A DNA stretch of 64,000 bases from Candidatus Doudnabacteria bacterium (GCA_041644975.1 JBAZQX010000007.1:1906-65905), one strand, 5' to 3'; positions 1-64,000 are shown, numbered from the stretch's first letter. The notes: a model not told the origin generated them from the sequence alone. Program-made: numbers and translations.

Positions 1-1
1 G

Positions 2-658
2 AAGGCTGGCTGTTTCCAGCCTTATTCCGCCGCTACGCTCAACCATCTGCTCATTAAAATCAAAAAGAGCGTGCCACCCTATGTTCGCATTATCCGTTTG
101 ATCCGCGATATTCCGAGCAACTCAATCATCGCGGGCAATAAAATCACGAATCTGCGCCAGATTTTAAAACAGAATAACGCGCAATGCCGTTGCATCCGCT
201 GCCGTGAAGCCAAAGACGCGCCCTTGGGCAAAATCTATCTGCACATATTAAAATATCCCGCCTCTTCCGGCACTGAATATTATTTAAGCTATGAAAATAA
301 AGACCAAACCACGCTTTACGCGCACCTCCGCTTGCGTTTTCCATCGCTCAAATCAACATTCCAAAACTGCGCCATTATCCGCGAGGTGCATACTTACGGT
401 CAAGTGGCGTCGCTTAAAACTCAAAATCAGTCTGCCACGCAACACCATGGTTTGGGCAAAAAATTAATCCAAAAAGCGGAAAATCTAGCCTCTCAAAATG
501 GGTATAAAAAAATAATGGTGATTTCAGGAGTCGGCGTGAGGGAATATTATTGGAAACTAGGGTATGGAATTGTTGGCTATGGGTATATGATGAAAAAATT
601 ACATCCCGATCGTCATTGCTTCGTCGTCCCTCGACAAGCTCGGGACTCCTCGCAATGA
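2..658 (+). CDS. ELP3-like radical SAM/GNAT protein (tRNA wobble-uridine modification family), 5'-truncated by the window edge; the last ~20 codons run into a palindromic repeat
   Basis: The frame is open from position 2. The C-terminal motif ISGVGVREYYWKLGYGIVGYGYMMKKL matches the conserved ELP3 GNAT C-terminus (ISGVGTRNYYRKIGY..PYMVKML). The extra tail overlaps repeat 611-660. Confidence 0.6.
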   Translation, partial: KAGCFQPYSAATLNHLLIKIKKSVPPYVRIIRLIRDIPSNSIIAGNKITNLRQILKQNNAQCRCIRCREAKDAPLGKIYLHILKYPASSGTEYYLSYENKDQTTLYAHLRLRFPSLKSTFQNCAIIREVHTYGQVASLKTQNQSATQHHGLGKKLIQKAENLASQNGYKKIMVISGVGVREYYWKLGYGIVGYGYMMKKLHPDRHCFVVPRQARDSSQ

Positions 659-663
659 CGGGA

Positions 664-1533
664 TTATCCGGATTTTTGAGTTTCTAACAACTTAATCCAA
701 TCCTTAACCGAAAGCTCCTGCGCCCTCGCCGTCCTTTTGACTCCCACGGCTTTAAGCCAAGAGGTTACCTCTTCATCCGTTAAAAGATAACCGTTTTTTA
801 AATTATTATGGATTTGCTTTCTGGGACTCGCGAAGCCAATTTTAATTAAACGAAAAAACTCCGCTTCTTTATTATCCATCTCCTCGGCAGTAACGCGCAA
901 AAACCCGCGGCGGTTATACCAGCGAAGCTCGCTGGCAAGCTCGGAGTGCGGATACATCCGAATCCTTAAAATCGCTGAATCTACCGCCGGCGGAGGCGAA
1001 AACTTATCGCGGCTTACATAATCCACGATTTCCGGGCTGCCAAAAGTCTGCACCGCGACCGTTAAAACACTCATTTTACCGGGGCGGGCGCAAACCCGTT
1101 TCGCCACTTCCTTTTGCACCAACAAGACCATCATTTTAGGTCTTTTTTTACTGGCGGTAAATTTTCTTAAAATCTTCCCCGTGATGTAAAAAGGGATATT
1201 GCCAATAACTTTATAATCGTTGGCAAACTTAAAATTGAAAATAGAAAACTTGATGATGTCATCCGGAATGATTACCACGGCGCGGAAAGGCTTGAATTTG
1301 CGTTCTAACTCGCGAGCCAAATCTCTATCTAATTCCACGGCGACAACTTTGCGCGCCCGCATCGCCAATTTTTGGGTAAGGTCGCCCTTGCCCGGACCAA
1401 TTTCCAAGATGACATCGCTCCGCCGCACTTCCCCCGCGTCCACGATTTTATTTAAAATCGTCTCGTCAAACAAAAAATGCTGACCGAGTTTTGGTTTGAT
1501 TGTTTTCTGTTTTCTAGACTGAAAATTTTTCAT
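664..1533 (-). CDS. rsmA: 16S rRNA (adenine1518/1519-N6)-dimethyltransferase RsmA/KsgA
   Basis: GQHFL, the EIGPGKGDLT SAM motif and the NIPFYIT motif. Length 289 aa. Confidence 0.9.
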   Translation of the reverse strand: MKNFQSRKQKTIKPKLGQHFLFDETILNKIVDAGEVRRSDVILEIGPGKGDLTQKLAMRARKVVAVELDRDLARELERKFKPFRAVVIIPDDIIKFSIFNFKFANDYKVIGNIPFYITGKILRKFTASKKRPKMMVLLVQKEVAKRVCARPGKMSVLTVAVQTFGSPEIVDYVSRDKFSPPPAVDSAILRIRMYPHSELASELRWYNRRGFLRVTAEEMDNKEAEFFRLIKIGFASPRKQIHNNLKNGYLLTDEEVTSWLKAVGVKRTARAQELSVKDWIKLLETQKSG

Positions 1534-1741
1534 AAAAATAATAATAAATTATCTATGTTTATACTAACAAAATCAGCTATTTCAAGCAAATAAAAAAGGT
1601 TTCAATGGATTAAATATTGAAACCTCCCAGTCCGGGGAAAGCCTTTTAAACATCTAATTTTTAAAAATCAAACATTTTTGTAATTTGGGTAAGTGATTGT
1701 AGCTTAGGCAGAAACTTTCTTGCGTTGTAAAACAAGGTTTT

Positions 1742-2347
1742 TCATTGTATTTTGTAGGCGCAAAAATAACCTTCCCCGCAAGGAACAGAGCCGCAACAAG
1801 CATAAAATCCCAAACCCTTGCAATCAGCATCATCATAAACTTCTGTTTTAGCATCCGGTAACCATAATAAATACGGACCCTTAGGATAAGAAGCGCCTGT
1901 GCAATGCCAGGCTACGCCATTCCATGTGCCGCTACTTGCGTCAAGATACAGATAAGCATTGCCCTTAGTGCGGCTTCCGGATAAAGGATCTAGCGGGATT
2001 TTTGATATATAAGGCGCCAGCGCGGAGTTCAGGCTGTCGCTGCCGGATACGCCGCCGTTCCAGCAAGTTGCCGCGCTTCCCATCCCTAAACATTTAGCCG
2101 CTCCTCCAGTAGAAAAAAAATCTCCGCCTTGTGAATCTGCCAACATATTTAAAGCAGTCGCGATTTGCTTTAAATCAGAAACTCTCCTCGCATCCCGCGC
2201 TTTTTGACGCGCGCTATTCACGCTCACCGCGACAATAGTTGCTAAAAGTCCAATTACCGCGATCACCACTAAAAGCTCAATTAAAGTAAACCCCATTAGA
2301 GAATCTCGTTCTCTAACCCCATTTAGAAATTTATGTTTCTTAAACAC
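1742..2347 (-). CDS. Type IV pilin / pseudopilin with prepilin N-terminal cleavage-methylation domain and a Cys-rich C-terminus
   Basis: G|FTLIELLVVIAVIGLLA signature after a basic leader. The C-terminus is CKGLGFYACCGSVPCGEGYFC. Confidence 0.8.
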   Translation of the reverse strand: MFKKHKFLNGVRERDSLMGFTLIELLVVIAVIGLLATIVAVSVNSARQKARDARRVSDLKQIATALNMLADSQGGDFFSTGGAAKCLGMGSAATCWNGGVSGSDSLNSALAPYISKIPLDPLSGSRTKGNAYLYLDASSGTWNGVAWHCTGASYPKGPYLLWLPDAKTEVYDDADCKGLGFYACCGSVPCGEGYFCAYKIQ

Positions 2348-2510
2348 GGTACTCCTTACTCCCCGTTATTTCTAAAGGGGGTAAATCCTTTATTTTTGAA
2401 ACGAATCATTTTTCGAAACTACAAATTACCAATTACTGAAATTTTTGCTAAAAAATTTCTGGTGCTCTATTCTAAAAATAGTTCGAACCCCAGTAGTAAA
2501 GCAGAGCTTA

Positions 2511-2849
2511 CTACGGGGCACGGCGCATTTCGCTCGCCTCGCTGAAGCTCCGGCGAAGCGGGCCGCCTGCTTGCCCGCTCACAAGCCTTGGCGACGGAGG
2601 GTGGTGGTGGCGAGAAGCCCCCAAAATTTGAGCGGCTTCCCCGCGATTCCAATATTCCTTTATGTATTCAGCGAGCACAGATATATTATCATCTACACCA
2701 TAAACTTTTCGCAGATGCTCTTTTTCCAACTTATGGTGACAAACATCATAAGCAGTATAATCAAAGCCAGATTCTCTTAGCTTATCAGCTATCATTGGAA
2801 ACATATCCAAATATCCATCTCTGGTATACCATGTAGTCTTATACATCAT
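2511..2849 (-). CDS. Hypothetical protein; C-terminal ~35 aa are translated from a GC-rich repeat
   Basis: The N-terminal 75 aa look protein-like. The tail ASRHHHPPSPRLVSGQAGGPLRR derives from repeat 2515-2625. Confidence 0.35.
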   Translation of the reverse strand: MMYKTTWYTRDGYLDMFPMIADKLRESGFDYTAYDVCHHKLEKEHLRKVYGVDDNISVLAEYIKEYWNRGEAAQILGASRHHHPPSPRLVSGQAGGPLRRSFSEASEMRRAP

Positions 2850-2986
2850 TAATCCTTTCCATAGGTTATTTTCGCCTACCTCTGATATACACTAACAATA
2901 ATTGCAATAGTTTTTTTCAACTCCGTAATGGCAGAAACAGTATTACTGACTTCTTGCCTTACTTGCATTATAAAAATATAATCATA

Positions 2987-3967
2987 TCAACATTTTTTTG
3001 TTGCAATAACAATTAGCCCATGACCTCTACTGAAAATACGACCCATCCAGTATATAATCGTTAAAATTAAATCGATCAAAAATCCATGCCGGCATTCGGC
3101 GTATTTAAAACGTTTCCATAAAAGGGAGTCGGGGAAAAAATTCAGAGCCTTAAAACCAGAGCTATCTAACATTTTAGTTAATGATTTTTTATTAAAAAAG
3201 AATCTATGATCCGCATGGTATAAATAAAACAGAGGAAATCGGAGCCTGCCAAACGATAATCTAAAAAGCAATATTGAAATCTTAAAAAATAAAGAGTCCG
3301 CATTTGGCGTGCGTATGATCATAACTTTCCCATATCCAACTGCAGAATTGAGCCGTTTTAAATCACTTAAAGGATCTTTGCAATGTTCAATAACATCCCA
3401 TGCTGTAATAATGTCGTATTTGCAGTCAGTTAGAACTTTCGAATCTGCAATTGAAGCATTTTCAATAAAGTCTGCTCCTAAATTCAATCTTTGCCTTGCA
3501 ATGCTACATGCATAGCTTGAGACATCTAATCCACTAACTTCATATCCCTCTTTTCTTGCTATCTCCATAAATATACCTGTCGAACAACCAACATCCAAAA
3601 GCCTTCCATGAGAAATATATTTTTTCACCATACGAATCCGTTTGTAAGACTGCTCTTCAACGCCGCTCTTTGCATCATTGCCTAATTTACCTGCCATCAT
3701 ATCGTGATATGTTTTACTATACAGCATATCATTTGTATTTATATTCGTTTCTCCTGAATCAACAAATTGTAATTCACAATGTTGGCACTTAAATATTTTT
3801 CGGCTTTCGAATGTTACACCCCAACTTGATTTAACATCGGCTTGGGGTTTTAAATCTAAAAACGAATTCACAGGCCCTTTACCACAGGCAAGGCATATAC
3901 GCCCCTGCCTGTCCCTTATTAACTCTGTGCGTTGTCTCTTTGGTTTATTGGTAGTCATAATATCCAC
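2987..3967 (-). CDS. Class I SAM-dependent methyltransferase with N-terminal Cys4 zinc ribbon
   Basis: LLDVGCSTGIF motif I. CLACG...CQHCE zinc ribbon. Confidence 0.75.
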   Translation of the reverse strand: MDIMTTNKPKRQRTELIRDRQGRICLACGKGPVNSFLDLKPQADVKSSWGVTFESRKIFKCQHCELQFVDSGETNINTNDMLYSKTYHDMMAGKLGNDAKSGVEEQSYKRIRMVKKYISHGRLLDVGCSTGIFMEIARKEGYEVSGLDVSSYACSIARQRLNLGADFIENASIADSKVLTDCKYDIITAWDVIEHCKDPLSDLKRLNSAVGYGKVMIIRTPNADSLFFKISILLFRLSFGRLRFPLFYLYHADHRFFFNKKSLTKMLDSSGFKALNFFPDSLLWKRFKYAECRHGFLIDLILTIIYWMGRIFSRGHGLIVIATKKC

Positions 3968-4279
3968 TATGAATCCAATTTCTGGGCAATTATATCAATA
4001 GACCCGTTAGAAATGGGAATTAAAATTTGTATTTTTTCAAAGCCAAAAGAAAAGGTTGATAACCACTTTGTCCAGGGATAAACATACGCCAGGCGGTCGA
4101 TGAGAAACGAGAGTGTTACCCAATTTCTGCTAATGACATCTCCTTTTCTTTATTTGCTTTTTGCCATACTCCGCACATCTTACATCTAAGGTTGCATCTT
4201 TCAGTCACATAAAAAATGTACATAGAATTGGGTTAAAAATAACCTTGACATTAGCAGACCTTTAGCAATTTTAAAAAAT

Positions 4280-5701
4280 TCATTTTTTGCCTTCCGGAAG
4301 TATGAAGTTTTTAATTATATTGAACATAAATTTAAGTTGATTTGAACGTATATGCCGCACGAAGTTGAAAAAATTAATGGGATTTAAATAGTAATAGATT
4401 AAAGCAAGTCTCTGTAAATTCTTTAAATCCTTGGCACTTAAATCCCCGGTTTCATACATTCCAGTATGGACTGTAAACCTGCTCCATTCCTTAATTGCTG
4501 AATTTGTTTTAATCCATTCATCATAGACTTCGCTTCCCGGAAATGGGCAAAGAATGTTAAATTGGGCAGTATGCAGCCCTGAGTTCCCAGCAAATTTTAT
4601 TGTTTGCATGACTGTTTTTTTTGTGTCTCCTGGAAAACCGATCATAAAGAAACCATGTGTGATTATGCCATGTTTTTTTATCATGGCTATCTTTTCCTTA
4701 ACTATTGAAAGATCGAGATTTTTTTTAGCTCTATTGAGGATATCTTGATTGCCTGATTCGATACCCAATGCTAAAAGATAGCAGCCCGATGCTTTCATTT
4801 TTGCTAAAAGCTCGTCATCAAGTTTGTCTATTCTCACCCCATTAGGACACTTCCAATCAATTTTTAATTTTCTTCTTATTATCTCATTACAAACCTCTAT
4901 TGTTTTTTCTTTTAACAATGTGAAATTATCGTCTTCAAAATGTATTTCTTTACAGCCATATTTTTTAACAAGAAGCTCGATTTCATCAACAATATTCTTA
5001 GCGCTTCTCTGTCTAAATTTATGGCGCCAGATTGCATTGGATGCACAAAAAGTGCAGAAATATGGGCAGCCTCTGGAACTCATTATCGGACCTACTGGAT
5101 GTGATTTTGTATAAATTCCATGAGGAGCAGGAGGATAAAAATTAGGGTTTATCTCTTCCCAATCTGGAAATGGCAGATAATCCAGGTTTTTTATTAATTC
5201 TCTTTTTTCGGTTAAGATTGTTTTTCCTTTCTTGTCTTTAAAACAAATGCCCTTAACTCTTTTAAAGTCAGTTTCGCCTTTTTCTAGTTTTTTAACAAGC
5301 TCTAGCACTGTTTCTTCCCCCTCCCCAACTATTATGAAGTCTACCCCTAACTCTGAAAGGGTTTCTTCCGGAATTGAGGTTGAGTGAGGTCCGCCAAGGC
5401 AAATTTTAGCTCTAGGAATAACTTTCCTAAGCATTCTTACAAGATTCTTAGCCTCTGGAATAAAGTCTGTTGTAGCATGAATTCCCACAAGATCTGGATT
5501 AAAACTTGAAATTTTTTTAACTGTTCCAGCCATTGAGAGGCGAGATTTCTGCAATGGGTCTACAATATGTGCGTTATAGCCCTCTTTTTTCATGTATGCA
5601 TTTAAATATCCTAAGCCTAGCAGCGGGGTTATAATGTAAGCATCATATGGCGGCCTACAGAACACTATGTTAAAATTATGCTGTGCATTATTTAAAGCCA
5701 T
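4280..5701 (-). CDS. B12-binding (class B) radical SAM protein
   Basis: An N-terminal cobalamin-binding-like domain followed by the SSRGCPYFCTFCAS radical SAM CxxxCxxC motif. Length 473 aa. Confidence 0.85.
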   Translation of the reverse strand: MALNNAQHNFNIVFCRPPYDAYIITPLLGLGYLNAYMKKEGYNAHIVDPLQKSRLSMAGTVKKISSFNPDLVGIHATTDFIPEAKNLVRMLRKVIPRAKICLGGPHSTSIPEETLSELGVDFIIVGEGEETVLELVKKLEKGETDFKRVKGICFKDKKGKTILTEKRELIKNLDYLPFPDWEEINPNFYPPAPHGIYTKSHPVGPIMSSRGCPYFCTFCASNAIWRHKFRQRSAKNIVDEIELLVKKYGCKEIHFEDDNFTLLKEKTIEVCNEIIRRKLKIDWKCPNGVRIDKLDDELLAKMKASGCYLLALGIESGNQDILNRAKKNLDLSIVKEKIAMIKKHGIITHGFFMIGFPGDTKKTVMQTIKFAGNSGLHTAQFNILCPFPGSEVYDEWIKTNSAIKEWSRFTVHTGMYETGDLSAKDLKNLQRLALIYYYLNPINFFNFVRHIRSNQLKFMFNIIKNFILPEGKK

Positions 5702-5758
5702 AGATTAAATGAAAAACTTGTGTTTATTAACATTATTGTCATAAAGCAGATATTAAAA

Positions 5759-6031
5759 TTATCTCACGAGCGAAGAGATATAAAACACGATTGGTTTTGA
5801 ACCCATTTCTGAAATTCTTTTTTTTCTTACGCCAAATATATAGTAAATTCTTTCTATTCTTGCTGAGTTTGGAAATTGTTTTAGAATATCAAATAAGACC
5901 TTATATCCACGCATTTCGAATTTACCCTCATTTTTCAAAAAATTTTTTGCAAAATTTGTTTTTCCTCCAAAAAATCCTGACATTAAATCTTCATGCTTAA
6001 ATCTGCTCAAAAGCAGGCGAATTTTTCCCAT
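5759..6031 (-). CDS. Hypothetical protein (possibly a gene remnant)
   Basis: ORF only; no recognisable motif. Confidence 0.3.
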   Translation of the reverse strand: MGKIRLLLSRFKHEDLMSGFFGGKTNFAKNFLKNEGKFEMRGYKVLFDILKQFPNSARIERIYYIFGVRKKRISEMGSKPIVFYISSLVR

Positions 6032-6123
6032 GTAAATTGCTATTTCAGAAATTATTCTTCAGTATATTGGCCAATCTGAAACAACACCTTACCTTGTTGC
6101 TATAACAAAGTCTGCCCCACCCC

Positions 6124-6273
6124 TCATTTTTGTCGCATAATATCTTTTAACAGAAGTATATGTGCGGGTTCTTGGGCGGCAAATTCTTTTAGCTCAACGA
6201 GTTGAGCTTCAATCGAAAGCACTTGTTGATCATCTTCCTCTGTAGATTTTCTTGCATAGATTAAGTATTTCAT
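6124..6273 (-). pseudogene. Truncated serine recombinase (resolvase/invertase N-terminal catalytic domain only, ~49 aa)
   Basis: MKYLIYARKSTEEDDQQVLSIEAQ matches the resolvase catalytic-serine motif (YxRxST..Q..SLxxQ). The ORF stops after ~49 aa. Confidence 0.5.
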
Positions 6274-6446
6274 ATTAATTTGATTAAAAAAATTCCTTTT
6301 CCCAGGACGAAACCGCTCATGGCTACGCCAGATCTTCAGACAACTGATTTTTTCGCCCAAAATCCCTTACAATTTAATCGCCGAGTCCGCCAATTCGGCG
6401 GATAAACTCCGCGAGGCGAACCCAAACTGCTTGCAAATTCCTTACT

Positions 6447-6466
6447 GGTGCCCGGGGCGGGACTCG
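6447..6466 (-). repeat. Partial duplicate of the tRNA-Leu 3' end (17 nt identical, followed by CCA): att-site-like direct repeat
   Basis: gtgcccggggcgggactcg here matches the tRNA-Leu 3' end at 6623-6640. In this copy the reverse complement ends ...CGAGTCCCGCCCCGGGCACCA. Confidence 0.55.
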
Positions 6467-6622
6467 CCCCGTCGCTAAAGCTCCTTGAAACCTTGCGGTT
6501 TCAATGCTTCCACATCGGGGAAACTACCGTTTCCCCGACCCCTTTCCCGGGTTCTCGTCCCTATTACTTTAAACCTTGTATTTTTGAAAAAAACAAACAG
6601 ACACAAAGCGATATCTTCTTTG

Positions 6623-6707
6623 TGCCCGGGGCGGGACTCGAACCCGCAAGGTCTCGCGACCACAAGATTTTAAGTCTTGCGTGTATACCAGTTCCACCAC
6701 CCGGGCA
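6623..6707 (-). tRNA. tRNA-Leu(TAA), class II with long variable arm
   Basis: The reverse complement folds as GCCCGGG acceptor, anticodon loop CTTAAAA, variable arm tggtcgcgagacc and T-arm GGGTTCGAGTCCC. CCA is not encoded. Confidence 0.85.
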
Positions 6708-6714
6708 AACCCTC

Positions 6715-6830
6715 CGTCGTTGCGAGGAGCGACCAAAAGGAGCGACGAAGCCCGCCCGCTCACAAGCTTCGCTTCAGGCGAGGCGGGCGGGCTTCGCTCG
6801 GGCTTTAAGGCCCGAGCTCGCAACGACAAA
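6715..6830. repeat. GC-rich palindromic repeat element (family B core CGCTTCAGGCGAGGCGGGCGGG inside a cgtcgttgcgagg...cctcgcaacgac inverted repeat)
   Basis: Inverted termini and a shared GC-rich core that recurs at six other sites in the window. Confidence 0.7.
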
Positions 6831-6867
6831 ATCATTTTGAGGCCAGGACGGGAATTGTCATGGCTTC

Positions 6868-6950
6868 GCCAGATCTGGCAGAGCCAGACACCCACGAATC
6901 ACGGTTTTGTCCCGCTACGCGGGATCTCGCGCAGCGAGACAGACCGTTAA
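6868..6950. repeat. Hairpin repeat (family D, TCCCGCTACGCGGGATCTCG) embedded in a partial duplicate of the tRNA-Cys anticodon/T-arm
   Basis: The minus strand reads ACGGTCTG[tctcgctgcgcgagatcccgcgtagcgggac]AAAACCGTGATTCGTGGGTG. This equals tRNA-Cys positions 27-53 with the hairpin inside the anticodon loop. Confidence 0.6.
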
Positions 6951-6957
6951 TCTTTTG

Positions 6958-7030
6958 AGGCCTAGGTGGGATTTGCACCCACGAATCACGGTTTTGCAGA
7001 CCGTTGCGTTAACTACTTCGCCACTAGGCC
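6958..7030 (-). tRNA. tRNA-Cys(GCA)
   Basis: GGCCTAG acceptor, anticodon loop CTGCAAA, T-arm GTGGGTGCAAATCCCAC. Length 73 nt. Confidence 0.85.
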
Positions 7031-7273
7031 ATATTCAATTTTCAGCAAATCCTTCTGTTGGTGAGTTTTATAGAATTTCTCCATTTCAATTGCCTCACTA
7101 CGGGTCGGAAATTCCTTATAACCTAACAACCGCCACGGACAATATGCTTTAGTTGATTTTACCTTACCGCTGTTATGTCGTTTAAATCTAACTTTCACAT
7201 TTTCCGTACTGCCTACATACAAATTATTATTTTTTAGGCTAAGTAAAAAATATACATAATACATAGAAATCAT
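7013..7273 (-). CDS. GIY-YIG nuclease family protein (small UPF0213/YhbQ-like)
   Basis: YYVYFLLSLKNNNLYVGST...RFKRHNSGKVKSTKAY...EAIEMEKFYK matches the GIY-YIG motifs. The 3' end overlaps the tRNA-Cys 5' end by 18 nt on the same strand. Confidence 0.8.
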   Translation of the reverse strand: MISMYYVYFLLSLKNNNLYVGSTENVKVRFKRHNSGKVKSTKAYCPWRLLGYKEFPTRSEAIEMEKFYKTHQQKDLLKIEYGLVAK

Positions 7274-7345
7274 GGTTTTATCCCGCTACGCGGGATCTCG
7301 TCATCAAGATCTGGCAAAGCCAGACAGAGCGAGACAGACTGTTGC
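7274..7345. repeat. Family D hairpin repeat, rearranged copy of the 6868-6950 modules
   Basis: Shares tcatgg, cccgctacgcgggatctcg, gatctggcaaagccagaca and gagcgagacagac with copy D1, in a different module order. Confidence 0.6.
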
Positions 7346-7486
7346 CTTACTACTTGCCTACCCGCCGAATAAAAAATAAAAGATGTCTCAAAGACATCTC
7401 CATTTTAGCATTTATACGGTTTTGGTCAAACGCGAAAATAGAATCATGAATCAAATTAAGAAGAATTAAGAATTCATTTCCCCTAA

Positions 7487-7547
7487 TTCTTAATTCCTGC
7501 CTGCCCGCCGAAGTCCGCCAAAGGCGGACGTAGGTGGGATTCCTAAT
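7487..7547. repeat. Family H palindromic element (ATTCCTGCCTGCCCGCCGAAG...CGTAGGTGGGATTC) flanked by gaattaagaatt-type AT-rich inverted arms
   Basis: Copies at 28150-28212 (inverted) and 49005-49090. Confidence 0.6.
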
Positions 7548-8124
7548 TCACATTTTCCAAGACCTCCACTTCCAATTTACGCGCTCCGAAAAATTTTGCC
7601 CTCAAATAACTGGAAAACCAAATATCAATGCGACCCCAATGTCTTCCCGCCATCCGATCCTGGACTTCAAAAACCTGATCACCGAAAAGGGATGGAATCT
7701 TAAACTTAGTGCCAAAGGGTAAAAAGTTCGCCGCCGCGATCCCTTCACGCACTCTTTCGCCGGAAGCGGTAATAAAAGGCGTGGCGTCGCATTGAGCCAC
7801 ACTAGACGAATAGCCAGTGACCACAATCGGATAGACGCCGGGACTAACGAGAGATTCTTTACTGTAAAAACGCCCTTTAATAATACTGTCTACTGTCTCT
7901 TTGTCAAAATAAAACCTGCCTTCCACGTCAATCGGCGTTAAAGGCTGGCGCTTTTGCGGTCTTAGAATTTCTCCTATTCGCGCCGCGTCTCTCCCGACCC
8001 ATCCTTGAACCATTCTGTCTATCTTTCGCGAAGATAAAAAAACCTTTTGGATATCTTGCTTGGGTATCCCTAAGAACAGTGTAAAAGCCAAAAAAACCAA
8101 AAGTGAAATGGCGTAATATTTCAT
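7543..8124 (-). CDS. 3D domain-containing protein (MltA-like/YabE-like cell-wall-binding or lytic fold), membrane-anchored
   Basis: N-terminal TM segment. C-terminal VTGYSSSVAQCDATPFITASG...FGTKFKIP...FEVQDRMAGRHWGRIDIWF 3D-domain signature. Confidence 0.7.
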   Translation of the reverse strand: MKYYAISLLVFLAFTLFLGIPKQDIQKVFLSSRKIDRMVQGWVGRDAARIGEILRPQKRQPLTPIDVEGRFYFDKETVDSIIKGRFYSKESLVSPGVYPIVVTGYSSSVAQCDATPFITASGERVREGIAAANFLPFGTKFKIPSLFGDQVFEVQDRMAGRHWGRIDIWFSSYLRAKFFGARKLEVEVLENVN

Positions 8125-8204
8125 TGATTTTTAAAGATTTTTGTTTTTATTTTAGGTTGCGCCCTTATCTTTGAAACCTATTTTTATTTTATCATATTTA
8201 ACAC

Positions 8205-8242
8205 AAAAAGTCAAAAAGAAAAACCCCAGTCAGTTGGGGCTT
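8205..8242 (-). terminator. Rho-independent terminator after the second 3D-domain gene
   Basis: Minus strand: gccccaactgactggggt hairpin followed by tttttctttttg, immediately after the stop at 8246. Confidence 0.55.
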
Positions 8243-8245
8243 TTC

Positions 8246-8767
8246 TTATAGAACTTCAATTTTTATCTGTTTTAAGCCGAACTTTATAGCTTCTCCGCGG
8301 CTCGGCATCCAGAAGTCAACGCGAGTGCTATACCGCGCGTTCATTCGGTCTTGCACCTCAAAGACCTTGTCGCCGTAAAGCTCCGGAACCTTCACTTTGG
8401 TCCCAAAAGGCAAGAAGTTAGTAGCGATAATACCATCGCGAACATACTGACCCGACGCCGTAATAAACGGGGTGGAGTCGCACTGATCCACGGTGGAAGA
8501 ATAAGCCGTGGCGGAAACAATATACGCGCCGGGCTTTGCTTCTCTCCTTGTTCGTTGCGGCGACTTGATAGAAATTATGTTTTTTGACTGATATTCGGCT
8601 AATTTCTGGTCCAATTCCTCTTTAGATAAATACGTCTTATCCTCTAAAGAAATATGGGTTAACGCGCCAGACGCAGGCTCTTCCTTATTCCAATCAAAAG
8701 GACCAAAACCGGCAGTGACTAAAAAGACTGGTAAAATGATGATGAGTCTTTTAAGAATAAACCTCAT
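8246..8767 (-). CDS. 3D domain-containing protein, tandem paralog of 7543-8124
   Basis: VSATAYSSTVDQCDSTPFITASGQYVRDG...FGTKVKVP...FEVQDRMNARYSTRVDFWM. Signal/TM N-terminus. Confidence 0.7.
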   Translation of the reverse strand: MRFILKRLIIILPVFLVTAGFGPFDWNKEEPASGALTHISLEDKTYLSKEELDQKLAEYQSKNIISIKSPQRTRREAKPGAYIVSATAYSSTVDQCDSTPFITASGQYVRDGIIATNFLPFGTKVKVPELYGDKVFEVQDRMNARYSTRVDFWMPSRGEAIKFGLKQIKIEVL

Positions 8768-9110
8768 TAGGCTTAAATTAATGAATCAACTCCCGCCTTA
8801 TAGCCGTAAAAAAGGCCTAGCAAAGCGAGATTTTAGCTAATCTTAGGCAATCCCAAGGAACCGATCCCTTAAGCGCCTAATTTCGCTAAAATAAGGTTAA
8901 ATCTTGTCTTGGATCTGATTAAATTTGGCTTAGATAAGCCAAAATAAAAAAATCCTTGACAGATTTAAGAAATTATTGTAGCATATCTTTTCTTAAAAGT
9001 CAAGGATTGAGCCCCATACAACAAGTTGCCGATTCCGAGGACAAAGTTCCAAGGGTCCAAAAGATCCAAGAAACAAAGTCTAAGAGCTAACCCTTCCTCC
9101 ATCAGGACTT

Positions 9111-9575
9111 TCAGCTTGCGAGCAACGCCGCGGGGTGGTCGTCGCCCCAGCCGCGGCCAAGCCAGCGGTAGCGCCAGGACCACTCGCCGCCAAAGAAATA
9201 GAGGCAACGGACACAGAGGTCGCCATCGGAGTAGCGGTAGATGGTTCCCCAAAAAAAGATATAAAGGATATTGCCATTATCATCTTTTTTCCACTCCTCG
9301 GGAATGAGATGGGGGTGAGTAAGGAGATAATCAAGGACATTAGCGTTCAGAACAGGCATATCCGCCAGTTCTTCGCGGAGTTTGTTGCCCTCAACATACT
9401 TGCCGTCTATCTGGTTTTCGGAAAGATAGAGCTTAACATTGGCAGAATCCCACGCAAACTGTCCACTACTTCCTTTGTCAGTGTAATGTTTCTCAACTTT
9501 CCAACCTGTGGGGAGGAAAGGATCGGCGTCGCAGTCAATAATGTGCTGATTCACATCGAGTATTAAATCACTCAT
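9111..9575 (-). CDS. Hypothetical protein (C-terminal region Trp/Gly/Arg-rich and encoded by a locally GC-rich stretch)
   Basis: ORF of 154 aa. No recognised motif. Confidence 0.45.
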   Translation of the reverse strand: MSDLILDVNQHIIDCDADPFLPTGWKVEKHYTDKGSSGQFAWDSANVKLYLSENQIDGKYVEGNKLREELADMPVLNANVLDYLLTHPHLIPEEWKKDDNGNILYIFFWGTIYRYSDGDLCVRCLYFFGGEWSWRYRWLGRGWGDDHPAALLAS

Positions 9576-9820
9576 TGTTCACTCCTTCTGATTGCAACAA
9601 TGTTCTTGCGAACGATGTTACGGGTTTTTGAACGCTGTTTCTCACCATAAGCAAGCTCAACCACATTGGTTTTGCCACAGTAGGAAAAAGCTCAAAAATG
9701 AGCTACTTTCTGCTATGGCAAATCGCAAATTCGTAAAATCAAGAAAAATACTTCAACCGCCAATTATACATCCAAAGCGACTTTTTGTCAAACACGATTG
9801 CTTAGCCTTCTGTTATCTGT

Positions 9821-10000
9821 TGGCTCCATACTCCCCAAGCGAAGCGAGGGGCTTTGGAGCCTTAAATGCGAAATAGGATTAAAGTTAAATAATATTTTGT
9901 TTTCACGGCTTGCATTATGGCCTGCCCGCCATTGGCTTCGCCAGCAGGCGATGGCAGGCGGGCTCCATAGTCCGCTCTTAGGGCGGAACTATGGAGCCAA
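9821..10000. repeat. Two family F palindromic hairpins (GGCTCCATAGT...ACTATGGAGCC) with an intervening GCCTGCCCGCCAT...GATGGCAGGCGGGC palindrome
   Basis: Copies at 9821-9861 and 9958-10000. A third copy lies at 19315-19350. Confidence 0.6.
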
Positions 10001-10079
10001 TAAACTTAAATAGCGTATTTTGCAAAGTAAAACCGCAAAGTTCCAAAACACGCCCCATTTAGGAGCGTGTTTTTAGTTG

Positions 10080-10151
10080 AGCGGGTGAGCGGAATTGAAC
10101 CGCCTTCTCATCCTTGGCAAGGATGTATAATAACCGTTATACGACACCCGC
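10080..10151 (-). tRNA. tRNA-Gly(GCC)
   Basis: GCGGGTG acceptor, anticodon loop TTGCCAA, T-arm GGCGGTTCAATTCCGCT, discriminator U. Confidence 0.85.
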
Positions 10152-10154
10152 AGG

Positions 10155-10823
10155 TTAGATTAATTTTTCTAATCCTAATATCCAACCTTTGATTTTATTA
10201 ATTAACTCCATGTGAGACACCGAGACCCTCAATGTGCCATAAGGCAGACGATTGATAGTGCGTTTCCCTTTACTAGATGGAGTAACGCGAGAATAAGTTT
10301 TTAAAAATTGATTCTTGGGAATACGAGTTATTTTGGACCAATAATTAACCGCTCCCTCTGCGGTAACATTCGGATGAATCTGCACTGCAGCGAAAAATCT
10401 ATCTTCTCGAACATGGCAAATCTCTCGAAAAAACCTCATCATTAACTTGATCATACCGGGATCAGCATTAGAGAAATCCACGCGCCATCTTGATCGTTTA
10501 TGCCCTTCTGCCCAGTATAAAGCCACGCCTACTAAAAATAGTTCTCTTTTGGACAACTTATGAATATCTTGAGAGGCTAGATATTGTATCTTTTCCGCTC
10601 TCTCCTGCGCAAGCATGGCCCTTTTCTTATTAAATTGCGTTATATTATATGCCCATTTTCTGCGCGTTTTATGCCAAAACTTCTTTTTAATCCCAACAGG
10701 CATCTCAACATCCTTTAACCAATAAGAAAGGGTGCTCTTGGGGACTCCCAAAATTTGATTTATTTCATTATAACTCTTACCCTGTTTTCGCAACAAAGTT
10801 GCGGAATATTGCTTTGCCTTCAT
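10155..10823 (-). CDS. HTH domain-containing protein of unknown function; stop codon 4 nt from the tRNA-Gly 5' end
   Basis: N-terminal SYNEINQILGVPKSTLSYWLK helix-turn-helix. The rest is unassigned. Confidence 0.55.
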   Translation of the reverse strand: MKAKQYSATLLRKQGKSYNEINQILGVPKSTLSYWLKDVEMPVGIKKKFWHKTRRKWAYNITQFNKKRAMLAQERAEKIQYLASQDIHKLSKRELFLVGVALYWAEGHKRSRWRVDFSNADPGMIKLMMRFFREICHVREDRFFAAVQIHPNVTAEGAVNYWSKITRIPKNQFLKTYSRVTPSSKGKRTINRLPYGTLRVSVSHMELINKIKGWILGLEKLI

Positions 10824-10895
10824 TATATTGAACCAATGACAATATAACTTTATTGTATCCCATTAGTTCAATACTGTAAAAAAACATATTGACGG

Positions 10896-11231
10896 TGCCG
10901 GGGGAGAGAATCGGACTCTCGACACGATGATTTTCCATTGCTCTCTCGGATTTCTCCGAGGATTGGACTATCTCTTCTCCTCACCTAGAAATAACAAATT
11001 CTCTTTAGGTGAGGGGCTGGGCGCTTAATGCAGGATTATTATTGGGATTCACCCGCTAGTCTCTACACCTTCTCCTCTAATTAAACCCATAAAGGAGCTT
11101 GGCTCGGGATTACCATATCCCTTTGAATAAAAGGATTTAGGCTTCCCCGAATTCACCCAGTTTGCGCTTCCATATCGCTATGAAAGGGACCGAAAATTCA
11201 GTCATCTGCTCTACCACTGAGCTACCCCGGC
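10896..11231 (-). tRNA. tRNA-Phe(GAA) interrupted in the anticodon loop by a ~264-nt group I intron
   Basis: 5' exon GCCGGGGTAGCTCAGTGGTAGAGCAGATGACT; 3' exon GAAAATCATCGTGTCGAGAGTCCGATTCTCTCCCCCGGCA. Joined, they give a canonical Phe tRNA with GATGA/TCATC anticodon stem, loop CTGAAAA and A73. Confidence 0.7.
10936..11199 (-). ncRNA. Group I intron within tRNA-Phe (boundaries +/-3 nt because of GAA repeats at both junctions)
   Basis: Contains an R-like element (gtagAGACTAgcgg) and an S-like element (aagAGATAGTCCaatcc) that can pair as P7. The 5' exon ends in U and the intron ends in G. Confidence 0.6.
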
Positions 11232-11236
11232 AAGTT

Positions 11237-11365
11237 GGTAATCAGTAATTAGTAATTGGTAATTAGGGTAAACCCCGCACCGTCCGCCTTTGGCGGACTG
11301 GTGCGTGGGTAAACTCGCCCTTTGGGCGAGAAATTCCTGATTACTAGTTACTGATTACCGATTAC
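11237..11365. repeat. Family G element: inverted arms of degenerate taat-cag/tag/tgg heptamer-like repeats around a GC hairpin (ccgcaccgtccgcctttggcggactggtgcg)
   Basis: ggtaatcagtaattagtaattggtaattag ... ctgattactagttactgattaccgattactaattac. The second copy is at 60340-60442. Confidence 0.65.
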
Positions 11366-13104
11366 TAATTACTATTTCCTAACCCATTAACATAAACATA
11401 ATATCCTAAACTACCCAGGTTGTAAACCTTTAAATTGTAGTATGCCCCTCCTTTTCCCCAATCTTTCATAAACCCCCAGCCATTCCAAGAAAGAACATTT
11501 AAATTTTGGGAGATTTTACTTTCAGGATGCTCGTATGTTCCTTCCAAAGCGACCAGTTCCGATTTCTGATCCTTATTGAAATCTCCCGCCTCAATCTCTA
11601 AAAGAGGTTTGTCTAAAATTGACGAGCCCCAGATTAAATCAAGCTTTTCTTTTTTCAAATTATATAAAAACAAGTGGCTTCCCCAATGCTCTTTGTTTTC
11701 CGCATTCGCGAGGGGCGAGTTCTCCGCGTAATCCCCCTTTTTCCATAGGGCTAAAGCAAGGTCGGGTTTAGCGTCGCCGTTAAAATCGCCAACCGTATAA
11801 TCATTAACCACCCAAGCGGGATCGCTTTCCCAAATCTTTGTTTCATTTTGAAAAACTTTAACCAAGCCTTGATCCAAAATAATCTTTTCTTCTTTAGTGT
11901 CCTGATCTAAATCTTGATTAAGGAGAGAAGGAATCCCCGCAAAGACGACCCCGCTTTTCAAGCCCAAACTTGTTTCTTCTTGGTACGCTCCATTTTGAAA
12001 AGAAAAGGAAGGCTGTTCGTCTAAAGCAATGCCCAACATTTTAAGGAGCCTATTCTGTTCGCTTGGAGAAACAAACTGGGGCTGACTGTAATCAAAAATT
12101 TTGACGGGTAAAAAATTCAGCTCTACTACGCCATCGCGGTCCAGATAGATGTCCGCGACCATCCCCTCCCGCGTCTCCTCGCTCCACATCTGGTCAAAAA
12201 CAAAATTGCCTAAAGAATAGATAATATACTTGCCTTTATATTTTTCCACGGTCTGAAACCAATGCGGATGATGGCCGATCACTAAATCCGCGCCCGCGTC
12301 AATCGCTTGGCGGGCAAAAGCGATTTGCCCCGCGTTGGGAGCGCGCTTATACTCTGTGCCCGCGTGCATAGAAATAATTACCAAATCCGCTTCTTTTTTC
12401 GCCTTTCCTAAATCACTTTTTAAATCCTCTGTGTTCATTATCGCCGCGCCGGCGTTATTCTCCTTGGCTTCGGTGTTGCCAGCGTAAGTATAAGCTAAGA
12501 AGGCAATTTTAAGATTATTTCTTTCCACTATTGCCGCTTGATGCGCCGTTTCGCGATTTAATCCAGCGCCAACGCCTTGAATGCCCTCTTGCTCCAATAA
12601 TTCCAAAGTTTTTTTAAGACCTTTATCCCCTTGGTTCATAATATGGTTATTGGCTAGGGATAAAACATCAAAACCGACCTTGGTCAGCGCTCCCGCGCAT
12701 TCCGGATCCGCGCGAAAAACCATACTGGGAGTACGCACGGGCTCACCAGCAAGGAGGGGCGACTCTAAATTGCCGAAAGTGATATCGGCATTTTGCAAAA
12801 ATTGCCCCATTTTCCGGAAAGGATATTGATAATCATTATATTCCACCATCTTTTGGCCTACATTGCGCGAAAGCATCATATCGCCCACTGCCACGAGATG
12901 GACCAAAGGCTTCGCGGGAACAGGAAGACTCGGCTTTTCTAACACTGCTTCACTTTCCTCTTTGACTTCCGCGGACAGAGGCAATCTTTTTCGGCTCTCT
13001 TTAAAGTAAGTGAACGGCTCGTTAATAGGCAAAATTCTAAAAAGCGCCACCCCAATGATGACAATAAGCGGAACTATAAACCAGAATAAAATTTTGGAAA
13101 ACAT
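11365..13104 (-). CDS. CapA family protein (poly-gamma-glutamate/capsule biosynthesis metallophosphatase domain) with C-terminal repeat domain
   Basis: N-terminal TM segment. VAVGDMM...LVIGHHPHWFQ metallophosphatase motifs. C-terminal FG-GAP-like GDFNGD repeats. Confidence 0.8.
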   Translation of the reverse strand: MFSKILFWFIVPLIVIIGVALFRILPINEPFTYFKESRKRLPLSAEVKEESEAVLEKPSLPVPAKPLVHLVAVGDMMLSRNVGQKMVEYNDYQYPFRKMGQFLQNADITFGNLESPLLAGEPVRTPSMVFRADPECAGALTKVGFDVLSLANNHIMNQGDKGLKKTLELLEQEGIQGVGAGLNRETAHQAAIVERNNLKIAFLAYTYAGNTEAKENNAGAAIMNTEDLKSDLGKAKKEADLVIISMHAGTEYKRAPNAGQIAFARQAIDAGADLVIGHHPHWFQTVEKYKGKYIIYSLGNFVFDQMWSEETREGMVADIYLDRDGVVELNFLPVKIFDYSQPQFVSPSEQNRLLKMLGIALDEQPSFSFQNGAYQEETSLGLKSGVVFAGIPSLLNQDLDQDTKEEKIILDQGLVKVFQNETKIWESDPAWVVNDYTVGDFNGDAKPDLALALWKKGDYAENSPLANAENKEHWGSHLFLYNLKKEKLDLIWGSSILDKPLLEIEAGDFNKDQKSELVALEGTYEHPESKISQNLNVLSWNGWGFMKDWGKGGAYYNLKVYNLGSLGYYVYVNGLGNSN

Positions 13105-13354
13105 AAAAAATAAATCAAAAATCAGATATCCCCGGCCCGCCCCGTAGTAGAGAATCTCACTACAGGGCCCGCCTCGCGTTAAATATAGTCTATCAATAAT
13201 TACTCATTTATATCTCTTGAAATAACATCAATTGGCAGACAAGTTAAAGGCGAGCGGGGCAGGCAAAATGCAAAATGACGGATTAAAATTCAAAAAGAAT
13301 TAAAATTTTTACATTTTACATTTTCATTTTGATTTTTGATTTTTACATTTTGAT

Positions 13355-15694
13355 TTATTCGGCAATAAAACTCTCCGTCCATTTCGGCAAACTCGGCATC
13401 TTCTGACTACTTTCGCCGGATAAAATCTTCCACCATTCTTCGTCTGTTAAACGATTAGATAAAGGCTGTAGAAATTCATAATGAGAATAAATCCCTCCCT
13501 TCGCGATTTTCAGTTTACCTTCCACGGGCGCCACCACATAGATAGGAAAAATATTACCCGTGGCTTCTTCCAGCACGACGCCGTTCGGGTCAGTGGCAAC
13601 ATCGGCGACAAGCGCTCCAGGATGATCATCTACCTCGCTCGCGCTTTGGACATTCATATCCTTCATCACAGAGAGCCAAAGATGCTCCAGCTCCCCGCCG
13701 TAAAAACGGATAAAATTATACTCTTCCTCGGACAAACCCTTGCCTTCCAATTCTTTTTCCGCGATAATTTTGAGTTGATCCGCGATTTCTTTTAACTTAT
13801 TAATACTCTCCCCCTGTTCCTCTGATAAAATCCCGCGCGTTTCCAGACCATCCGAAAGCATCTTGGCTAGACCAGCTAACCTTGCGTAGACCTCTGGTTC
13901 GGGCTCCACATAGCCGCGGTCGTCATACTCTTCCGGGGGCCCTGCGCCCATTTCGGCATAAACCTGCTTGGCATAAAGAATCGTATCATGCTTTAATTCT
14001 GTCCAAGACCCAAGATAGCCGTTCAAATTCTTCCTTGTCCAAGCTTCATTTTGCATAAACTTAGGGTACCCTTCTCCCTTAGCAAGTAATATTGGATTTA
14101 AGGAATAAAGCCAGCCCCAATAAAGATTCTGGGTCCAAATTTTTTGGTCAAGACCTGCTAAATATTCACGCATCTTGCGCATATTTTCAGGATAATTCTG
14201 GTAATCATCCGCTCCACCTGCTTTTAAAATGCTGTATGCCTCCTCGCTACCCAAAGCCGCTGGAATATCCAACCCCTCCGGCAGCATCCTTCGCTGACCC
14301 TTTTTGTTTTCCTTAACCTCGCGGTAAATCAGTCTTTGGAAAATAGAGGCGTCAATCGTAAATCGCTGACCCATCACACGGAAACCCTTAATCTCTTCCT
14401 CGCGATCCGGATTAATTGATTCATCAAAAATAGGCATTGAGTTAATCTGTGGCGGCGCTAGCTCCTTGGCTTGTCCCATAAAAATAATGAAGTTGTCTTG
14501 CGAGAGCAATTTATCCAGATTAATATCATCGCCATAAACCCGCTTTAAAATCTCTAAATATTGGTAAAAAGTGATGTCGTCCGATTTACCGACAAAGAAG
14601 TTAGTCGGCTCGTAAATCTTCTCCCAATTCGTGAAATTCGCTTCTTTTTGACCTAAGGCTAAACTTGCCAAAATCGCGGAGCGGGTTTCATCCTCGCTTT
14701 TTTGCCTGAAGGTCATCCGACCATACCACATCATTGTTTTAAAATATCTTTGCAAATCTTCGGACTTGGAGTAATGACCGCGCGGAATATATTGCGAATA
14801 ATCTTCCCTATAATCAGCGCTATCCTGACCCTTATTCATTAAGGGCGACTCTGTAATACCCTCGCGCTTCTCTATGAGATTTAGCTCCTCCCCCACCACA
14901 TCCGCAACCTCTCCCCCCACCGGCGCCGCGGGTTCTAATAGTTTCGTGGCAATCGTGAAAAAGGCAACGTTGCGCAAAGCCGCGCTTTCCCAAGCCGTCC
15001 CGCGCAAAGCCTCTAATTGCGTTTCCGAAGCAGCGAGCATTCCGGCATCAAGTTCCCGCAGGGCTTGAATCAGCTTCTCCTCCTCTAATTTTTTCAAACT
15101 ATAGTCAAAGAGAAGGTGAAAATTGTGCAAAACCGAATCCACGGTAATGAAATTGGGCACAGAATCGTAGCGGTTGTTTTCATAAATCTGAAAGAACTCC
15201 TTATAGCTCCCTTCTGTGACCGCAAAAGCATTCTTTTCCAATAAATTCTGCGCCGCCGCGGTTAATTCGCTAAACTGCTCTTTATTTTCCACATTTTCTA
15301 AATCCTTTTCTATTTTGTAAGAAGCCACTTTCGGCGTTACGCTTACTTTTTCCGCCTCAAAGCTCGCGAAATTCTGCGCCGCCGCGCCTTTCACCTGCAC
15401 CAAACTCCCAATATTACTCTTAAAATCAAGGGCAGTGGCTGGCTTTTTTTCTTCTCCTTTGGCTTTAAAATAGCGATTATAGGCAACATAGCCCCCAGCC
15501 GAAACCGCAGCTAAAAATACCACAGCCGCCGCAGCGATTGCCCACCAGAACCATCTTTTTTTCGGAGAAGGCTCTGCTGGCAAAAGAGAGCTTATCTTAA
15601 GAGGGCTCTCCGACTCATTCGGGCTATCGCTTGTGGATTCTTGCTTGATCAATTCTTCTTTAGGTTGTTCTAAGGGAGTTTTTGTTTGTTTCAT
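13355..15694 (-). CDS. Large membrane-anchored hypothetical protein (779 aa)
   Basis: N-terminal TM helix (WFWWAIAAAAVVFLAAV) followed by a large extracytoplasmic domain. Family unassigned. Confidence 0.6.
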   Translation of the reverse strand: MKQTKTPLEQPKEELIKQESTSDSPNESESPLKISSLLPAEPSPKKRWFWWAIAAAAVVFLAAVSAGGYVAYNRYFKAKGEEKKPATALDFKSNIGSLVQVKGAAAQNFASFEAEKVSVTPKVASYKIEKDLENVENKEQFSELTAAAQNLLEKNAFAVTEGSYKEFFQIYENNRYDSVPNFITVDSVLHNFHLLFDYSLKKLEEEKLIQALRELDAGMLAASETQLEALRGTAWESAALRNVAFFTIATKLLEPAAPVGGEVADVVGEELNLIEKREGITESPLMNKGQDSADYREDYSQYIPRGHYSKSEDLQRYFKTMMWYGRMTFRQKSEDETRSAILASLALGQKEANFTNWEKIYEPTNFFVGKSDDITFYQYLEILKRVYGDDINLDKLLSQDNFIIFMGQAKELAPPQINSMPIFDESINPDREEEIKGFRVMGQRFTIDASIFQRLIYREVKENKKGQRRMLPEGLDIPAALGSEEAYSILKAGGADDYQNYPENMRKMREYLAGLDQKIWTQNLYWGWLYSLNPILLAKGEGYPKFMQNEAWTRKNLNGYLGSWTELKHDTILYAKQVYAEMGAGPPEEYDDRGYVEPEPEVYARLAGLAKMLSDGLETRGILSEEQGESINKLKEIADQLKIIAEKELEGKGLSEEEYNFIRFYGGELEHLWLSVMKDMNVQSASEVDDHPGALVADVATDPNGVVLEEATGNIFPIYVVAPVEGKLKIAKGGIYSHYEFLQPLSNRLTDEEWWKILSGESSQKMPSLPKWTESFIAE

Positions 15695-15876
15695 ATTTTT
15701 TTTATTTTATTTAAAACATTTAATGCCGCGAAGCGTTGCAATGTAGAGACGTTGCGATGCAACGTCTCTACAATCATTATAATCTCTCTACCATTTAAAG
15801 GCAACGAAAAAGGGATTATTTAAAATTTTGATTTCCTCTCCCTTAAGAATTATGGTAGAATAATAATATCTTTACC

Positions 15877-16038
15877 TTGAATTACGAAATTAGAGCACAA
15901 GTAACCCACCCCCGCCCGCCTCGCCTGAAGCGAAGCTTGTGAGCGGGCAGGCCTTCCCTCCTCTTCAAGAGGCGAGGGGGCATTAATTCCCCCCTGACAA
16001 AGTGATTACATAATCTAATCGCACATTTCGTAATTCAA
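15877..16038. repeat. MITE-like element with GAATTACGAAAT / ATTTCGTAATTC terminal inverted repeats and a family B GC-rich core
   Basis: Termini at 15877-15890 and 16025-16038. The core is cccgcccgcctcgcctgaagcg. Confidence 0.7.
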
Positions 16039-16071
16039 GAATCTTTATATTATTTAAAGACAACAAAACAA

Positions 16072-16596
16072 ATGAAGTACAATCTCAAAACCATCTTGTT
16101 CTTTCTTTTGATGTCATCCGCTGTCATTTTAGTCTCCTCCCCTGTCGCCCAAGCCGTCTGCCCAGTCTGCACGATCGCGGTTTGCAGCGCCGTGGGCTTG
16201 TCGCGCTGGCTCAAAATTGATGATTCCATTACCGGCTTATGGATAGGCGGCTTAACCGTTTCTTTAATCGTTTGGACCGTAACTTGGCTCCGTAAAAAAA
16301 ATTGGCGATTTCCGGGTATGCCCATTGCGGTCGCTCTCATATATTATTTAACTGTTTGCTTGACCCTCTACTTTGCGAAATTTTTAGGTCAGCCCGCCAA
16401 TTGTTTCTGGGGCGTAGATAAGTTGTTATGGGGCATCATGATCGGCAGTATCTTTTTTTCTGCCGGCGCTTATTTTTATTCTTATCTGAAGAAAAAAAAT
16501 GGCGGCAAAGCCTATTTTCCTTTCCAGAAAGTGGTGATGCCGATTATTCCGCTTTTAATTTTAAGCGTAATTTTTTATCTTTTAACCAAAAAATAG
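16072..16596 (+). CDS. Hypothetical integral membrane protein with N-terminal CxxC pair
   Basis: Signal peptide, CPVCTIAVC and four predicted TM helices. Confidence 0.55.
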   Translation: MKYNLKTILFFLLMSSAVILVSSPVAQAVCPVCTIAVCSAVGLSRWLKIDDSITGLWIGGLTVSLIVWTVTWLRKKNWRFPGMPIAVALIYYLTVCLTLYFAKFLGQPANCFWGVDKLLWGIMIGSIFFSAGAYFYSYLKKKNGGKAYFPFQKVVMPIIPLLILSVIFYLLTKK

Positions 16597-16604
16597 GGTT
16601 TATT

Positions 16605-16747
16605 TGTCATTGCGAGCAGTTCCTTGCACTCCTCCTGCACTGAGCGGGAAGGCAAGAGGGGAAGGGAGTGGCCCTCCCCCTGCCCGAGAGGGAGATGGAG
16701 GGGGAGGGAGAAGAAAGACCCCGCCCCGCTTTGCTCGCAACGACGGT
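16605..16747. repeat. Family A-type palindromic element (GTCATTGCGAG...CTCGCAACGAC) with G/C-rich interior
   Basis: Inverted termini. The interior is ggaagggagtggccctccccc. Confidence 0.65.
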
Positions 16748-16754
16748 CATATCT

Positions 16755-17288
16755 ATGCCTACACCCGATATTGAAAAATTAAACCAATTTATTCAAAAAG
16801 TGGACCAGATGAAAAAACAGGAAAAGATGGATCTCTCATCGGATCAGGATTTAAGTTTGGCGATTATGAACTTGGTGAGTATTGAGGAGCATTTCTTCTT
16901 CACAGGCGCGAAAACAGGCAGAACCGAATATTATGACTTGATTTCCGAGGTAAGGGAAATGCGCAAGGAACTTTTAAAAAAAATCATCAAGGAATACGAG
17001 GGTGAAATCTGGTGCATTTCCAAGCATCTCCTCGCCGCTTCCATGCGTTTAATGGAGGTGGGAACAAAACAGCTCGGGATAGGACGCAAGGAAGAAGCTT
17101 ATGATTTATTTGATAAGGCTTACAAACTTTATTCCCTCTTTTGGGGCTTAAATATGAAATTGATGAAAACCGAGGATTTAAAAAAAATTGACGCGAACGC
17201 GCTCAACAAGCACGACAAAGAGAAAAAAGGATTCTTGGGCAAACTCGGAGATTTAGTTAAAAAAGTGGTTGATTGCTGTATTGAATAA
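16755..17288 (+). CDS. Hypothetical protein; the annotated ORF start at 16668 lies inside the repeat, so the real start is probably the Met at 16755
   Basis: The first 29 codons (MALPLPEREMEGEGEERPRP...) are repeat-derived. Confidence 0.5.
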   Translation: MPTPDIEKLNQFIQKVDQMKKQEKMDLSSDQDLSLAIMNLVSIEEHFFFTGAKTGRTEYYDLISEVREMRKELLKKIIKEYEGEIWCISKHLLAASMRLMEVGTKQLGIGRKEEAYDLFDKAYKLYSLFWGLNMKLMKTEDLKKIDANALNKHDKEKKGFLGKLGDLVKKVVDCCIE

Positions 17289-17318
17289 AAAAAACATCAT
17301 AAAGATTAACTAAAATCT

Positions 17319-17447
17319 ATGCCGAACACCCCAACCGAACCAACACCGCCAGGAAAATCACATCCTCGCTTTACTTACATTTTTTGGCGGTTAATTGTGC
17401 CAATCGTTGTCCTCGGTACCCTAGCCTTGATCTTTTGGTTGAAATAA
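17319..17447 (+). CDS. Possible small membrane protein (42 aa)
   Basis: MPNTPTEPTPPGKSHPRFTYIFWRLIVPIVVLGTLALIFWLK, followed by a terminator. Confidence 0.25.
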   Translation: MPNTPTEPTPPGKSHPRFTYIFWRLIVPIVVLGTLALIFWLK

Positions 17448-17469
17448 AGACTAAAATAGATCAAATAAA

Positions 17470-17507
17470 AACAGATTACTTATTTTCAAAGTAATCTGTT
17501 TTTTTGT
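17470..17507 (+). terminator. Rho-independent terminator
   Basis: cagattactt...aagtaatctg hairpin followed by ttttttt. Confidence 0.55.
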
Positions 17508-17735
17508 TGTCTTGCCCGTCTTTGGCAGTAAATTCTCTTCAGCTTCATCTAGATTTAGAAAAAAAGAAGGGCGGTTTTTAGATTTCTCTCGCCGCCCCCA
17601 GTATTGGAATGAACAAAGTCATTCTTCTATTTACCTTTCCTCTGAAATAGGAGGAAATTTTGGCTTGACTTCCAGCTTGTTCTATGGTACTCTACACAGT
17701 TGTTCTTTACTAACTATACGAAAGGGGTGTGCACC

Positions 17736-18263
17736 ATGTTTATCCATCTTCTGGCTGGCAGTTTGGTATTTTTGTTTCTCGGAAAAGTTCTTGGGCTTGA
17801 GATTACCAGAACGTATCTGGTAGTCGGAGCTTTTTGGGGTATTGTTCCTGACCCAATCAGCTACATTCTGTCATGGGCGGTGAAATTTAACAAATGGGCT
17901 CATACGCACAGGGATAATTTTTCCCACTCGGTTTTTATGCCTATCATTGTGTTGGCACTTGCAATTCTTTTTGATTCCAAAATGGCAATCGTTGCGAGCA
18001 TAGCCATACTAATACATCCATTTCTTGATCTCTTCGGAATTGGATGGGGCGTCAAACTGTTCTATCCGCTTAGTAAAAAGACTTTCAAAATGTTTTACAA
18101 AAGGCGGATTCTAACAGTTTGGAATCAAAAAGAAGTCGATACCGAGGCGGAAAAATTCGGAGACAATGATTGGGTCAGGAACATATATTTTAGACCTAAT
18201 ATTGTCGGGGCGTCAGAATGGCTATCACTCGCAGGATTTTTGCTTTTGGTAGTAGCGAACTAA
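17736..18263 (+). CDS. Membrane-bound metal-dependent hydrolase-like protein (DUF457/YdjM-like)
   Basis: Multi-TM protein with HTHRDNFSHS and HPFLD His-rich motifs. Start chosen at the internal Met. Confidence 0.5.
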   Translation: MFIHLLAGSLVFLFLGKVLGLEITRTYLVVGAFWGIVPDPISYILSWAVKFNKWAHTHRDNFSHSVFMPIIVLALAILFDSKMAIVASIAILIHPFLDLFGIGWGVKLFYPLSKKTFKMFYKRRILTVWNQKEVDTEAEKFGDNDWVRNIYFRPNIVGASEWLSLAGFLLLVVAN

Positions 18264-18424
18264 ACTCAAGTCGTCAGTGGACTCAACGAGCACCACGGGC
18301 TTTTTTTGAAAAAATTAAAAAGGACCCAAATTTAAAATAAAAAAATTATAAAAAATTTCTTTCTGGCGGAGCCAGATACGCCTTGCTAGACGATATTGCG
18401 ACCTAAGAAGCAATTTCTCCTGTT

Positions 18425-18525
18425 GGTTCAATTCTCCCTGCCCACTCAAGCGCTTCGCCCGCCCGCAACGACTGCGTCTTGCGCTGTCGGGCGAGGCTTC
18501 AGGCGAGGCGGGCGGGTTGAATTGA
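18425..18525. repeat. Family B GC-rich repeat copy
   Basis: gcttcgcccgcccgcaacg...gcttcaggcgaggcgggcggg. Confidence 0.6.
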
Positions 18526-18583
18526 ACTAGATATTTCTGCAAAAAATTTTGGTTCAGGTTAGGAGACCTGAATCAACGAAAGG

Positions 18584-18931
18584 CTAAATCTTAATTTCTT
18601 CACCACAGCCTACCAATTTAGCCTCTCCATTTCTGACAAGAATTGCCTGTTCATCTGTAAGTATTTTAACCGGATACTTTGAAGTTGAAATTTTCCGCTT
18701 AAGAACTGGGGCATATTCTGGCTTAAAATGTACTGACAGCAGAAAGGGCACTAAGTTTAAAGCTCTCAAATCGGTTAATCCGAATGTATTTCTATCTGGA
18801 TGTTTCCAATACGCCATTTCTATGGTGGGGCAAGCGATACAACTTCCCGCGCTGGCGCCAATATAAATAACACCTTTTAAAATAAGCTCCTTCACAACCT
18901 TATCAAAGCCGCTCTCTCTAACGCATTTCAA
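18584..18931 (-). pseudogene. Peptidase E (S51 dipeptidase) C-terminal portion, separated from its N-terminal part by a palindromic element insertion
   Basis: In the upstream frame, DIIYVQGGNTFYLLK...VIYIGASAGSCIACPT matches PepE IVGGGNTFQLLK...GWSAGANLACPT. Confidence 0.6.
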
Positions 18932-18987
18932 TAAATAAAAAGTATTTCCGCCTTGGACATAAATAATATCCTTATCGCCAAGCAGCC

Positions 18988-19022
18988 TCCTTAAGGATGT
19001 CGTTCGCGAACGACATCCTTAA
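18988..19022. repeat. 35-bp perfect palindrome TCCTTAAGGATGTCGTTCGCGAACGACATCCTTAA (family E), copy 1, inside the peptidase E gene
   Basis: Exact palindrome; identical copy at 19195-19229. Confidence 0.85.
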
Positions 19023-19194
19023 TTCATCCTCGTTCTTGCCCTCAATATCAATTTCTTGCACATGGAATCCAACATCAGCCATTATTTGGCTGTCTTTTTT
19101 AACATAAGAAATGTCATCCTCGGCTTTTGAAGCAGTAGTAATATGGGCGAGTTTTATTTGATTAGCTGGTCTAGGGAGAAGTTTCAAAATTTCT

Positions 19195-19229
19195 TCCTTA
19201 AGGATGTCGTTCGCGAACGACATCCTTAA
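19195..19229. repeat. 35-bp perfect palindrome (family E), copy 2, read through in frame
   Basis: Identical to copy 1. Confidence 0.85.
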
Positions 19230-19381
19230 CATTTTCATACCAGCAGAGGTTAACAGTAGTGTTTTCATAATCTAATGCGAAACTATTTTTCAAAATATTA
19301 ATTGGCTTGCATTGAGGCTCCACAGGGCTATCGCCACTATGGAGCCAACAAATTTAGCTAAGTATGAAGCTGGTGCGCCGG

Positions 19382-20803
19382 CTAATACTTTGTATTTACA
19401 TAATATCCATGTCTACCTCCGCACCTATAGCCATTTTTATCTTTGTGTTCTCGAATACTACTATCGTGTTTAGTCTTGGTAAATTTTCTTCCACAATAAC
19501 TACATTGATAAATATATTTTGGCCCAAACGACGAAGCTCGCGAAATTCGACTAGACGATCTCATTATACCAGAATTTCTTCGGGAACGTGGGGCGGGTGT
19601 TGGTCTATTCGGGTCAAAAAGATAAGGATTCTCAGGTGTTTCTCCTGCTTTTGATAATTCTATCGGATATTGTGGTGCAAATTTTTCTTCTGTATTTTCT
19701 ATAGATTCAATTCTTTCCGCAATAAAACATCTAACGCCGGGCTTATTTTCTCCACCGCTTCGGTTATAAACATAAAAATATTCTCGCTCTACTCCGTCTT
19801 TGCGTTGAAGATATTTCAAGGAATATGGCTCAACTATTCTATCTGCCCCTTTGTAACGAATTTTTAAGAGCGTCTGTTTTCTGCCAGCTTCCATAATAGG
19901 CACTCTCAGTTCTGGACCAAAATATGCAAACTGCATAAATCCATTATCAGGATAAATTCCAAATAAACTTTCAATATCAGAAAGAAAAATAGTTATAGCT
20001 TCATCTACTCCAAATATAAACTCTTTAGCGCAAACAACTGTCTTATCCCAATATTTTTTAAAATAATCGAATGGTGTCTTGTGTAAAATATTTTTTAGTA
20101 CATGGGGATTTCTCCCGAAAATTGTCTTTTGTACAAAAGCTTTAACGACTTCCTCTTTGTTTAGCTCTCCACCTAAAAGCTTAACGGAATAGACATAATC
20201 AAATAAATCGGGCGGGTGTTGTCGCTGTAAAAGGCATTTGAGTTTTGTGGCGATAATTTCTTCAAGTTTCATACATCGTATTTCGCACGCTACTTCATTA
20301 GCGTCCGAATACGGATGAATTAACCTAACTGTTTGTAACGGTAATAGGACTTTATCAAAACGGGTGATGTCCATTGAAATTCTGATTTTTATATAATCAG
20401 ATCTTCCATAAAAGTCTTTGAAATAAATTCGAGCTTCATAAACACGCAAGTCAGGTATCGGGGCTTCAGAAGCTAAAAATTTTTCTTCAATTTTATTATC
20501 GTCTTTTACAAAAGACACACCCGCTTTTTCTTGAATAAAATCACAAACTTTGTTGATTTCATCAAGTAAAACATTTTTTTCTATATCATTGGGAATACCA
20601 AAGTCTAAGTCAGATGAGAAGCGAGTATTTTTGAAATACCCCTTACGTAACGCATTCCCGCCTTTCAAAAAAATGGTTTCCTTGAGGTTGCTTGTTGTAA
20701 AAATTCCAAAAATTAGCCAACCAAAAACATAATCACGCTCGACATTGGCTTCGTGGATTTCAAATTCTTTTGCTTTTGATTCAATTTCATCTTTTTGAAT
20801 CAT
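19382..20803 (-). CDS. AbiEii/AbiGii-type nucleotidyltransferase (DUF1814-like) fused to a WYL-like domain and a C-terminal Cys/His zinc-finger-like tail
   Basis: N-terminal FLKGGNALRKGY...SSDLDF nucleotidyltransferase motifs. LLKIRYKGADRIVEPYSLKY...EYFYVYNRSG...GVRCFIAERIES has a WYL-like pattern. The tail is YQCSYCGRKFTKTKHDSSIREH. The start overlaps the upstream gene's stop (ATGA). Confidence 0.7.
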   Translation of the reverse strand: MIQKDEIESKAKEFEIHEANVERDYVFGWLIFGIFTTSNLKETIFLKGGNALRKGYFKNTRFSSDLDFGIPNDIEKNVLLDEINKVCDFIQEKAGVSFVKDDNKIEEKFLASEAPIPDLRVYEARIYFKDFYGRSDYIKIRISMDITRFDKVLLPLQTVRLIHPYSDANEVACEIRCMKLEEIIATKLKCLLQRQHPPDLFDYVYSVKLLGGELNKEEVVKAFVQKTIFGRNPHVLKNILHKTPFDYFKKYWDKTVVCAKEFIFGVDEAITIFLSDIESLFGIYPDNGFMQFAYFGPELRVPIMEAGRKQTLLKIRYKGADRIVEPYSLKYLQRKDGVEREYFYVYNRSGGENKPGVRCFIAERIESIENTEEKFAPQYPIELSKAGETPENPYLFDPNRPTPAPRSRRNSGIMRSSSRISRASSFGPKYIYQCSYCGRKFTKTKHDSSIREHKDKNGYRCGGRHGYYVNTKY

Positions 20804-22200
20804 TGACTTTGCTGATTAGCTTCATTGGCTTTGGCTATGGCCTGTATGTAATATAAAAGACGTAAGTTATACAACTCGGCTGCTTTTTCATTGATTTCAC
20901 CCCAATTATCAAATAAATCACCGACTGGCCTTTGGTCTTTTCCTGGATTATCTTCAAATTTTTTCGAATAATCAATTCTAATCTTTAAGGCTGGATGAGA
21001 ATCATAAACGTTGTGTATTTGACTCCTTGAAAGAATATTATTTTGAAATTCTTCAATATCTTTTTTATTTAAACTCTTGAAAACGACCTCCATGAATTTC
21101 GAAAAATTTGAAATAGTTTTTTCTTCTTTCAATAATCCTGGTACATATTTTGACTGAATTATTTCACTAAATATTGTATCGTTCATAGCAATTTTTAATA
21201 ATCCATTTCCGAATGCTTTACCGCCATACATTTGCATCGCCATTATATCAGCCATAACTTCTCTAATTCTTGAAAAACCATTTGTTATTTTAAAATATAG
21301 CTTTACGTACAAAAGTAAAAGCCAATAGGCAGGATTAAGCATCATCATAAAGCGAACCAAGCCGCCCTTTTCTTTTTCATCTTGTGATGGACCGGGCATA
21401 GAATGCAAAGTATTTATTAAGGAATTGCCCATCAAATATGTATAAGAACTCCACGAGGTATCACGGTTACTAAAATGTCCATATTCATGGGCAAGTATCG
21501 CTCTAAATTCATCAACTGTTAAATCATATAAAGAAGATAAGCCGATTTCTAAAACCCTTTCACCACCACCGAAAATTGTTGAAAACAAATTACCCTGCAA
21601 ATAAACACCTATTCCAGGGTCAGGAGTAATGATTATTTTATCAATCGGCTTTGCCTTAATTTCTTTGGCAATTTCTTTTGTTAAATTCCAAAGCTCTTTC
21701 TGTTCATTTTCGATAATAGTAATCCCGGAGGTTTTTCGTTTGGGTGGAAAAAATAAATAATAAAAACCGATTAAAATAGCGATACCCGTTCCAATTGCTA
21801 CAACGGCAAGACCAATTAAAATCCCTATGGGTACACGCTCCAAATTAGAAATAAGCATCAAACCATAAAGCGCGAAATCAATTGCGGCAAAAAGTGCTAA
21901 AACTAAAAGATAAAAAAGAAAAGGAAGTAAAGTGATTAGCAAAAGACCAAAGGTTCGAAGTAGCCCTTTGTCGTCAAATAACTCTTTCTTTTTCCCGTCC
22001 AGAAAATTTTGTACAGAATTATTAAATTTTTTATCTAAAGAGCCACCGACCGCTCTGACAATAAGATAAATAATTAAGGCAACAACAATATAGAGTAAAA
22101 GGTCTTGATAATTAAAAGATATGGAGGTGAAATTAGAAAGTATCAAAAATCCAAATACAATGGTTAGAAATAGTGAAAATAATAAGGCGATGGTTTTCAT
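20800..22200 (-). CDS. Membrane-anchored M48 family zinc metalloprotease (HExxH)
   Basis: Four to five N-terminal TM helices and the AHEYGHF zinc-binding motif. Translationally coupled to the downstream nucleotidyltransferase gene. Confidence 0.8.
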   Translation of the reverse strand: MKTIALLFSLFLTIVFGFLILSNFTSISFNYQDLLLYIVVALIIYLIVRAVGGSLDKKFNNSVQNFLDGKKKELFDDKGLLRTFGLLLITLLPFLFYLLVLALFAAIDFALYGLMLISNLERVPIGILIGLAVVAIGTGIAILIGFYYLFFPPKRKTSGITIIENEQKELWNLTKEIAKEIKAKPIDKIIITPDPGIGVYLQGNLFSTIFGGGERVLEIGLSSLYDLTVDEFRAILAHEYGHFSNRDTSWSSYTYLMGNSLINTLHSMPGPSQDEKEKGGLVRFMMMLNPAYWLLLLYVKLYFKITNGFSRIREVMADIMAMQMYGGKAFGNGLLKIAMNDTIFSEIIQSKYVPGLLKEEKTISNFSKFMEVVFKSLNKKDIEEFQNNILSRSQIHNVYDSHPALKIRIDYSKKFEDNPGKDQRPVGDLFDNWGEINEKAAELYNLRLLYYIQAIAKANEANQQSQ

Positions 22201-22240
22201 AAATTATTTTCGGTTATGTAATTTTTATTACACATTAATA

Positions 22241-22654
22241 CTATTTGAATGGATCTGGCATCCCAGATTCATCTACAAAGAGTTTGTGAACTTGTTTTTG
22301 TAGCTTCCGATGAATGTCTGCCTTAATAGTGGGGTCATTATAACCCTTAACCACTACACTCATCTTTTCTGCAACCTCATCCATGTTTTTGCAAGGTAAA
22401 ATATAGCGTACAACAGCTTCTAGAAGAGAACCGTTAATACCAATTTGTTCAATACGCACACAGAAAAAATCAAGAAACTCACTCATATCGTGTTTGAAAA
22501 TATTTCCCGTAGGTATCATTCCTCCAAAAGTAAGTTTAAGAATAGCTATCTCGGTTTGCGTAAAGGAAACGAGGATGCGCTTGCCGTCATCCAATCGGAT
22601 TTGAGAAAATGTTCCGCTCGGTTTTCTATCTGAAAAATTGATTATCTTGCTCAT
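22241..22654 (-). CDS. Hypothetical protein (137 aa), first gene of the M48 / NTase-WYL operon
   Basis: ORF on the same strand, 40 nt upstream of the M48 gene. Confidence 0.5.
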   Translation of the reverse strand: MSKIINFSDRKPSGTFSQIRLDDGKRILVSFTQTEIAILKLTFGGMIPTGNIFKHDMSEFLDFFCVRIEQIGINGSLLEAVVRYILPCKNMDEVAEKMSVVVKGYNDPTIKADIHRKLQKQVHKLFVDESGMPDPFK

Positions 22655-22810
22655 AGTTTTATTTAATTAAATCATCAACCTTAACATCTAACGCTTTGGC
22701 GATTTTGTAAAATTCCTGCTGGTCCACCCCGTTAGAAAATTTATAAAATCTTCAACGGGTTTTTATAATATCAAAAAATAAAAATTATTCTTATGCCTTT
22801 ATTTGATTTT

Positions 22811-22882
22811 TCTAACGGGGTGGACCGAGTGGGAATTGAACCCACGACCTCCTCATTGCAAATGAGGCGTTCTACCACTGAA
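22811..22882 (-). tRNA. tRNA-Ala(TGC)
   Basis: GGGCCGG acceptor with the G3:U70 identity pair, anticodon loop TTTGCAA and T-arm GTGGGTTCAATTCCCAC. Confidence 0.85.
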
Positions 22883-22916
22883 CTACCGGCCCTTGGGATT
22901 TATTCTTGATAATTTT

Positions 22917-22985
22917 ATTAAAATCATTGTCTCGCTTTGCGAGATCCCGCGTAGCGGGACAAATGCGGCACTCTAGCCAACTGAG
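22917..22985 (-). pseudogene. tRNA-Ala-like 5' half (acceptor, D-arm, anticodon 5' stem and TTTG) fused to a family D hairpin element; no 3' half
   Basis: GGGCCGTTAGCTCAGTTGGCTAGAGTGCCGCATTTG, then tcccgctacgcgggatctcgcaaagcgaga, then CAATGA. Confidence 0.4.
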
Positions 22986-23039
22986 CTAACGGCCCAAATG
23001 TAAATTACAAATGTAGATACAAAAGAAAATAACAAATTT

Positions 23040-23089
23040 TGGTGAGGGGTTGCACGCCTGTGGCGCTCTACCAGCTAAGCTACGGGCCC
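23040..23089 (-). other. Atypical 50-nt tRNA-like sequence at the position expected for tRNA-Ile in a 16S-Ile-Ala arrangement (5' acceptor and D-arm, then a non-canonical remainder ending CCCTCACCA)
   Basis: GGGCCCGTAGCTTAGCTGGTAGAGCGCC, then ACAGGCGTGCAACCCCTCACCA. Acceptor halves do not pair. Confidence 0.3.
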
Positions 23090-23477
23090 GTTTATAAAAT
23101 TAAACACTCTGTCGCGCTCTCGCACGACCTCCTTGTGTCAAGCTTTCGCTTGACCTCCTTAATTCATTTCAAAATTCTTTGCTGTTATTATAACTAAAAA
23201 AGACCCTTTAAACAAGGTTCTTTTTTTATCCGCAAAGGAGCTTTCCTTTGGCAATTAAACAGTGATAGGAAACATCTTAGAATTTAAAACACATTTTGTT
23301 TTAAAACGCCGTGTTTTAAGTTAACCACTACCGTGTGGCTTTTTTAGCGTTTGTTTGATAACAGTATCCCTTGCGAGATACCGCGACAATATTTTTCTCC
23401 CTAGAAAGGAGGTGATCCATCGACAGCTTCCGCTACCGATGCCTTGTTACGACTTCGTCCTAATTACCGATCCTACC

Positions 23478-23945
23478 GTGGATCCACCAAAAGGCGGAAC
23501 TTCGGGTATTACCGGCTCTTCTGACGTGACGGGCGATTATCTTCTTATAAACGTAAGAATTGATGTTCCCACCCAGCGAGCGGATTTCCCGCACTAGGCG
23601 AGTTCTAATGCATTTTCTTCTTCATTAGAATGGCTCCTTTCCCCATACTCGGGGTATTATGAGCCAGCTGACTTCTGACGCTGCGTTAGTTTTATTATAT
23701 AACTCGATTGAGTTAAACCGCAACATCAGATCTCCCGGGGTCAGTTTAAAAACTTTTCCTAACATCCCAAAGAAGCTTTTATATAATTTTCCCTATGCTC
23801 ACCACCCTACCATAGGTCAATTAACTTCTTTAATTTTTGGGCTGCTATTTGTTTCCGGATCCTCTGCTAACATCCTCGCGGATGTTAACTATCCTTCAAC
23901 TACGCTCTAAACGAGATTAGAGGGACGGATTTTAACCGTCTGGTT
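23478..23945 (-). other. ~430-470-nt insertion in the 16S rRNA between the GTAC(A)C 1395 block and the CGCCCGTCA 1400 block
   Basis: The conserved blocks are ~490 nt apart here versus fewer than 100 in canonical 16S. No sense-strand ORF of 60 aa or more. Confidence 0.6.
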
Positions 23946-24443
23946 TTTAAACCTGCCCGGCGCAGATTTTGTGAGTACAAGACCTGGGAACGTATTCACC
24001 GCGACATGGCTGATTCGCGGTTACTAGCGATTCCGGCTTCATGAGGTCGAGTTGCAGACCTCAATCCGAACTGGGGGTGCTTTTGATGGGATTAGCTATA
24101 GCGTTACCGCGTCGCGTCCCATTGTTACACCCATTGTAGCACGTGTGTCGCCCAGGGCATCAAAGGCCATGCTGACTTGACGTCGTCCCCACCTTCCTCC
24201 GACTATCTGCCGGCAGTCTCGCGTGACATAGTAACACGCGACAGGGGTTGCGTTCATTCCCGGACTTAACCGAACATCTCACGACATGAACTGACGACAG
24301 CCATGCAGCACCTGATCCCAAGGTTCCCCCCATAAAAAATCCAATTTTTAATTTTAAATTTTTAATTGAATTCCTTATGGGGGCACATCTCAGTTTCCTA
24401 AGATCTCCTTGAGCGTCTTGCCCTGGTAAGGTTCCTCGCTTAC

Positions 24444-24477
<34 letters not shown>

Positions 24478-24489
24478 AGGTCCCCGTCT

Positions 24490-24521
<32 letters not shown>

Positions 24522-24954
24522 TCCCAGGCGGGGCACTTAACGCGTTAGCTTACGACACTGAAGGGGTCGAGCCTCCAATGCCTAGTGCCCATCGTTTACA
24601 GCGTGGACTACTGGGATATCTAACCCCATTCGCTCCCCACGCTTTCGTCCTATGAGCGTCAGAATCGTTCTAGTAAGCTGCCTTCGCTATTGGTGTTCCT
24701 GCCGATATTAACGCATATCACTACTACACCGGCAGTTCCGCTTACTTCTCCCGACCTCTAGTCTTGAAAGTATCCAACCCTTTCCCTTGGTTAAGCCAAG
24801 GTCTTTAAGGTTAGACTTTTCAGACCGCCTAGGGACGCTTTACGCCCAATAAATCCGGATAACGCTTGGACCACTCGAATTACCGCGACTGCTGGCACGA
24901 GTTTAGTCGGTCCTTATTCGTAGGGTACCTTCAAACGTGCCTCGCTACCGCTCG

Positions 24955-25200
24955 GCACTAAATATAAATTTACAATTTTTAATTTTAAATTTTAATTCAA
25001 ATCCAAATTTTAAAATTGATTAAAAATTTCCGCCTGAAGAGCGGATCGGCTCTTCGACTCTGAAGACTCATTAGAGTTCGTTCAGAGCCTGAACAACCTA
25101 AACGACCTAGGGCTGAAAAAATTTAGAATTAAAAATTTACAGAGTGCTGAACGTAAGTGAAGCACGTCTTATTCCCCTATAAAAGCAGTTTACACTGAAG
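24955..25200 (-). other. ~240-nt AT-rich insertion in the 16S rRNA between the 357 and 515 conserved blocks (V3 region)
   Basis: Spacing of ~400 nt versus ~160 nt in canonical 16S. Confidence 0.5.
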
Positions 25201-25743
25201 AACAGCTTCTTCCTGCACGCGGCGTCGCTCCTTCACCCTTTTGGGGCATTGAGGAAGATTCTCGACTGCAGCCTCCCGTAGGAGTCAGGGCAGTGTTTCA
25301 GTCCCCGTGTGCGAGGGCATCCTCTTAGACCTCGTAACCGTCATAGCCTTGGTGAGCCTTTACCCCACCAACTAGCTGATAGTCCGCAGGCCCTTCTTGA
25401 AGCGATAAATCATTTACCATAACTAATGAATAGCTATGGCACATCGGGAATTAGTCCGCCTTTCGGCGAATTATGCCCGTCTTCAAGGTAGGTTACCAAC
25501 GTGTTACTCACCCGTTTGCCACTGTCCGCCTAACTTTTCTTGCGAAAAGTTTGGCGGACCGTTGACTTGCATGCCTTATCCACGCCGCCAGCGTTCATCC
25601 TGAGCTAGGATCAAACTCTCAAAAAAGATAATCAGCAATTAGCTCATAAAAGCTAGATTACTAATTATATAAATAGACGTTCCTATCACTATTTAATTGT
25701 CAAAGTTCAAAAATATTTTTGCTCTTAAACTAGAGCATAATTT

Positions 25744-25772
25744 ATATTAGTCTATGGATAATGGTTTGTCAA
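25744..25772 (-). promoter_or_regulatory. Candidate sigma70-type promoter for the 16S rRNA (TTGACA-17-TAATAT)
   Basis: Minus strand reads ttgacaaaccattatccatagacTAATAT. It lies ~125 nt upstream of the 16S 5' end. Confidence 0.4.
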
Positions 25773-25880
25773 GTTTTGGAACAGGGCTCATTTTAGCCCA
25801 AAATCCAAGCCTTAAATTTAGTCTTAAAAACATTGACAAAAATATTAAAATGTGCTAAGATTGAAGTATCAAAATTTGAT

Positions 25881-25936
25881 GTCATTACGAGGGATCCCCC
25901 GCCTTTTATAAAAGGTAAGGGGCTCCTCGCAATGAC
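25881..25936. repeat. Short family A palindromic element (GTCATTACGAGGG...CCTCGCAATGAC)
   Basis: Inverted termini around ccttttataaaagg. Confidence 0.6.
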
Positions 25937-25984
25937 GGAATGTTCTTTGTTTGCAATTTTTAGAATAACAAGGAGGGATTAAGG

Positions 25985-26248
25985 ATGAATTTGCCGGATT
26001 ACCGCAAACTTCAGAAATCACAGTGGAAAACCGAGAAGCCGATGGTTTGGCCTATTGTGCTTCTTATAGTTTGCTTGATGATTTTTTTCGCGATTGGGGC
26101 AGGAGTCTGGGTCCATAGCGGCGCGAAAGACGCAGGGCTCGGAAAGGATATCCTCATTTCCGAAGCCATTGGCTTTGTCCTGTGGCTTATAATCTTCCGC
26201 ATCAAAAGAGGAGCGGAGAAAGCGGAATTTTACAAAAAATTCCGTTAA
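25985..26248 (+). CDS. Hypothetical small membrane protein
   Basis: ORF of 87 aa with two hydrophobic segments. Confidence 0.3.
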   Translation: MNLPDYRKLQKSQWKTEKPMVWPIVLLIVCLMIFFAIGAGVWVHSGAKDAGLGKDILISEAIGFVLWLIIFRIKRGAEKAEFYKKFR

Positions 26249-26305
26249 ATCTTTTCTCCTCAATCAGCCGTGTTCTCACAAACGGCTGTTTTTTTCTATT
26301 TAACC

Positions 26306-27295
26306 TTACACTCGTGGTGTTTGAATATCACGATTCTCTATACCCTTCCTCCTTGCTTTTTTGACAATTTTAACAATAATCCAAACAATAATACCGATAG
26401 GTAAGAAAAAGCCAACTAAAAAGACTAAAATCCAAATTAAACGATCAACAGTCTTTTGACCAACACCAATTAAGGTTTTAAAAGCTTGCTTTAAAGTTTC
26501 ATAGGGTTTCCATTTCTCCACGCCGCTTCCTACCCGCGTTTCTTCAGACAATTCCAAGGTCAGCGTGGACATATCCGTCATATTCACAAGATACTGCAAC
26601 TGGCCTTGCAGTCTTTCAATCTTTTCCCGCACTATAGAAAGCGCGGAAGCCACTTTTAAAATATCCTCCACTTCTGTCGCCTTTTTCATAATTTCCAAGT
26701 ACTGCTGTTCTTCGGCTTGGGCGTTTTTAAGCTGCGCCTGCAAATCCACATATTCTTCGGTTACATCTTGGCCCGAGACTTGCTCGCGACTGACCACTCT
26801 GGCTAAATCCTTAACTTCATCCAGAATAGTGTCAAATTTAGCCGCTGGCACTTTAATCACTACGGTGCCGCTTTTCATGCCTGTCTCGCTCTCATAAACG
26901 TAAGAGCTTTGGACAAAGCCTTGCGAGCGCGAGGCAATACTCGTTAAATCGGCTACGGCGCTGTCCACACTGCCCACTGTTATTTCAAGATTGCCTGTTT
27001 TAATAATTTTCTTCTCGGTAAGATTGGCTGCGTCACCGGCGCTGCCGCTTTCCGTAGGAGCAGCGCTTGGGGGCATTGCGTTTTCCGCCAACTCGGAATC
27101 GCTTGATCTTCCAGACTTAGAAAGCCCACTCGCGCTTGGTAGCGCGCTAACACTGGAGAAGCGCGTATCCGCGCTTTCCTCGTTTTGTGTTCCGCCCATA
27201 AGCAGAGAGAATGCAACGCCGCCAACAATCAGAATGATTAACAAACCGACAAAGCCCAAGCTAATACCTAGAATAATTTTTGCTTTTCGCGACAT
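26306..27295 (-). CDS. DUF4349-like membrane-anchored protein
   Basis: N-terminal TM segment, low-complexity linker, coiled-coil region and C-terminal TM segment. Confidence 0.55.
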   Translation of the reverse strand: MSRKAKIILGISLGFVGLLIILIVGGVAFSLLMGGTQNEESADTRFSSVSALPSASGLSKSGRSSDSELAENAMPPSAAPTESGSAGDAANLTEKKIIKTGNLEITVGSVDSAVADLTSIASRSQGFVQSSYVYESETGMKSGTVVIKVPAAKFDTILDEVKDLARVVSREQVSGQDVTEEYVDLQAQLKNAQAEEQQYLEIMKKATEVEDILKVASALSIVREKIERLQGQLQYLVNMTDMSTLTLELSEETRVGSGVEKWKPYETLKQAFKTLIGVGQKTVDRLIWILVFLVGFFLPIGIIVWIIVKIVKKARRKGIENRDIQTPRV

Positions 27296-27460
27296 AAATT
27301 TTGTTTTTGTTAATTTTATATTTGTTAATTTTATAAAAGAAAACGCCCCGCAGAAGATGTTCTCCTTTGCAGATTCACTACTTCTATTTTACTTCTTTCT
27401 TATTTTTTTACCAATCATCAAGAATGACCTCGCATAATATAATTCCAGGACGGCTGTTTT

Positions 27461-28135
27461 TTATTTTTTATTTTTCTCCCTCCACTCTTTTATCTTCTGA
27501 TGATTACCGGACAAAAGCACCTTTGGAACTTTCAAGCCTTGAAAATTATCGGGGCGGGTGTAATGAGGGTATTCAATATTATTTTCGGGCAGAGAAAATG
27601 ATTCCTCATTTAAGGATTCCTCGTTGCCTAAAACTCCTGGAATGAGCCGGCTCACCGCGTCCACAATCACCATAGCGGGAAGCTCGCCGCCGGTTAAAAC
27701 AAAGTTGCCAATGGATATCTCTTCATCCGCAAAATAATCCGCCACTCTTTGATCCACGCCTTCATAATGCCCGCAAATTAAAACCAATTTTTTAAAATGG
27801 CTAAGATCGCGAGCCATTTTCTGATCAAAAGTCTTGCCGCGCGCGGAAAGCAAAATTACGCGCGCGGAAGAATTATCGCGGGAGATGCCCTCGGAACTAA
27901 TTCTCGAGGGGAGAATTTTTTTTAAAGCACGATGGATAGGCTCAATTTTCATCACCATCCCAGCGCCGCCTCCATAGGGCACATCATCCGTGGTTTTATG
28001 TTTGTCGCGCGTGTAATCCCGCAAATTATGAATATTGATTTTGACCAATCCTTTATTTTGGGCGCGGCCTAAAATACTCCCGCTAAAATAGGAGTCAAAA
28101 ATTTTGGGGAAGATTGTGAGAATATCAAAAAACAT
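27461..28135 (-). CDS. trmD: tRNA (guanine37-N1)-methyltransferase TrmD
   Basis: MFFDILTIFP...YGGGAGMVMK...LICGHYEGVDQRV...GNFVLTGGELPAMV. Confidence 0.95.
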   Translation of the reverse strand: MFFDILTIFPKIFDSYFSGSILGRAQNKGLVKINIHNLRDYTRDKHKTTDDVPYGGGAGMVMKIEPIHRALKKILPSRISSEGISRDNSSARVILLSARGKTFDQKMARDLSHFKKLVLICGHYEGVDQRVADYFADEEISIGNFVLTGGELPAMVIVDAVSRLIPGVLGNEESLNEESFSLPENNIEYPHYTRPDNFQGLKVPKVLLSGNHQKIKEWREKNKK

Positions 28136-28149
28136 ATAAAAATGGAATA

Positions 28150-28212
28150 ATGAATTTTGAATCCCACCTACGCCCTTCGGGCTTCGGCGGGCAGGCAGGA
28201 ATCAGGAAGTTT
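28150..28212. repeat. Family H palindromic element, inverted copy
   Basis: gaatcccacctacgcccttcgggcttcggcgggcaggcaggaat. Confidence 0.6.
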
Positions 28213-28319
28213 TATTAAAAGATTCTTCCTTATTCCTGATTCAGTTCTATTTTAACCAAAACCGCCTCTTTAATCAAGGCGGTCTCGGTGTATTGAAAGC
28301 TTGAATTAAAAGCTTATCT

Positions 28320-28646
28320 TTACAGTTTCAGATCATCAACTACGTCAGTAGCTTGATCTTTCGGAGCTTCACTTCTGCCACGGCCTCGGGTAGAACCCTC
28401 GGGCTCAATAATCTTGAGGTTTACACGGGCATTGTTTTTTGCTCCGACCACTCTTAAAAGAGTTCGGATTGAAGATGCAGTCTGGCCGTTGCGTCCGATA
28501 ACTTGACCCATATCCGCGGGGTCAACCTCTAAAGTGATTAGCACTCCCATTTCATCAACGGTGCGATTAGCTTTCACTTTATCCGGATTATCAACTAGCA
28601 TCTGCACTACATACTCCAGGAACTCTAAATCCTTTTCTTTAGCCAT
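28320..28646 (-). CDS. KH domain RNA-binding protein (YlqC/UPF0109 family)
   Basis: VIGRNGQTASSIRTLL KH motif. Typical neighbour of trmD. Confidence 0.85.
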   Translation of the reverse strand: MAKEKDLEFLEYVVQMLVDNPDKVKANRTVDEMGVLITLEVDPADMGQVIGRNGQTASSIRTLLRVVGAKNNARVNLKIIEPEGSTRGRGRSEAPKDQATDVVDDLKL

Positions 28647-28767
28647 ACTTCTTTTTGGACTTACTTAACTTATTATTTCAATAAATAAAGTGAAGGTCGA
28701 CCTAAAAAGCTTTCACTTTATTCACTGTTAATAAAATACACTATTTTTTCAATTTTGTCAAGGAAAA

Positions 28768-30177
28768 CTACCTCATCACATTTAAAGGATTAACTGCTCC
28801 TTTACTCGTTCTAATCTCAAAATGTAAATGAGGACCTGTGGACCAGCCGGTAGAACCTACATAACCGATTAGTTCTCCAGCCTGAACTTTTCCGACCGTC
28901 CTTTTGTAACTGGATAAATGGGCATAAACTGTCTCACTGCCACTGGGATGAGAAATTACGATGCTTTTACCATAACCGCCCCGCCAACCGGAAAAAATAA
29001 TAGAACCGCCGGCAGCGGCATAAATGGGCGAACCTGTGTCCCCGTCAATATCCACCCCATGATGACGATAACTGTAATACTGGTTGATTTTATGTGAACT
29101 CGTAGGCCAAATCCAACCCCCTTTACCTTTCGCGGGAATGGAAGGAGATTCCTCTTCCTCATTTTGAGGCTCATAAACCAAAGCGCGGGAAGATTCCTCA
29201 CTCGGTGCATACTTCGGAGGAAGCGGGATCTTCCCGCCCGGAATCATTAAACTTTGACCAATCTGAATATTCGCCTCACTCCCTAAATTATTATATTCAA
29301 TAATCTTCTGGATATCTCCCTCGTAAACCTTGGCGATTTCAGAAAGAGTGTCGCCGGCTTTGACCGTATACAAAACACCAGAAACGGGGGGAATCTTCAG
29401 AATATCGCCTGGGCGGATGTAAGACGTTTCCGAAAGGTTGTTCGCAGAGAGAATAGTGACTACACTCAACCCATATTGCAGAGCAATGGAACTTACTGAT
29501 TCTCCGGGGGTCACGGTGTGCTGCACCACCTCTGTGCGCGCTTCTTCTACGGGTCCGGCTTTCACCTCTTGTTCCAAAAGAGGCAAAGGAATCAGGGCAT
29601 TACCTTGCACTGTCGGGAGAGCCATAGGATCGGATGTGAATCCTCCTCTCTCCTCGTTGTTATCCGCCGCAGCCAAAACGGTAGCTGACATTTCCGAGGT
29701 AAAACCGCCTATGCCATGAGGGAGAGCTTCTGGATCATTGCGACTTTCCACCAAACGTTCCTCATCACTTTTTAAAATACCGCTAAATAAAATACTCGTG
29801 CCCTGTCTTTCCTCGCCTTGGTTTTGATCCTTGCGACCCTCTATATTATTCCAAACCACCAATAAAGCAATCAGAATGACCATTAAATGCACAGTGTAAG
29901 AAGGCGCAAAAGGGGAAAAATTTTTAGGAGACCTTTGTAAAGAGCTCCATTTAATATGATTTTTGAAAAAAATAAAAGACCTTTCTGCTTTCTTTACTAA
30001 ACTACCTGAAAGATGAACCTTATTTATCGTGAGATCGGCCTGCGCCCGAGAAAGGGTTTTGTCTAATTTTTGATTAAATTGTTTGCCTGTTTCCTCTATT
30101 TCTTCTGGATTTGTCTGATATCGTTTCCTTCTTTCCCTTGCCGTCCAATTCAAGAAAGAAATTATATTTTGAGACAA
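28768..30177 (-). CDS. M23 family peptidase with LysM domains
   Basis: Two LysM repeats (GDTLSEIAKVY). C-terminal HHGVDIDGDTGSPIYAAAGG...GPHLHFEIR M23 signature. Confidence 0.85.
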   Translation of the reverse strand: MSQNIISFLNWTARERRKRYQTNPEEIEETGKQFNQKLDKTLSRAQADLTINKVHLSGSLVKKAERSFIFFKNHIKWSSLQRSPKNFSPFAPSYTVHLMVILIALLVVWNNIEGRKDQNQGEERQGTSILFSGILKSDEERLVESRNDPEALPHGIGGFTSEMSATVLAAADNNEERGGFTSDPMALPTVQGNALIPLPLLEQEVKAGPVEEARTEVVQHTVTPGESVSSIALQYGLSVVTILSANNLSETSYIRPGDILKIPPVSGVLYTVKAGDTLSEIAKVYEGDIQKIIEYNNLGSEANIQIGQSLMIPGGKIPLPPKYAPSEESSRALVYEPQNEEEESPSIPAKGKGGWIWPTSSHKINQYYSYRHHGVDIDGDTGSPIYAAAGGSIIFSGWRGGYGKSIVISHPSGSETVYAHLSSYKRTVGKVQAGELIGYVGSTGWSTGPHLHFEIRTSKGAVNPLNVMR

Positions 30178-30448
30178 TATAACTCACTCCTCTTTAAGCG
30201 AATTAGATATCCTTAAAAATGCATCCGAAACTGCTAATTTATAGCTTAGCATAGGGATTAAACACTGTCAAAAGATTTATCCCCACTCTTTTGATGGCCA
30301 TTGTTCGACTGTTCTATTGCTCAATTGTTAATAGGATAACCATGGCAAATCCACGAACGATAACAATCGAACAATTGAATAATGAACCCCGTTAGACCCC
30401 GTTTAGAAATTTATTTCTAACGGGATGAACTTTCTCTAACGGGGTAAA

Positions 30449-31741
30449 TTATTCAGGACACAACATCTTGATTACCTTTTTATTCCGAATTAGACTCTGA
30501 ATGTAGTCGCGATAGACGGGACTCTCAAACTTATCTTTCATCTCTGTGTTGTTTGGATAAAGCTTCAATATTTGATCTATTTCCGCTTCCGTCTCTTTTT
30601 CCGCGACCTGGACTTTCTCGCGCCGCGCGATTTCCCGCAGTACCAAGCTTGTTTTAATCCTTTTCTCCGCAGCCTTGTCCCAAGCCTGTAACAGATCGGC
30701 GCGGCTTTTTTTGATGCTTTTTAAATAATCCTCAAGCCTGCCCCCTTGACTCTCTATATCTTTCTTTAGTTCCTGCATCATCCTTTCTTTTTCCGCATCT
30801 AATAAAACCGGGGGGATTTCTACTTTTACCGAAGCGCATACCTTGTCTAAAACTTTGAGTTCATATTTTTCCCGCATCCTCGTTTCTGCCTCGGTTTGAA
30901 GGTTTGCTCGCAGTTTCTTTTTTAAGACCATTAAAGAAGTAAAACGCGGGCTTAAACTCTGCGCAAATTCGTCGCTCACTTCAGGTATTTTTACCTCTTG
31001 CACCAGATTCATTTTGACCTGAAAGCGCGCCAAACGACCGGCAAGATGCTGATGCAAATATTCTCGCGGAAATCTTAAATTAAACGCCTTTTCATCACCC
31101 TTCTTCATCCCTAGAATTTGATCCTCAAAGCCTGGCACAAATTGTCCTTGCCCTAAAATTAAGGGGTGGTTTTGGCTTACTCCCCCCTCAATAAGGTTGT
31201 TTTTAAGATAACATTTGAAATCAATTTCTACCCTGTCTCTCTTTCGCGCTTCGCGAGAAACAGTAATATACGCGGCGCGCGTCTCCTGTAACTTCTTCAC
31301 CAAGGCCTCTGTGTCTTTTATTGTCACTTTTTTTACTTTCGGCTTAGCAACTTTTACGTTCTTGTAACTGCCCAAAATTACTTCTGGCATCACGGCCGCT
31401 ACTACTTTAAAAAGTAAAGGATTGTCCGGCGCTATTTTTAAAATACTTATTTGGGGTTTACCCAAAACATCCATCTTCTTTTCGATAAATACCCTCTTCA
31501 GAAAAGAAGGTAAGCCTAGCTTCACGGCTTCTTCCCAAAGCTGCGCCCTGCCCACCTGTCTTTCCACTAATTCTCTAGGGGCAGCGCCGGGCCGAAATCC
31601 GTTGATTTTGATTCCCCGCGCAATCTCCCGTGCGGCAGATTCTAAAAAAGGCTTAATTTCCTCCGTGTCCACTTCCACATTTAATTCCACTTGCGATTGG
31701 GGTAATTTTTTGAATTCAATTTTCATTCTGTTTAATTTCAA
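30449..31741 (-). CDS. tig: Trigger factor
   Basis: N-terminal MKIEFKKLPQSQVELNVEVD and domain layout. Length 430 aa. Confidence 0.9.
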   Translation of the reverse strand: MKLNRMKIEFKKLPQSQVELNVEVDTEEIKPFLESAAREIARGIKINGFRPGAAPRELVERQVGRAQLWEEAVKLGLPSFLKRVFIEKKMDVLGKPQISILKIAPDNPLLFKVVAAVMPEVILGSYKNVKVAKPKVKKVTIKDTEALVKKLQETRAAYITVSREARKRDRVEIDFKCYLKNNLIEGGVSQNHPLILGQGQFVPGFEDQILGMKKGDEKAFNLRFPREYLHQHLAGRLARFQVKMNLVQEVKIPEVSDEFAQSLSPRFTSLMVLKKKLRANLQTEAETRMREKYELKVLDKVCASVKVEIPPVLLDAEKERMMQELKKDIESQGGRLEDYLKSIKKSRADLLQAWDKAAEKRIKTSLVLREIARREKVQVAEKETEAEIDQILKLYPNNTEMKDKFESPVYRDYIQSLIRNKKVIKMLCPE

Positions 31742-31841
31742 TCCCCTCTACTTGATCTGAAAAAATAAAAAAGGAGTGAAAGCCCCTTTTTTACTCGAGG
31801 GCGGGGTTCCCTCCAAAAAAAGCTTTTTGGGGGGGGATTAT

Positions 31842-33830
31842 TTAATGAATCATTTTAACAAGTAAGGGAGCAATAAGTAAAGAAACAATAGCCAGCAGTT
31901 TAATTAAAATATTTAAGGCGGGACCGGAAGTGTCCTTAAAGGGATCGCCAACCGTATCACCCACCACGGCTGCTTTATGACTATCAGAACCCTTGCCGCC
32001 TAAATGGCCTTTTTCAATGTATTTCTTGGCATTATCCCAAGCCCCGCCGGCGTTAGCCATCATCACGGCTAACAAAAATCCAGTCACTGTCGCGCCCGCC
32101 AGAAGACCGCCTAAGGCGGCAGGTCCCATCACAAAACCCACCAAAAGCGGCGCGCCAATAGTGACAATGCTGGGTAAAACCATCTTTTTGAGAGCCGCGC
32201 TGGTGGATATAGAGACACAACGACTGTAATCTGGTTTTGCTTTGCCTTCCATTAAGCCCTCAATCTCCCGAAATTGGCGGCGCACCTCTGTCACCATTTC
32301 CATTGCCGCGTCACCGACTGCCCGCATGCTCAAAGCCGAAAAAAAGAAAGGAAGCGCCCCCCCAATAAACATTCCTGCCATCACTCTGGGATCGCTAATA
32401 TCAATAAATTGAAGACCAATGCTTTCAGTATAGCTTGCGAATAAAGCTAGAGCGGTTAAAGCAGCGGATCCAATGGCGAATCCTTTACCCATAGCGGCGG
32501 TAGTGTTGCCCACAGCGTCTAAACTCTCGGTGCGCTCTCTTACCTCCCCGCCCATCCCTGCCATTTCCGCAATGCCGGCGGCATTATCCGCGACGGGACC
32601 ATAGGTATCCGCCGCGAGCGTAATCCCTAAAGTAGAAAGCATACCCACAGCGGCAATGGCAACGCCATACAGGCCAAACAAGGCATAGCTTGCCCAGATG
32701 CCTAAAGCGACCACCAAAACTGGAATAATCGTGCTTAACATCCCTAAAGAAAGTCCTTGAATAATGTTTGTAGCCGCTCCCGTCTCCGAACTCTCTGCGA
32801 TTTTTTGGGTGGGCTTATTATTATCCGAAGTGTAATATTCGGTCACATAACCAATAATTACGCCCGCCATCACCCCCACTAAAGTGGCGTAAAAAATTTT
32901 GATGTCGTCAACAATGTGAAAAACCTCTACCACCAAATAAGATCCGACAATCATCAAGAGAGCGGCGCCATAAATGCCGCGATTTAAAATACTGCTCACT
33001 TTTTTGGCTCCGCGGGAGACCTGAACAATAATGTTTCCAAAAAGGGAAGCTAAAATACCTACTGCGGACAAAAGCAAAGGCAAAGCTACGGCATCACCCT
33101 GTAAAGTCGCCGGAAAGACCAAAACGCCGATCGCCATCGCCGCAATGATAGAGTCCACATAAGATTCAAAAAGATCAGCGCCCATACCCGCCACATCACC
33201 CACATTATCACCCACATTATCTGCGATCACGGCGGGATTGCGCGGATCATCCTCGGGAATGCCTTTTTCTATTTTACCGACCAAATCCGCTCCCACATCC
33301 GCGGCCTTGGTGTAAATTCCGCCTCCTACTCTCGCAAACAAGGCGATGGAAGAAGCGCCAAAGCCAAAACCATAAATAATCCTAGGGTCGCGCACGAGCC
33401 AGTATAGTAAAGCTACGCCCAAAAGCCCCACAGAAACCACGGATAGTCCCATCACCGAACCCGAGGAAAAAGCAAGCAACAGGCCTTTTTGCACGCTTTG
33501 CGCTGCAGCCTGGGCAGTCCGCACATTGGCGCGCGTCGCAATCCGCATGCCAATATTACCTACCAGCGCCGAAAAAATCGCTCCCAATAAAAAAGCTCCG
33601 GCGGTTTTGTAACCCAACACGATATACAGCACAAAACCAAAAACTAAAACAAAAACGGCGAGGATTTTATACTCTTTATGCAAAAAAGCCATCGCTCCCT
33701 CATGAATTGCCGCAGAGATCTCGCGCATTTTTTCCGTGCCTGCATCCTGACGCAAAATTTTCACAGCCAAAAAGAGAGCAAACAAAAGACCCAAAAAAGC
33801 AATAATAACGGAGAAGATAATAGCAGACAT
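31842..33830 (-). CDS. hppA: Membrane-bound proton/sodium-translocating pyrophosphatase
   Basis: [40 protein letters not shown]. Multi-TM protein of 662 aa. Confidence 0.95.
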
Positions 33831-33980
33831 AATTTTTACCAGTAAACCCCGTTAGCCCAGTTAGAAATAAATTTCTAAACGGGATCAGAGAACCTCGTTC
33901 TTTAATGGGGTAAATTTTAATTGATATTTGATTAAAAATTATAGTTTCTCGTTAGAAAAAAGTCAACCCAAAAAAATATA

Positions 33981-35168
33981 TTACTCATCCTTAGCACTTT
34001 TCTTCTTTTTATCGTCTCCCTCCTTGCCCTGTTTCTTTTTGGATTTCACTTTTTCTTCACCTTTCTTCTCTGCCTCCTTTTCTGGTTCTTTTGCCTTTGT
34101 TTCTTCCACACTTTCCTTCTCTACGGCTTTCACGTCTATCTTCCAATCTGTGAGTTTGGCGGCGAGGCGCACATTTTGTCCTTCTTTGCCAATTGCCAAA
34201 GATAATTGATCAGATGCGACAAAAACGCGAGCCAGCCTTTCTCTTTCATTTAATTGGACATGAGACACCTTAGCCGGAGCAAGGGCATTGGTCACAAAAC
34301 GCGCCGGATCTTCGCTCCATTCAATAATATCAATTTTTTCACCATTAATTTCATTAATCACGGCTTGCACCCTGGACCCGCGCTGGCCTACGCAAGCGCC
34401 GATAGGATCCACCTCTCTGTCGCTACTTACGACCGCAACTTTACTGCGCAAACCCGCTTCTCTAGCCACGATTTTAATCTTCACTACTCCCGAATTCACC
34501 TCTGGCACTTCCAAACCAAAAAGGATCTTAATAATTTCCGGACTGGTGCGCGATAGAATAATCTCTGGCCCCTTCGCTCCCTCCCGCACTTCGGTAATAT
34601 AGACTTTAAGCCTCTGGTTCACCTGGTAACGCTCGTTACGCACCTGCTCCGAAGGCGGAACAAAACCGGTAGTCTGCCCTAAATCCACAAAAATCGTGCT
34701 CCCTTCCACTCTTTGGATCACTCCATTCATAAGCTCGCCCTCCCGCCCCTTGAAGGCGCAAAACAGCGCTTCGCGCTCGGCTTCGCGAATCCTTTGAATA
34801 ATTACCTGTTTCGCGGTCTGGGCTGCCACCCGACCATAATCGCCAGGAGGTTCTATGGGAGTGACAAGCTCATCGCCCACTTTTATTTTTTTCTTCTTTT
34901 GCTTGGCCTCCGAAAGAATAATCTCTTTCCGCGGATCTTTGATTTCGGCATCGTCTGCCACCACCTCTTTCACGTCAAAAAGGTCAAAATTGCCGGTTTT
35001 AGGATTATATTTGGCTCTGGTATTTTCATTGGGTTTTCCATAATCCTTGCGGTAAGCCGCGGCGAGCGCCGCCTCCACGGTTCCAAAAACAACATCGCGG
35101 CTAATCCCCTTTTCATCACAGATTTGATTAATTGCCGCATCAAATTCTTTGTTGATAAAATTGTTCAT
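33981..35168 (-). CDS. nusA: Transcription termination/antitermination factor NusA with Lys/Glu-rich C-terminal tail
   Basis: N-terminal domain, S1 and two KH domains. Confidence 0.95.
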   Translation of the reverse strand: MNNFINKEFDAAINQICDEKGISRDVVFGTVEAALAAAYRKDYGKPNENTRAKYNPKTGNFDLFDVKEVVADDAEIKDPRKEIILSEAKQKKKKIKVGDELVTPIEPPGDYGRVAAQTAKQVIIQRIREAEREALFCAFKGREGELMNGVIQRVEGSTIFVDLGQTTGFVPPSEQVRNERYQVNQRLKVYITEVREGAKGPEIILSRTSPEIIKILFGLEVPEVNSGVVKIKIVAREAGLRSKVAVVSSDREVDPIGACVGQRGSRVQAVINEINGEKIDIIEWSEDPARFVTNALAPAKVSHVQLNERERLARVFVASDQLSLAIGKEGQNVRLAAKLTDWKIDVKAVEKESVEETKAKEPEKEAEKKGEEKVKSKKKQGKEGDDKKKKSAKDE

Positions 35169-35304
35169 AAAGACATTTTAATTTTTAGAATGTTTTAAAA
35201 AATAATTTTATAAAAATATCCTGTCCGAAACAGGATTCACTGACCGTTCACAATCTCACTGTTTTAAGTATAGCATAGGGTTTTAAAAAGGCAACTATTC
35301 CGAT

Positions 35305-35673
35305 TTATTCTTCCACCGCATTCTTAAAATGCTCCAAGTGCGCCGACCTTCTCGGATAATCCAAAGTAATGCCGACCACATCAACGCGAAAATCCTGTTC
35401 TATACCTTTCTCATTTAGATAGGCGTAAGCGGTTCTTAATAATTTTCTTTGTTTAAAAAAATCAACCGCTTCCTGCGGTTCGCCAAAATCCCCGCTCGTT
35501 CTTGTCTTGACCTCCACAAAAACCAACATCTTGGCTTTCTTGTCTAAAGCTAAAATGTCAATCTCTCCCTCCCTCTTTTGAAAATTGCGCTCCAAAATTT
35601 TGTAACCCTTCTTCTTTAGATAACGACAAGCCAAATTCTCGCCTAGCCTCCCCACTCTTTGCTTCCTCATCAT
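35305..35673 (-). CDS. yraN: YraN family (UPF0102) endonuclease-like protein
   Basis: GRLGENLACRYLKKKGYKILERNFQKREGEIDILA...VFVEVKTR. Start chosen at the internal MMRKQ to avoid overlap. Confidence 0.8.
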   Translation of the reverse strand: MMRKQRVGRLGENLACRYLKKKGYKILERNFQKREGEIDILALDKKAKMLVFVEVKTRTSGDFGEPQEAVDFFKQRKLLRTAYAYLNEKGIEQDFRVDVVGITLDYPRRSAHLEHFKNAVEE

Positions 35674-35683
35674 AATCCTAAAA

Positions 35684-36226
35684 TTATTTTTTGTAGACCA
35701 ACGCGTAATGATAAGGGCTCGGATCCCAAGAATCAAGCAAATCTAAACCCAAATCTTGGGCAAGCTCCTTCACCTTGTGTTCTGAAATTCTATTGTCCGG
35801 CAAAGGCCCAAAAGGCAAATCCTGAAGTTTCCAATCAATAATTAAAATCTTGCCATCTCCCTTGGTGATCCGTTTCGCCTCTTTGAAAATTTCCTGCGGC
35901 TTATCGTTTTGGAACAAAACATCAACCAACATAGCCAAGTCCAAAGTGTTATCGGGCAATTTTGTGCTTTGATAAACCTCCAAGTCCGCCCAAACCATTT
36001 TTATAATATCATCCAAACCCTCCATATGCGCCTTATCTTCCACCCCCGATAAAGCAGACTGCTGAATATCAATAGCATAAGCCACCCCTTTCTCGCCCAC
36101 AATCTTTGCCGCCGGCAGGATGAAAAAACCCGCCCCGCAGCCTAAATCCGCGGTTTTCATTCCTTGTTTTAAACCCACGCGGTCTAAAACTTCTTCTGGT
36201 TTAATAAAACCTTCAATTCTAGGCAT
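35684..36226 (-). CDS. Small class I SAM-dependent methyltransferase
   Basis: ADLGCGAGFF motif I. Confidence 0.75.
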   Translation of the reverse strand: MPRIEGFIKPEEVLDRVGLKQGMKTADLGCGAGFFILPAAKIVGEKGVAYAIDIQQSALSGVEDKAHMEGLDDIIKMVWADLEVYQSTKLPDNTLDLAMLVDVLFQNDKPQEIFKEAKRITKGDGKILIIDWKLQDLPFGPLPDNRISEHKVKELAQDLGLDLLDSWDPSPYHYALVYKK

Positions 36227-36295
36227 AATATTAATGTAAAATGAAAAATGAAAAAATTAAAATGACAGTTTAAAATGTTAAAATGAAAAAATTTT

Positions 36296-36550
36296 AATTT
36301 TGAATTACCTTAACATATCGTCATTGCGAGGGAGGCACCTTAGTGCCGACCAAAGCCCGCCCGCCTCGCCTGAAGCCGCGCCCGCCATGCTAGCCGCAAG
36401 GCGTTGCGGGCGGGCGAAGCGATGGCGGGCAGGCAATCTCATAAATCTGTATAAATACAGCTCGATGAGATTGCGGAGCCTGTCCCGAGCGGAAGCGAGG
36501 GATCGGGCTTGACGCCCTCCTCGCAATGACAAAATGAATATCGAAAATTA
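36296..36550. repeat. Composite MITE-like element: family A termini (CGTCATTGCGAGG...CCTCGCAATGAC) enclosing a family B GC-rich module
   Basis: The ORFs called inside it on both strands (36300-36512 and 36305-36532) are repeat artefacts. Confidence 0.75.
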
Positions 36551-37183
36551 TTTTTTCAAAAATCCATACACTGGTCTAAAGCTCCGCCTATGAATCGCGC
36601 ACGGTCCGAACTGCGCCAACTTTTCTCTATGTTCTATTGTACCATAACCTTTATGAGAATCAAAGCCGTATTGGGGATATTTTTGGTGGAGGGCAAACAT
36701 AATCCGGTCCCGCGTCACCTTGGCAATAATTGAAGCGGCGGCGATTAAACGTTCTGAACCGTCTCCTTTCACAATCGGCTTTTGGGCATAAAGAAGAGCG
36801 GGAATTTTAAGATTGCCGTCCACTAAAACGCAATCAACTTTTTTGCGAAGCCCTAAAACCAAATTTTGCACTGCTATTCTCATTGCCCGAAAAGTGGCGC
36901 CCAAGATATTCAGTTCGTCAATTAAATATGGGCTCGCCGCCCCTAAGCCATATTGGCCTTCAGCCGCGATTAGTCTAAAAAGTTCCTCCCGCTTTTCCGG
37001 GTTGATTTTTTTAGAATCAGTAATTTCTTTCAAAAAAAGATTACCCTGCGCGTTATGAGGCAACCAGACCGCCGCCGCGATGACCGGCCCGGCCCAAGGA
37101 CCTCTGCCCGCTTCATCAACGCCAATGATGATTTTATGACCGTCATTGATTAATTTTTTTTCGATTTTGGAGAGTAAGGACAT
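36548..37183 (-). CDS. rnhB: Ribonuclease HII
   Basis: GVDEAGRGPWAGPVIAAAV catalytic motif. Confidence 0.95.
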   Translation of the reverse strand: MSLLSKIEKKLINDGHKIIIGVDEAGRGPWAGPVIAAAVWLPHNAQGNLFLKEITDSKKINPEKREELFRLIAAEGQYGLGAASPYLIDELNILGATFRAMRIAVQNLVLGLRKKVDCVLVDGNLKIPALLYAQKPIVKGDGSERLIAAASIIAKVTRDRIMFALHQKYPQYGFDSHKGYGTIEHREKLAQFGPCAIHRRSFRPVYGFLKK

Positions 37184-37193
37184 TTTATTACCC

Positions 37194-37400
37194 TGAATTA
37201 CGAAATGTGCGATTAGATTCTAACCCTTTTTTTTTATCAGGGGGGAAAATTTAACCCCTCTCTAATCTCCCCTTGTCCTCCTACTTCCGCCCGGGGCGGA
37301 CTTCGGCGGGACACGGTCCTCCTTCGCCCCTCACTTGCCAAACAAGTAAGGGGCTTCGGCAGGACACGGTCAGGGGAGGTTTATCTACACTAAATATACC
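37194..37400. repeat. MITE-like element with GAATTACGAAAT terminus carrying the family C module (AACCCCTCTCTAATCTCCCCTTGTC) and direct repeats of gggcggacttcggcgggacacggtcc / gggcttcggcaggacacggtc
   Basis: Terminus at 37194-37208 and the family C motif at 37250. Confidence 0.65.
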
Positions 37401-37425
37401 AATTTATTTTCATTTTGACCATTTT

Positions 37426-37458
37426 GGAAAATAAAAAAGAGCTGAATTTGTTCAGCTC
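37426..37458 (-). terminator. Rho-independent terminator downstream of purC
   Basis: Minus strand reads gagctgaacaaattcagctc followed by ttttttatttt. Confidence 0.5.
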
Positions 37459-37476
37459 CAATAATTAAAGTGCAAA

Positions 37477-38493
37477 CTAAGAAATCTCCATCATGTTTTT
37501 CTGAAAATCTTCTAAATTCATACCTATCAAACGTTTGAAAATTTCACGATAACGTCTTGTTGTATAGACAATGACTTCCTCTGGCACTTGGACATTGCCG
37601 ACAAAAGCAACGTGTTCGGAATTTTCAGGATCAAGATTGTTAATCCCCTGACCCCAAGGCGTCTCAATTGTCTTCCCCCACTGGCGCACGGGTTCTTTGT
37701 CATAACCCGATGGCGCTTCTCCTCTTTGAGCGGCATCCTGCCACTCTGTTTTATCCCAAAACCGGGAAGAGTCTGGAGTCAAAACCTCATCAGCGAGCGT
37801 TAAAGGATGGTCTTTACTTAATCTGCCAAATTCAAACTTGGTATCGGCGATGATAACGCTCTTCCCCCGGGTATAAGCCGCGCATTGCTCATAGATCTTC
37901 AAGGACAGATCTTCTAACTTGGGACCATATTTTTGACTTACATCTCTGGCAGTAAGGGGCTTATCGTGCCCTGATTCTGCTTTGGTAGTGGGCGTGAATA
38001 ATGGTTGCGGCAACATGGATCCATCATGAAGAAACGGGCCTGGCTTATAACCATAAACCGAGCCATCTTTTTGATAAGATTTCCAGGCTCCCCCCGTGAG
38101 GTATCCCCTTACCACACATTCCACTGGCTCCATATTCAGTCGCCGGACTATAATACTCCGCGCTTGTAACTCGGCATTATTACGCAATTCTCCTATGCGA
38201 GGGAGGTAATAATCAATACCTTTGCCATAAGCTACTAAATGATGTTTAATGCCTTTCAGTATTTGGGTTAACCAAAATACAGTCAACCCCGTCAGGATTG
38301 CGCCCTTTTGGGGAACCAGGCAATTAAGCACAAAATCGAAAATACTCACTCTATCAGTGGCGACCACCAAAAGATAATTGGGTAGTCTATATGTATCCCG
38401 CACTTTACCTTGATAGACCTCACTAAACCCTTCATCTTCTAAAAGACGACTCAAACCGGTTTCTCTAACCGCTTCCGGAATTTTTGCGCTCAT
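37477..38493 (-). CDS. purC: Phosphoribosylaminoimidazole-succinocarboxamide synthase (long form)
   Basis: KVRDTY..., DTKFEFG, SAICAR synthetase motifs. Confidence 0.9.
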   Translation of the reverse strand: MSAKIPEAVRETGLSRLLEDEGFSEVYQGKVRDTYRLPNYLLVVATDRVSIFDFVLNCLVPQKGAILTGLTVFWLTQILKGIKHHLVAYGKGIDYYLPRIGELRNNAELQARSIIVRRLNMEPVECVVRGYLTGGAWKSYQKDGSVYGYKPGPFLHDGSMLPQPLFTPTTKAESGHDKPLTARDVSQKYGPKLEDLSLKIYEQCAAYTRGKSVIIADTKFEFGRLSKDHPLTLADEVLTPDSSRFWDKTEWQDAAQRGEAPSGYDKEPVRQWGKTIETPWGQGINNLDPENSEHVAFVGNVQVPEEVIVYTTRRYREIFKRLIGMNLEDFQKNMMEIS

Positions 38494-38525
38494 TTTCTAC
38501 TCCTTTCCAAATTGCTTTCTATGTT

Positions 38526-39953
38526 TCACATTTCCTTAACTTTTTGCTCTGCGAGCAGAGCTATCTCCAATGCTTTTTCTTGAGCATCCCCAGTATATTC
38601 TTCCGGATAATGGAGAAGCTGCCAAATGTCGTCCGGAATCCTCTGCACCACTTCACCTAAAGTTTCGTCTTGTTCAGCGAGCTTTTCAAGCGCGTCAAGT
38701 AAACTAATCTTTTCTTCAGTAGCGAGCGGCACTAACTTTCTGTTCACAAGCTCGTGAGCATCCTCTATATAACCTGCCATTTGCAAGGCAATATAAAGGG
38801 GCTCGGCCAAGACAAGGTCAGCGCTTGCGTCAAAGTTGCGTTGACATGCTTCCTCGTCTATCCTTATCTTCTCTAAAAAAGAGATTGCGTTCTCGTCTTT
38901 TCTTAGTAGTGTATTAAGCTGGTGCATTACATTGATAAGGATAATGGGAAAATCTCTAGCCACTGAACTGCCAACTAAATCCCGCTGGTGCTCACTGATT
39001 AATGTGTCCAGCACCTTGCCGAATTCATTTTTAGTTCTGATCCACATTCCCACTAGGTTTTCAAAATTGATGGGATTTCTTTTTTGCGCCATTGTAGAAG
39101 AGCCAACCGCTCCTGCCGCATAAAACTCAATTACCTCTGCGATTTCGCTCCGCATCAGATTGCGGCAATCTTGACCGAACTGCGCTAGGCTAGCCGATAG
39201 CATACAGAGTGAGAATAGAAAATACCCCAGGGGTTCGGGCGGTAAAATCTGCGTGCTGATCGGCGCCGCCTTCAAGTCCAATTTTTCTAAAACCCTTTGT
39301 TCAAAGCTTCTGTCACCGCAAAGTTTGGCAAACCCTAAACCTATTTGAGCATTATGCGCACCAACCGCTCCACCAATCTTCCCGCATAATCCCTTTGAGT
39401 AAAGCTCCACTTGACTGGCATTATAAATAACGCGGTATAAAGTGGTAGCGAGCCAAAAACCCACCGTAATCGGTAAGGCATGTTGGCCATGAGTGCGGCC
39501 GATCTGGATCTGATCCGCGAATTGGCGCACCAGCTTCGCGAAGATACTCATCAACTCTTGAATGGACGGCTTAAGGGCAAAGCAATAGGCGCGGTGAAAC
39601 TGGAGCATACGCCCAGTGTCCAAAGGATCATAACTCGTGAGCGGAATATGCACCCATCTGGCTAAACGCTCTCCAATAATTTCTTGCGCTATTCTAACCC
39701 AAGCTCGGATGTCGTGATGCGTGATTTCCCTCTCCACCTTATCTACTTCAGTCGTTGGAATATTCAAAACCGCTTCAATGATTTCAGGAGTTAATTCCTC
39801 CATTTCTTCCGGAGGGATAACCCCAATCTCTCCTAAAACTTGTAGGGTCGCGAGTTCTACTTCAGCCACAGTTTTATAGAGATTATCATAACCAAAATAC
39901 GGTATAAGCTGTTTCGGCTGGTAACGCGGATTGCCTGGCATTATTAAATTCAT
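38526..39953 (-). CDS. purB: Adenylosuccinate lyase
   Basis: HGQHALPITVGFW and fumarate-lyase family signature. Length 475 aa. Confidence 0.9.
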   Translation of the reverse strand: MNLIMPGNPRYQPKQLIPYFGYDNLYKTVAEVELATLQVLGEIGVIPPEEMEELTPEIIEAVLNIPTTEVDKVEREITHHDIRAWVRIAQEIIGERLARWVHIPLTSYDPLDTGRMLQFHRAYCFALKPSIQELMSIFAKLVRQFADQIQIGRTHGQHALPITVGFWLATTLYRVIYNASQVELYSKGLCGKIGGAVGAHNAQIGLGFAKLCGDRSFEQRVLEKLDLKAAPISTQILPPEPLGYFLFSLCMLSASLAQFGQDCRNLMRSEIAEVIEFYAAGAVGSSTMAQKRNPINFENLVGMWIRTKNEFGKVLDTLISEHQRDLVGSSVARDFPIILINVMHQLNTLLRKDENAISFLEKIRIDEEACQRNFDASADLVLAEPLYIALQMAGYIEDAHELVNRKLVPLATEEKISLLDALEKLAEQDETLGEVVQRIPDDIWQLLHYPEEYTGDAQEKALEIALLAEQKVKEM

Positions 39954-40175
39954 ATCTCTTTCTCCTTCCTGACATTTCCTTAATGAGTCTGTTGTATTCT
40001 TATTGCAATGAACAAATCCAACTAAATTCTTTCACCTCCTATGATTTAGTTGCGGGATTTAATCTAACATAGACCTTAAACACGGCATAAAAAAGTATTA
40101 GTCTATTATAAAGGAAATTCATCTAAAAATCCATATTAGGCCAAACAAAAAATTATATAGGACTTTCACGTTTGA

Positions 40176-40247
40176 TGTCATCCCCGACCTGATCGGGGAT
40201 CCAGGTCGAATACACTAGTCCTGGATTCCCGCTTTCGCGGGAATGAC
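40176..40247. repeat. 71-nt palindromic element with GTCAT...ATGAC termini and three internal hairpins (cloverleaf-like)
   Basis: tccccga..cgggga, atccagg..cctggat and tcccgc..gcggga hairpins inside gtcat/atgac. Confidence 0.5.
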
Positions 40248-40332
40248 AATAAATATTTAAACTTAATTATTACAAAATGCGAAAGTCATTTTATAAAAAA
40301 CTCCTTGGATTTTTTCGCAAGGAGCAATAGGA

Positions 40333-40968
40333 TTAACGAACTCGGAGTTCGTTTTCCGCCTCTTCCCTAAAGAGCTTCATTTCGCCCGCGCCCAGACGGT
40401 TCACTTTAAAGATCAACTTCCTCCCTCCTCTTTGATCTTCACAAGTGAGCAGCCCCTCATATTTTTCGTTCGGCGTTTCAGAGGAAAGAATTTTAAGCTC
40501 ATTGCCTGTCTTGACAATGGCTAAGATTTTTACGATTTGCCAAGGATTATAAGCGGGCTGATCCGTATTCCATATCTGCTGGTCTATAATCATCCCATCG
40601 CCAGCCGTGATTTCCAGCCCTCTTCCCTTTGCATACAACACCACTAATAAATGGACTTTGGAATGCGACTTGAGATTAGGAGCGGTTAGAACTTTCTCCC
40701 CACCTTTCTGTTTTTTGAGATCAACATATCTGATCACATTTTTCACTGTTTTTTTTGAAAACCAAGGCACAATCGGCTTACGCACGACTTTTATTTCCAG
40801 AAGATCTTCTATGCAATCTTCTTTGATGGGAATGAATGTCTCCCCCACCTGAATTCCAGGCGGGTATCGGTCTAAGGGAATTTCAATCCCACCCATTATG
40901 TTGACTTCTTGCAGAGTTAGTTCATTAAAAGGCTGAAACCAATACACCGTGACGCAACGCAAATTCAT
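40333..40968 (-). CDS. Hypothetical protein
   Basis: ORF of 211 aa. No recognised motif. Confidence 0.5.
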   Translation of the reverse strand: MNLRCVTVYWFQPFNELTLQEVNIMGGIEIPLDRYPPGIQVGETFIPIKEDCIEDLLEIKVVRKPIVPWFSKKTVKNVIRYVDLKKQKGGEKVLTAPNLKSHSKVHLLVVLYAKGRGLEITAGDGMIIDQQIWNTDQPAYNPWQIVKILAIVKTGNELKILSSETPNEKYEGLLTCEDQRGGRKLIFKVNRLGAGEMKLFREEAENELRVR

Positions 40969-41207
40969 TATTGACCTCCTCTCATAAGATTATTTTCACT
41001 CAAAGGACAAAACAAAGTTGTAAGTCTTCAAGGAGCAAAGCTCTCTCTATAAAAACTTATCAGATTTTGTCTTTAACGGCAAATTTTTTGAGCTCTTTCA
41101 TAAAAAGAAAAAAGCGGCTTCGTTTTTTTTATGACGGGTGCCGCTAGACCTATTGTTGTTCATCTTGCTTTCTTGCGAGCCAGATACTCCCTGCCCTTGC
41201 CAACGTC

Positions 41208-41465
41208 TCAGTAGCCGGGAATTTCGGTGACAAAATCTTTTGCCAAAACTGCTAACCTAATGTCCCACAGAACGAACCGGCCTTGGGTGGCCAGGTAGCC
41301 GACCTGCTGGCGAGGTTGTGGTGGTTCTTCAAGATAGAAATCCACACCCCCGTCACATATCTTCTCACATGTTACCTTTTTGTTTGATGTGGAAAGCGAT
41401 GTGGAAAGCCGAGAAGCAATCTCGTCTACTTCCATAGATCCGCACTTAAAAACTGCTTGGCTCAT
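41208..41465 (-). CDS. Hypothetical small protein
   Basis: ORF of 85 aa in a locally GC-richer stretch. Confidence 0.3.
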   Translation of the reverse strand: MSQAVFKCGSMEVDEIASRLSTSLSTSNKKVTCEKICDGGVDFYLEEPPQPRQQVGYLATQGRFVLWDIRLAVLAKDFVTEIPGY

Positions 41466-41620
41466 TTTTTTACCCCCTTTCTACAGTGTTTGGTTTTCGA
41501 GGTACAAATTGAGTCAAGCACCAGCTTGACCCTCCTCTATCGTATGATACAACAAAACAAGGAAAAAGCAAGATTAAAAACAAAAAACAGTCCGCCTTTG
41601 GCGAGACTACAACGAATAGC

Positions 41621-41640
41621 ATGAAAAAATTTTCTTTTAC
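41621..41640 (+). repeat. 20-bp direct repeat ATGAAAAAATTTTCTTTTAC, left copy flanking purD
   Basis: Exact second copy at 43227-43246. Confidence 0.7.
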
Positions 41641-41840
41641 AAGATGTGATTTGAGCCGATATTTTTATCAGGTTCTTTGGCAGTTTTTTACCTCTTGAAA
41701 AGAGGCAATAATTTCAAGTTTTTTATGAGTTAATCATAACTCATTACAGTAAATTCCTCAAGAAAAATGAGCTTGAAAAATTCACTGCTTTGGCGGCAAA
41801 TTCTTTTCGGAAAATAAAGGGGGTTCAATCCCCGAAGGAA

Positions 41841-43169
41841 TTAGAACCCCATAGCAATGGCTTTAGCACCAATATCTTTTCGATACTGCATGCCCTTGAA
41901 CTTAATTTGGTGAACTGCTTCGTACGCCCGATCAAGAGCTTCTTGAAGAGTTTTACCGACTGCTGTGACTCCGAGAACGCGTCCGCCAGAAGTCCGAAGT
42001 TGGTCGCTACACATTGTGCCAGCGTGGAAAACGACAATGCCCGGGACTTTCTCTGCTTCGCTGATTCCAAATATCGGAATTCCCTTTTTGTACTTTCCCG
42101 GATATCCACCAGAAGCAAGAACAACGCAAACGGCGAAACCGAAATTCCATTCAACTGCAAGGTCGGCGAGTTTGCCGTCAACGCATGCGTCTAAAACATC
42201 AAGCAAATCTGTTTTTAGGAGTCGCATGTAGCTTTGCGTTTCGGGGTCGCCGAATCTTGCGTTGAATTCAAGCACTTTCGGCCCCTCGTCTGTCATCTTG
42301 AGTCCGGGGTACAAACAGCCAGTAAACGGCTTTCCTTTCTTCGCAAGCGCTTGCAAAGTCGGACGAACGATTTGCTCGTTTACTTCTCGCAAGGTCTGAT
42401 CCGTAACCCACGGCACAGGTGCGATTGTCCCCATACCGCCAGTATTCTTGCCCTTATCGCCGTCGAAAATCGGCTTGTGGTCTTGCGCGGTAGGTAATAG
42501 GATTGAGGTTTTGCCGTCACAGAGAGCGTGAATAGAAACCTCTTGTCCATTCAGAAACTCCTCGACGATAACTTCATTGCCTGCTTGTTTGTAAGCGTGC
42601 TCAAGCATGATTTCTGCCAGAGCTTTCACGGCTTTAGCAAGCGTCTTACAGGGATATGCGCCTTTGCCAAGAGCCAATCCGCTTGCTTTCACGACAATCG
42701 GCGCCCCATGTTTGCGGACATATTCTAAAGCACTTTCATACTTTCGAAATATCCGAAATGGCGCAGTCGGGATATCACTATCGTGCATAAGTCGTTTGGC
42801 AAACGCTTTAGACGCTTCAATCTGTGCTGCGGCACGAGTGGGTCCGAAAATGCGTAAGCCATGAGATTGAAAAACATCAACTATACCAAGCGCAAGCGGG
42901 TCGTCAGGACCGACTACTGTCAGATGAATTGAATTCTTTTCAGCAAAACGATCCAAACCTCTGGCGTCTGTGGCTTCAATCGCAATATTTTCAGCAATAT
43001 CACAAGTGCCGCCATTTCCAGGTGCAACATACAACTTGCCAATGCGTGATGATTGAGCGAGTTTCCATGCGAGCGCATGCTCTCTTCCGCCACCACCGAT
43101 AATTAAGACATTGCTGATCATAGTTTTCTCTCCTTTCTTGCTAATGTGCAGTTTATCTATTTTAGCCAT
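41841..43169 (-). CDS. purD: Phosphoribosylamine--glycine ligase; likely true start at the internal Met (MISNVLIIGGGGREHA, ~43121)
   Basis: GGGGREHA, ATP-grasp domain. By eye the GC content is higher than in neighbouring genes. Confidence 0.9.
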   Translation of the reverse strand: MAKIDKLHISKKGEKTMISNVLIIGGGGREHALAWKLAQSSRIGKLYVAPGNGGTCDIAENIAIEATDARGLDRFAEKNSIHLTVVGPDDPLALGIVDVFQSHGLRIFGPTRAAAQIEASKAFAKRLMHDSDIPTAPFRIFRKYESALEYVRKHGAPIVVKASGLALGKGAYPCKTLAKAVKALAEIMLEHAYKQAGNEVIVEEFLNGQEVSIHALCDGKTSILLPTAQDHKPIFDGDKGKNTGGMGTIAPVPWVTDQTLREVNEQIVRPTLQALAKKGKPFTGCLYPGLKMTDEGPKVLEFNARFGDPETQSYMRLLKTDLLDVLDACVDGKLADLAVEWNFGFAVCVVLASGGYPGKYKKGIPIFGISEAEKVPGIVVFHAGTMCSDQLRTSGGRVLGVTAVGKTLQEALDRAYEAVHQIKFKGMQYRKDIGAKAIAMGF

Positions 43170-43226
43170 ATCTATCTAAAATATAGCTCAAAAATAAAAA
43201 AACCGAAACTAAATTCGGAATCAGAT

Positions 43227-43246
43227 ATGAAAAAATTTTCTTTTAC
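43227..43246 (+). repeat. 20-bp direct repeat ATGAAAAAATTTTCTTTTAC, right copy flanking purD
   Basis: Identical to 41621-41640. Confidence 0.7.
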
Positions 43247-43319
43247 TTTGAATTCAATTCAAAAAACGAAACCGCCGATTGATTTTTTAGGCCAACCCGC
43301 CTGCTCACAAGCCTGTGCC

Positions 43320-43418
43320 CCTGAGAAGAATCGAACTTCTATCTAGGGCTTAGGCCCTGCACCAGAGCAAAGCTCGGTACAGGGTAAAAGTCCCTTGTTC
43401 CCCGCCCGCCTGACTCGT
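43320..43418 (-). pseudogene. Degenerate tRNA-like sequence, partial duplicate of tRNA-Arg
   Basis: The minus strand has CAGGGCCTAAGCCCTAGATAGAAGTTCGATTCTTCTCAGGGGCA with a shortened anticodon loop (relative to tRNA-Arg) and an unpaired 5' acceptor. Confidence 0.3.
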
Positions 43419-43419
43419 C

Positions 43420-43494
43420 TGGTGCCCTCATCTGGAATCGGACCAGAATCTAGGGCTTAGGAGTCCCTTGTTCTATCCATTGAACTATGAGGGC
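43420..43494 (-). tRNA. tRNA-Arg(CCT), CCA encoded
   Basis: GCCCTCA/TGAGGGC acceptor, A73, anticodon loop CTCCTAA, T-arm TCTGGTCCGATTCCAGA. Confidence 0.85.
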
Positions 43495-43652
43495 GTCAGG
43501 CGAGTCGGGCGGGTATCCGCTTAAGCTACAGGGGCAAAAACAAATTAAAAATAAAAAATTTAAAATTACAAATATATACAAATTATATTCTTTAATTCAT
43601 TGCTTGTAAATTTTTCTGATGCTAGAATGAGTGGAATTACTAAAAATAGAAA

Positions 43653-45149
43653 ATGAAAATTAAGATTAAAAATAGCATCACTTTTTTAAAATATTTTTTC
43701 TTTTTTCTTTTTGTCTTCTCTATCCCCTTTCAGAAACGGCATATTTTTTCTGATTACCCTATTGCGGGAGAATTTAATGAATGGACGGCAATCAGTATTT
43801 ATGTTTCAGATATTCTTTTATTCTTAAGTTTGATCTTTTGGCTTGGCGAACTTGTTATTTCTAGAAATCATTTAAGATTACGGAATATTATAACCCCTCT
43901 TAATCTCCCCTTGTCAGGGGAGAAATATACCCCCCTGATAAGGGGGGTTAGGGGGGTTTTAAATTATTTCCGTGAGGGCATACTAAATCTTAAAAAGAAA
44001 AATAAATTATTGATTATTGGTTACTGGCTGCTGGTTACCCTGCTCGCCATTGCTTTTTTTTCCTTAATTAATGCCCAAAATTTAAACATTGCCCTCTTCC
44101 GTCTATTAAAATTAGGGGAGGTAATTCTCTTATTTATTTTTGTTGTCTTCAACTTTGGCTCAAAAAAATTACGGCTACTTTTGTATTTATTTTTACTGAC
44201 TAGCGGAATAGTTCAAGGAATGATCGCAGTAGGACAGTATTTTCACCAGCATTCTCTGGGTCTCAAAATTTTAGGCGAGAATGATCTTGCCCCTAACATA
44301 ATTGGCGTGGCAAAGATAGTCGTCAACGGCGACAAAATCATCCGTGCTTACGGCGCCTTCCCCCACCCCAACATTTTAGGCGGCTTTTCAATCGCCGCTA
44401 TTTTATTTTGTTTTTACCTATGGACCAAAATACCAAAGGTAAAATGGGACAAATCTCTAAAAATCATCCTCCTTATCATTCTTTCTCTCTTTACCATCAC
44501 CATCACCATCACCTTTTCCCGCACGGCTTGGCTAGGACTCATCATCGCTTTATTGGGCTTGCTCATCATTAACCTCCACAAAATCAAAAACTACGTTCCC
44601 GTTTTCGGCGTGATTATTATCACCGCTTTGATTCTATTTTATTTCCTCCAGCCCCAAATTTTAACTCGCCAAACGATTAGTGATTCTTCAGGGGATTTCG
44701 CTCTCACAAACCGCGCGTTTTTAAACCAAATTGCCTTGCTCATAATTGCCAAACACCCTCTTTTAGGGGTCGGAATAGGTAATTTCGTGCCTAGCATCCC
44801 TGACTTTACCCCGTTAGATAGTAAACATCTAACGGGGTTTACTAAAATGAACCTTCCTGCTTGGCGCTATCAGCCAAGCCACAATCTCTATTTGGCTATG
44901 GCTTCAGAGACAGGTCTCCCTAGTTTATTGATCTTTCTAACCTTTTTATACTTAACCATTGCTCACGCTCTCGGGCAGATTCGGAACGACCCTGAAATCG
45001 GAATTCTGTTTTGGATTTTAATTGCTTACCTCTTTATTAGCTGCTTGGACCACTACTTTTATGATCTCCAACAAGGAATCCTATTATTTTGGCTTATCTT
45101 GGGGATAATTTGGGTAATTATTTTACAAAAATCTAAAAATGTTGCATAA
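43653..45149 (+). CDS. O-antigen ligase / O-antigen polymerase family membrane protein carrying an in-frame family C repeat insertion
   Basis: Multi-TM protein with the SHNLYLAMASETGLPSLLIF ligase motif. Codons for ITPLNLPLSGEKYTPLIRGVRGV are encoded by the repeat at 43890-43960. Confidence 0.75.
   Translation: MKIKIKNSITFLKYFFFFLFVFSIPFQKRHIFSDYPIAGEFNEWTAISIYVSDILLFLSLIFWLGELVISRNHLRLRNIITPLNLPLSGEKYTPLIRGVRGVLNYFREGILNLKKKNKLLIIGYWLLVTLLAIAFFSLINAQNLNIALFRLLKLGEVILLFIFVVFNFGSKKLRLLLYLFLLTSGIVQGMIAVGQYFHQHSLGLKILGENDLAPNIIGVAKIVVNGDKIIRAYGAFPHPNILGGFSIAAILFCFYLWTKIPKVKWDKSLKIILLIILSLFTITITITFSRTAWLGLIIALLGLLIINLHKIKNYVPVFGVIIITALILFYFLQPQILTRQTISDSSGDFALTNRAFLNQIALLIIAKHPLLGVGIGNFVPSIPDFTPLDSKHLTGFTKMNLPAWRYQPSHNLYLAMASETGLPSLLIFLTFLYLTIAHALGQIRNDPEIGILFWILIAYLFISCLDHYFYDLQQGILLFWLILGIIWVIILQKSKNVA
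43890..43960. repeat. Family C palindromic element (AACCCCTCTTAATCTCCCCTTGTCAGGGGAG...CCCCCCTGATAAGGGGGGTTAGGGGGG) inside the ligase CDS
   Basis: Near-identical motif at 37250, 45528 and 47398. Confidence 0.75.
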
Positions 45150-45305
45150 TCAGATTTTTTTCTGCATCTCATTTTTCTAATAGTTTGACCTGTGGATAAC
45201 TCCATCTACTTATTCACATACTACTTATTTTATTTAATACAAGCCAAAATATATAGATTGACAAATACATAGAAGATGTTACTATCCGATATGTAAAAAA
45301 ATATT

Positions 45306-45600
45306 AAAAATGTTCCACGTGGAACATTTTTAATTTCCTTAAATTACGAAACTCCCTCCCCTTGCCTCCCGCGGAGTAATCTAACTCCCTCCCTGACAAG
45401 GGAGGGGAAGGCCTGCCCGCCATCGCTTCGCCTGCCCGCAACGCCTTGCGGCTAGCATGGCGGGCGTGGCTTCAGGCGAGGCGGGCGGGGGAGGGTTAAA
45501 AGGATTTATTCTCTCTCTTACCTGAATTAAACCCCTCTCTAATCTCCCCTTGTCAGGGGAGAAGTTTACCCTCCTCTAGGTAAGGGGGAATATATTGGAA
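45306..45600. repeat. Left flanking composite repeat of the TrmB cassette: 16-bp palindrome TGTTCCACGTGGAACA, then a MITE-like element with ATTACGAAACTCCC terminus, CTCCCTCCCTGACAAGGGAGGG and family C modules, and a nested family B insertion (45415-45495)
   Basis: Direct-repeat partner at 47285-47551. The nested GC-rich segment is absent from the partner. Confidence 0.7.
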
Positions 45601-45611
45601 TGAATCCTTGC

Positions 45612-46346
45612 TTATTGTACACCCAAACTCCATAAAAGCTTAAATTTTTGTTCCTCCATCTTTGCCAGATCAGGACTCCGCGTGACCACACCTATTAATT
45701 CTTTAATTGAGGATATAAGGGCTATTTTATCCTGAAAAATAAACATAGAACTGGGGAAAAAATAACCATCAGGCAAGAATCTAGTCTCCCGTAAATTCTC
45801 CTTGGCTGTCTTTTTTAAAAGCAATGCGTCTTTATCAAAAAAAACTAAGGCTTTAAATTTGATATCTTTCTTTAAACGGGCCGGAATATAATACTCATAA
45901 TCATATTCTCGGCTAATAATCTTATAAATATCTTTCACAGAGCCAATATACATAATTTCGCTATGCGGCTTCTCTAATGTTTGTTCCAAAATGCTAAAGC
46001 ACCCCTCTCTGCCCTCATAAAAACGCACTTCCGGCCTTGGTTCTTCCAAATTTTTCGCTAATGCTTGCAATTGCGGCATTATCTGTCTTAAAGCGCTTTG
46101 TCTCTCTTTAAGAATAAAATTCAATTTTTGCGGTTCCTCCGCGATAAATTTCTTGGTATTCTTTGATTGATAATAACTCATCAGCCCTTTTTGGATTAAA
46201 GAATCAACCACTACGTAAACAGTGGTTCTTTTAATTTTGGACTTACGGGCAATATCGGGAATTTTTGAGGGACCGAGTTCTAGGTTCGCCAAATATATCC
46301 TGGCTTCTTTCTCGGACAAACCTATTTTTTGAAGATGCTTTAACAT
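45612..46346 (-). CDS. TrmB family transcriptional regulator
   Basis: N-terminal LKHLQKIGLSEKEARIYLANLELGPSKIPDIARKSKIKRTTVYVVVDSLIQKGL winged HTH of the TrmB type. Confidence 0.7.
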   Translation of the reverse strand: MLKHLQKIGLSEKEARIYLANLELGPSKIPDIARKSKIKRTTVYVVVDSLIQKGLMSYYQSKNTKKFIAEEPQKLNFILKERQSALRQIMPQLQALAKNLEEPRPEVRFYEGREGCFSILEQTLEKPHSEIMYIGSVKDIYKIISREYDYEYYIPARLKKDIKFKALVFFDKDALLLKKTAKENLRETRFLPDGYFFPSSMFIFQDKIALISSIKELIGVVTRSPDLAKMEEQKFKLLWSLGVQ

Positions 46347-46519
46347 TCTTATTTGTCAATAATGTTGTCAACTTAGTTTTATGTTATCATAAGCAAAATA
46401 TAGTGTCAATATATAAAACTTGACAAAAGTATTGACAAAACTTTTAAGGTCATATAAACTAACCAGTTACTAATATAGACCGTTCTTTTTACACAATCAA
46501 TACAAAAGGAGGTTGTATT

Positions 46520-47194
46520 ATGAAGCTTAATGTTGTTCTCTTAAGTATAGGTACGGTATCTTTTATTTTCTTTTTAGTAGTCAATTTGGGAGGTTTTGGT
46601 GTTATTACCCCTCTTCAGATGGCAATTCTGAATTCATCTTCCATTATTGCTATAATGCTTTGTTGCTTAATTTGGGGGGTCTGCCGCTCATTAGAATGGC
46701 TCAATACTAAATTACAACAGGATATAGATAAATATCCGATAAGGAAAATAACCATGAAAGACCAGGCAAAAAACGCTGAAAAGGATTCAGATAAGGATCC
46801 AGCAGGAGAAATTGGTGTGGGGCGAGAACCCAGCAATCAACAAATAGAAAAGCCTCAGATGGAGGAGGATCTGAAGGAAGAAATTCAAACGCAATCAATG
46901 AATGTGGCTAAGATTAGAGAAAAGTATCTTTCTGCTTATTGCCTTTTAACCTGGGATGTTGGTAACGGGGAAAGGGTTGTCCTCGGCTATGCAGGAAAGA
47001 TATATAAGGAACTGAATGATGCCTTTACTGAACTGGCTGAAATTATGGCAAAGGAAACAGGGCGCGACATAATGGAACTTTGGGAATGGCCAGATGATTT
47101 GACTTTTTCATCGCCTGAATTTTTGCCTTGTTTAGAAAGATGTTTGGAAATTGTCCAAAGAGTACCCCGATATGTATCAAGATCCGGTTCCTAA
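46520..47194 (+). CDS. Hypothetical membrane protein with acidic central region
   Basis: Two N-terminal TM helices. Divergent from the TrmB gene across an AT-rich ~170-bp region with TTGACA-like boxes. Confidence 0.5.
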   Translation: MKLNVVLLSIGTVSFIFFLVVNLGGFGVITPLQMAILNSSSIIAIMLCCLIWGVCRSLEWLNTKLQQDIDKYPIRKITMKDQAKNAEKDSDKDPAGEIGVGREPSNQQIEKPQMEEDLKEEIQTQSMNVAKIREKYLSAYCLLTWDVGNGERVVLGYAGKIYKELNDAFTELAEIMAKETGRDIMELWEWPDDLTFSSPEFLPCLERCLEIVQRVPRYVSRSGS

Positions 47195-47284
47195 TTTCTA
47201 GATAAAAAATTGCCTGAAAATGGGGTTTTAAAAAATATGACCATCATCAAAACTAGATGATGGTTTTTTATTGTAATAATGACC

Positions 47285-47551
47285 TTATATTACGAAACTC
47301 ACTCCCCCCGCCTCCCGCGGGGAAATCTAACTCCCTCCCTGACAAGGGAGGGAAGGGGAGGGTTAAAAGAATTTATTCTTTCTCTTACTTGAATTAAACC
47401 CCTCTCTAATCTCCCCTTGTCAGGGGAGAGGTTTTCCCCTCCCTTGGCGAAGTAATAATCCCAATAATACTTATAAAAAGAGTAGAGACAGGTTTTAAAC
47501 CTGTCTCTACTCTTTAAAAACGATTTAAATGTTCCACGTGGAACATTTTTT
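47285..47551. repeat. Right flanking composite repeat of the TrmB cassette (same modules as 45306-45600, lacking the nested family B insert; the 16-bp palindrome TGTTCCACGTGGAACA sits at the distal end)
   Basis: tattacgaaactcactcc...ctaactccctccctgacaagggaggg...aaacccctctctaatctccccttgtcaggggag...aaatgttccacgtggaacatttttt. Confidence 0.7.
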
Positions 47552-47732
47552 GTAAAAATTTATGTAATCGGATTATATAATACTTTTATACTTTCGTCAA
47601 TCTATCTTATTGAGGCATACTTTAGCCAAGAAATGGCGCAAGGATAAGAAATATAGAACAATCAAGCTATTTTTCCCCACGATGTTTTGTAAATAATTTC
47701 ATTTCTGATTGCACAATTAGCTTTTGGTTTTG

Positions 47733-48116
47733 TCAAAAACGCATTACGCGATATAAATAGTCCACTCCCAATGTAAAAAGATTGGTCTTCAATTTAAAAA
47801 CATACAAAACAATCAAAAAGACGGTAAATCCCAAGGAAAGATACATTGCTTGGCGCAAATCTTGAAGCGAGGAACGTAAAGAAACAGGGTTAGCGATTTT
47901 CTTCTCCGGCTCAGATTTTCCCCGCGGCTCTTGGTGAATCCCTGGTTGCCCTTCCTCTCCAGGCTTCAATAATTCGTCTATTCGCGTTTCCTCCCGCGCC
48001 TCCTCAATTTCAGGCTCAAAAATTTTTTCATTTTGGATCGCGGGCGCGCTAAGCAGATGATGCGCCTTGCGAAACTTGCGGCTTTTGTTTTTATGAAAAC
48101 GATTTTTATGGCTCAT
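47733..48116 (-). CDS. Hypothetical protein with basic N-terminus and C-terminal TM segment
   Basis: ORF of 127 aa. Confidence 0.4.
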   Translation of the reverse strand: MSHKNRFHKNKSRKFRKAHHLLSAPAIQNEKIFEPEIEEAREETRIDELLKPGEEGQPGIHQEPRGKSEPEKKIANPVSLRSSLQDLRQAMYLSLGFTVFLIVLYVFKLKTNLFTLGVDYLYRVMRF

Positions 48117-48215
48117 TTGATTACTTTTTTATTTCTGTATTTAAATATAGCATAATCAAGAAGCAAAAACAATAAAAAAAACGTTACCAAAGTTTTGGTA
48201 ACGCAAGAGAATGGA

Positions 48216-48617
48216 CTATGACCATCCATAATAGTCTGAAAGTGAGTATGGGCTCTCTAACTCAAATAGGTAGCCGCTGGGGTCAATGCAAATCTCCTCA
48301 TAATAATGGAGATCATAACTATAATTCCCCTTCTTAGCCTTCGCTAAGTAGGTGACATTGATATAGGTATCAGCCTTTGGCTCCACGGTCACGCTTTCAG
48401 TATAGCCAACCGTAAATTCCGCAGAACTATAATGCCGGCCATTGTAATAAAAGTCCCCCTGAATCCTGATGGTAATATTTTCCACACCATAAGTCTCATT
48501 CTTAACGTTCAGCTCAAACCCGGATTCATCCACGGGCGAGAGCCCAACGTAACAACCTGCCCATACACATATACTAACCAATATTACCAATATTAAAGCC
48601 ATCTTTTGCATTTCCAT
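48216..48617 (-). CDS. Hypothetical secreted/lipoprotein-like protein
   Basis: Signal peptide followed by a Cys. Tyr-rich beta-type composition. Confidence 0.5.
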   Translation of the reverse strand: MEMQKMALILVILVSICVWAGCYVGLSPVDESGFELNVKNETYGVENITIRIQGDFYYNGRHYSSAEFTVGYTESVTVEPKADTYINVTYLAKAKKGNYSYDLHYYEEICIDPSGYLFELESPYSLSDYYGWS

Positions 48618-48744
48618 TACCTCCTGATTGATTAAACACTATAATCAAAGTACCACTCTCAATTTTTAAAGAGAGAATTAAGTATAGCATAAATATCGTA
48701 AAATGTCAAATAAATGTAGCAACTCAATATCCTGAAAACACTTT

Positions 48745-48952
48745 GTACCTTAACATTTTGTCATTGCGAGGAGGGCTTATAGTCAGATCCCTCGCTTCCG
48801 CTCGGGACAGGCTCCGCAATCTCATCGAGCTGTTATTCATACAGATTTAGGAGATTGCCTGCCCGCCATCGCTTCGCTTCAGGCGAGGCGGGCGGGCTTC
48901 GGTCGGCATTAGATGCCTCCCTCGCAATGACGATACATTTCGTAATTCAAGG
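48745..48952. repeat. Composite family A element (GTCATTGCGAGGAGGGC...CCTCGCAATGACGATACATTTCGTAATTCAAGG) with a nested family B core
   Basis: More than 90% identical over ~100 nt to the copies at 55858-55990 and 63590-63730. Confidence 0.75.
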
Positions 48953-49004
48953 CTTTGTAAGTATTTCATAAGAAGTTTAAGATTCACCCTTACCTCTTGA
49001 TTCT

Positions 49005-49090
49005 TGCTTGCCCGCCGACTTGTCCTTCGTAGTCCGCCTCGGGCGGACGAAGTAGGAAGCCCAAAGGGGCGCAGGCGGGATTCCAGCTTC
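49005..49090. repeat. Family H-like palindromic element
   Basis: cttgcttgcccgccgac...gtccgcctcgggcggac...gcaggcgggattcc. Confidence 0.5.
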
Positions 49091-49179
49091 TATTCTTTAA
49101 ATTGACAAACAAGCCCAACTGAAGATATAATAAATGGGAAACCACGTGAGGTATCCCAATTATGAGCTAGAAATTAATC

Positions 49180-49644
49180 TTGAAATCAATGGTTTGGATT
49201 TTGATCCCGCTTATTTTAATTTTTTTATTGGCGATCTGGATTTTCTATCTGCATCACCATCTTTTTAAAATCCGCAACGCGAATAGAGAACTACTCAAAC
49301 AAGCCAAGGGGAGTAACCTGGAAGAGATCTTAAATCTGCAGAATCAGCATCTCAAGAAACATTCTGAAGAATTAAAGGATCTGCAGAATTTTACCAGCGA
49401 ACTGGAAAAAAATCTAGGCTTCACCATTCAAAAAGCCAATATCGTCCGATTTAACGCCTTTCCCGGCGAAGGCGGCGACCAAAGTTTCAGCGTCGCCCTC
49501 TTAGACCAACACCAAAACGGCGTGGTAATCTCTAATCTCCGAAACAGCAATAATGACCGCGCCTACGCCAAACCAGTCAAAAACGGCCAATCGCCATATC
49601 ATTTAACCAAAGAAGAATTAGAAGCTATTAACCCAAGGAAATAG
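49180..49644 (+). CDS. DUF4446-like protein with N-terminal TM helix
   Basis: TM helix plus coiled-coil; a conserved family layout of unknown function. Confidence 0.5.
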   Translation: MKSMVWILIPLILIFLLAIWIFYLHHHLFKIRNANRELLKQAKGSNLEEILNLQNQHLKKHSEELKDLQNFTSELEKNLGFTIQKANIVRFNAFPGEGGDQSFSVALLDQHQNGVVISNLRNSNNDRAYAKPVKNGQSPYHLTKEELEAINPRK

Positions 49645-49692
49645 GAAGACTCGCTTTTTTTAAAGTCTTCCGAAAATCCTTCTAAAATCTTT

Positions 49693-50079
49693 ATGAGTGA
49701 AAAAAATCACGAAGAAACTCAAGCGGAAACCATTGTGGGGCCTTCGGTTAAAGTAGAAGGGGAGTTGTCCTCCGAGGGCAATGTTCGGATCGACGGACAA
49801 GTGGCAGGCAATGTGCGAACCAGCCAAAATTTAGCTGTGGGGGAACAGGCTGTTATTTCCGCAAACGTGAAAGCCTTGAACGCGGTAATCGCGGGCAAAA
49901 TTAAAGGTAATATTACTGTAGAGGAAGCTTTGGAGATTACTGAAACTGGCCAAGTGGAAGGTGACATCACAGCCAAGATTATTTCCATTTCTCCGGGCGC
50001 TATCTTCCAAGGTCAATGCCAAATGCCTCTTCCCACCAACCAAGAAACGGAAATTGAAGTGGAAGAGGTAATGGAGTGA
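49693..50079 (+). CDS. Bactofilin (polymer-forming cytoskeletal protein)
   Basis: Repetitive beta-helix-type sequence EGNVRIDGQVAGNVRTSQNLAVGEQAVISANVKALNAVIAGKIKGNITV. Confidence 0.8.
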   Translation: MSEKNHEETQAETIVGPSVKVEGELSSEGNVRIDGQVAGNVRTSQNLAVGEQAVISANVKALNAVIAGKIKGNITVEEALEITETGQVEGDITAKIISISPGAIFQGQCQMPLPTNQETEIEVEEVME

Positions 50080-50246
50080 ATAATCTCAAATCTTAAAACT
50101 CAAAAGGCAAAACCACAACTCAAAACTCAAAACTAGAAAAATCGTCTTTAAAAAGAGAAACAACTAAAGGATCCTTTGGGGCAAGCCGCAAAATTCCTTG
50201 CTAACACGCGGGAGACAGTGGAATTATCAGTTTTGAATTTTGACAT

Positions 50247-51137
50247 TTGAGTTTTGAGTTTAATCCAATGTATTACTATATCTACGATTCCTTTCTAGAA
50301 AATCCAAAATATCGTAAAATCCTGGACCGGATTGAAATTAGACTGTCCGATCTTGCCATTGCGGGCGAAGCAAGCCATGTCCGTCCTTTAAGAAACCTAG
50401 AAGAAATTGTTTTAGAAGGACTCATACAAGGGAAACGCACGATTATCGCCGTAGGCAATGATTACACATTCAAAAAAATCGCGCATACTATTTTAAACCA
50501 GAGTGAAACCCCTCTCTCTGAAATCACGATTGGTATTATCCCAGTCGGGCAGCCAAACTTTATCAGTCAAGGACTTGGAGTGCCTATAAACGAGCTGGCT
50601 TGCGAAGTTATTTCCGGGCGGATTATTAAAATTATTGACGTCGGGAAGGTGAATTCCGAATATTTTCTCACCCAAGCGGTTTGCGGTTTCGGGGGAAGGA
50701 ATGAGGACCGCAATAAAAAAGGGAATCTATCTTATCTTCAATCCCTGCGTTATCGGTCCCAGGATGTCATTCTTAAAATTAACGATAAATTTCAAGTCCG
50801 CTTGGACTTATTTCACCTTGCCTTGGTAAATTTATCTTTAAAAAGAGAAGCCTTACCTCTTGCCAATCCTTGCGACGGAATTTTGAATGTGTTTGTGACC
50901 GCGAATCTTTCCCGCTTCTCTCTTTTAAAAAAACTAAAGCTCATGGAATCGGAAAGATATTCTCTGCTTCCCAAAACTTCTGTCTTTAAAGCGAGTAAAA
51001 TTGAAATCCTGTCGCCGCGCCAAGAGCAAATTGATATCTTGGGCGATTTGCAAAAAATAGGCCGCACGCCGGCGACCATTACAATTTTGCCCCGCAAATT
51101 AAGAGTGATTGTGGGGAAAGAAAGAGCATTTAATTAA
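50247..51137 (+). CDS. Diacylglycerol/lipid kinase catalytic domain (DAGK_cat/YegS-like) protein
   Basis: TIIAVGNDYTFKKIAH...IGIIPVGQPNFISQGLG matches the DAGK_cat nucleotide-binding pattern. Confidence 0.6.
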   Translation: MSFEFNPMYYYIYDSFLENPKYRKILDRIEIRLSDLAIAGEASHVRPLRNLEEIVLEGLIQGKRTIIAVGNDYTFKKIAHTILNQSETPLSEITIGIIPVGQPNFISQGLGVPINELACEVISGRIIKIIDVGKVNSEYFLTQAVCGFGGRNEDRNKKGNLSYLQSLRYRSQDVILKINDKFQVRLDLFHLALVNLSLKREALPLANPCDGILNVFVTANLSRFSLLKKLKLMESERYSLLPKTSVFKASKIEILSPRQEQIDILGDLQKIGRTPATITILPRKLRVIVGKERAFN

Positions 51138-51316
51138 TTTTCTATGCCTTATAGACCTTTTGCAAAATAACCTTTTCTACTGCAATTGCCAGATTTCGGC
51201 TGCAAATGTTTCAGGGCTCGTTGCCGTATTTTAGCCAAATACGGCTTCCTCGCCCTTCAACATTTTCGCTCGAAATCTGTCAATTTCGTAACGAAAAATT
51301 ATTTCACAAAAGGTCT

Positions 51317-51562
51317 ATGAGTAAACACCGCCAAAATATTAAAAAATATTTTAAAGAACCATTTTATAATATCTCGGGTATTTTTGCGGATTATCTGCCA
51401 GTGCCTGTGCGCTGGCTCATCGGTCTTGTAATCGCGGGATTAATCTTGGTTTTTACCGGCTTCTGGGGCTTGGTTAAATTTATTTTAGGCCTCTTTTGGA
51501 TCAGCGCTGTTTTTTTAATTGCGGCTTTGATTTATCAAATTATTAAGAATAAGAAGAAATAA
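51317..51562 (+). CDS. Hypothetical small membrane protein
   Basis: Two TM helices. The ORF start at 51206 lies in the AT-rich upstream region, so the internal Met was chosen. Confidence 0.35.
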   Translation: MSKHRQNIKKYFKEPFYNISGIFADYLPVPVRWLIGLVIAGLILVFTGFWGLVKFILGLFWISAVFLIAALIYQIIKNKKK

Positions 51563-51651
51563 ATTCCATTGTTCAATTGTTATAAAAAGCAAATTTTCCT
51601 TTATTTAACAATGGAATAATTGAACCGCAAAAAAAATTCACAGCGAAAATT

Positions 51652-53397
51652 ATGGATGCAAATAAAACTCCTAAGACAGTGGAAATTCCCAGTATGGTCA
51701 GGGTCAAAGACTTGGCTTCTGTTTTGAATTTGCCTGCCGCGCGGGTGATGCAAGAACTCATTAAAAACAATATTTACACCACCATCAACGAAGAGCTTGA
51801 TTATGAAACCGCCGCCATCATTGCCGAAGATTTAGGGTATCAAGTAGCGCCTCAAGGCAAAGCAGAGAAAAACCTCGAAGAGCCGGCCGGAGCAAAGGTT
51901 TCCAATAAAGAGACCCTAAAACTTTCGATACGGCCGCCAGTAGTAGCAGTGATGGGGCATGTAGACCACGGCAAAACCACTCTTTTGGATTACATTCGCA
52001 AAACTAATGTGGCAGAGGGAGAGGTAGGAGGGATTACCCAAAATATTGGCGCTTACCAAATTCAATATAAAAAACATCGGATCACCTTTATTGATACCCC
52101 CGGACACGAGGCCTTTCAAAGTATGCGGGCGCGAGGAGCGCGCCTCACTGATCTTGCTATTTTGGTTGTCGCCGCGGATGACGGGGTGAAGCCGCAAACC
52201 AAAGAAGCAATTACTCATATCCGAAACGCTAAAATCCCGATGATCGTAGCGATTAATAAAATAGATAAGCAAGATGCCAGGGTGGACAAGGTGAAACAAG
52301 AACTGGCTCAAGAAGGCGCGCAAATTGAAGAATGGGGAGGCAATGTGCCTCTTGTAGAAATCTCGGCGAAAACCGGTCAAGGCGTAGAGGAACTTCTAGA
52401 AACTATTATCGTCGTTGCGGAAATGGAGGAACTAAAAGCTCCTACTTCCGGCCCGGCTCTAGGCACAATCATTGAGTCTCATCTTTCTCCTCGGCAGGGA
52501 CCAGAAGCCTCGGTTCTGGTGCAATCCGGCACTTTTAAAATAGGGGATATAATCACTGCGGCGTCCGCGCAAGGAAAAATCAAAATGATGGAGGACTACC
52601 GCGGTCAAATAATCCAAAAAGCGGGACCTTCCGAGCCGGTCAAGATTGTTGGGTTTAAGGAAGTGCCAGAGGTCGGCAGTATCGTGCAGAACGGGGAGGA
52701 ATCCTTAAATAATCGCGAGAAATTCACCCCCCAAGAAAAGAAAATCCTGACGCTCATCAACCAAAAAGCATCGAACCCCAAAATCAAAAAATTAAATCTC
52801 ATTATCAAGGCCGGCAGCCAAGGATCTAAAGAGGCAATTCTGGAAAGTTTGGCTAAGGTGCAATCTTCCGAGGTCGCGCCCTATATCATTCAAGAAGGGG
52901 TGGGCAATATCACAGAATCAGATGTCTTGAAAAGCCACATCACCAACGCCAAACTCATTGGTTTCGAGGTGAAGACCACTACCGTGGCCAAAAAATTGGC
53001 TAGGCAACTCGAACTGAAAATTAATATTTATGAGATTATCTATGAACTCATTGACGCCGTAAAAGAAGGTCTGGAAGAAATACTTGAACCGGAGGAGGAG
53101 ACAATGGAATTGGGCAAGTTAGAGATACTCGCCATCTTTCACACCGAAAAGGGCAAGATGATCGTAGGCGGTAAAGTCACGCAAGGAACCATCCAGAGAG
53201 AGAGCCGTATCCGCGTTCAAAGAAAAGGTCAAATAATTGGAGAGGGAACTATAGTGGAGTTGCAAAGCAGCAAGCAAAAAGTAAAAGAGGTGAAAAATGG
53301 TCAAGAATGCGGCATTAAATTCCTAGGCGACGTGAAGATTGAAATTGGAGATATTTTGGAATTTTATAAAATAGAAAAGAAAAAGAAAACGTTATAA
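51652..53397 (+). CDS. infB: Translation initiation factor IF-2
   Basis: AVMGHVDHGKTTLLD G1 motif, DTPGHEAF and NKID. Length 581 aa. Confidence 0.95.
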   Translation: MDANKTPKTVEIPSMVRVKDLASVLNLPAARVMQELIKNNIYTTINEELDYETAAIIAEDLGYQVAPQGKAEKNLEEPAGAKVSNKETLKLSIRPPVVAVMGHVDHGKTTLLDYIRKTNVAEGEVGGITQNIGAYQIQYKKHRITFIDTPGHEAFQSMRARGARLTDLAILVVAADDGVKPQTKEAITHIRNAKIPMIVAINKIDKQDARVDKVKQELAQEGAQIEEWGGNVPLVEISAKTGQGVEELLETIIVVAEMEELKAPTSGPALGTIIESHLSPRQGPEASVLVQSGTFKIGDIITAASAQGKIKMMEDYRGQIIQKAGPSEPVKIVGFKEVPEVGSIVQNGEESLNNREKFTPQEKKILTLINQKASNPKIKKLNLIIKAGSQGSKEAILESLAKVQSSEVAPYIIQEGVGNITESDVLKSHITNAKLIGFEVKTTTVAKKLARQLELKINIYEIIYELIDAVKEGLEEILEPEEETMELGKLEILAIFHTEKGKMIVGGKVTQGTIQRESRIRVQRKGQIIGEGTIVELQSSKQKVKEVKNGQECGIKFLGDVKIEIGDILEFYKIEKKKKTL

Positions 53398-53642
53398 ATT
53401 CAAAAATTAAAATGTTAAAATTTTATTCTGGGAACCCGCCAAAATTTTCAGAGGAAACTTAGGCGGGGAATTCAGGATTCTCGCCCGCTAGCGCGCTTTT
53501 AGCGCAAGCGCGGGAAGCGAGCGTGTATCCTTTTCACTATTTTCCAGTGACCACCCGTTAGGGTGGCAAAACCCTATAAAAAACCTCGGTTTTAAAACCA
53601 TAAACGGTAAATTCCCAAAAATGTAATTCATTTTAAAATTTT

Positions 53643-53685
53643 ACACTGTCTCGCTTCGCGAGATCTCGTAAAGCGATGATCATTT
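53643..53685. repeat. Family D-like hairpin (tgtctcgcttcgcgagatctcg)
   Basis: Resembles tgtctcgctgcgcgagatcccg of copies D1-D3. Confidence 0.45.
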
Positions 53686-53817
53686 TGCATTTTGCCTGCC
53701 CCGCTCGCCTTTAACTTGTCTAGTAATTGATGTTATTTAATAGATATAAATAAGTAATTATTGGTAGACTATATTTAACGCGAGGCGGGCCGGGGATTTT
53801 TACATTTTACATTTTCT

Positions 53818-54162
53818 ATGTCCCACCGCGTTCTTCAATTGAATAGCTTAATCCAACAAGAACTGAGCCGCGCTTTTTTAACGGAAGTCTCTTTGAACCA
53901 TCACGCGTTAACCACTATTACCAAGGTGGAGACTTCTCGCGACTTAAATCACGCGAAAATCTGGGTCTCCGTCTTACCCCTTGAAAAAGGCCAAAGCATT
54001 CTCAAGACTTTACAAAAAAACGCGGGCAGGCTACAATCCTTTCTCAACGCAAGGTTAGTCTTGAGAAAAATACCCCGCCTTAAATTTGTCTTAGACGCGA
54101 CTGAACTAAAAGCAGACCGGATCAACAGACTTCTTGACGCGGAATTTCCCAAAGAGGCTTAA
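53818..54162 (+). CDS. rbfA: Ribosome-binding factor A
   Basis: RVLQLNSLIQQELSRAF...ITKVETSRDLNHAKIWVS. Separated from infB by ~420 bp of repeats. Confidence 0.9.
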   Translation: MSHRVLQLNSLIQQELSRAFLTEVSLNHHALTTITKVETSRDLNHAKIWVSVLPLEKGQSILKTLQKNAGRLQSFLNARLVLRKIPRLKFVLDATELKADRINRLLDAEFPKEA

Positions 54163-54218
54163 TTTATTAAATCTGAACAAGCGGGCTTCAAATAAGTCAC
54201 GCCCTCCATAAAAATATA

Positions 54219-55169
54219 ATGCACAGAAAAGATTTTAATTTAGTGATTAAAGCCTTAAAAAGATATAATACTTTTCTCGTTGCGAGTCATGAAAATCCCG
54301 ATGGAGATTCTGTGGGTTCAATTTTGGCTCTCTGTATGGCTTTAGAAAAGATGAAGAAGGAAGTTTTGCTCTTTACCCCAGACCCTATCCCGGAAAATTT
54401 ACAGTTTCTGCCCCAAAGCGCTAGAATCATCAGCTCTTCTCCAAAAAAAAACTTTGATGTCGTGATCGCTCTGGACGCGAGCGATGTTAAACGTCTACAT
54501 TTAAAATGGTCCGATATCAAGTATCAAATTCTTGTTGATATTGATCATCATCCGCAAAAAAAACCCTTTGGCGATCTGAATTTAATCGCCCCCCTTGCCT
54601 CCTCCACCTCGGAAATTGTTTATTTAATAATCAAAGCCCTCAAAAGCGTAGACGCTAAAATTGCCACTTGTCTTTTAACGGGAATATTTACGGATACGGG
54701 CAGCTTCCAACACGCCAATACCTCTCCTTATACCATGGAGATTGCCGCCCACCTAATGAAAAAAGGGGCAAACTTAAATAAAATCGCGCGCGCTACCTAT
54801 CAAAGCAAGTCTCTCTCCGCGCTCAAGGTGTGGGGGCTGGCTCTCGCCCGCATCAAACAGGATCGCAAAAAGGGCGTGACCCTTTCCGCGATTACCCAGA
54901 AAGACCTCAAAGAATTAGGCGCTAAACCAGAAGATCTGGAAGGCGTCGTAAATATAATTAATACGGCTCGAGGAACCAAATACGCCATGCTCTTAATGGA
55001 ACAGAAAGGGAATAAAATTCGCGCCAGTCTTCGCTCGGAACTAGGCAGGGGAGTGAACGTGGCGCGGATCGCGGAACGTTACGGCGGCGGCGGGCATCCC
55101 CTGGCTTCAGGGTTTACCATTAAAGGCAAGCTGATGAAAAGGAAGGGGAAGTGGGTGATTAAGAAATGA
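54219..55169 (+). CDS. nrnA: DHH family phosphoesterase NrnA (oligoribonuclease / pAp phosphatase)
   Basis: [12 protein letters not shown] and DIDHH motifs, C-terminal DHHA1 with GGGH. Confidence 0.85.
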
Positions 55170-55245
55170 ATTAGGAATAAGGAATAATATTATATCTATT
55201 TTCTCCATTCCCGATTCCTGCTTCCTAATTCCTAATTCCAAAATT

Positions 55246-55824
55246 ATGCAACTTATCCCTACTGTGATTGAAAAAACGCATTACGGCGAGCGGGCTTTTG
55301 ATATCTATTCGCGGCTTTTAAAGGAACGGATTATCTTTTTAGGAAGCTCAATTAACGACGCGGTCGCCAATACTGTGATTGCCCAGCTCTTGTTTTTGAA
55401 TTCTGAAGATCCAGATAAGGATATCCAGCTTTTTATTAATTCGCCCGGCGGTTCAGTCACGGCTGGCCTCGCAATCTACGACACAATGCAGTATGTGAAG
55501 CCTGAAATCTCCACAATTTGCATCGGTATGGCGGCGTCAATGGCAGCGACTCTGCTTGCCGCGGGCGAGAGGGGTAAACGTTTTACTCTGCCCAACAGCG
55601 AAATCTTGCTGCATCAAATTATGGGCGGGGCAGAGGGCCAAGCGAGCGATGTCGCCATTCGCGCGGGTCAAATCTTGAAAGTGAAAGACCGCTTGAATAA
55701 AATATTAGCCAAACACACCAGCCAACCCTTATCTAAAATTGAAAAAGACACGGACCGCGACTTCTATATGACTAGCGAGGAAGCGGTCAAATACGGGATT
55801 GCGGATAAGGTGATTCGGAAATAA
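55246..55824 (+). CDS. clpP: ATP-dependent Clp protease proteolytic subunit
   Basis: [20 protein letters not shown]...GMAASMAA catalytic Ser and His context. Confidence 0.95.
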
Positions 55825-55840
55825 TTTAAAAAGTATGATT

Positions 55841-56016
55841 TTGAATTACGAAATGCGTCGTCATTGCGAGGAGGGCTTTTAGTCAGATCCCTCGCTTCCG
55901 CTCGGGACAGGCTCCGCAATCTCATCGAGCTGTATTTATATAGATTTAGGAGATTGCTTCGGTCGGCATCAGATGCCTCCCTCGCTCATAGACAAAATGA
56001 ATTTCGTAATTCGAGG
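55841..56016. repeat. Complete family A MITE-like element with TGAATTACGAAAT / ATTTCGTAATTCGA terminal inverted repeats
   Basis: ttgaattacgaaatgcgtcgtcattgcgaggagggc...gcctccctcgctcatagacaaaatgaatttcgtaattcgagg. ORF 55864-56136 is a repeat artefact. Confidence 0.8.
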
Positions 56017-56535
56017 AAGAAAGAAGAGATTAAACGAAAGATTGGATTCAAGAATCTATTGCAACATTACAGTAAGATAGAAAGGAGGTTGATAATAGCA
56101 CTGGATAATAAGAGACAGAGATGGAAATCCGATTGACCCAGAACAATTTAAAAGAGATTGGGAAAATCTAAATATATCCAAAGGCGTTCTTTTTGAGCAG
56201 GACGGTTTCAATCCGATTACCGCAGTAAGAGTATATATTTACGAAGATAGAAAAAAGGACTTGATTCGTCAAGAAATCACGGAAGCTATACCCCTTCTAA
56301 CAGGGTATGGTTATAAAGTGGAAAGTATAGAATAAAAGGCAAACGGAGAAATTGATCTCCATTTTTTATTAAAAATAAGCAGAAGTAGAAATAATTTTCC
56401 TCTTGATGAGACCCACCACCACTTTTTACAAAAGGTGGGGGACTCCTCGCTAATAGACGGCACAATGATAAAACCCAAAAACAAGCCCTTACAATGGCTT
56501 GTTTTTTAATCCACACTTTTTACTTTTTACTTTTT

Positions 56536-58971
56536 TTAAACCCAAGTCACACTCGCGACCTTGTCCTCGTTTTTGAACCGCATCAGGGTTACGCCTTGGG
56601 TGGCGCGGGATTGTTTGGAAATGCTGTTAATCAGCATCCGAATGACCTGACCGCGCGCGGATATTAGAATCAAGTCCTGCTCTTCTTTGCCTAAAATCTT
56701 CATCGCCACTAAATTGCCGTTTTTCGCCGTAATCTTCGCGGTTTTAATCCCTTTACCGCCCCGCTTTTGGACTTTGTATAGATTCAAAGGCGTGCGTTTG
56801 CCATAGCCTTTTTCCGTCACCACTAACACTTGAAATCCCGTAATCGCGTATTGGCGCGGAATAATCTCCATAGCGATTACAGCGCCATCTTGTTCCAGAG
56901 TAATGCCTTTGACCCCTGCCGCGGTCCGACCCATCGGTCTAATATCCGCCTCGCGAAAACGAATAGATTGGCCTCGGCGGGTAGCAAGCATCACTTCATC
57001 CGAGCCGGTGGAGGCTTCCGCCCATTCCAGGATGTCGCCTTTGCGCAAATGAATCGCTACTAGACCGCTACGGCGGACATTGGCGTATTCAGAGAGTTTG
57101 GTCTTTTTCACCACTCCTTGCTGGGTCGCCATCATCAAATATTTAAATTTGTGTTCTTTGGGAATCGCGACCATCGCGGTAACTTTTTCCTCTGCCGCCA
57201 CTTGGATAAAATTCACAAGGAGCTGACCCTTAGCGGCGCGGCCTGATTCTGGAATCTCGTAAGCCTTGAGCTGAAAAACGCGGCCGCGATCCGTGAAAAA
57301 ATATAAATCCGAATGAGTGGTGGTTACAAAACAACAGCGCATCACGTCTTCTTCCTTAACCTTCTGGCCGGCGACGCCCTTGCCTCCTCGGCTCTGCGCC
57401 CGATAAACATCAGGCTTCATCCGCTTAATGTAGCCGCCGCGCGTCAGGCTAAGAATAGTTTCCTCATCGGCAATCAAATCTTCATCGGAAAATTCGCCTA
57501 CTTTTTTCTTTAAGACGCGCGTCCTGCGTTCATCGCCATATTTTTCTTTAAGCATCTTCAATTCTTCCTTGACCACGCCCCAAATCCTTTTCTCGGAAGC
57601 GAGCATACTTTCCAATTCAGCGATGAGTGTCTGCTTTTCCTTTAATTCATCTAGAATCTTCTTCCGCTCCAAACCCGCCAATGAGGACAAGCGCATTTCC
57701 AAAATCGCGCTCGTCTGCTCCTCTGTAAACTTAAATTTCATCATTAAATTGCGATGCGCCAATTCCTTGGTTTTGCTCTCCCGAATGGTGGTGATCACAA
57801 GGTCTAATTTATCCAAAGCCCTCTTTAAGCCTTCCAAGATATGCTCGCGCGCTTTCGCTTCCGTCAAATCAAAACGGGTGCGGCGGGTCACCACCTCCTT
57901 GCGATGATCCAAATAATATTCTAAAATATTTTCTAAGGGCAAAACCCGCGGTTGAATACCGTCCACGAGCGCGAGCATATTCACATGAAAAGTGGACTGC
58001 AGGGAGGTGAGAACAAAAAGACGATTCAAAACCTTCTGGGGATAGGCTTCTTTTTTCAAAAAAATCACGAGCCGTATCCCTTCGCGGTCTGATTCGTCGC
58101 GGATATCGCGGATGCCTTGGATCTTTTTGTTCTTCACAAGCTCCGCGATTTTTTCAATGAGTAAGGTTTTATTTACTTGGTAGGGAAGTTCAGTAATAAC
58201 AATATCAAAACCGCCCTTCTTGGTTTCCACAATCTGTGTTTTCGCGCGCATCACAATTGATCCTCGCCCCAGAGCGTATGCTTGACGAATAGCGCTATAA
58301 TCGTAAATCTGACCTCCTGTCGGAAAATCCGGACCTTTAATATATTGCATTAAATCCTCAACGGTGGCGCTTTCGCGGTGGTCAATTAAATAAGTAAGAG
58401 CGTCTATAACCTCGCCTAAATTATGCGGAGGGATATTAGTTGCCATCCCCACCGCGATCCCGATTGTTCCGTTTAAAATGAGTTCCGGAAAAAGGCCGGG
58501 CAAAACAGAGGGTTCTCTGCGCGTGCCATCATAGTTATCCCGCCAAGTAACCGTCGCTTTGTTTAAATCGCGCATCATCTCCTCGGCAAAAGTCTTCATC
58601 CGCGCCTCGGTATAGCGCATCGCCGCCGGAGGGTCGCCATCTATGGAGCCAAAATTTCCTTGGCTGTCAATTAAGGGATAACGCATCTTGAATTGCTGCG
58701 CCAGATGCACCATAGAAGGGTAAACAATCATTTCACCGTGGGGATGATAATTACCCGAAACGTCGCCGCAGATCTTAGCGCTCTTCCTAAAACGTCCGCG
58801 CGGGGAGAGCCCTAAGTCGTTCAAGGTCACTAGAATCCGCCGTTGGACCGGTTTTAAACCATCGCGCACATCAGGGAGCGCCCGATCAATAATGACGCTC
58901 ATTGCGTAATCCAAATAAGATTCCTCCATTTCTTCTGTAATCTGACGCGATTTAATATAGCCAAGTTCCAT
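56536..58971 (-). CDS. gyrA: DNA gyrase subunit A
   Basis: EESYLDYAMSVIIDRALPDVRDGLKPVQRRIL, an active-site Tyr region, and a C-terminal beta-pinwheel. Length 811 aa. Confidence 0.95.
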   Translation of the reverse strand: MELGYIKSRQITEEMEESYLDYAMSVIIDRALPDVRDGLKPVQRRILVTLNDLGLSPRGRFRKSAKICGDVSGNYHPHGEMIVYPSMVHLAQQFKMRYPLIDSQGNFGSIDGDPPAAMRYTEARMKTFAEEMMRDLNKATVTWRDNYDGTRREPSVLPGLFPELILNGTIGIAVGMATNIPPHNLGEVIDALTYLIDHRESATVEDLMQYIKGPDFPTGGQIYDYSAIRQAYALGRGSIVMRAKTQIVETKKGGFDIVITELPYQVNKTLLIEKIAELVKNKKIQGIRDIRDESDREGIRLVIFLKKEAYPQKVLNRLFVLTSLQSTFHVNMLALVDGIQPRVLPLENILEYYLDHRKEVVTRRTRFDLTEAKAREHILEGLKRALDKLDLVITTIRESKTKELAHRNLMMKFKFTEEQTSAILEMRLSSLAGLERKKILDELKEKQTLIAELESMLASEKRIWGVVKEELKMLKEKYGDERRTRVLKKKVGEFSDEDLIADEETILSLTRGGYIKRMKPDVYRAQSRGGKGVAGQKVKEEDVMRCCFVTTTHSDLYFFTDRGRVFQLKAYEIPESGRAAKGQLLVNFIQVAAEEKVTAMVAIPKEHKFKYLMMATQQGVVKKTKLSEYANVRRSGLVAIHLRKGDILEWAEASTGSDEVMLATRRGQSIRFREADIRPMGRTAAGVKGITLEQDGAVIAMEIIPRQYAITGFQVLVVTEKGYGKRTPLNLYKVQKRGGKGIKTAKITAKNGNLVAMKILGKEEQDLILISARGQVIRMLINSISKQSRATQGVTLMRFKNEDKVASVTWV

Positions 58972-59030
58972 AAATTTGGAATCAGGAATAAGGAATTATG
59001 AATTAAGAATAAAGAAATCTTTCCGTTTTA

Positions 59031-59681
59031 CTATTCCTGATTCATGATTCCCGATTCATTATTCCCACTGATTTTAAACACAAAATTAAACTGCTCTCTC
59101 GCTCCTTCACTTCGGACGCCCATAATGGATAAAGTGAAAGGCTTTTGAGGCTCTAGGGCTGGAAAATGCAAGGCGCCACTTACTTCGTTTTTAGCCGCGA
59201 CCAAATCCGGCAGAGGGTAATCTACTACTTTTTCTCTTTCTAATTCTGAAAATTCTTTTTCCTCCTGAATAATCTTGATTTTACTCTCTCCGGAAGGGCG
59301 CAATAAAACCCGCTCCTCCCCTGTATTACTAACAAATACATAGACCCAGGCTATCTTCTCCTTAAAAACTATATTCACAAGCGTAATTTCCACATTTCCC
59401 TTGTTCTGGGTTTGGTTTACCTCTTTGCGGAGCAAAACAGAGCCGCTGTCTTCGCTTTGAAACTGCTCCTTCGCGCTCCCCAGTCCTGAATCTAATTTCA
59501 TCCCTTCCTTGCCCTTCTCTAATATCTCTCTCAACCCTCCTAGGTTCTGGCTTACTTTCTGACTATTGATTCTGAAATTAAAAGTCTGCAACCAAAAGAC
59601 ACCAATACCGACCGCGCAAACAGCCACCAATAAAAAAACCACTTTTTGTTTGAAAGCAACTGATTTATTCTGCAAACTCAC
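59031..59681 (-). CDS. Hypothetical secreted/membrane-anchored protein
   Basis: N-terminal TM/signal segment. Overlaps the upstream gene's stop by 4 nt. Confidence 0.5.
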   Translation of the reverse strand: MSLQNKSVAFKQKVVFLLVAVCAVGIGVFWLQTFNFRINSQKVSQNLGGLREILEKGKEGMKLDSGLGSAKEQFQSEDSGSVLLRKEVNQTQNKGNVEITLVNIVFKEKIAWVYVFVSNTGEERVLLRPSGESKIKIIQEEKEFSELEREKVVDYPLPDLVAAKNEVSGALHFPALEPQKPFTLSIMGVRSEGAREQFNFVFKISGNNESGIMNQE

Positions 59682-60322
59682 TGTTTTTTTAATATTTTAA
59701 TCTCGGTTTCCTCGCTAGTAAGATCTTTTTTTCTAATCTTCAATTTATCCAGTTGCGACTCGGGCGATGTTCCCATTTCCTCGCAGAATTTACTCAAAGG
59801 TTCAAGATTTCTTTCTTTTTTTGCTCCAGGTATATCATAATGCATAGGAATCACCAAGCGCGGTTCAATCTGGCTGACGAGTTCGGGGATTTTGTCGCTA
59901 GACAGGGCATTTTTACTCCCCGCAGAAACAAAAAGAATATCCACATCACCCAAGGCGTCAACCATTTCCTCGGAAAGAAGATGCCCTAAATCACCAAGGT
60001 GCACCAGAACCATACCTTCCACAATATAGCGGTAGATAATATTACCGCCGCGCTCTTTACCCTCCTCACCGTCATGAAAGGCGGGTAAACCTATAATATA
60101 GACATCTTTCACCTCATATTCACCCGGGCTATCAATAATAAAAGGCTCGCCAATAATCCCTGAAACGTAATTATGGTCAGAATGATTATGGCTCACCGTC
60201 ACAATATCAGCCTTGATTTTTATGCCCCTTAAACCCGTTCCAGAACCAAAAGGATCTGTTAAAAGAATCAGGTCTTTGATTTGAATTTTGAAACAAGAAA
60301 ATCCAAGCCAAGAGATAATCAT
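59678..60322 (-). CDS. MBL-fold metal-dependent hydrolase (UPF0173-like)
   Basis: TDPFGSGTG...VTVSHNHSDHNYV metallo-beta-lactamase His motif. Confidence 0.8.
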   Translation of the reverse strand: MIISWLGFSCFKIQIKDLILLTDPFGSGTGLRGIKIKADIVTVSHNHSDHNYVSGIIGEPFIIDSPGEYEVKDVYIIGLPAFHDGEEGKERGGNIIYRYIVEGMVLVHLGDLGHLLSEEMVDALGDVDILFVSAGSKNALSSDKIPELVSQIEPRLVIPMHYDIPGAKKERNLEPLSKFCEEMGTSPESQLDKLKIRKKDLTSEETEIKILKKQ

Positions 60323-60339
60323 ATTTCTTTCAGTAATCA

Positions 60340-60442
60340 GTAATTAGTAATTGGTAATTGGTAATTTTGGCACCTCGAGCCAATAATTTCCTGATTACTG
60401 ATTACTGATTACCGATTACCGATTACTTACAGATTACTAATT
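60340..60442. repeat. Family G element (inverted taatcag/taattag/taattgg-type arms around ggcacctcgagcc), upstream of rpsA
   Basis: cagtaatcagtaattagtaattggtaattggtaatt...cctgattactgattactgattaccgattaccgattac. Confidence 0.65.
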
Positions 60443-60547
60443 TATTTTAGCATAATGTATTTGGTTTGACAACAATCATCTTTACGGATATAATGGGCAA
60501 TAGAATGAACATTTAAGAGGCGATATCCATTTTGCCTATCATTTTTT

Positions 60548-61801
60548 ATGAAAAAAATCGGGGATAAAAAATCCAAGAAAACTGAATTAAAATCACCAAG
60601 GAAAAATTCTTTAGGCGCTTTTTTAGCGAAAAAAGAAAAGAATAAAGAAGACTCAACAATGCACAAATTGCTCAAAGAGAAAACGAACCTCTTTAAGATA
60701 CCTCAAGTGGGAGAAATCATTAAGGGTAAAGTGATGCGCCAAGCGAAGAATGAGATAGAAGTAGACGTGGAAGGCATTGGCGTGGGTGTTATTCGCGGTC
60801 CCGAACTTTATCAAAATCCTGATCAAGAAATGAAAATCGGGGATCAAATCGCCGCCACTATTCTAGAGGTGGAAAATGAGGACGGCAGAATGGAGCTCTC
60901 TTCAAAAAGAGCCTACCGCGACGCCGCTTGGGAGGAAATTAATAAAATTATTGAAAATCACGAAACCATTGAGGTCAGAATCACCCAGGCGAATAAAGGC
61001 GGACTCTTAACCCAAGTGAAGGGGATCGCGGCCTTCCTGCCAGTTTCCCAACTGCATCACGAACACTACCCGAGGGTGGAAGACGCGGATCGCAATAAAA
61101 TCCTCACCAAATTGAACAAACTCGTAAATCAAACCTTGAAGGTCAAAATTATTGACGCCAACGCAGAGGAAGATCGTCTGATCATCTCGGAAAAACAAGC
61201 TACCTCCGAGGAGCAGAAGGATATTTTGGATAAACTCAAAGCCGGTGATATCGTAGAAGGGGAAATTACGGGCGTGGTTAACTTCGGCGCCTTTATGCGT
61301 TTTGATGATCTGGAAGGGTTGATCCACATCTCGGAATTAGCCTGGCAACGCATTGAGAATCCCGAAGACATTGTTAAAGTCGGTGACAAGGTCAAAGCTA
61401 AAATCATCAGCATTGACGCTAATCGCATATCTCTTTCCTTAAAATCCCTGCAAAAAGATCCTTGGGAGAAAAAAATTAAAAAATATAAAGTCGGCAATAC
61501 CGTAGAGGGAGAAATTACCAAATTATCTCCTTTCGGCGCCTTTGTGCAACTGGATGAGGATATTCATGGTCTCGCGCATATCTCCGAAATAACAGACGAT
61601 CCATCGCAGTTGGAGAATATGGTCAAGATAGGGGAAAAAAGAAAATTTAAAATTCTTTCCATTGAACCTCAAGAACACCGCCTGGGTTTATCTATGAAGG
61701 CTTTAACCGAGGAAAAACCCCAAAAGGAAACTAAAACTCCCAAAGCAGCAAAGAAAAAAACGGCTAAAAAAAAGAAGGTATCCGCTAAAGCTAAAAAATA
61801 A
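60548..61801 (+). CDS. rpsA: 30S ribosomal protein S1 (four S1 domains, Lys-rich N- and C-terminal tails)
   Basis: Repeated S1 OB-fold motifs (GEIIKGKV, GDIVEGEITGVVNFGAFMRF, GNTVEGEITKLSPFGAFVQL...HISE). Confidence 0.85.
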   Translation: MKKIGDKKSKKTELKSPRKNSLGAFLAKKEKNKEDSTMHKLLKEKTNLFKIPQVGEIIKGKVMRQAKNEIEVDVEGIGVGVIRGPELYQNPDQEMKIGDQIAATILEVENEDGRMELSSKRAYRDAAWEEINKIIENHETIEVRITQANKGGLLTQVKGIAAFLPVSQLHHEHYPRVEDADRNKILTKLNKLVNQTLKVKIIDANAEEDRLIISEKQATSEEQKDILDKLKAGDIVEGEITGVVNFGAFMRFDDLEGLIHISELAWQRIENPEDIVKVGDKVKAKIISIDANRISLSLKSLQKDPWEKKIKKYKVGNTVEGEITKLSPFGAFVQLDEDIHGLAHISEITDDPSQLENMVKIGEKRKFKILSIEPQEHRLGLSMKALTEEKPQKETKTPKAAKKKTAKKKKVSAKAKK

Positions 61802-62064
61802 TTTTCGCCGTATTTTTTCTTTTTTTTAAGAGTTATCTCCGAGCAGAATCAAGCTCGGATTTATAATAAACGTAAAATTTAAAAATCAAAATGCAAAATG
61901 ACCCGCCCGCCTTGACTTCGCCCCTAGTTAAAAATGTTAAATCTTACTAAAATGACTAGACTTTTATCAAGGAATTATCCTGAATGTTAGTCAAGGCGAA
62001 GTCGGGCGCGGCAAATCAAAATGTTAAAATGATTTCGGGAATTATACTTTCTCCTTTCACTTCT

Positions 62065-62215
62065 AAGAATTATTCTAATTGTTCTAATTGACCTAATTAA
62101 CCTAAGGAATGACCAATAACCAAATCCCAATGACTAAATTTCATTTTTAGGTATTGGTCATTAGGTATTGGGGTTTATTTAGAATAATTAGAACAATTAG
62201 GTTAAGTAGAATAAT
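62065..62215. repeat. ~150-bp AT-rich imperfect palindrome (ttctaattgttctaattgacctaattaacctaa ... ttagaataattagaacaattaggttaag) with a palindromic centre, upstream of tilS
   Basis: Inverted arms and a centre of aatgaccaataacc...ggtattggtcatt. Confidence 0.55.
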
Positions 62216-62314
62216 TTTAAATGAAATCTTACCGCGCCCCTTCACGAGCTACACTTGATGTGGCGGGCGGGAAAGGTAAATTCCCATTTTTAAATTTTAC
62301 ATTGCTCTAAAAAT

Positions 62315-63253
62315 ATGTTAGAAAAAGTTAACCAAATAATTAAACAAAATTGCCTTATTAAAGAAGGCGACACTGTAATCGTCGCTCTTTCCGGCGGTCC
62401 GGATTCGGTTTGCCTGACCCATATCTTATGGCAACTGCAAAAAAAGCTGGGATTCAAAATCATTCTGGCGCATTTAAACCACAACTTACGCGGAAAAGAA
62501 AGTGATAGCGATAGCCGTTTTGTCCAAAGATTAGCAAAAAAACTAAACCTGCCTTTGGAAAATAAAAAGTTGCGGAAAAAGCCGAAAAACGAAGCGACCG
62601 CAAGAGAAGCCCGTTATGCTTTTCTGGAACGAGTAAGAAAAAAACACGAGGGGCGGGGCATCGCGGCAGCGCACACGGCTGACGACCAAGTAGAAACTAT
62701 TCTTTTAAACTTCTTGCGCGGGGCGGGGCTCGCTGGACTCTCGGGTATGCAGCCTAAAAACAACTTCCTGATCCGTCCGCTTTTAGAATGCGGGCGCGGA
62801 GAAATTCTCGGCTATCTTAAAAAGAATCATCTCACTTATCGCAACGACTCGTCAAATTTTGATTTAAAATATACCCGCAATAAAATCCGACACAAGCTCT
62901 TGCCTCTTTTGGAAAAAGAATACAATCCGCAAATCAGGAAAAATCTCCTCAAACTCGGAGAAGTGAGCCACGCCGCAGAAGAGTATATTAGCGAGGAGGC
63001 TAAAAATTTTATCCGCCGCAATCCCCATCCTCTTCCCCTAAAATCTTGGCAAACCCTGCCTCCTATTTTAAAAACAGAAACCTTAAAGCAGATGATCGGC
63101 TCTATCTCGGGTGAAGTCAAAGATATTTACGCCGTCCATCTAAAAGAGATGGTAAAAATGCTGGAAAGCCCCCGCGGCAATAAAAAAAAGAACCTGCCGC
63201 ATGGGTTGCAGATTCTCAAGAAAGATGGTAGAATTTTGGTGTTCAAAGCTTAG
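62315..63253 (+). CDS. tilS: tRNA(Ile)-lysidine synthetase
   Basis: VIVALSGGPDSVCL PP-loop. Length 312 aa. Confidence 0.9.
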   Translation: MLEKVNQIIKQNCLIKEGDTVIVALSGGPDSVCLTHILWQLQKKLGFKIILAHLNHNLRGKESDSDSRFVQRLAKKLNLPLENKKLRKKPKNEATAREARYAFLERVRKKHEGRGIAAAHTADDQVETILLNFLRGAGLAGLSGMQPKNNFLIRPLLECGRGEILGYLKKNHLTYRNDSSNFDLKYTRNKIRHKLLPLLEKEYNPQIRKNLLKLGEVSHAAEEYISEEAKNFIRRNPHPLPLKSWQTLPPILKTETLKQMIGSISGEVKDIYAVHLKEMVKMLESPRGNKKKNLPHGLQILKKDGRILVFKA

Positions 63254-63515
63254 CAAGCGCTTTTATCCTTTTTAATAACTCATAAGACTTAACGGCATCT
63301 CCTATTAAGACCCATTCATTCGAAATGTCATCTAGCTTACCCCCTGATATAGGATCGGAATCGTGGCAGAGATCGGATTTTAGGTTTCCCACTCCTTCCC
63401 TCAAGTCACATTCCATTCGTGTCGCCTGCGGATCATTTTGAATCTCATCTAAACGATTAATCTCTCTTTCCGCTTGAACGATAAGTTCCCGCGCCTCTTT
63501 CATTGTAATACTCAT
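63243..63515 (-). CDS. Hypothetical protein
   Basis: ORF of 90 aa. Overlaps the tilS 3' end by 11 nt on the opposite strand. Confidence 0.35.
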   Translation of the reverse strand: MSITMKEARELIVQAEREINRLDEIQNDPQATRMECDLREGVGNLKSDLCHDSDPISGGKLDDISNEWVLIGDAVKSYELLKRIKALAKL

Positions 63516-63569
63516 GGGTTCCCTCCTTTGAAAACACGGTTAGTAAGAAAGAGCCATTTTATAACCTTA

Positions 63570-63743
63570 CCTCGAATTCGAAATTCGTTTTGTCATTGCG
63601 AGGAGGGCGTCAAGCCCGATCCCTCGCTTCCGCTCGGGACAGGCTCCGCAATCTCATCGAGCTGTTATTCATACAGATTTAGGAGATTGCTTCGGTCGGC
63701 ATCAAATGCCTCCCTCGCAATGACGATACATTCCGTAATTCAC
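63570..63743. repeat. Complete family A MITE-like element (CGAATTCGAAATTCG...TTCCGTAATTCAC termini, GTCATTGCGAGGAGGGC...CCTCGCAATGACG inner inverted repeat)
   Basis: Near-identical to 48745-48952 and 55841-56016. ORF 63474-63782 is partly an artefact. Confidence 0.8.
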
Positions 63744-63810
63744 AGAACCTTAAAATCCTGCGATGTGAATTATTTATCATAATAGACAATTTTATTTTTG
63801 TCAACAAAAT

Positions 63811-64000
63811 ATGAAAAATATGAAAAACGTTGTTAAAAATTTATTAATCGCCTTTGTGGTTTTTCTGTTTATTGCGGGCTTTTTTTCTCTCTATAACGCT
63901 CCCGGCTTTGAGCAACGCAAACAGGTCTCTTTAACCACTTTAGCCCAAGAGATTAAAGGTGGCGAGGTGAAAACCATTGAAATTCAAGAAGACAAATTAA
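63811..64000 (+). CDS. ftsH: ATP-dependent zinc metalloprotease FtsH, N-terminal fragment (3'-truncated by the window edge)
   Basis: MKNMKNVVKNLLIAFVVFLFIAGFFSLY TM helix, then ...QVSLTTLAQEIKGGEVKTIEIQ, which matches the FtsH N-terminal extracytoplasmic domain start. Confidence 0.55.
   Translation, partial: MKNMKNVVKNLLIAFVVFLFIAGFFSLYNAPGFEQRKQVSLTTLAQEIKGGEVKTIEIQEDKL

Follow-up and report, generated by a model that had tools for sequence, protein, structure and literature searches.

The purD gene of a Candidatus Doudnabacteria genome is part of a compact module that other CPR bacteria share in circularly permuted form. One 20-mer is the recurrent junction of the permutation, and the housekeeping genes compared with purD have diverged far more than it has. 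Beside the module, an intact tRNA-Arg gene is nested within a second tRNA-Arg gene. The explanation to which we lean, with modest confidence, combines a purD cassette that spreads within CPR with a separate, self-replacing tRNA-Arg cassette that would be independent of purD. The term window refers throughout to the whole stretch of 64,000 nucleotides that was analyzed.

Structure of the purD module

The purD gene (41841..43121, minus strand) encodes a phosphoribosylamine-glycine ligase of 426 aa. The GARS_N (PF02844), ATP-grasp GARS_A (PF01071) and GARS_C (PF02843) domains all score above cut-off, and the protein matches TIGR00877 with 527 bits (cut-off 288). The window PurD is thus genuine, and it is of the CPR type. 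The gene lies in a module of ~1.6 kb (41621-43246) consisting of a 20-mer, a terminator, a leader, purD, a second terminator, a serine-recombinase relic and again the 20-mer.

The 20-mer, ATGAAAAAATTTTCTTTTAC, is present as exact copies at 41621-41640 and 43227-43246. A first-pass annotation of the sequence had reported both, correctly, and had allowed that the motif might be common elsewhere; the whole window contains only these two, with no third copy even when 3 mismatches are permitted, and two copies arose by chance in 0 of 100 shuffles. Copy A (43227..43246, minus strand; purD-strand sequence GTAAAAGAAAATTTTTTCAT) bounds the conserved module on the left: homology among 8 loci starts exactly there, and the sequence to the left of the 20-mer is of two kinds across these loci. 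Copy B (41621..41640, minus strand) is the right end. Similarity between the window and its close relative L005 stops at copy B, and the right flank differs from there on. In another locus, L008, the 20-mer is found in place ~30 nt upstream of a serine-recombinase ATG. In the window, the 5' side of copy A is joined to the recombinase upstream region and copy B is joined to a truncated remnant of the recombinase ORF. Because copy A keeps the upstream region and copy B the ORF remnant, purD stands between two partial copies of one recombinase-element segment.

These features revise two earlier statements. The repeats were said to bracket only purD; they also enclose ~220 nt containing the recombinase relic. 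The MKKFSFT reading frame had also suggested that the 20-mer duplicates the beginning of a host gene that was disrupted. The 20-mer is instead conserved sequence from upstream of a serine-recombinase gene and forms the left end of the purD leader. Neither purD nor the tRNA genes share the strand of the MKKFSFT frame, which is antisense to the conserved leader and in the second copy extends into the tRNA cluster. The 20-mer itself has no tRNA sequence and lies ~70 nt beyond that cluster.

The remaining parts, in and beside the module, are all on the minus strand. Outside copy A is the recombinase upstream region, Pup (43247..43290), with a aaaaaatcaatcggcggtttcg...TTGAATTGAATTCAA palindrome. 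It matches the sequence upstream of the recombinase relics in L001 and L008 and that before purD in L005 and L011. Eight nt after copy A, an intrinsic-terminator-like hairpin with a T run (43203..43218), conserved in 8 loci, probably ends the tRNA transcript. The leader (43122..43202), defined by alignment of 13 loci, contains a ribosome-binding site, aaaggagag, and a candidate -10 element (TATATT in the window, TATAAT in relatives), which would be part of a putative promoter; a promoter scan of the leader gave only a weak (9/12) promoter-like site, 43144->43117, overlapping the purD start. A second terminator-like hairpin with a T run follows directly after the purD stop (41812..41838). It was read from the sequence and is conserved in L001 and L005; the terminator scan did not report it.

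The recombinase relic (41670..41803) comprises codons ~28-52, reading EFAAK, a 64-nt insert and KLEIIASFQEVKTAKEP, and was recognized by homology to the relics in L001 and L008. That of L001 matches the Pfam Resolvase domain (PF00239, E=4e-7). The relic ends after TAKEP every time. Only 18-52 N-terminal codons of the recombinase survive in the window and all related loci, and no complete gene turned up when the recombinase N-terminus was compared by tblastn with the window and all 101 loci. A junction segment, DKNIGSNHIL* (41641..41669), is always located between the truncated relic and a 20-mer copy, and recurs as a block in L001, L006, L008 and L010. The scan also placed a terminator-like hairpin with a T run 16 nt after copy B (41592..41604), so that both 20-mer copies are followed by such hairpins. 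Motifs like the 20-mer also precede other genes in L001 and L007.

The purD module in other CPR genomes

At least 11 other CPR contigs carry the module, 78-96% identical in nucleotides and set between unrelated flanks. In all-against-all blastn of 13 loci, it was the sole sizeable DNA shared by nearly all pairs (1.3-1.7 kb, 75-93% nucleotide identity). The exceptions are the left flank common to the window and L005, a topA/tRNA-Leu stretch common to L001 and L004, and short repeat-like fragments among the L001-type loci. Homology ends sharply in at least five different contexts. The circular permutation was seen by blastn: the window has the order unit 1-1606 plus the second 20-mer, and L001, L006, L008 and L010 run continuously across the 20-mer junction as unit 15xx-1606 followed by 1-1537.

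Most copies of the module are just downstream of a tRNA gene, purD usually being the first gene after it. The tRNA directly upstream is tRNA-Arg in the window and L005, tRNA-Leu(CAA) in L001 and L004, tRNA-Tyr in L002, tRNA-Leu(GAG) in L011 and tRNA-Leu(TAG) in L015; the L012 contig starts with the 3' end of an unidentified tRNA. The dprA-topA...tRNA-Leu(CAA)-purD neighborhood is common to L001 and L004, and therefore some of the tRNA-purD adjacency is vertically inherited. A search for att duplicates gave no extra 13-mer matches of the upstream tRNA in L001, L002, L004, L011 or L015.

A search for orthologues between the window and the flanks of the other purD loci yielded one doubtful 49% match only. 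GyrA, PurB and the TopA proteins of L001 and L004 were therefore used for the comparison of divergence. PurD relatives form 10 clusters at >=90% and ~50 at >=80% identity. The relatives of PurB from the same genome are 100% and 86% identical and then <=70%, and those of GyrA form 7 clusters at >=79% and then fall to <=63%. In the syntenic pair L001 and L004, TopA is 50% identical and PurD 86%. Between the window, which the analysis itself placed probably in Doudnabacteria, and L012 (Wildermuthbacteria), PurD is 88% identical in amino acids and 85% in nucleotides. NCBI assigns these two lineages to different candidate phyla; the labels of the MAGs are those of the depositors. Strong purifying selection explains part of this conservation but not the 4-fold degenerate sites of purD, where identity is 0.55-0.90 (0.26 by chance), 0.55-0.63 for pairs of genomes from different assigned candidate phyla and 0.60 for the pair whose TopA is only 50% identical. 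The far greater divergence of the housekeeping genes thus argues that purD has been exchanged horizontally within CPR.

The composition of purD carries no sign of recent import. Its GC content of 0.486 ranks second of 44 genes (z=1.45), in line with the earlier remark that it is GC-richer than its neighbors, but the excess is confined to codon positions 1 and 2 (0.509); GC3 (0.438, z=-0.04) and codon-usage distance (z=-0.05) are average. Other 1-kb windows in the stretch reach GC contents of 0.49-0.50. Nor is a donor outside CPR indicated. The nearest non-CPR PurD is ~50% identical, and the CPR homologues grade from 97% down to 70%. Of the signs of horizontal transfer, purD therefore has discordant divergence and unrelated flanks, and lacks atypical composition or codon usage.

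The earlier view of purD as an inserted gene thus survives in one respect: purD is not stably anchored, as seen from the shared module, the unrelated flanks, the usual position by tRNA genes, the recombinase relics and synonymous sites far less diverged than the genomes predict. It does not survive as regards an outside donor or a compositional import. Instead, the donor would be another CPR bacterium, and the direct repeats would be leftovers of a decayed recombinase element adjoining tRNA genes. Such repeats could allow excision and re-insertion through a Campbell-type circle, or duplication and then deletion. Spread of purD within CPR as a cassette is what we infer from these data, the mode of movement being a matter of inference since a full-length recombinase, an empty site lacking the module (the closest relative, L005, also carries it) and a circular junction all went unobserved. 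The permutation could equally stem from an ancestral tandem duplication with lineage-specific deletions.

Two other accounts of purD were weighed. The first, which builds on the first-pass annotation, is a recent island from a non-CPR donor, integrated at tRNA-Arg, with the 20-mers as attL and attR that repeat the start of a broken host gene and the partial tRNA as an att duplicate. Exact 20-bp repeats, a neighboring tRNA with a partial copy, a recombinase relic within the repeats and the second-highest GC of 44 genes are all as such an island would have them, but the identities of the PurD homologues, the average GC3 and codon usage and the antisense position of the MKKFSFT frame are not. Moreover, the repeat is outside the tRNA cluster and devoid of tRNA sequence, the region is not bounded by a 3' tRNA duplicate, and the partial tRNA wraps around the intact one, as it also does at 27 further independent loci, all lacking purD. 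The island is already contradicted in its donor and att parts, and is highly improbable. Alternatively, purD could be a vertically inherited, conserved gene in fast-rearranging CPR genomes, with the 20-mer as a promoter- or terminator-associated regulatory motif that occurs twice by coincidence and the permutation as the outcome of an old tandem duplication and deletions. This would agree with the terminators after both 20-mer copies, the similar motifs before other genes in L001 and L007, the neighborhood common to L001 and L004, the unremarkable composition, and the failure to find an empty site or an intact recombinase. It is hard to reconcile with the identity retained at 4-fold sites across candidate phyla and in the pair with diverged TopA, with the number of purD clusters at >=80% (~50, against 7 for GyrA at >=79% and 2 for PurB), and with the sharp ends of homology, and we consider it unlikely.

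The nested tRNA-Arg genes

The tRNA cluster upstream of the purD module, on the same strand, consists of one tRNA gene inside another. The inner gene, an intact tRNA-Arg(CCT) with encoded CCA (43420..43494, minus strand), was called by ARAGORN and scores 61.7 bits against the Rfam tRNA model, in agreement with the earlier annotation. Also as annotated, it is flanked by inverted GC-rich motifs. These are the left arm CCCGCCCGACTCGCCTGAC (43495..43513, minus strand) and the right arm GACGAGTCAGGCGGGCGGG (43401..43419, minus strand) of a palindrome, the left arm being identical or nearly so in most of the 25 tRNA-carrying nests described below.

Outside the arms are the pieces of the outer tRNA-Arg, all on the minus strand. 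The 5' piece, GCCCCTGTAGCTTAAGCGGATA (43514..43535), supplies the 5' strand of the acceptor stem and the D-arm to position 21; GAACAAGGGACT (43389..43400) supplies positions 22-33. A 34-nt hairpin insert then interrupts the anticodon loop (43355..43388); a compensatory change from C-G to T-A preserves its 9-bp stem in L005. The last piece, CCTAAGCCCTAGATAGAAGTTCGATTCTTCTCAGGGGCA (43316..43354), extends from the CCT anticodon to the 3' end and is 97.7% identical to the 3' part of an intact tRNA-Arg in L005. The degenerate partial tRNA-Arg annotated at 43320-43418 is therefore real, but it is split around the intact gene, and its upstream 5' piece had been missed. It scores 20.1 bits in Rfam at 43316-43368, below threshold. 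When both inserts are removed in silico, ARAGORN calls the outer gene as tRNA-Arg(CCT). With its intron options (-i, -io, -ps), the same program found only the inner tRNA in 43200-43620, and an Rfam scan by E-value over 43100-43700 returned the tRNA and chance matches, with no intron. A promoter-like site, TTTACA-17-TATAAT (11/12; 43582..43610, minus strand), identified by scanning upstream of the outer 5' piece, probably drives the whole nest.

The insert unit of ~113 nt (arm, complete tRNA-Arg(CCT), arm) is placed exactly between D-loop positions 21 and 22, GGATA|GAAC. GGATA and GAAC rejoin to an uninterrupted D-arm with no base duplicated; a target-site duplication is absent. The palindrome belongs to a dispersed family. 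Its word CCCGCCCG occurs 15 times in the window (1.5 expected), family copies are at 6750-6792, 15910-15953, 18458-18516 and 36355-36414 and from 45467 and 48877, and a fragment resembling the right arm, GGCTTGTGAGCAGGCGGG (43296..43313, minus strand), follows the outer tRNA. The family thus has the terminal inverted repeats and dispersed copies of MITE/REP-like elements, without their target-site duplication.

The same arrangement recurs in metagenomes. A scan recovered 29 nest loci, and pooling the scan loci with the window and L005 and removing three duplicate sequences gave a set of 29 unique nests; the search pattern required GGATA, which biases the set towards tRNA-Arg. Twenty-seven nests are independent of the window and L005, and none of these carries purD. 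The degenerate tRNA and inverted motifs, earlier regarded as footprints of purD acquisition, belong to the nest. A complete inner tRNA-Arg is present in 25 of 29 nests, and the remaining four, whose palindrome holds no tRNA, lie close to an intact tRNA-Arg with the same anticodon. A strict position rule shows matching inner and outer anticodons in 19 nests, and inspection by eye adds four; no evaluable nest has a mismatch. About 11-13 nests retain an intact outer gene, which in the others is degenerate or carries further interruptions. The consensus structure folds as a double cloverleaf, with covarying outer stems that extend across the insert. The window and L005 have their inner and outer tRNA types swapped, as do L081 and L082, and sister genomes contain reciprocal or three-deep nests. 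The window and L005 tRNA clusters could not be derived from one ancestor by deletions alone. Clustering of the ORFs within 3 kb of nests gave no universal neighbor. A GIY-YIG gene, found in two groups only, adjoins 5 of 29 nests and is absent in the window: in L078 (Pfam match, E=5e-12) and L092 the ORF lies between the interrupted and the intact tRNA-Arg, and in L086, L088 and L093 it is next to the nest and was assigned by sequence resemblance only. Scanning viral contigs with the palindrome arm gave one short palindrome and no tRNA. The nest was undescribed in the literature searched, arm sequences included.

Taken alone, the tRNA part is tentatively read as a self-replacing cassette that homes into tRNA-Arg D-loops, a preference that falls somewhat short of an even chance. 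The cassette would repeatedly invade tRNA-Arg genes at their Arg-specific D-loop and would persist because its own tRNA restores the function that the insertion destroys. The inner tRNA-Arg would then be the working copy, using the promoter of the outer gene, which decays. The anticodon match between cargo and host may reflect selection, gene conversion or homing at orthologous loci. A spliced or tolerated insert would also be compatible with the intact appearance of many outer genes.

A spliced insert would make the D-loop sequence a bacterial tRNA intron or split tRNA, in which the arms pair, RNase P and RNase Z free the inner tRNA, and the outer tRNA is functional, its halves being ligated or working while tethered by the helix, in the manner of split tRNAs from the archaeon Nanoarchaeum. 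One promoter would then yield two tRNA-Arg molecules, and this would be the first protein-dependent, archaeal-style fragmentation of a tRNA gene in Bacteria. At the junction, the predicted double cloverleaf contains a helix of 15 bp. In 11-13 loci the acceptor and D stems of the outer gene are still complementary across the insert, with covariation, the insert is precisely positioned with no target duplication, and a single promoter precedes the outer 5' piece. Several outer genes also have palindromic inserts after position 37 (L079 and L099; L072 and L081 by eye), the canonical tRNA intron site. Covariation, however, is equally explained if each host gene was intact before it was invaded, and about half of the outer genes are degenerate, with mutated stems, a lost 3' part or extra hairpins in the 5' half. 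The inner gene, by contrast, is intact in 25 of 29 nests and backed by an intact tRNA-Arg with the same anticodon nearby in the other four. A bulge-helix-bulge could not be drawn at the junctions of either insert; manual pairing of the arms gave helices of 8+6 or 7+6 bp with a single 4-5-nt bulge. The host, moreover, is bacterial (NusA, trigger factor, IF-2), and we know of no bacterial enzyme for such splicing. An intron or split tRNA is thus very unlikely.

The nest could also be a local duplication, produced by hairpin-induced template switching or by unequal recombination at palindromes near tRNA-Arg, with no mobile cassette involved. The anticodon that inner and outer genes always share, the long identical central segments that they often share (window, L005, L083, L084, L091, L098), the abundance of the palindrome family in intergenic DNA and the lack of a consistently adjacent transposase or nuclease speak for it. 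Yet inner and outer genes usually differ strongly in their acceptor and T arms (L073, L075, L090), and in L075 and L090 the outer genes are orthologous and the inner ones unrelated. The arms are nearly identical across five isoacceptors and many samples, the insertion is always at 21/22, and reciprocal nests in sister genomes would be hard to obtain by duplication alone. This origin is improbable.

Significance and relation to known systems

The genomes of CPR bacteria are minimal, and their nucleotide synthesis is patchy. A single, ready-to-express purine gene circulating between candidate phyla would illustrate how they patch their metabolism, and whether a CPR MAG has a given pathway gene can reflect mobile cassettes and not lineage history. 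The nest is recurrent, precise and so far confined to one tRNA identity in a GGATA-based search. As a cassette, it would represent an undescribed class of selfish element, one that attacks an essential RNA gene and brings along a substitute for it. Turnover of tRNA genes, and the fragmented tRNA relics around CPR tRNA loci, could then arise by a simple route. For annotation, standard tRNA finders detect only the inner gene of a nest.

The purD module resembles the islands and integrative elements lodged at tRNA genes, including the serine-recombinase elements SCCmec/Ccr, in its tRNA adjacency, recombinase relic, direct repeats at the ends, variable context among relatives and metabolic cargo gene. 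Unlike these, it has a recombinase relic only, in place of an intact enzyme, and a single 1.3-kb cargo gene, and its end repeats derive from the recombinase's own upstream region and not from the tRNA 3' part. The permutation junctions differ by lineage, and homologous recombination at the relic repeats fits better than a fixed att core. With integron cassettes the module shares a ~1.6-kb single-gene unit that is circularly permuted, as expected from a circular intermediate. It has no attC-like imperfect palindrome, IntI tyrosine integrase, attI or cassette array, whereas it carries its own terminators and leader, and all that can be traced of a recombinase is a Resolvase domain of the serine type.

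For the nest, a likeness to homing endonucleases is suggested. Free-standing homing endonuclease genes, such as MobE of phage T4 (PMC2988022, PMC2790892) and SegB (PMC13096335), spread by gene conversion and take flanking DNA with them. The logic proposed for the nest is shared with them: the cutting of a naive allele and the copying in of a resistant or replacement allele. Most nests, including that of the window, lack a neighboring nuclease gene, the presumed target is retained in the inner tRNA, and cleavage is only proposed. The ribozyme (group I) introns in tRNA anticodon loops (33/34-36/37) also interrupt tRNA genes in the same phylum; the nest insert differs from them in its length of ~113 nt, its D-loop position (21/22), the lack of an Rfam intron match and the tRNA that it contains.

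Split and multi-intron tRNA genes are known in archaea, as in the split tRNAs of Nanoarchaeum equitans and the tri-split tRNA of Caldivirga. The nest resembles them in its non-canonical break, GC-rich complementary flanks and second insert in the anticodon loop, and if it were intron-like it would be their bacterial counterpart. It differs in being bacterial, in lacking a bulge-helix-bulge, in having as its insert a complete tRNA of the same identity, and in an outer gene that is often degenerate. Small palindromic repeats are familiar in bacteria, among them REP/BIME, Correia elements and the Rickettsia palindromic elements. Like these, the nest palindromes form a GC-rich inverted-repeat family that is abundant between the genes of an AT-rich genome, with some members inside RNA genes and inside an ORF. 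The nest copy, in contrast, is without a target-site duplication, occupies one fixed position in one tRNA family, and carries between its arms what is, judging from its sequence, a functional tRNA gene.

The purD gene and its module

The purD gene (41841-43121, minus strand) has an RBS and codes for a protein of 426 amino acids, which contains all three GARS domains and scores 527 bits against TIGR00877. The host is bacterial: among the proteins of the window are NusA (including its N-terminal domain), trigger factor, IF-2, GyrA and an M23/LysM peptidase. The window's PurB is 100% identical to a protein from a 77.9-kb contig, which its source assigns to a Candidatus Doudnabacteria MAG. The protein database holds this exact PurB, its best PurD match is 97%, and the window's own PurD appears to be absent there. 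Across the 64 kb, purC, purB and purD (37477-39953 and 41841-43121) were the sole purine-pathway genes observed.

The first-pass annotation regarded purD as an inserted gene of elevated GC, possibly from a donor outside the CPR. Its GC of 0.486 does rank 2 of 44 window genes, but the excess is confined to codon positions 1 and 2 (0.509); relative to the other window genes GC3 is average (0.438, z=-0.04), as is the codon-usage distance (z=-0.05). Thus composition is no evidence for a foreign origin. The identity of PurD homologues declines smoothly from 97% to about 70%, and in that range every homologue with a named source is CPR (Nealson-, Sung-, Ryan- and Wildermuthbacteria, Parcubacteria, Patescibacteria). 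The next matches, beyond the CPR, are about 50% identical and come from Bacteroidota, Ignavibacteria, Chlorobi and Micrarchaeota. A recent non-CPR donor is not supported by these comparisons.

The 20-bp perfect direct repeat ATGAAAAAATTTTCTTTTAC was found exactly as annotated, at 43227-43246 (copy A) and 41621-41640 (copy B). The window has only these two copies and no third even with three mismatches allowed; two copies occurred in 0 of 100 shuffles. When related contigs were compared with the window by blastn, the shared DNA was only one unit of ~1.6 kb. Numbered from the 20-mer (43246 = 1), it contains purD (126-1406) and a recombinase relic (~1457-1582) and ends at 1606; in the window the second 20-mer follows. 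At four related purD loci (L001, from assembly GCA_030646565.1, and L006, L008 and L010) the alignment to the window runs unbroken from ~1524/1559 to 1606, crosses into 1 and continues as far as 1537. These loci therefore hold a circular permutation of the unit, with the 20-mer as the junction.

Alignment of the purD upstream regions showed that the similarity of eight loci starts precisely at the 20-mer, which has two types of left neighbor. One, in the window, its closest relative L005 and L011, is a conserved segment, aaaaaatcaRtYggcgg. The other, in L001, L006, L008, L010 and at window copy B, is a truncated serine-recombinase ORF plus ~30 nt. This relic ends invariably after TAKEP and matches Pfam Resolvase (E=4e-7); the recombinase sequence includes MKYIIYVRKSTEEDDRQVLSIEAQLVELKEF, and a palindrome, TTGAATTNAATTCAA, is associated with it. 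In L008 the 20-mer lies between the conserved segment and the recombinase ATG, ~30 nt 5' of the ATG; on the purD strand it is therefore part of the recombinase gene 5' region. It is not where an MKKFSFT protein begins, and the earlier reading of the repeat as the duplicated start of a disrupted host gene is not supported. In the window a 64-nt insert, cagtgaatttttcaagctcatttttcttgaggaatttactgtaatgagttatgattaactcata (41724-41787, minus strand), divides the relic between codons AAK and EKL. It is also present in L001, and so is older than the split of the two module arrangements.

Terminator-like hairpins lie 8-16 nt after each 20-mer copy. The module order is terminator, leader, purD and a further terminator-like hairpin, the last read from the sequence, which suggests that the module is capable of independent expression.

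Probable exchange of purD among CPR genomes

When 13 loci were compared all against all by blastn, the purD module (75-93% nucleotide identity) was, for almost every pair, the sole sizeable common DNA. Further shared DNA was limited to the left flank of the window and L005, the dprA-topA...tRNA-Leu(CAA) neighborhood of L001 and L004, and short repeat-like fragments in L001-type loci. Between the window and L005, PurD is 97% and the adjoining Wzy-like protein 90% identical; the similarity stops at copy B and the right flanks are unrelated. In most of the 13 loci purD is the first gene past a tRNA, which varies (Arg-CCT, Leu-CAA, Leu-GAG, Leu-TAG or Tyr, the last in L002 from assembly GCA_041643135.1).

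PurD is conserved differently from other proteins. It has 10 database clusters at ≥90% and ~50 at ≥80% identity. PurB, from the same contig, has matches at 100% and 86%, then ≤70%; for GyrA there are seven clusters at ≥79%, and after these the identity is ≤63%. L001 and L004 are syntenic, and between them PurD is 86% and TopA 50% identical. At four-fold degenerate sites of purD the identity of the window to the others is 0.55-0.90 (chance, 0.26). It is 0.63 for L012, a Wildermuthbacteria MAG, which NCBI places in a different candidate phylum from Doudnabacteria. Purifying selection is unable to keep synonymous sites so similar. Divergent lineages of the CPR have probably exchanged the purD allele.

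How purD moved is suggested by the repeats, which, coming from a decayed recombinase element, would permit excision of a circle and Campbell-type re-insertion. Excision via the 20-mer would leave an empty site with the junction ...gaattcaaaGTAAAAGAAAATTTTTTCATgctattcgttg, and the circle junction would join 41641 to 43226. An ancestral duplication followed by lineage-specific deletions would give the same picture. Among the purD loci examined, neither an intact recombinase, nor an empty site lacking purD, nor a tRNA-derived att repeat was found. The raw observations of the first-pass annotation are confirmed, with corrections. Its inserted or mobile purD is supported in modified form, as a cassette exchanged within the CPR and tied to recombinase relics, but not as an import from outside.

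About 150 nt downstream of tRNA-Leu(TAA) (6622-6706, minus strand) is a duplicate of its own 3' end, GGGGCGAGTCCCGCCCCGGGCACCA (region 6150-6475). It is followed by the post-tRNA sequence and recombinase upstream region known from L001, along with a second relic of a serine-recombinase N-terminus, MKYLIYARKSTEEDDQQVLSIEAQLVELKEFAAQE (Resolvase, E=4e-4); relative to L001 the region has a 24-nt hairpin insert, tctgaagatctggcgtagccatga. The ORF at 2511-2849 (minus strand; region 2460-2850) terminates in an HTH-like motif, NRGEAAQILG, and a GC-rich ~125-nt insert with a stop codon separates it from its continuation, VRTIFRIEHQ; at this site L001 has an in-frame insert of 33 nt. In L001, L006, L007, L008, L010 and L011 the purD module is joined at its right end to the 3' part of the HTH gene. 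In L008, inverted ~100-nt copies (~90% identical) of the fragment surround the module (4728-4826 and 6424-6524), and the recombinase relic and its upstream region adjoin the HTH fragment in inverted orientation, suggesting an earlier inversion.

A tRNA-Arg gene within a tRNA-Arg gene

ARAGORN and Rfam both call the tRNA-Arg(CCT) annotated next to purD, at 43420-43494 on the minus strand, and Rfam gives a sub-threshold tRNA match at 43316-43368. Read along the minus strand, the locus consists of an outer 5' piece (GCCCCTGTAGCTTAAGCGGATA), a left palindrome arm (CCCGCCCGACTCGCCTGAC), an intact inner tRNA-Arg(CCT) with encoded CCA, a right arm (GACGAGTCAGGCGGGCGGG), outer positions 22-33 (GAACAAGGGACT), a 34-nt hairpin insert and the outer 3' part (CCTAAGCCCTAGATAGAAGTTCGATTCTTCTCAGGGGCA). 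The tRNA-Arg D-arm DNA is TCAAYGGATAGARC. The outer 5' piece is preceded by a strong promoter-like site (11/12). The first and last outer pieces form a perfect 7-bp acceptor stem, and with both inserts deleted in silico ARAGORN calls the outer gene tRNA-Arg(CCT). Therefore the annotated degenerate tRNA-Arg duplicate is real, but it is an older host gene, split at 21/22 by, and wrapped around, a palindrome-flanked complete tRNA-Arg. Such nests occur elsewhere without purD. What is seen at the tRNA is distinct from the purD module and is the more unusual of the two.

At the same locus in L005 the nest is three deep and the inner and outer roles are swapped. Its intact gene carries the acceptor and T arm seen in the outer relic of the window, only a 3' relic remains of the window's inner type, and a third 3' relic, still further downstream, is perfectly complementary to the 5' piece.

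The arms are members of a family of GC-rich palindromes dispersed in intergenic DNA of the window (42% GC), with the consensus CCCGCCCGCCTCGCCTGAAGC...GCTTGTGAGCGGGCGGG. Copies lie at 6750-6792, 15910-15953, 18458-18516, 36355-36414, 45467-45490, 48877-48897 and 61902/62264, and CCCGCCCG occurs 15 times (1.5 expected). The family may represent terminators, mobile hairpins, or both. A short intergenic member at 5860-5925 of a predicted viral contig (IMGVR_UViG_3300033145_001804) sits between 9-bp direct repeats, CCGTTGAAC, the reverse complement of the tRNA-Arg D-arm GTTCAACGG. Ten nt past tRNA-Cys (6957-7030, minus strand; region 6850-7030) the 3' two-thirds of this gene recur in degenerate form, AACGGTCTG...CAAAACCGTGATTCGTGGGTG...CGTCCTGGCC, broken by a pair of small hairpin inserts rich in GC, tctcgctgcgcgagatcccgcgtagcggga and tctggctctgccagatctggcgaagccatgacaattcc.

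Nests in other metagenomes and their meaning

A metagenome scan with the pattern GGATA-CCCGCCCG...CGGGCGGG-GA returned 29 loci; with the window and L005 added and three duplicate sequences removed, there were 29 unique nests. A complete tRNA-Arg (CCT, TCT, CCG, TCG or GCG) is enclosed in 25 of the 29, and the host is invariably another tRNA-Arg. Inner and host anticodons agree in 19 nests by a strict position rule and in four more by eye, with no mismatches; two hosts were too decayed for a call. Deletion of the insert in silico restores intact cloverleaves in 11-13 hosts. The remaining hosts have mutated stems, lost 3' parts or extra hairpin insertions, some directly following position 37. 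Nine clean cases folded to a consensus give a double cloverleaf with a junction helix of 15 bp; the outer stems bridge the insert and covary. Loci L081 and L082 show an inner/outer swap like that of the window and L005; L075 and L090 have an orthologous host and different inner genes. None of these metagenome loci has purD nearby.

In three loci the palindrome encloses no tRNA, and each of them has an intact tRNA-Arg of the same anticodon nearby. In two of these, L078 (2930-3500) and L092 (3636-4151), a small GIY-YIG nuclease gene lies between the palindrome and the intact tRNA-Arg, and a similar ORF follows the nest in L086, L088 (738-1435) and L093. The L078 ORF matches Pfam PF01541 (E=5e-12); that of L088 is alike by sequence only. 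The GIY-YIG proteins are candidate enzymes for targeting the tRNA-Arg D-arm.

Invariably one copy in a nest is intact, while the rest are decayed to varying degree. Insertion is at a fixed point and leaves no target duplication, the arms hardly vary, and related genomes have reciprocal and multi-level nests. Together these features fit repeated invasion of tRNA-Arg genes by a self-replacing cassette, one that carries its own replacement. A nest that arose by local duplication is a weaker explanation, since the inner and outer acceptor and T arms differ strongly. A GGAUA D-loop is characteristic of tRNA-Arg, since ArgRS uses A20 as an identity element; it could account for the specificity for tRNA-Arg, with the reservation that the search pattern itself demanded GGATA.

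The literature searched, with incomplete coverage, had no description of the nest or the arm sequences, and the nest is provisionally regarded as undescribed. The D-loop insert might instead be an intron or the gene a split tRNA, but this reading loses weight because the outer genes are often decayed and no bulge-helix-bulge motif is present. What the searches did yield was limited to group I introns, located in anticodon loops of tRNAs from Patescibacteria (PMC13011429).
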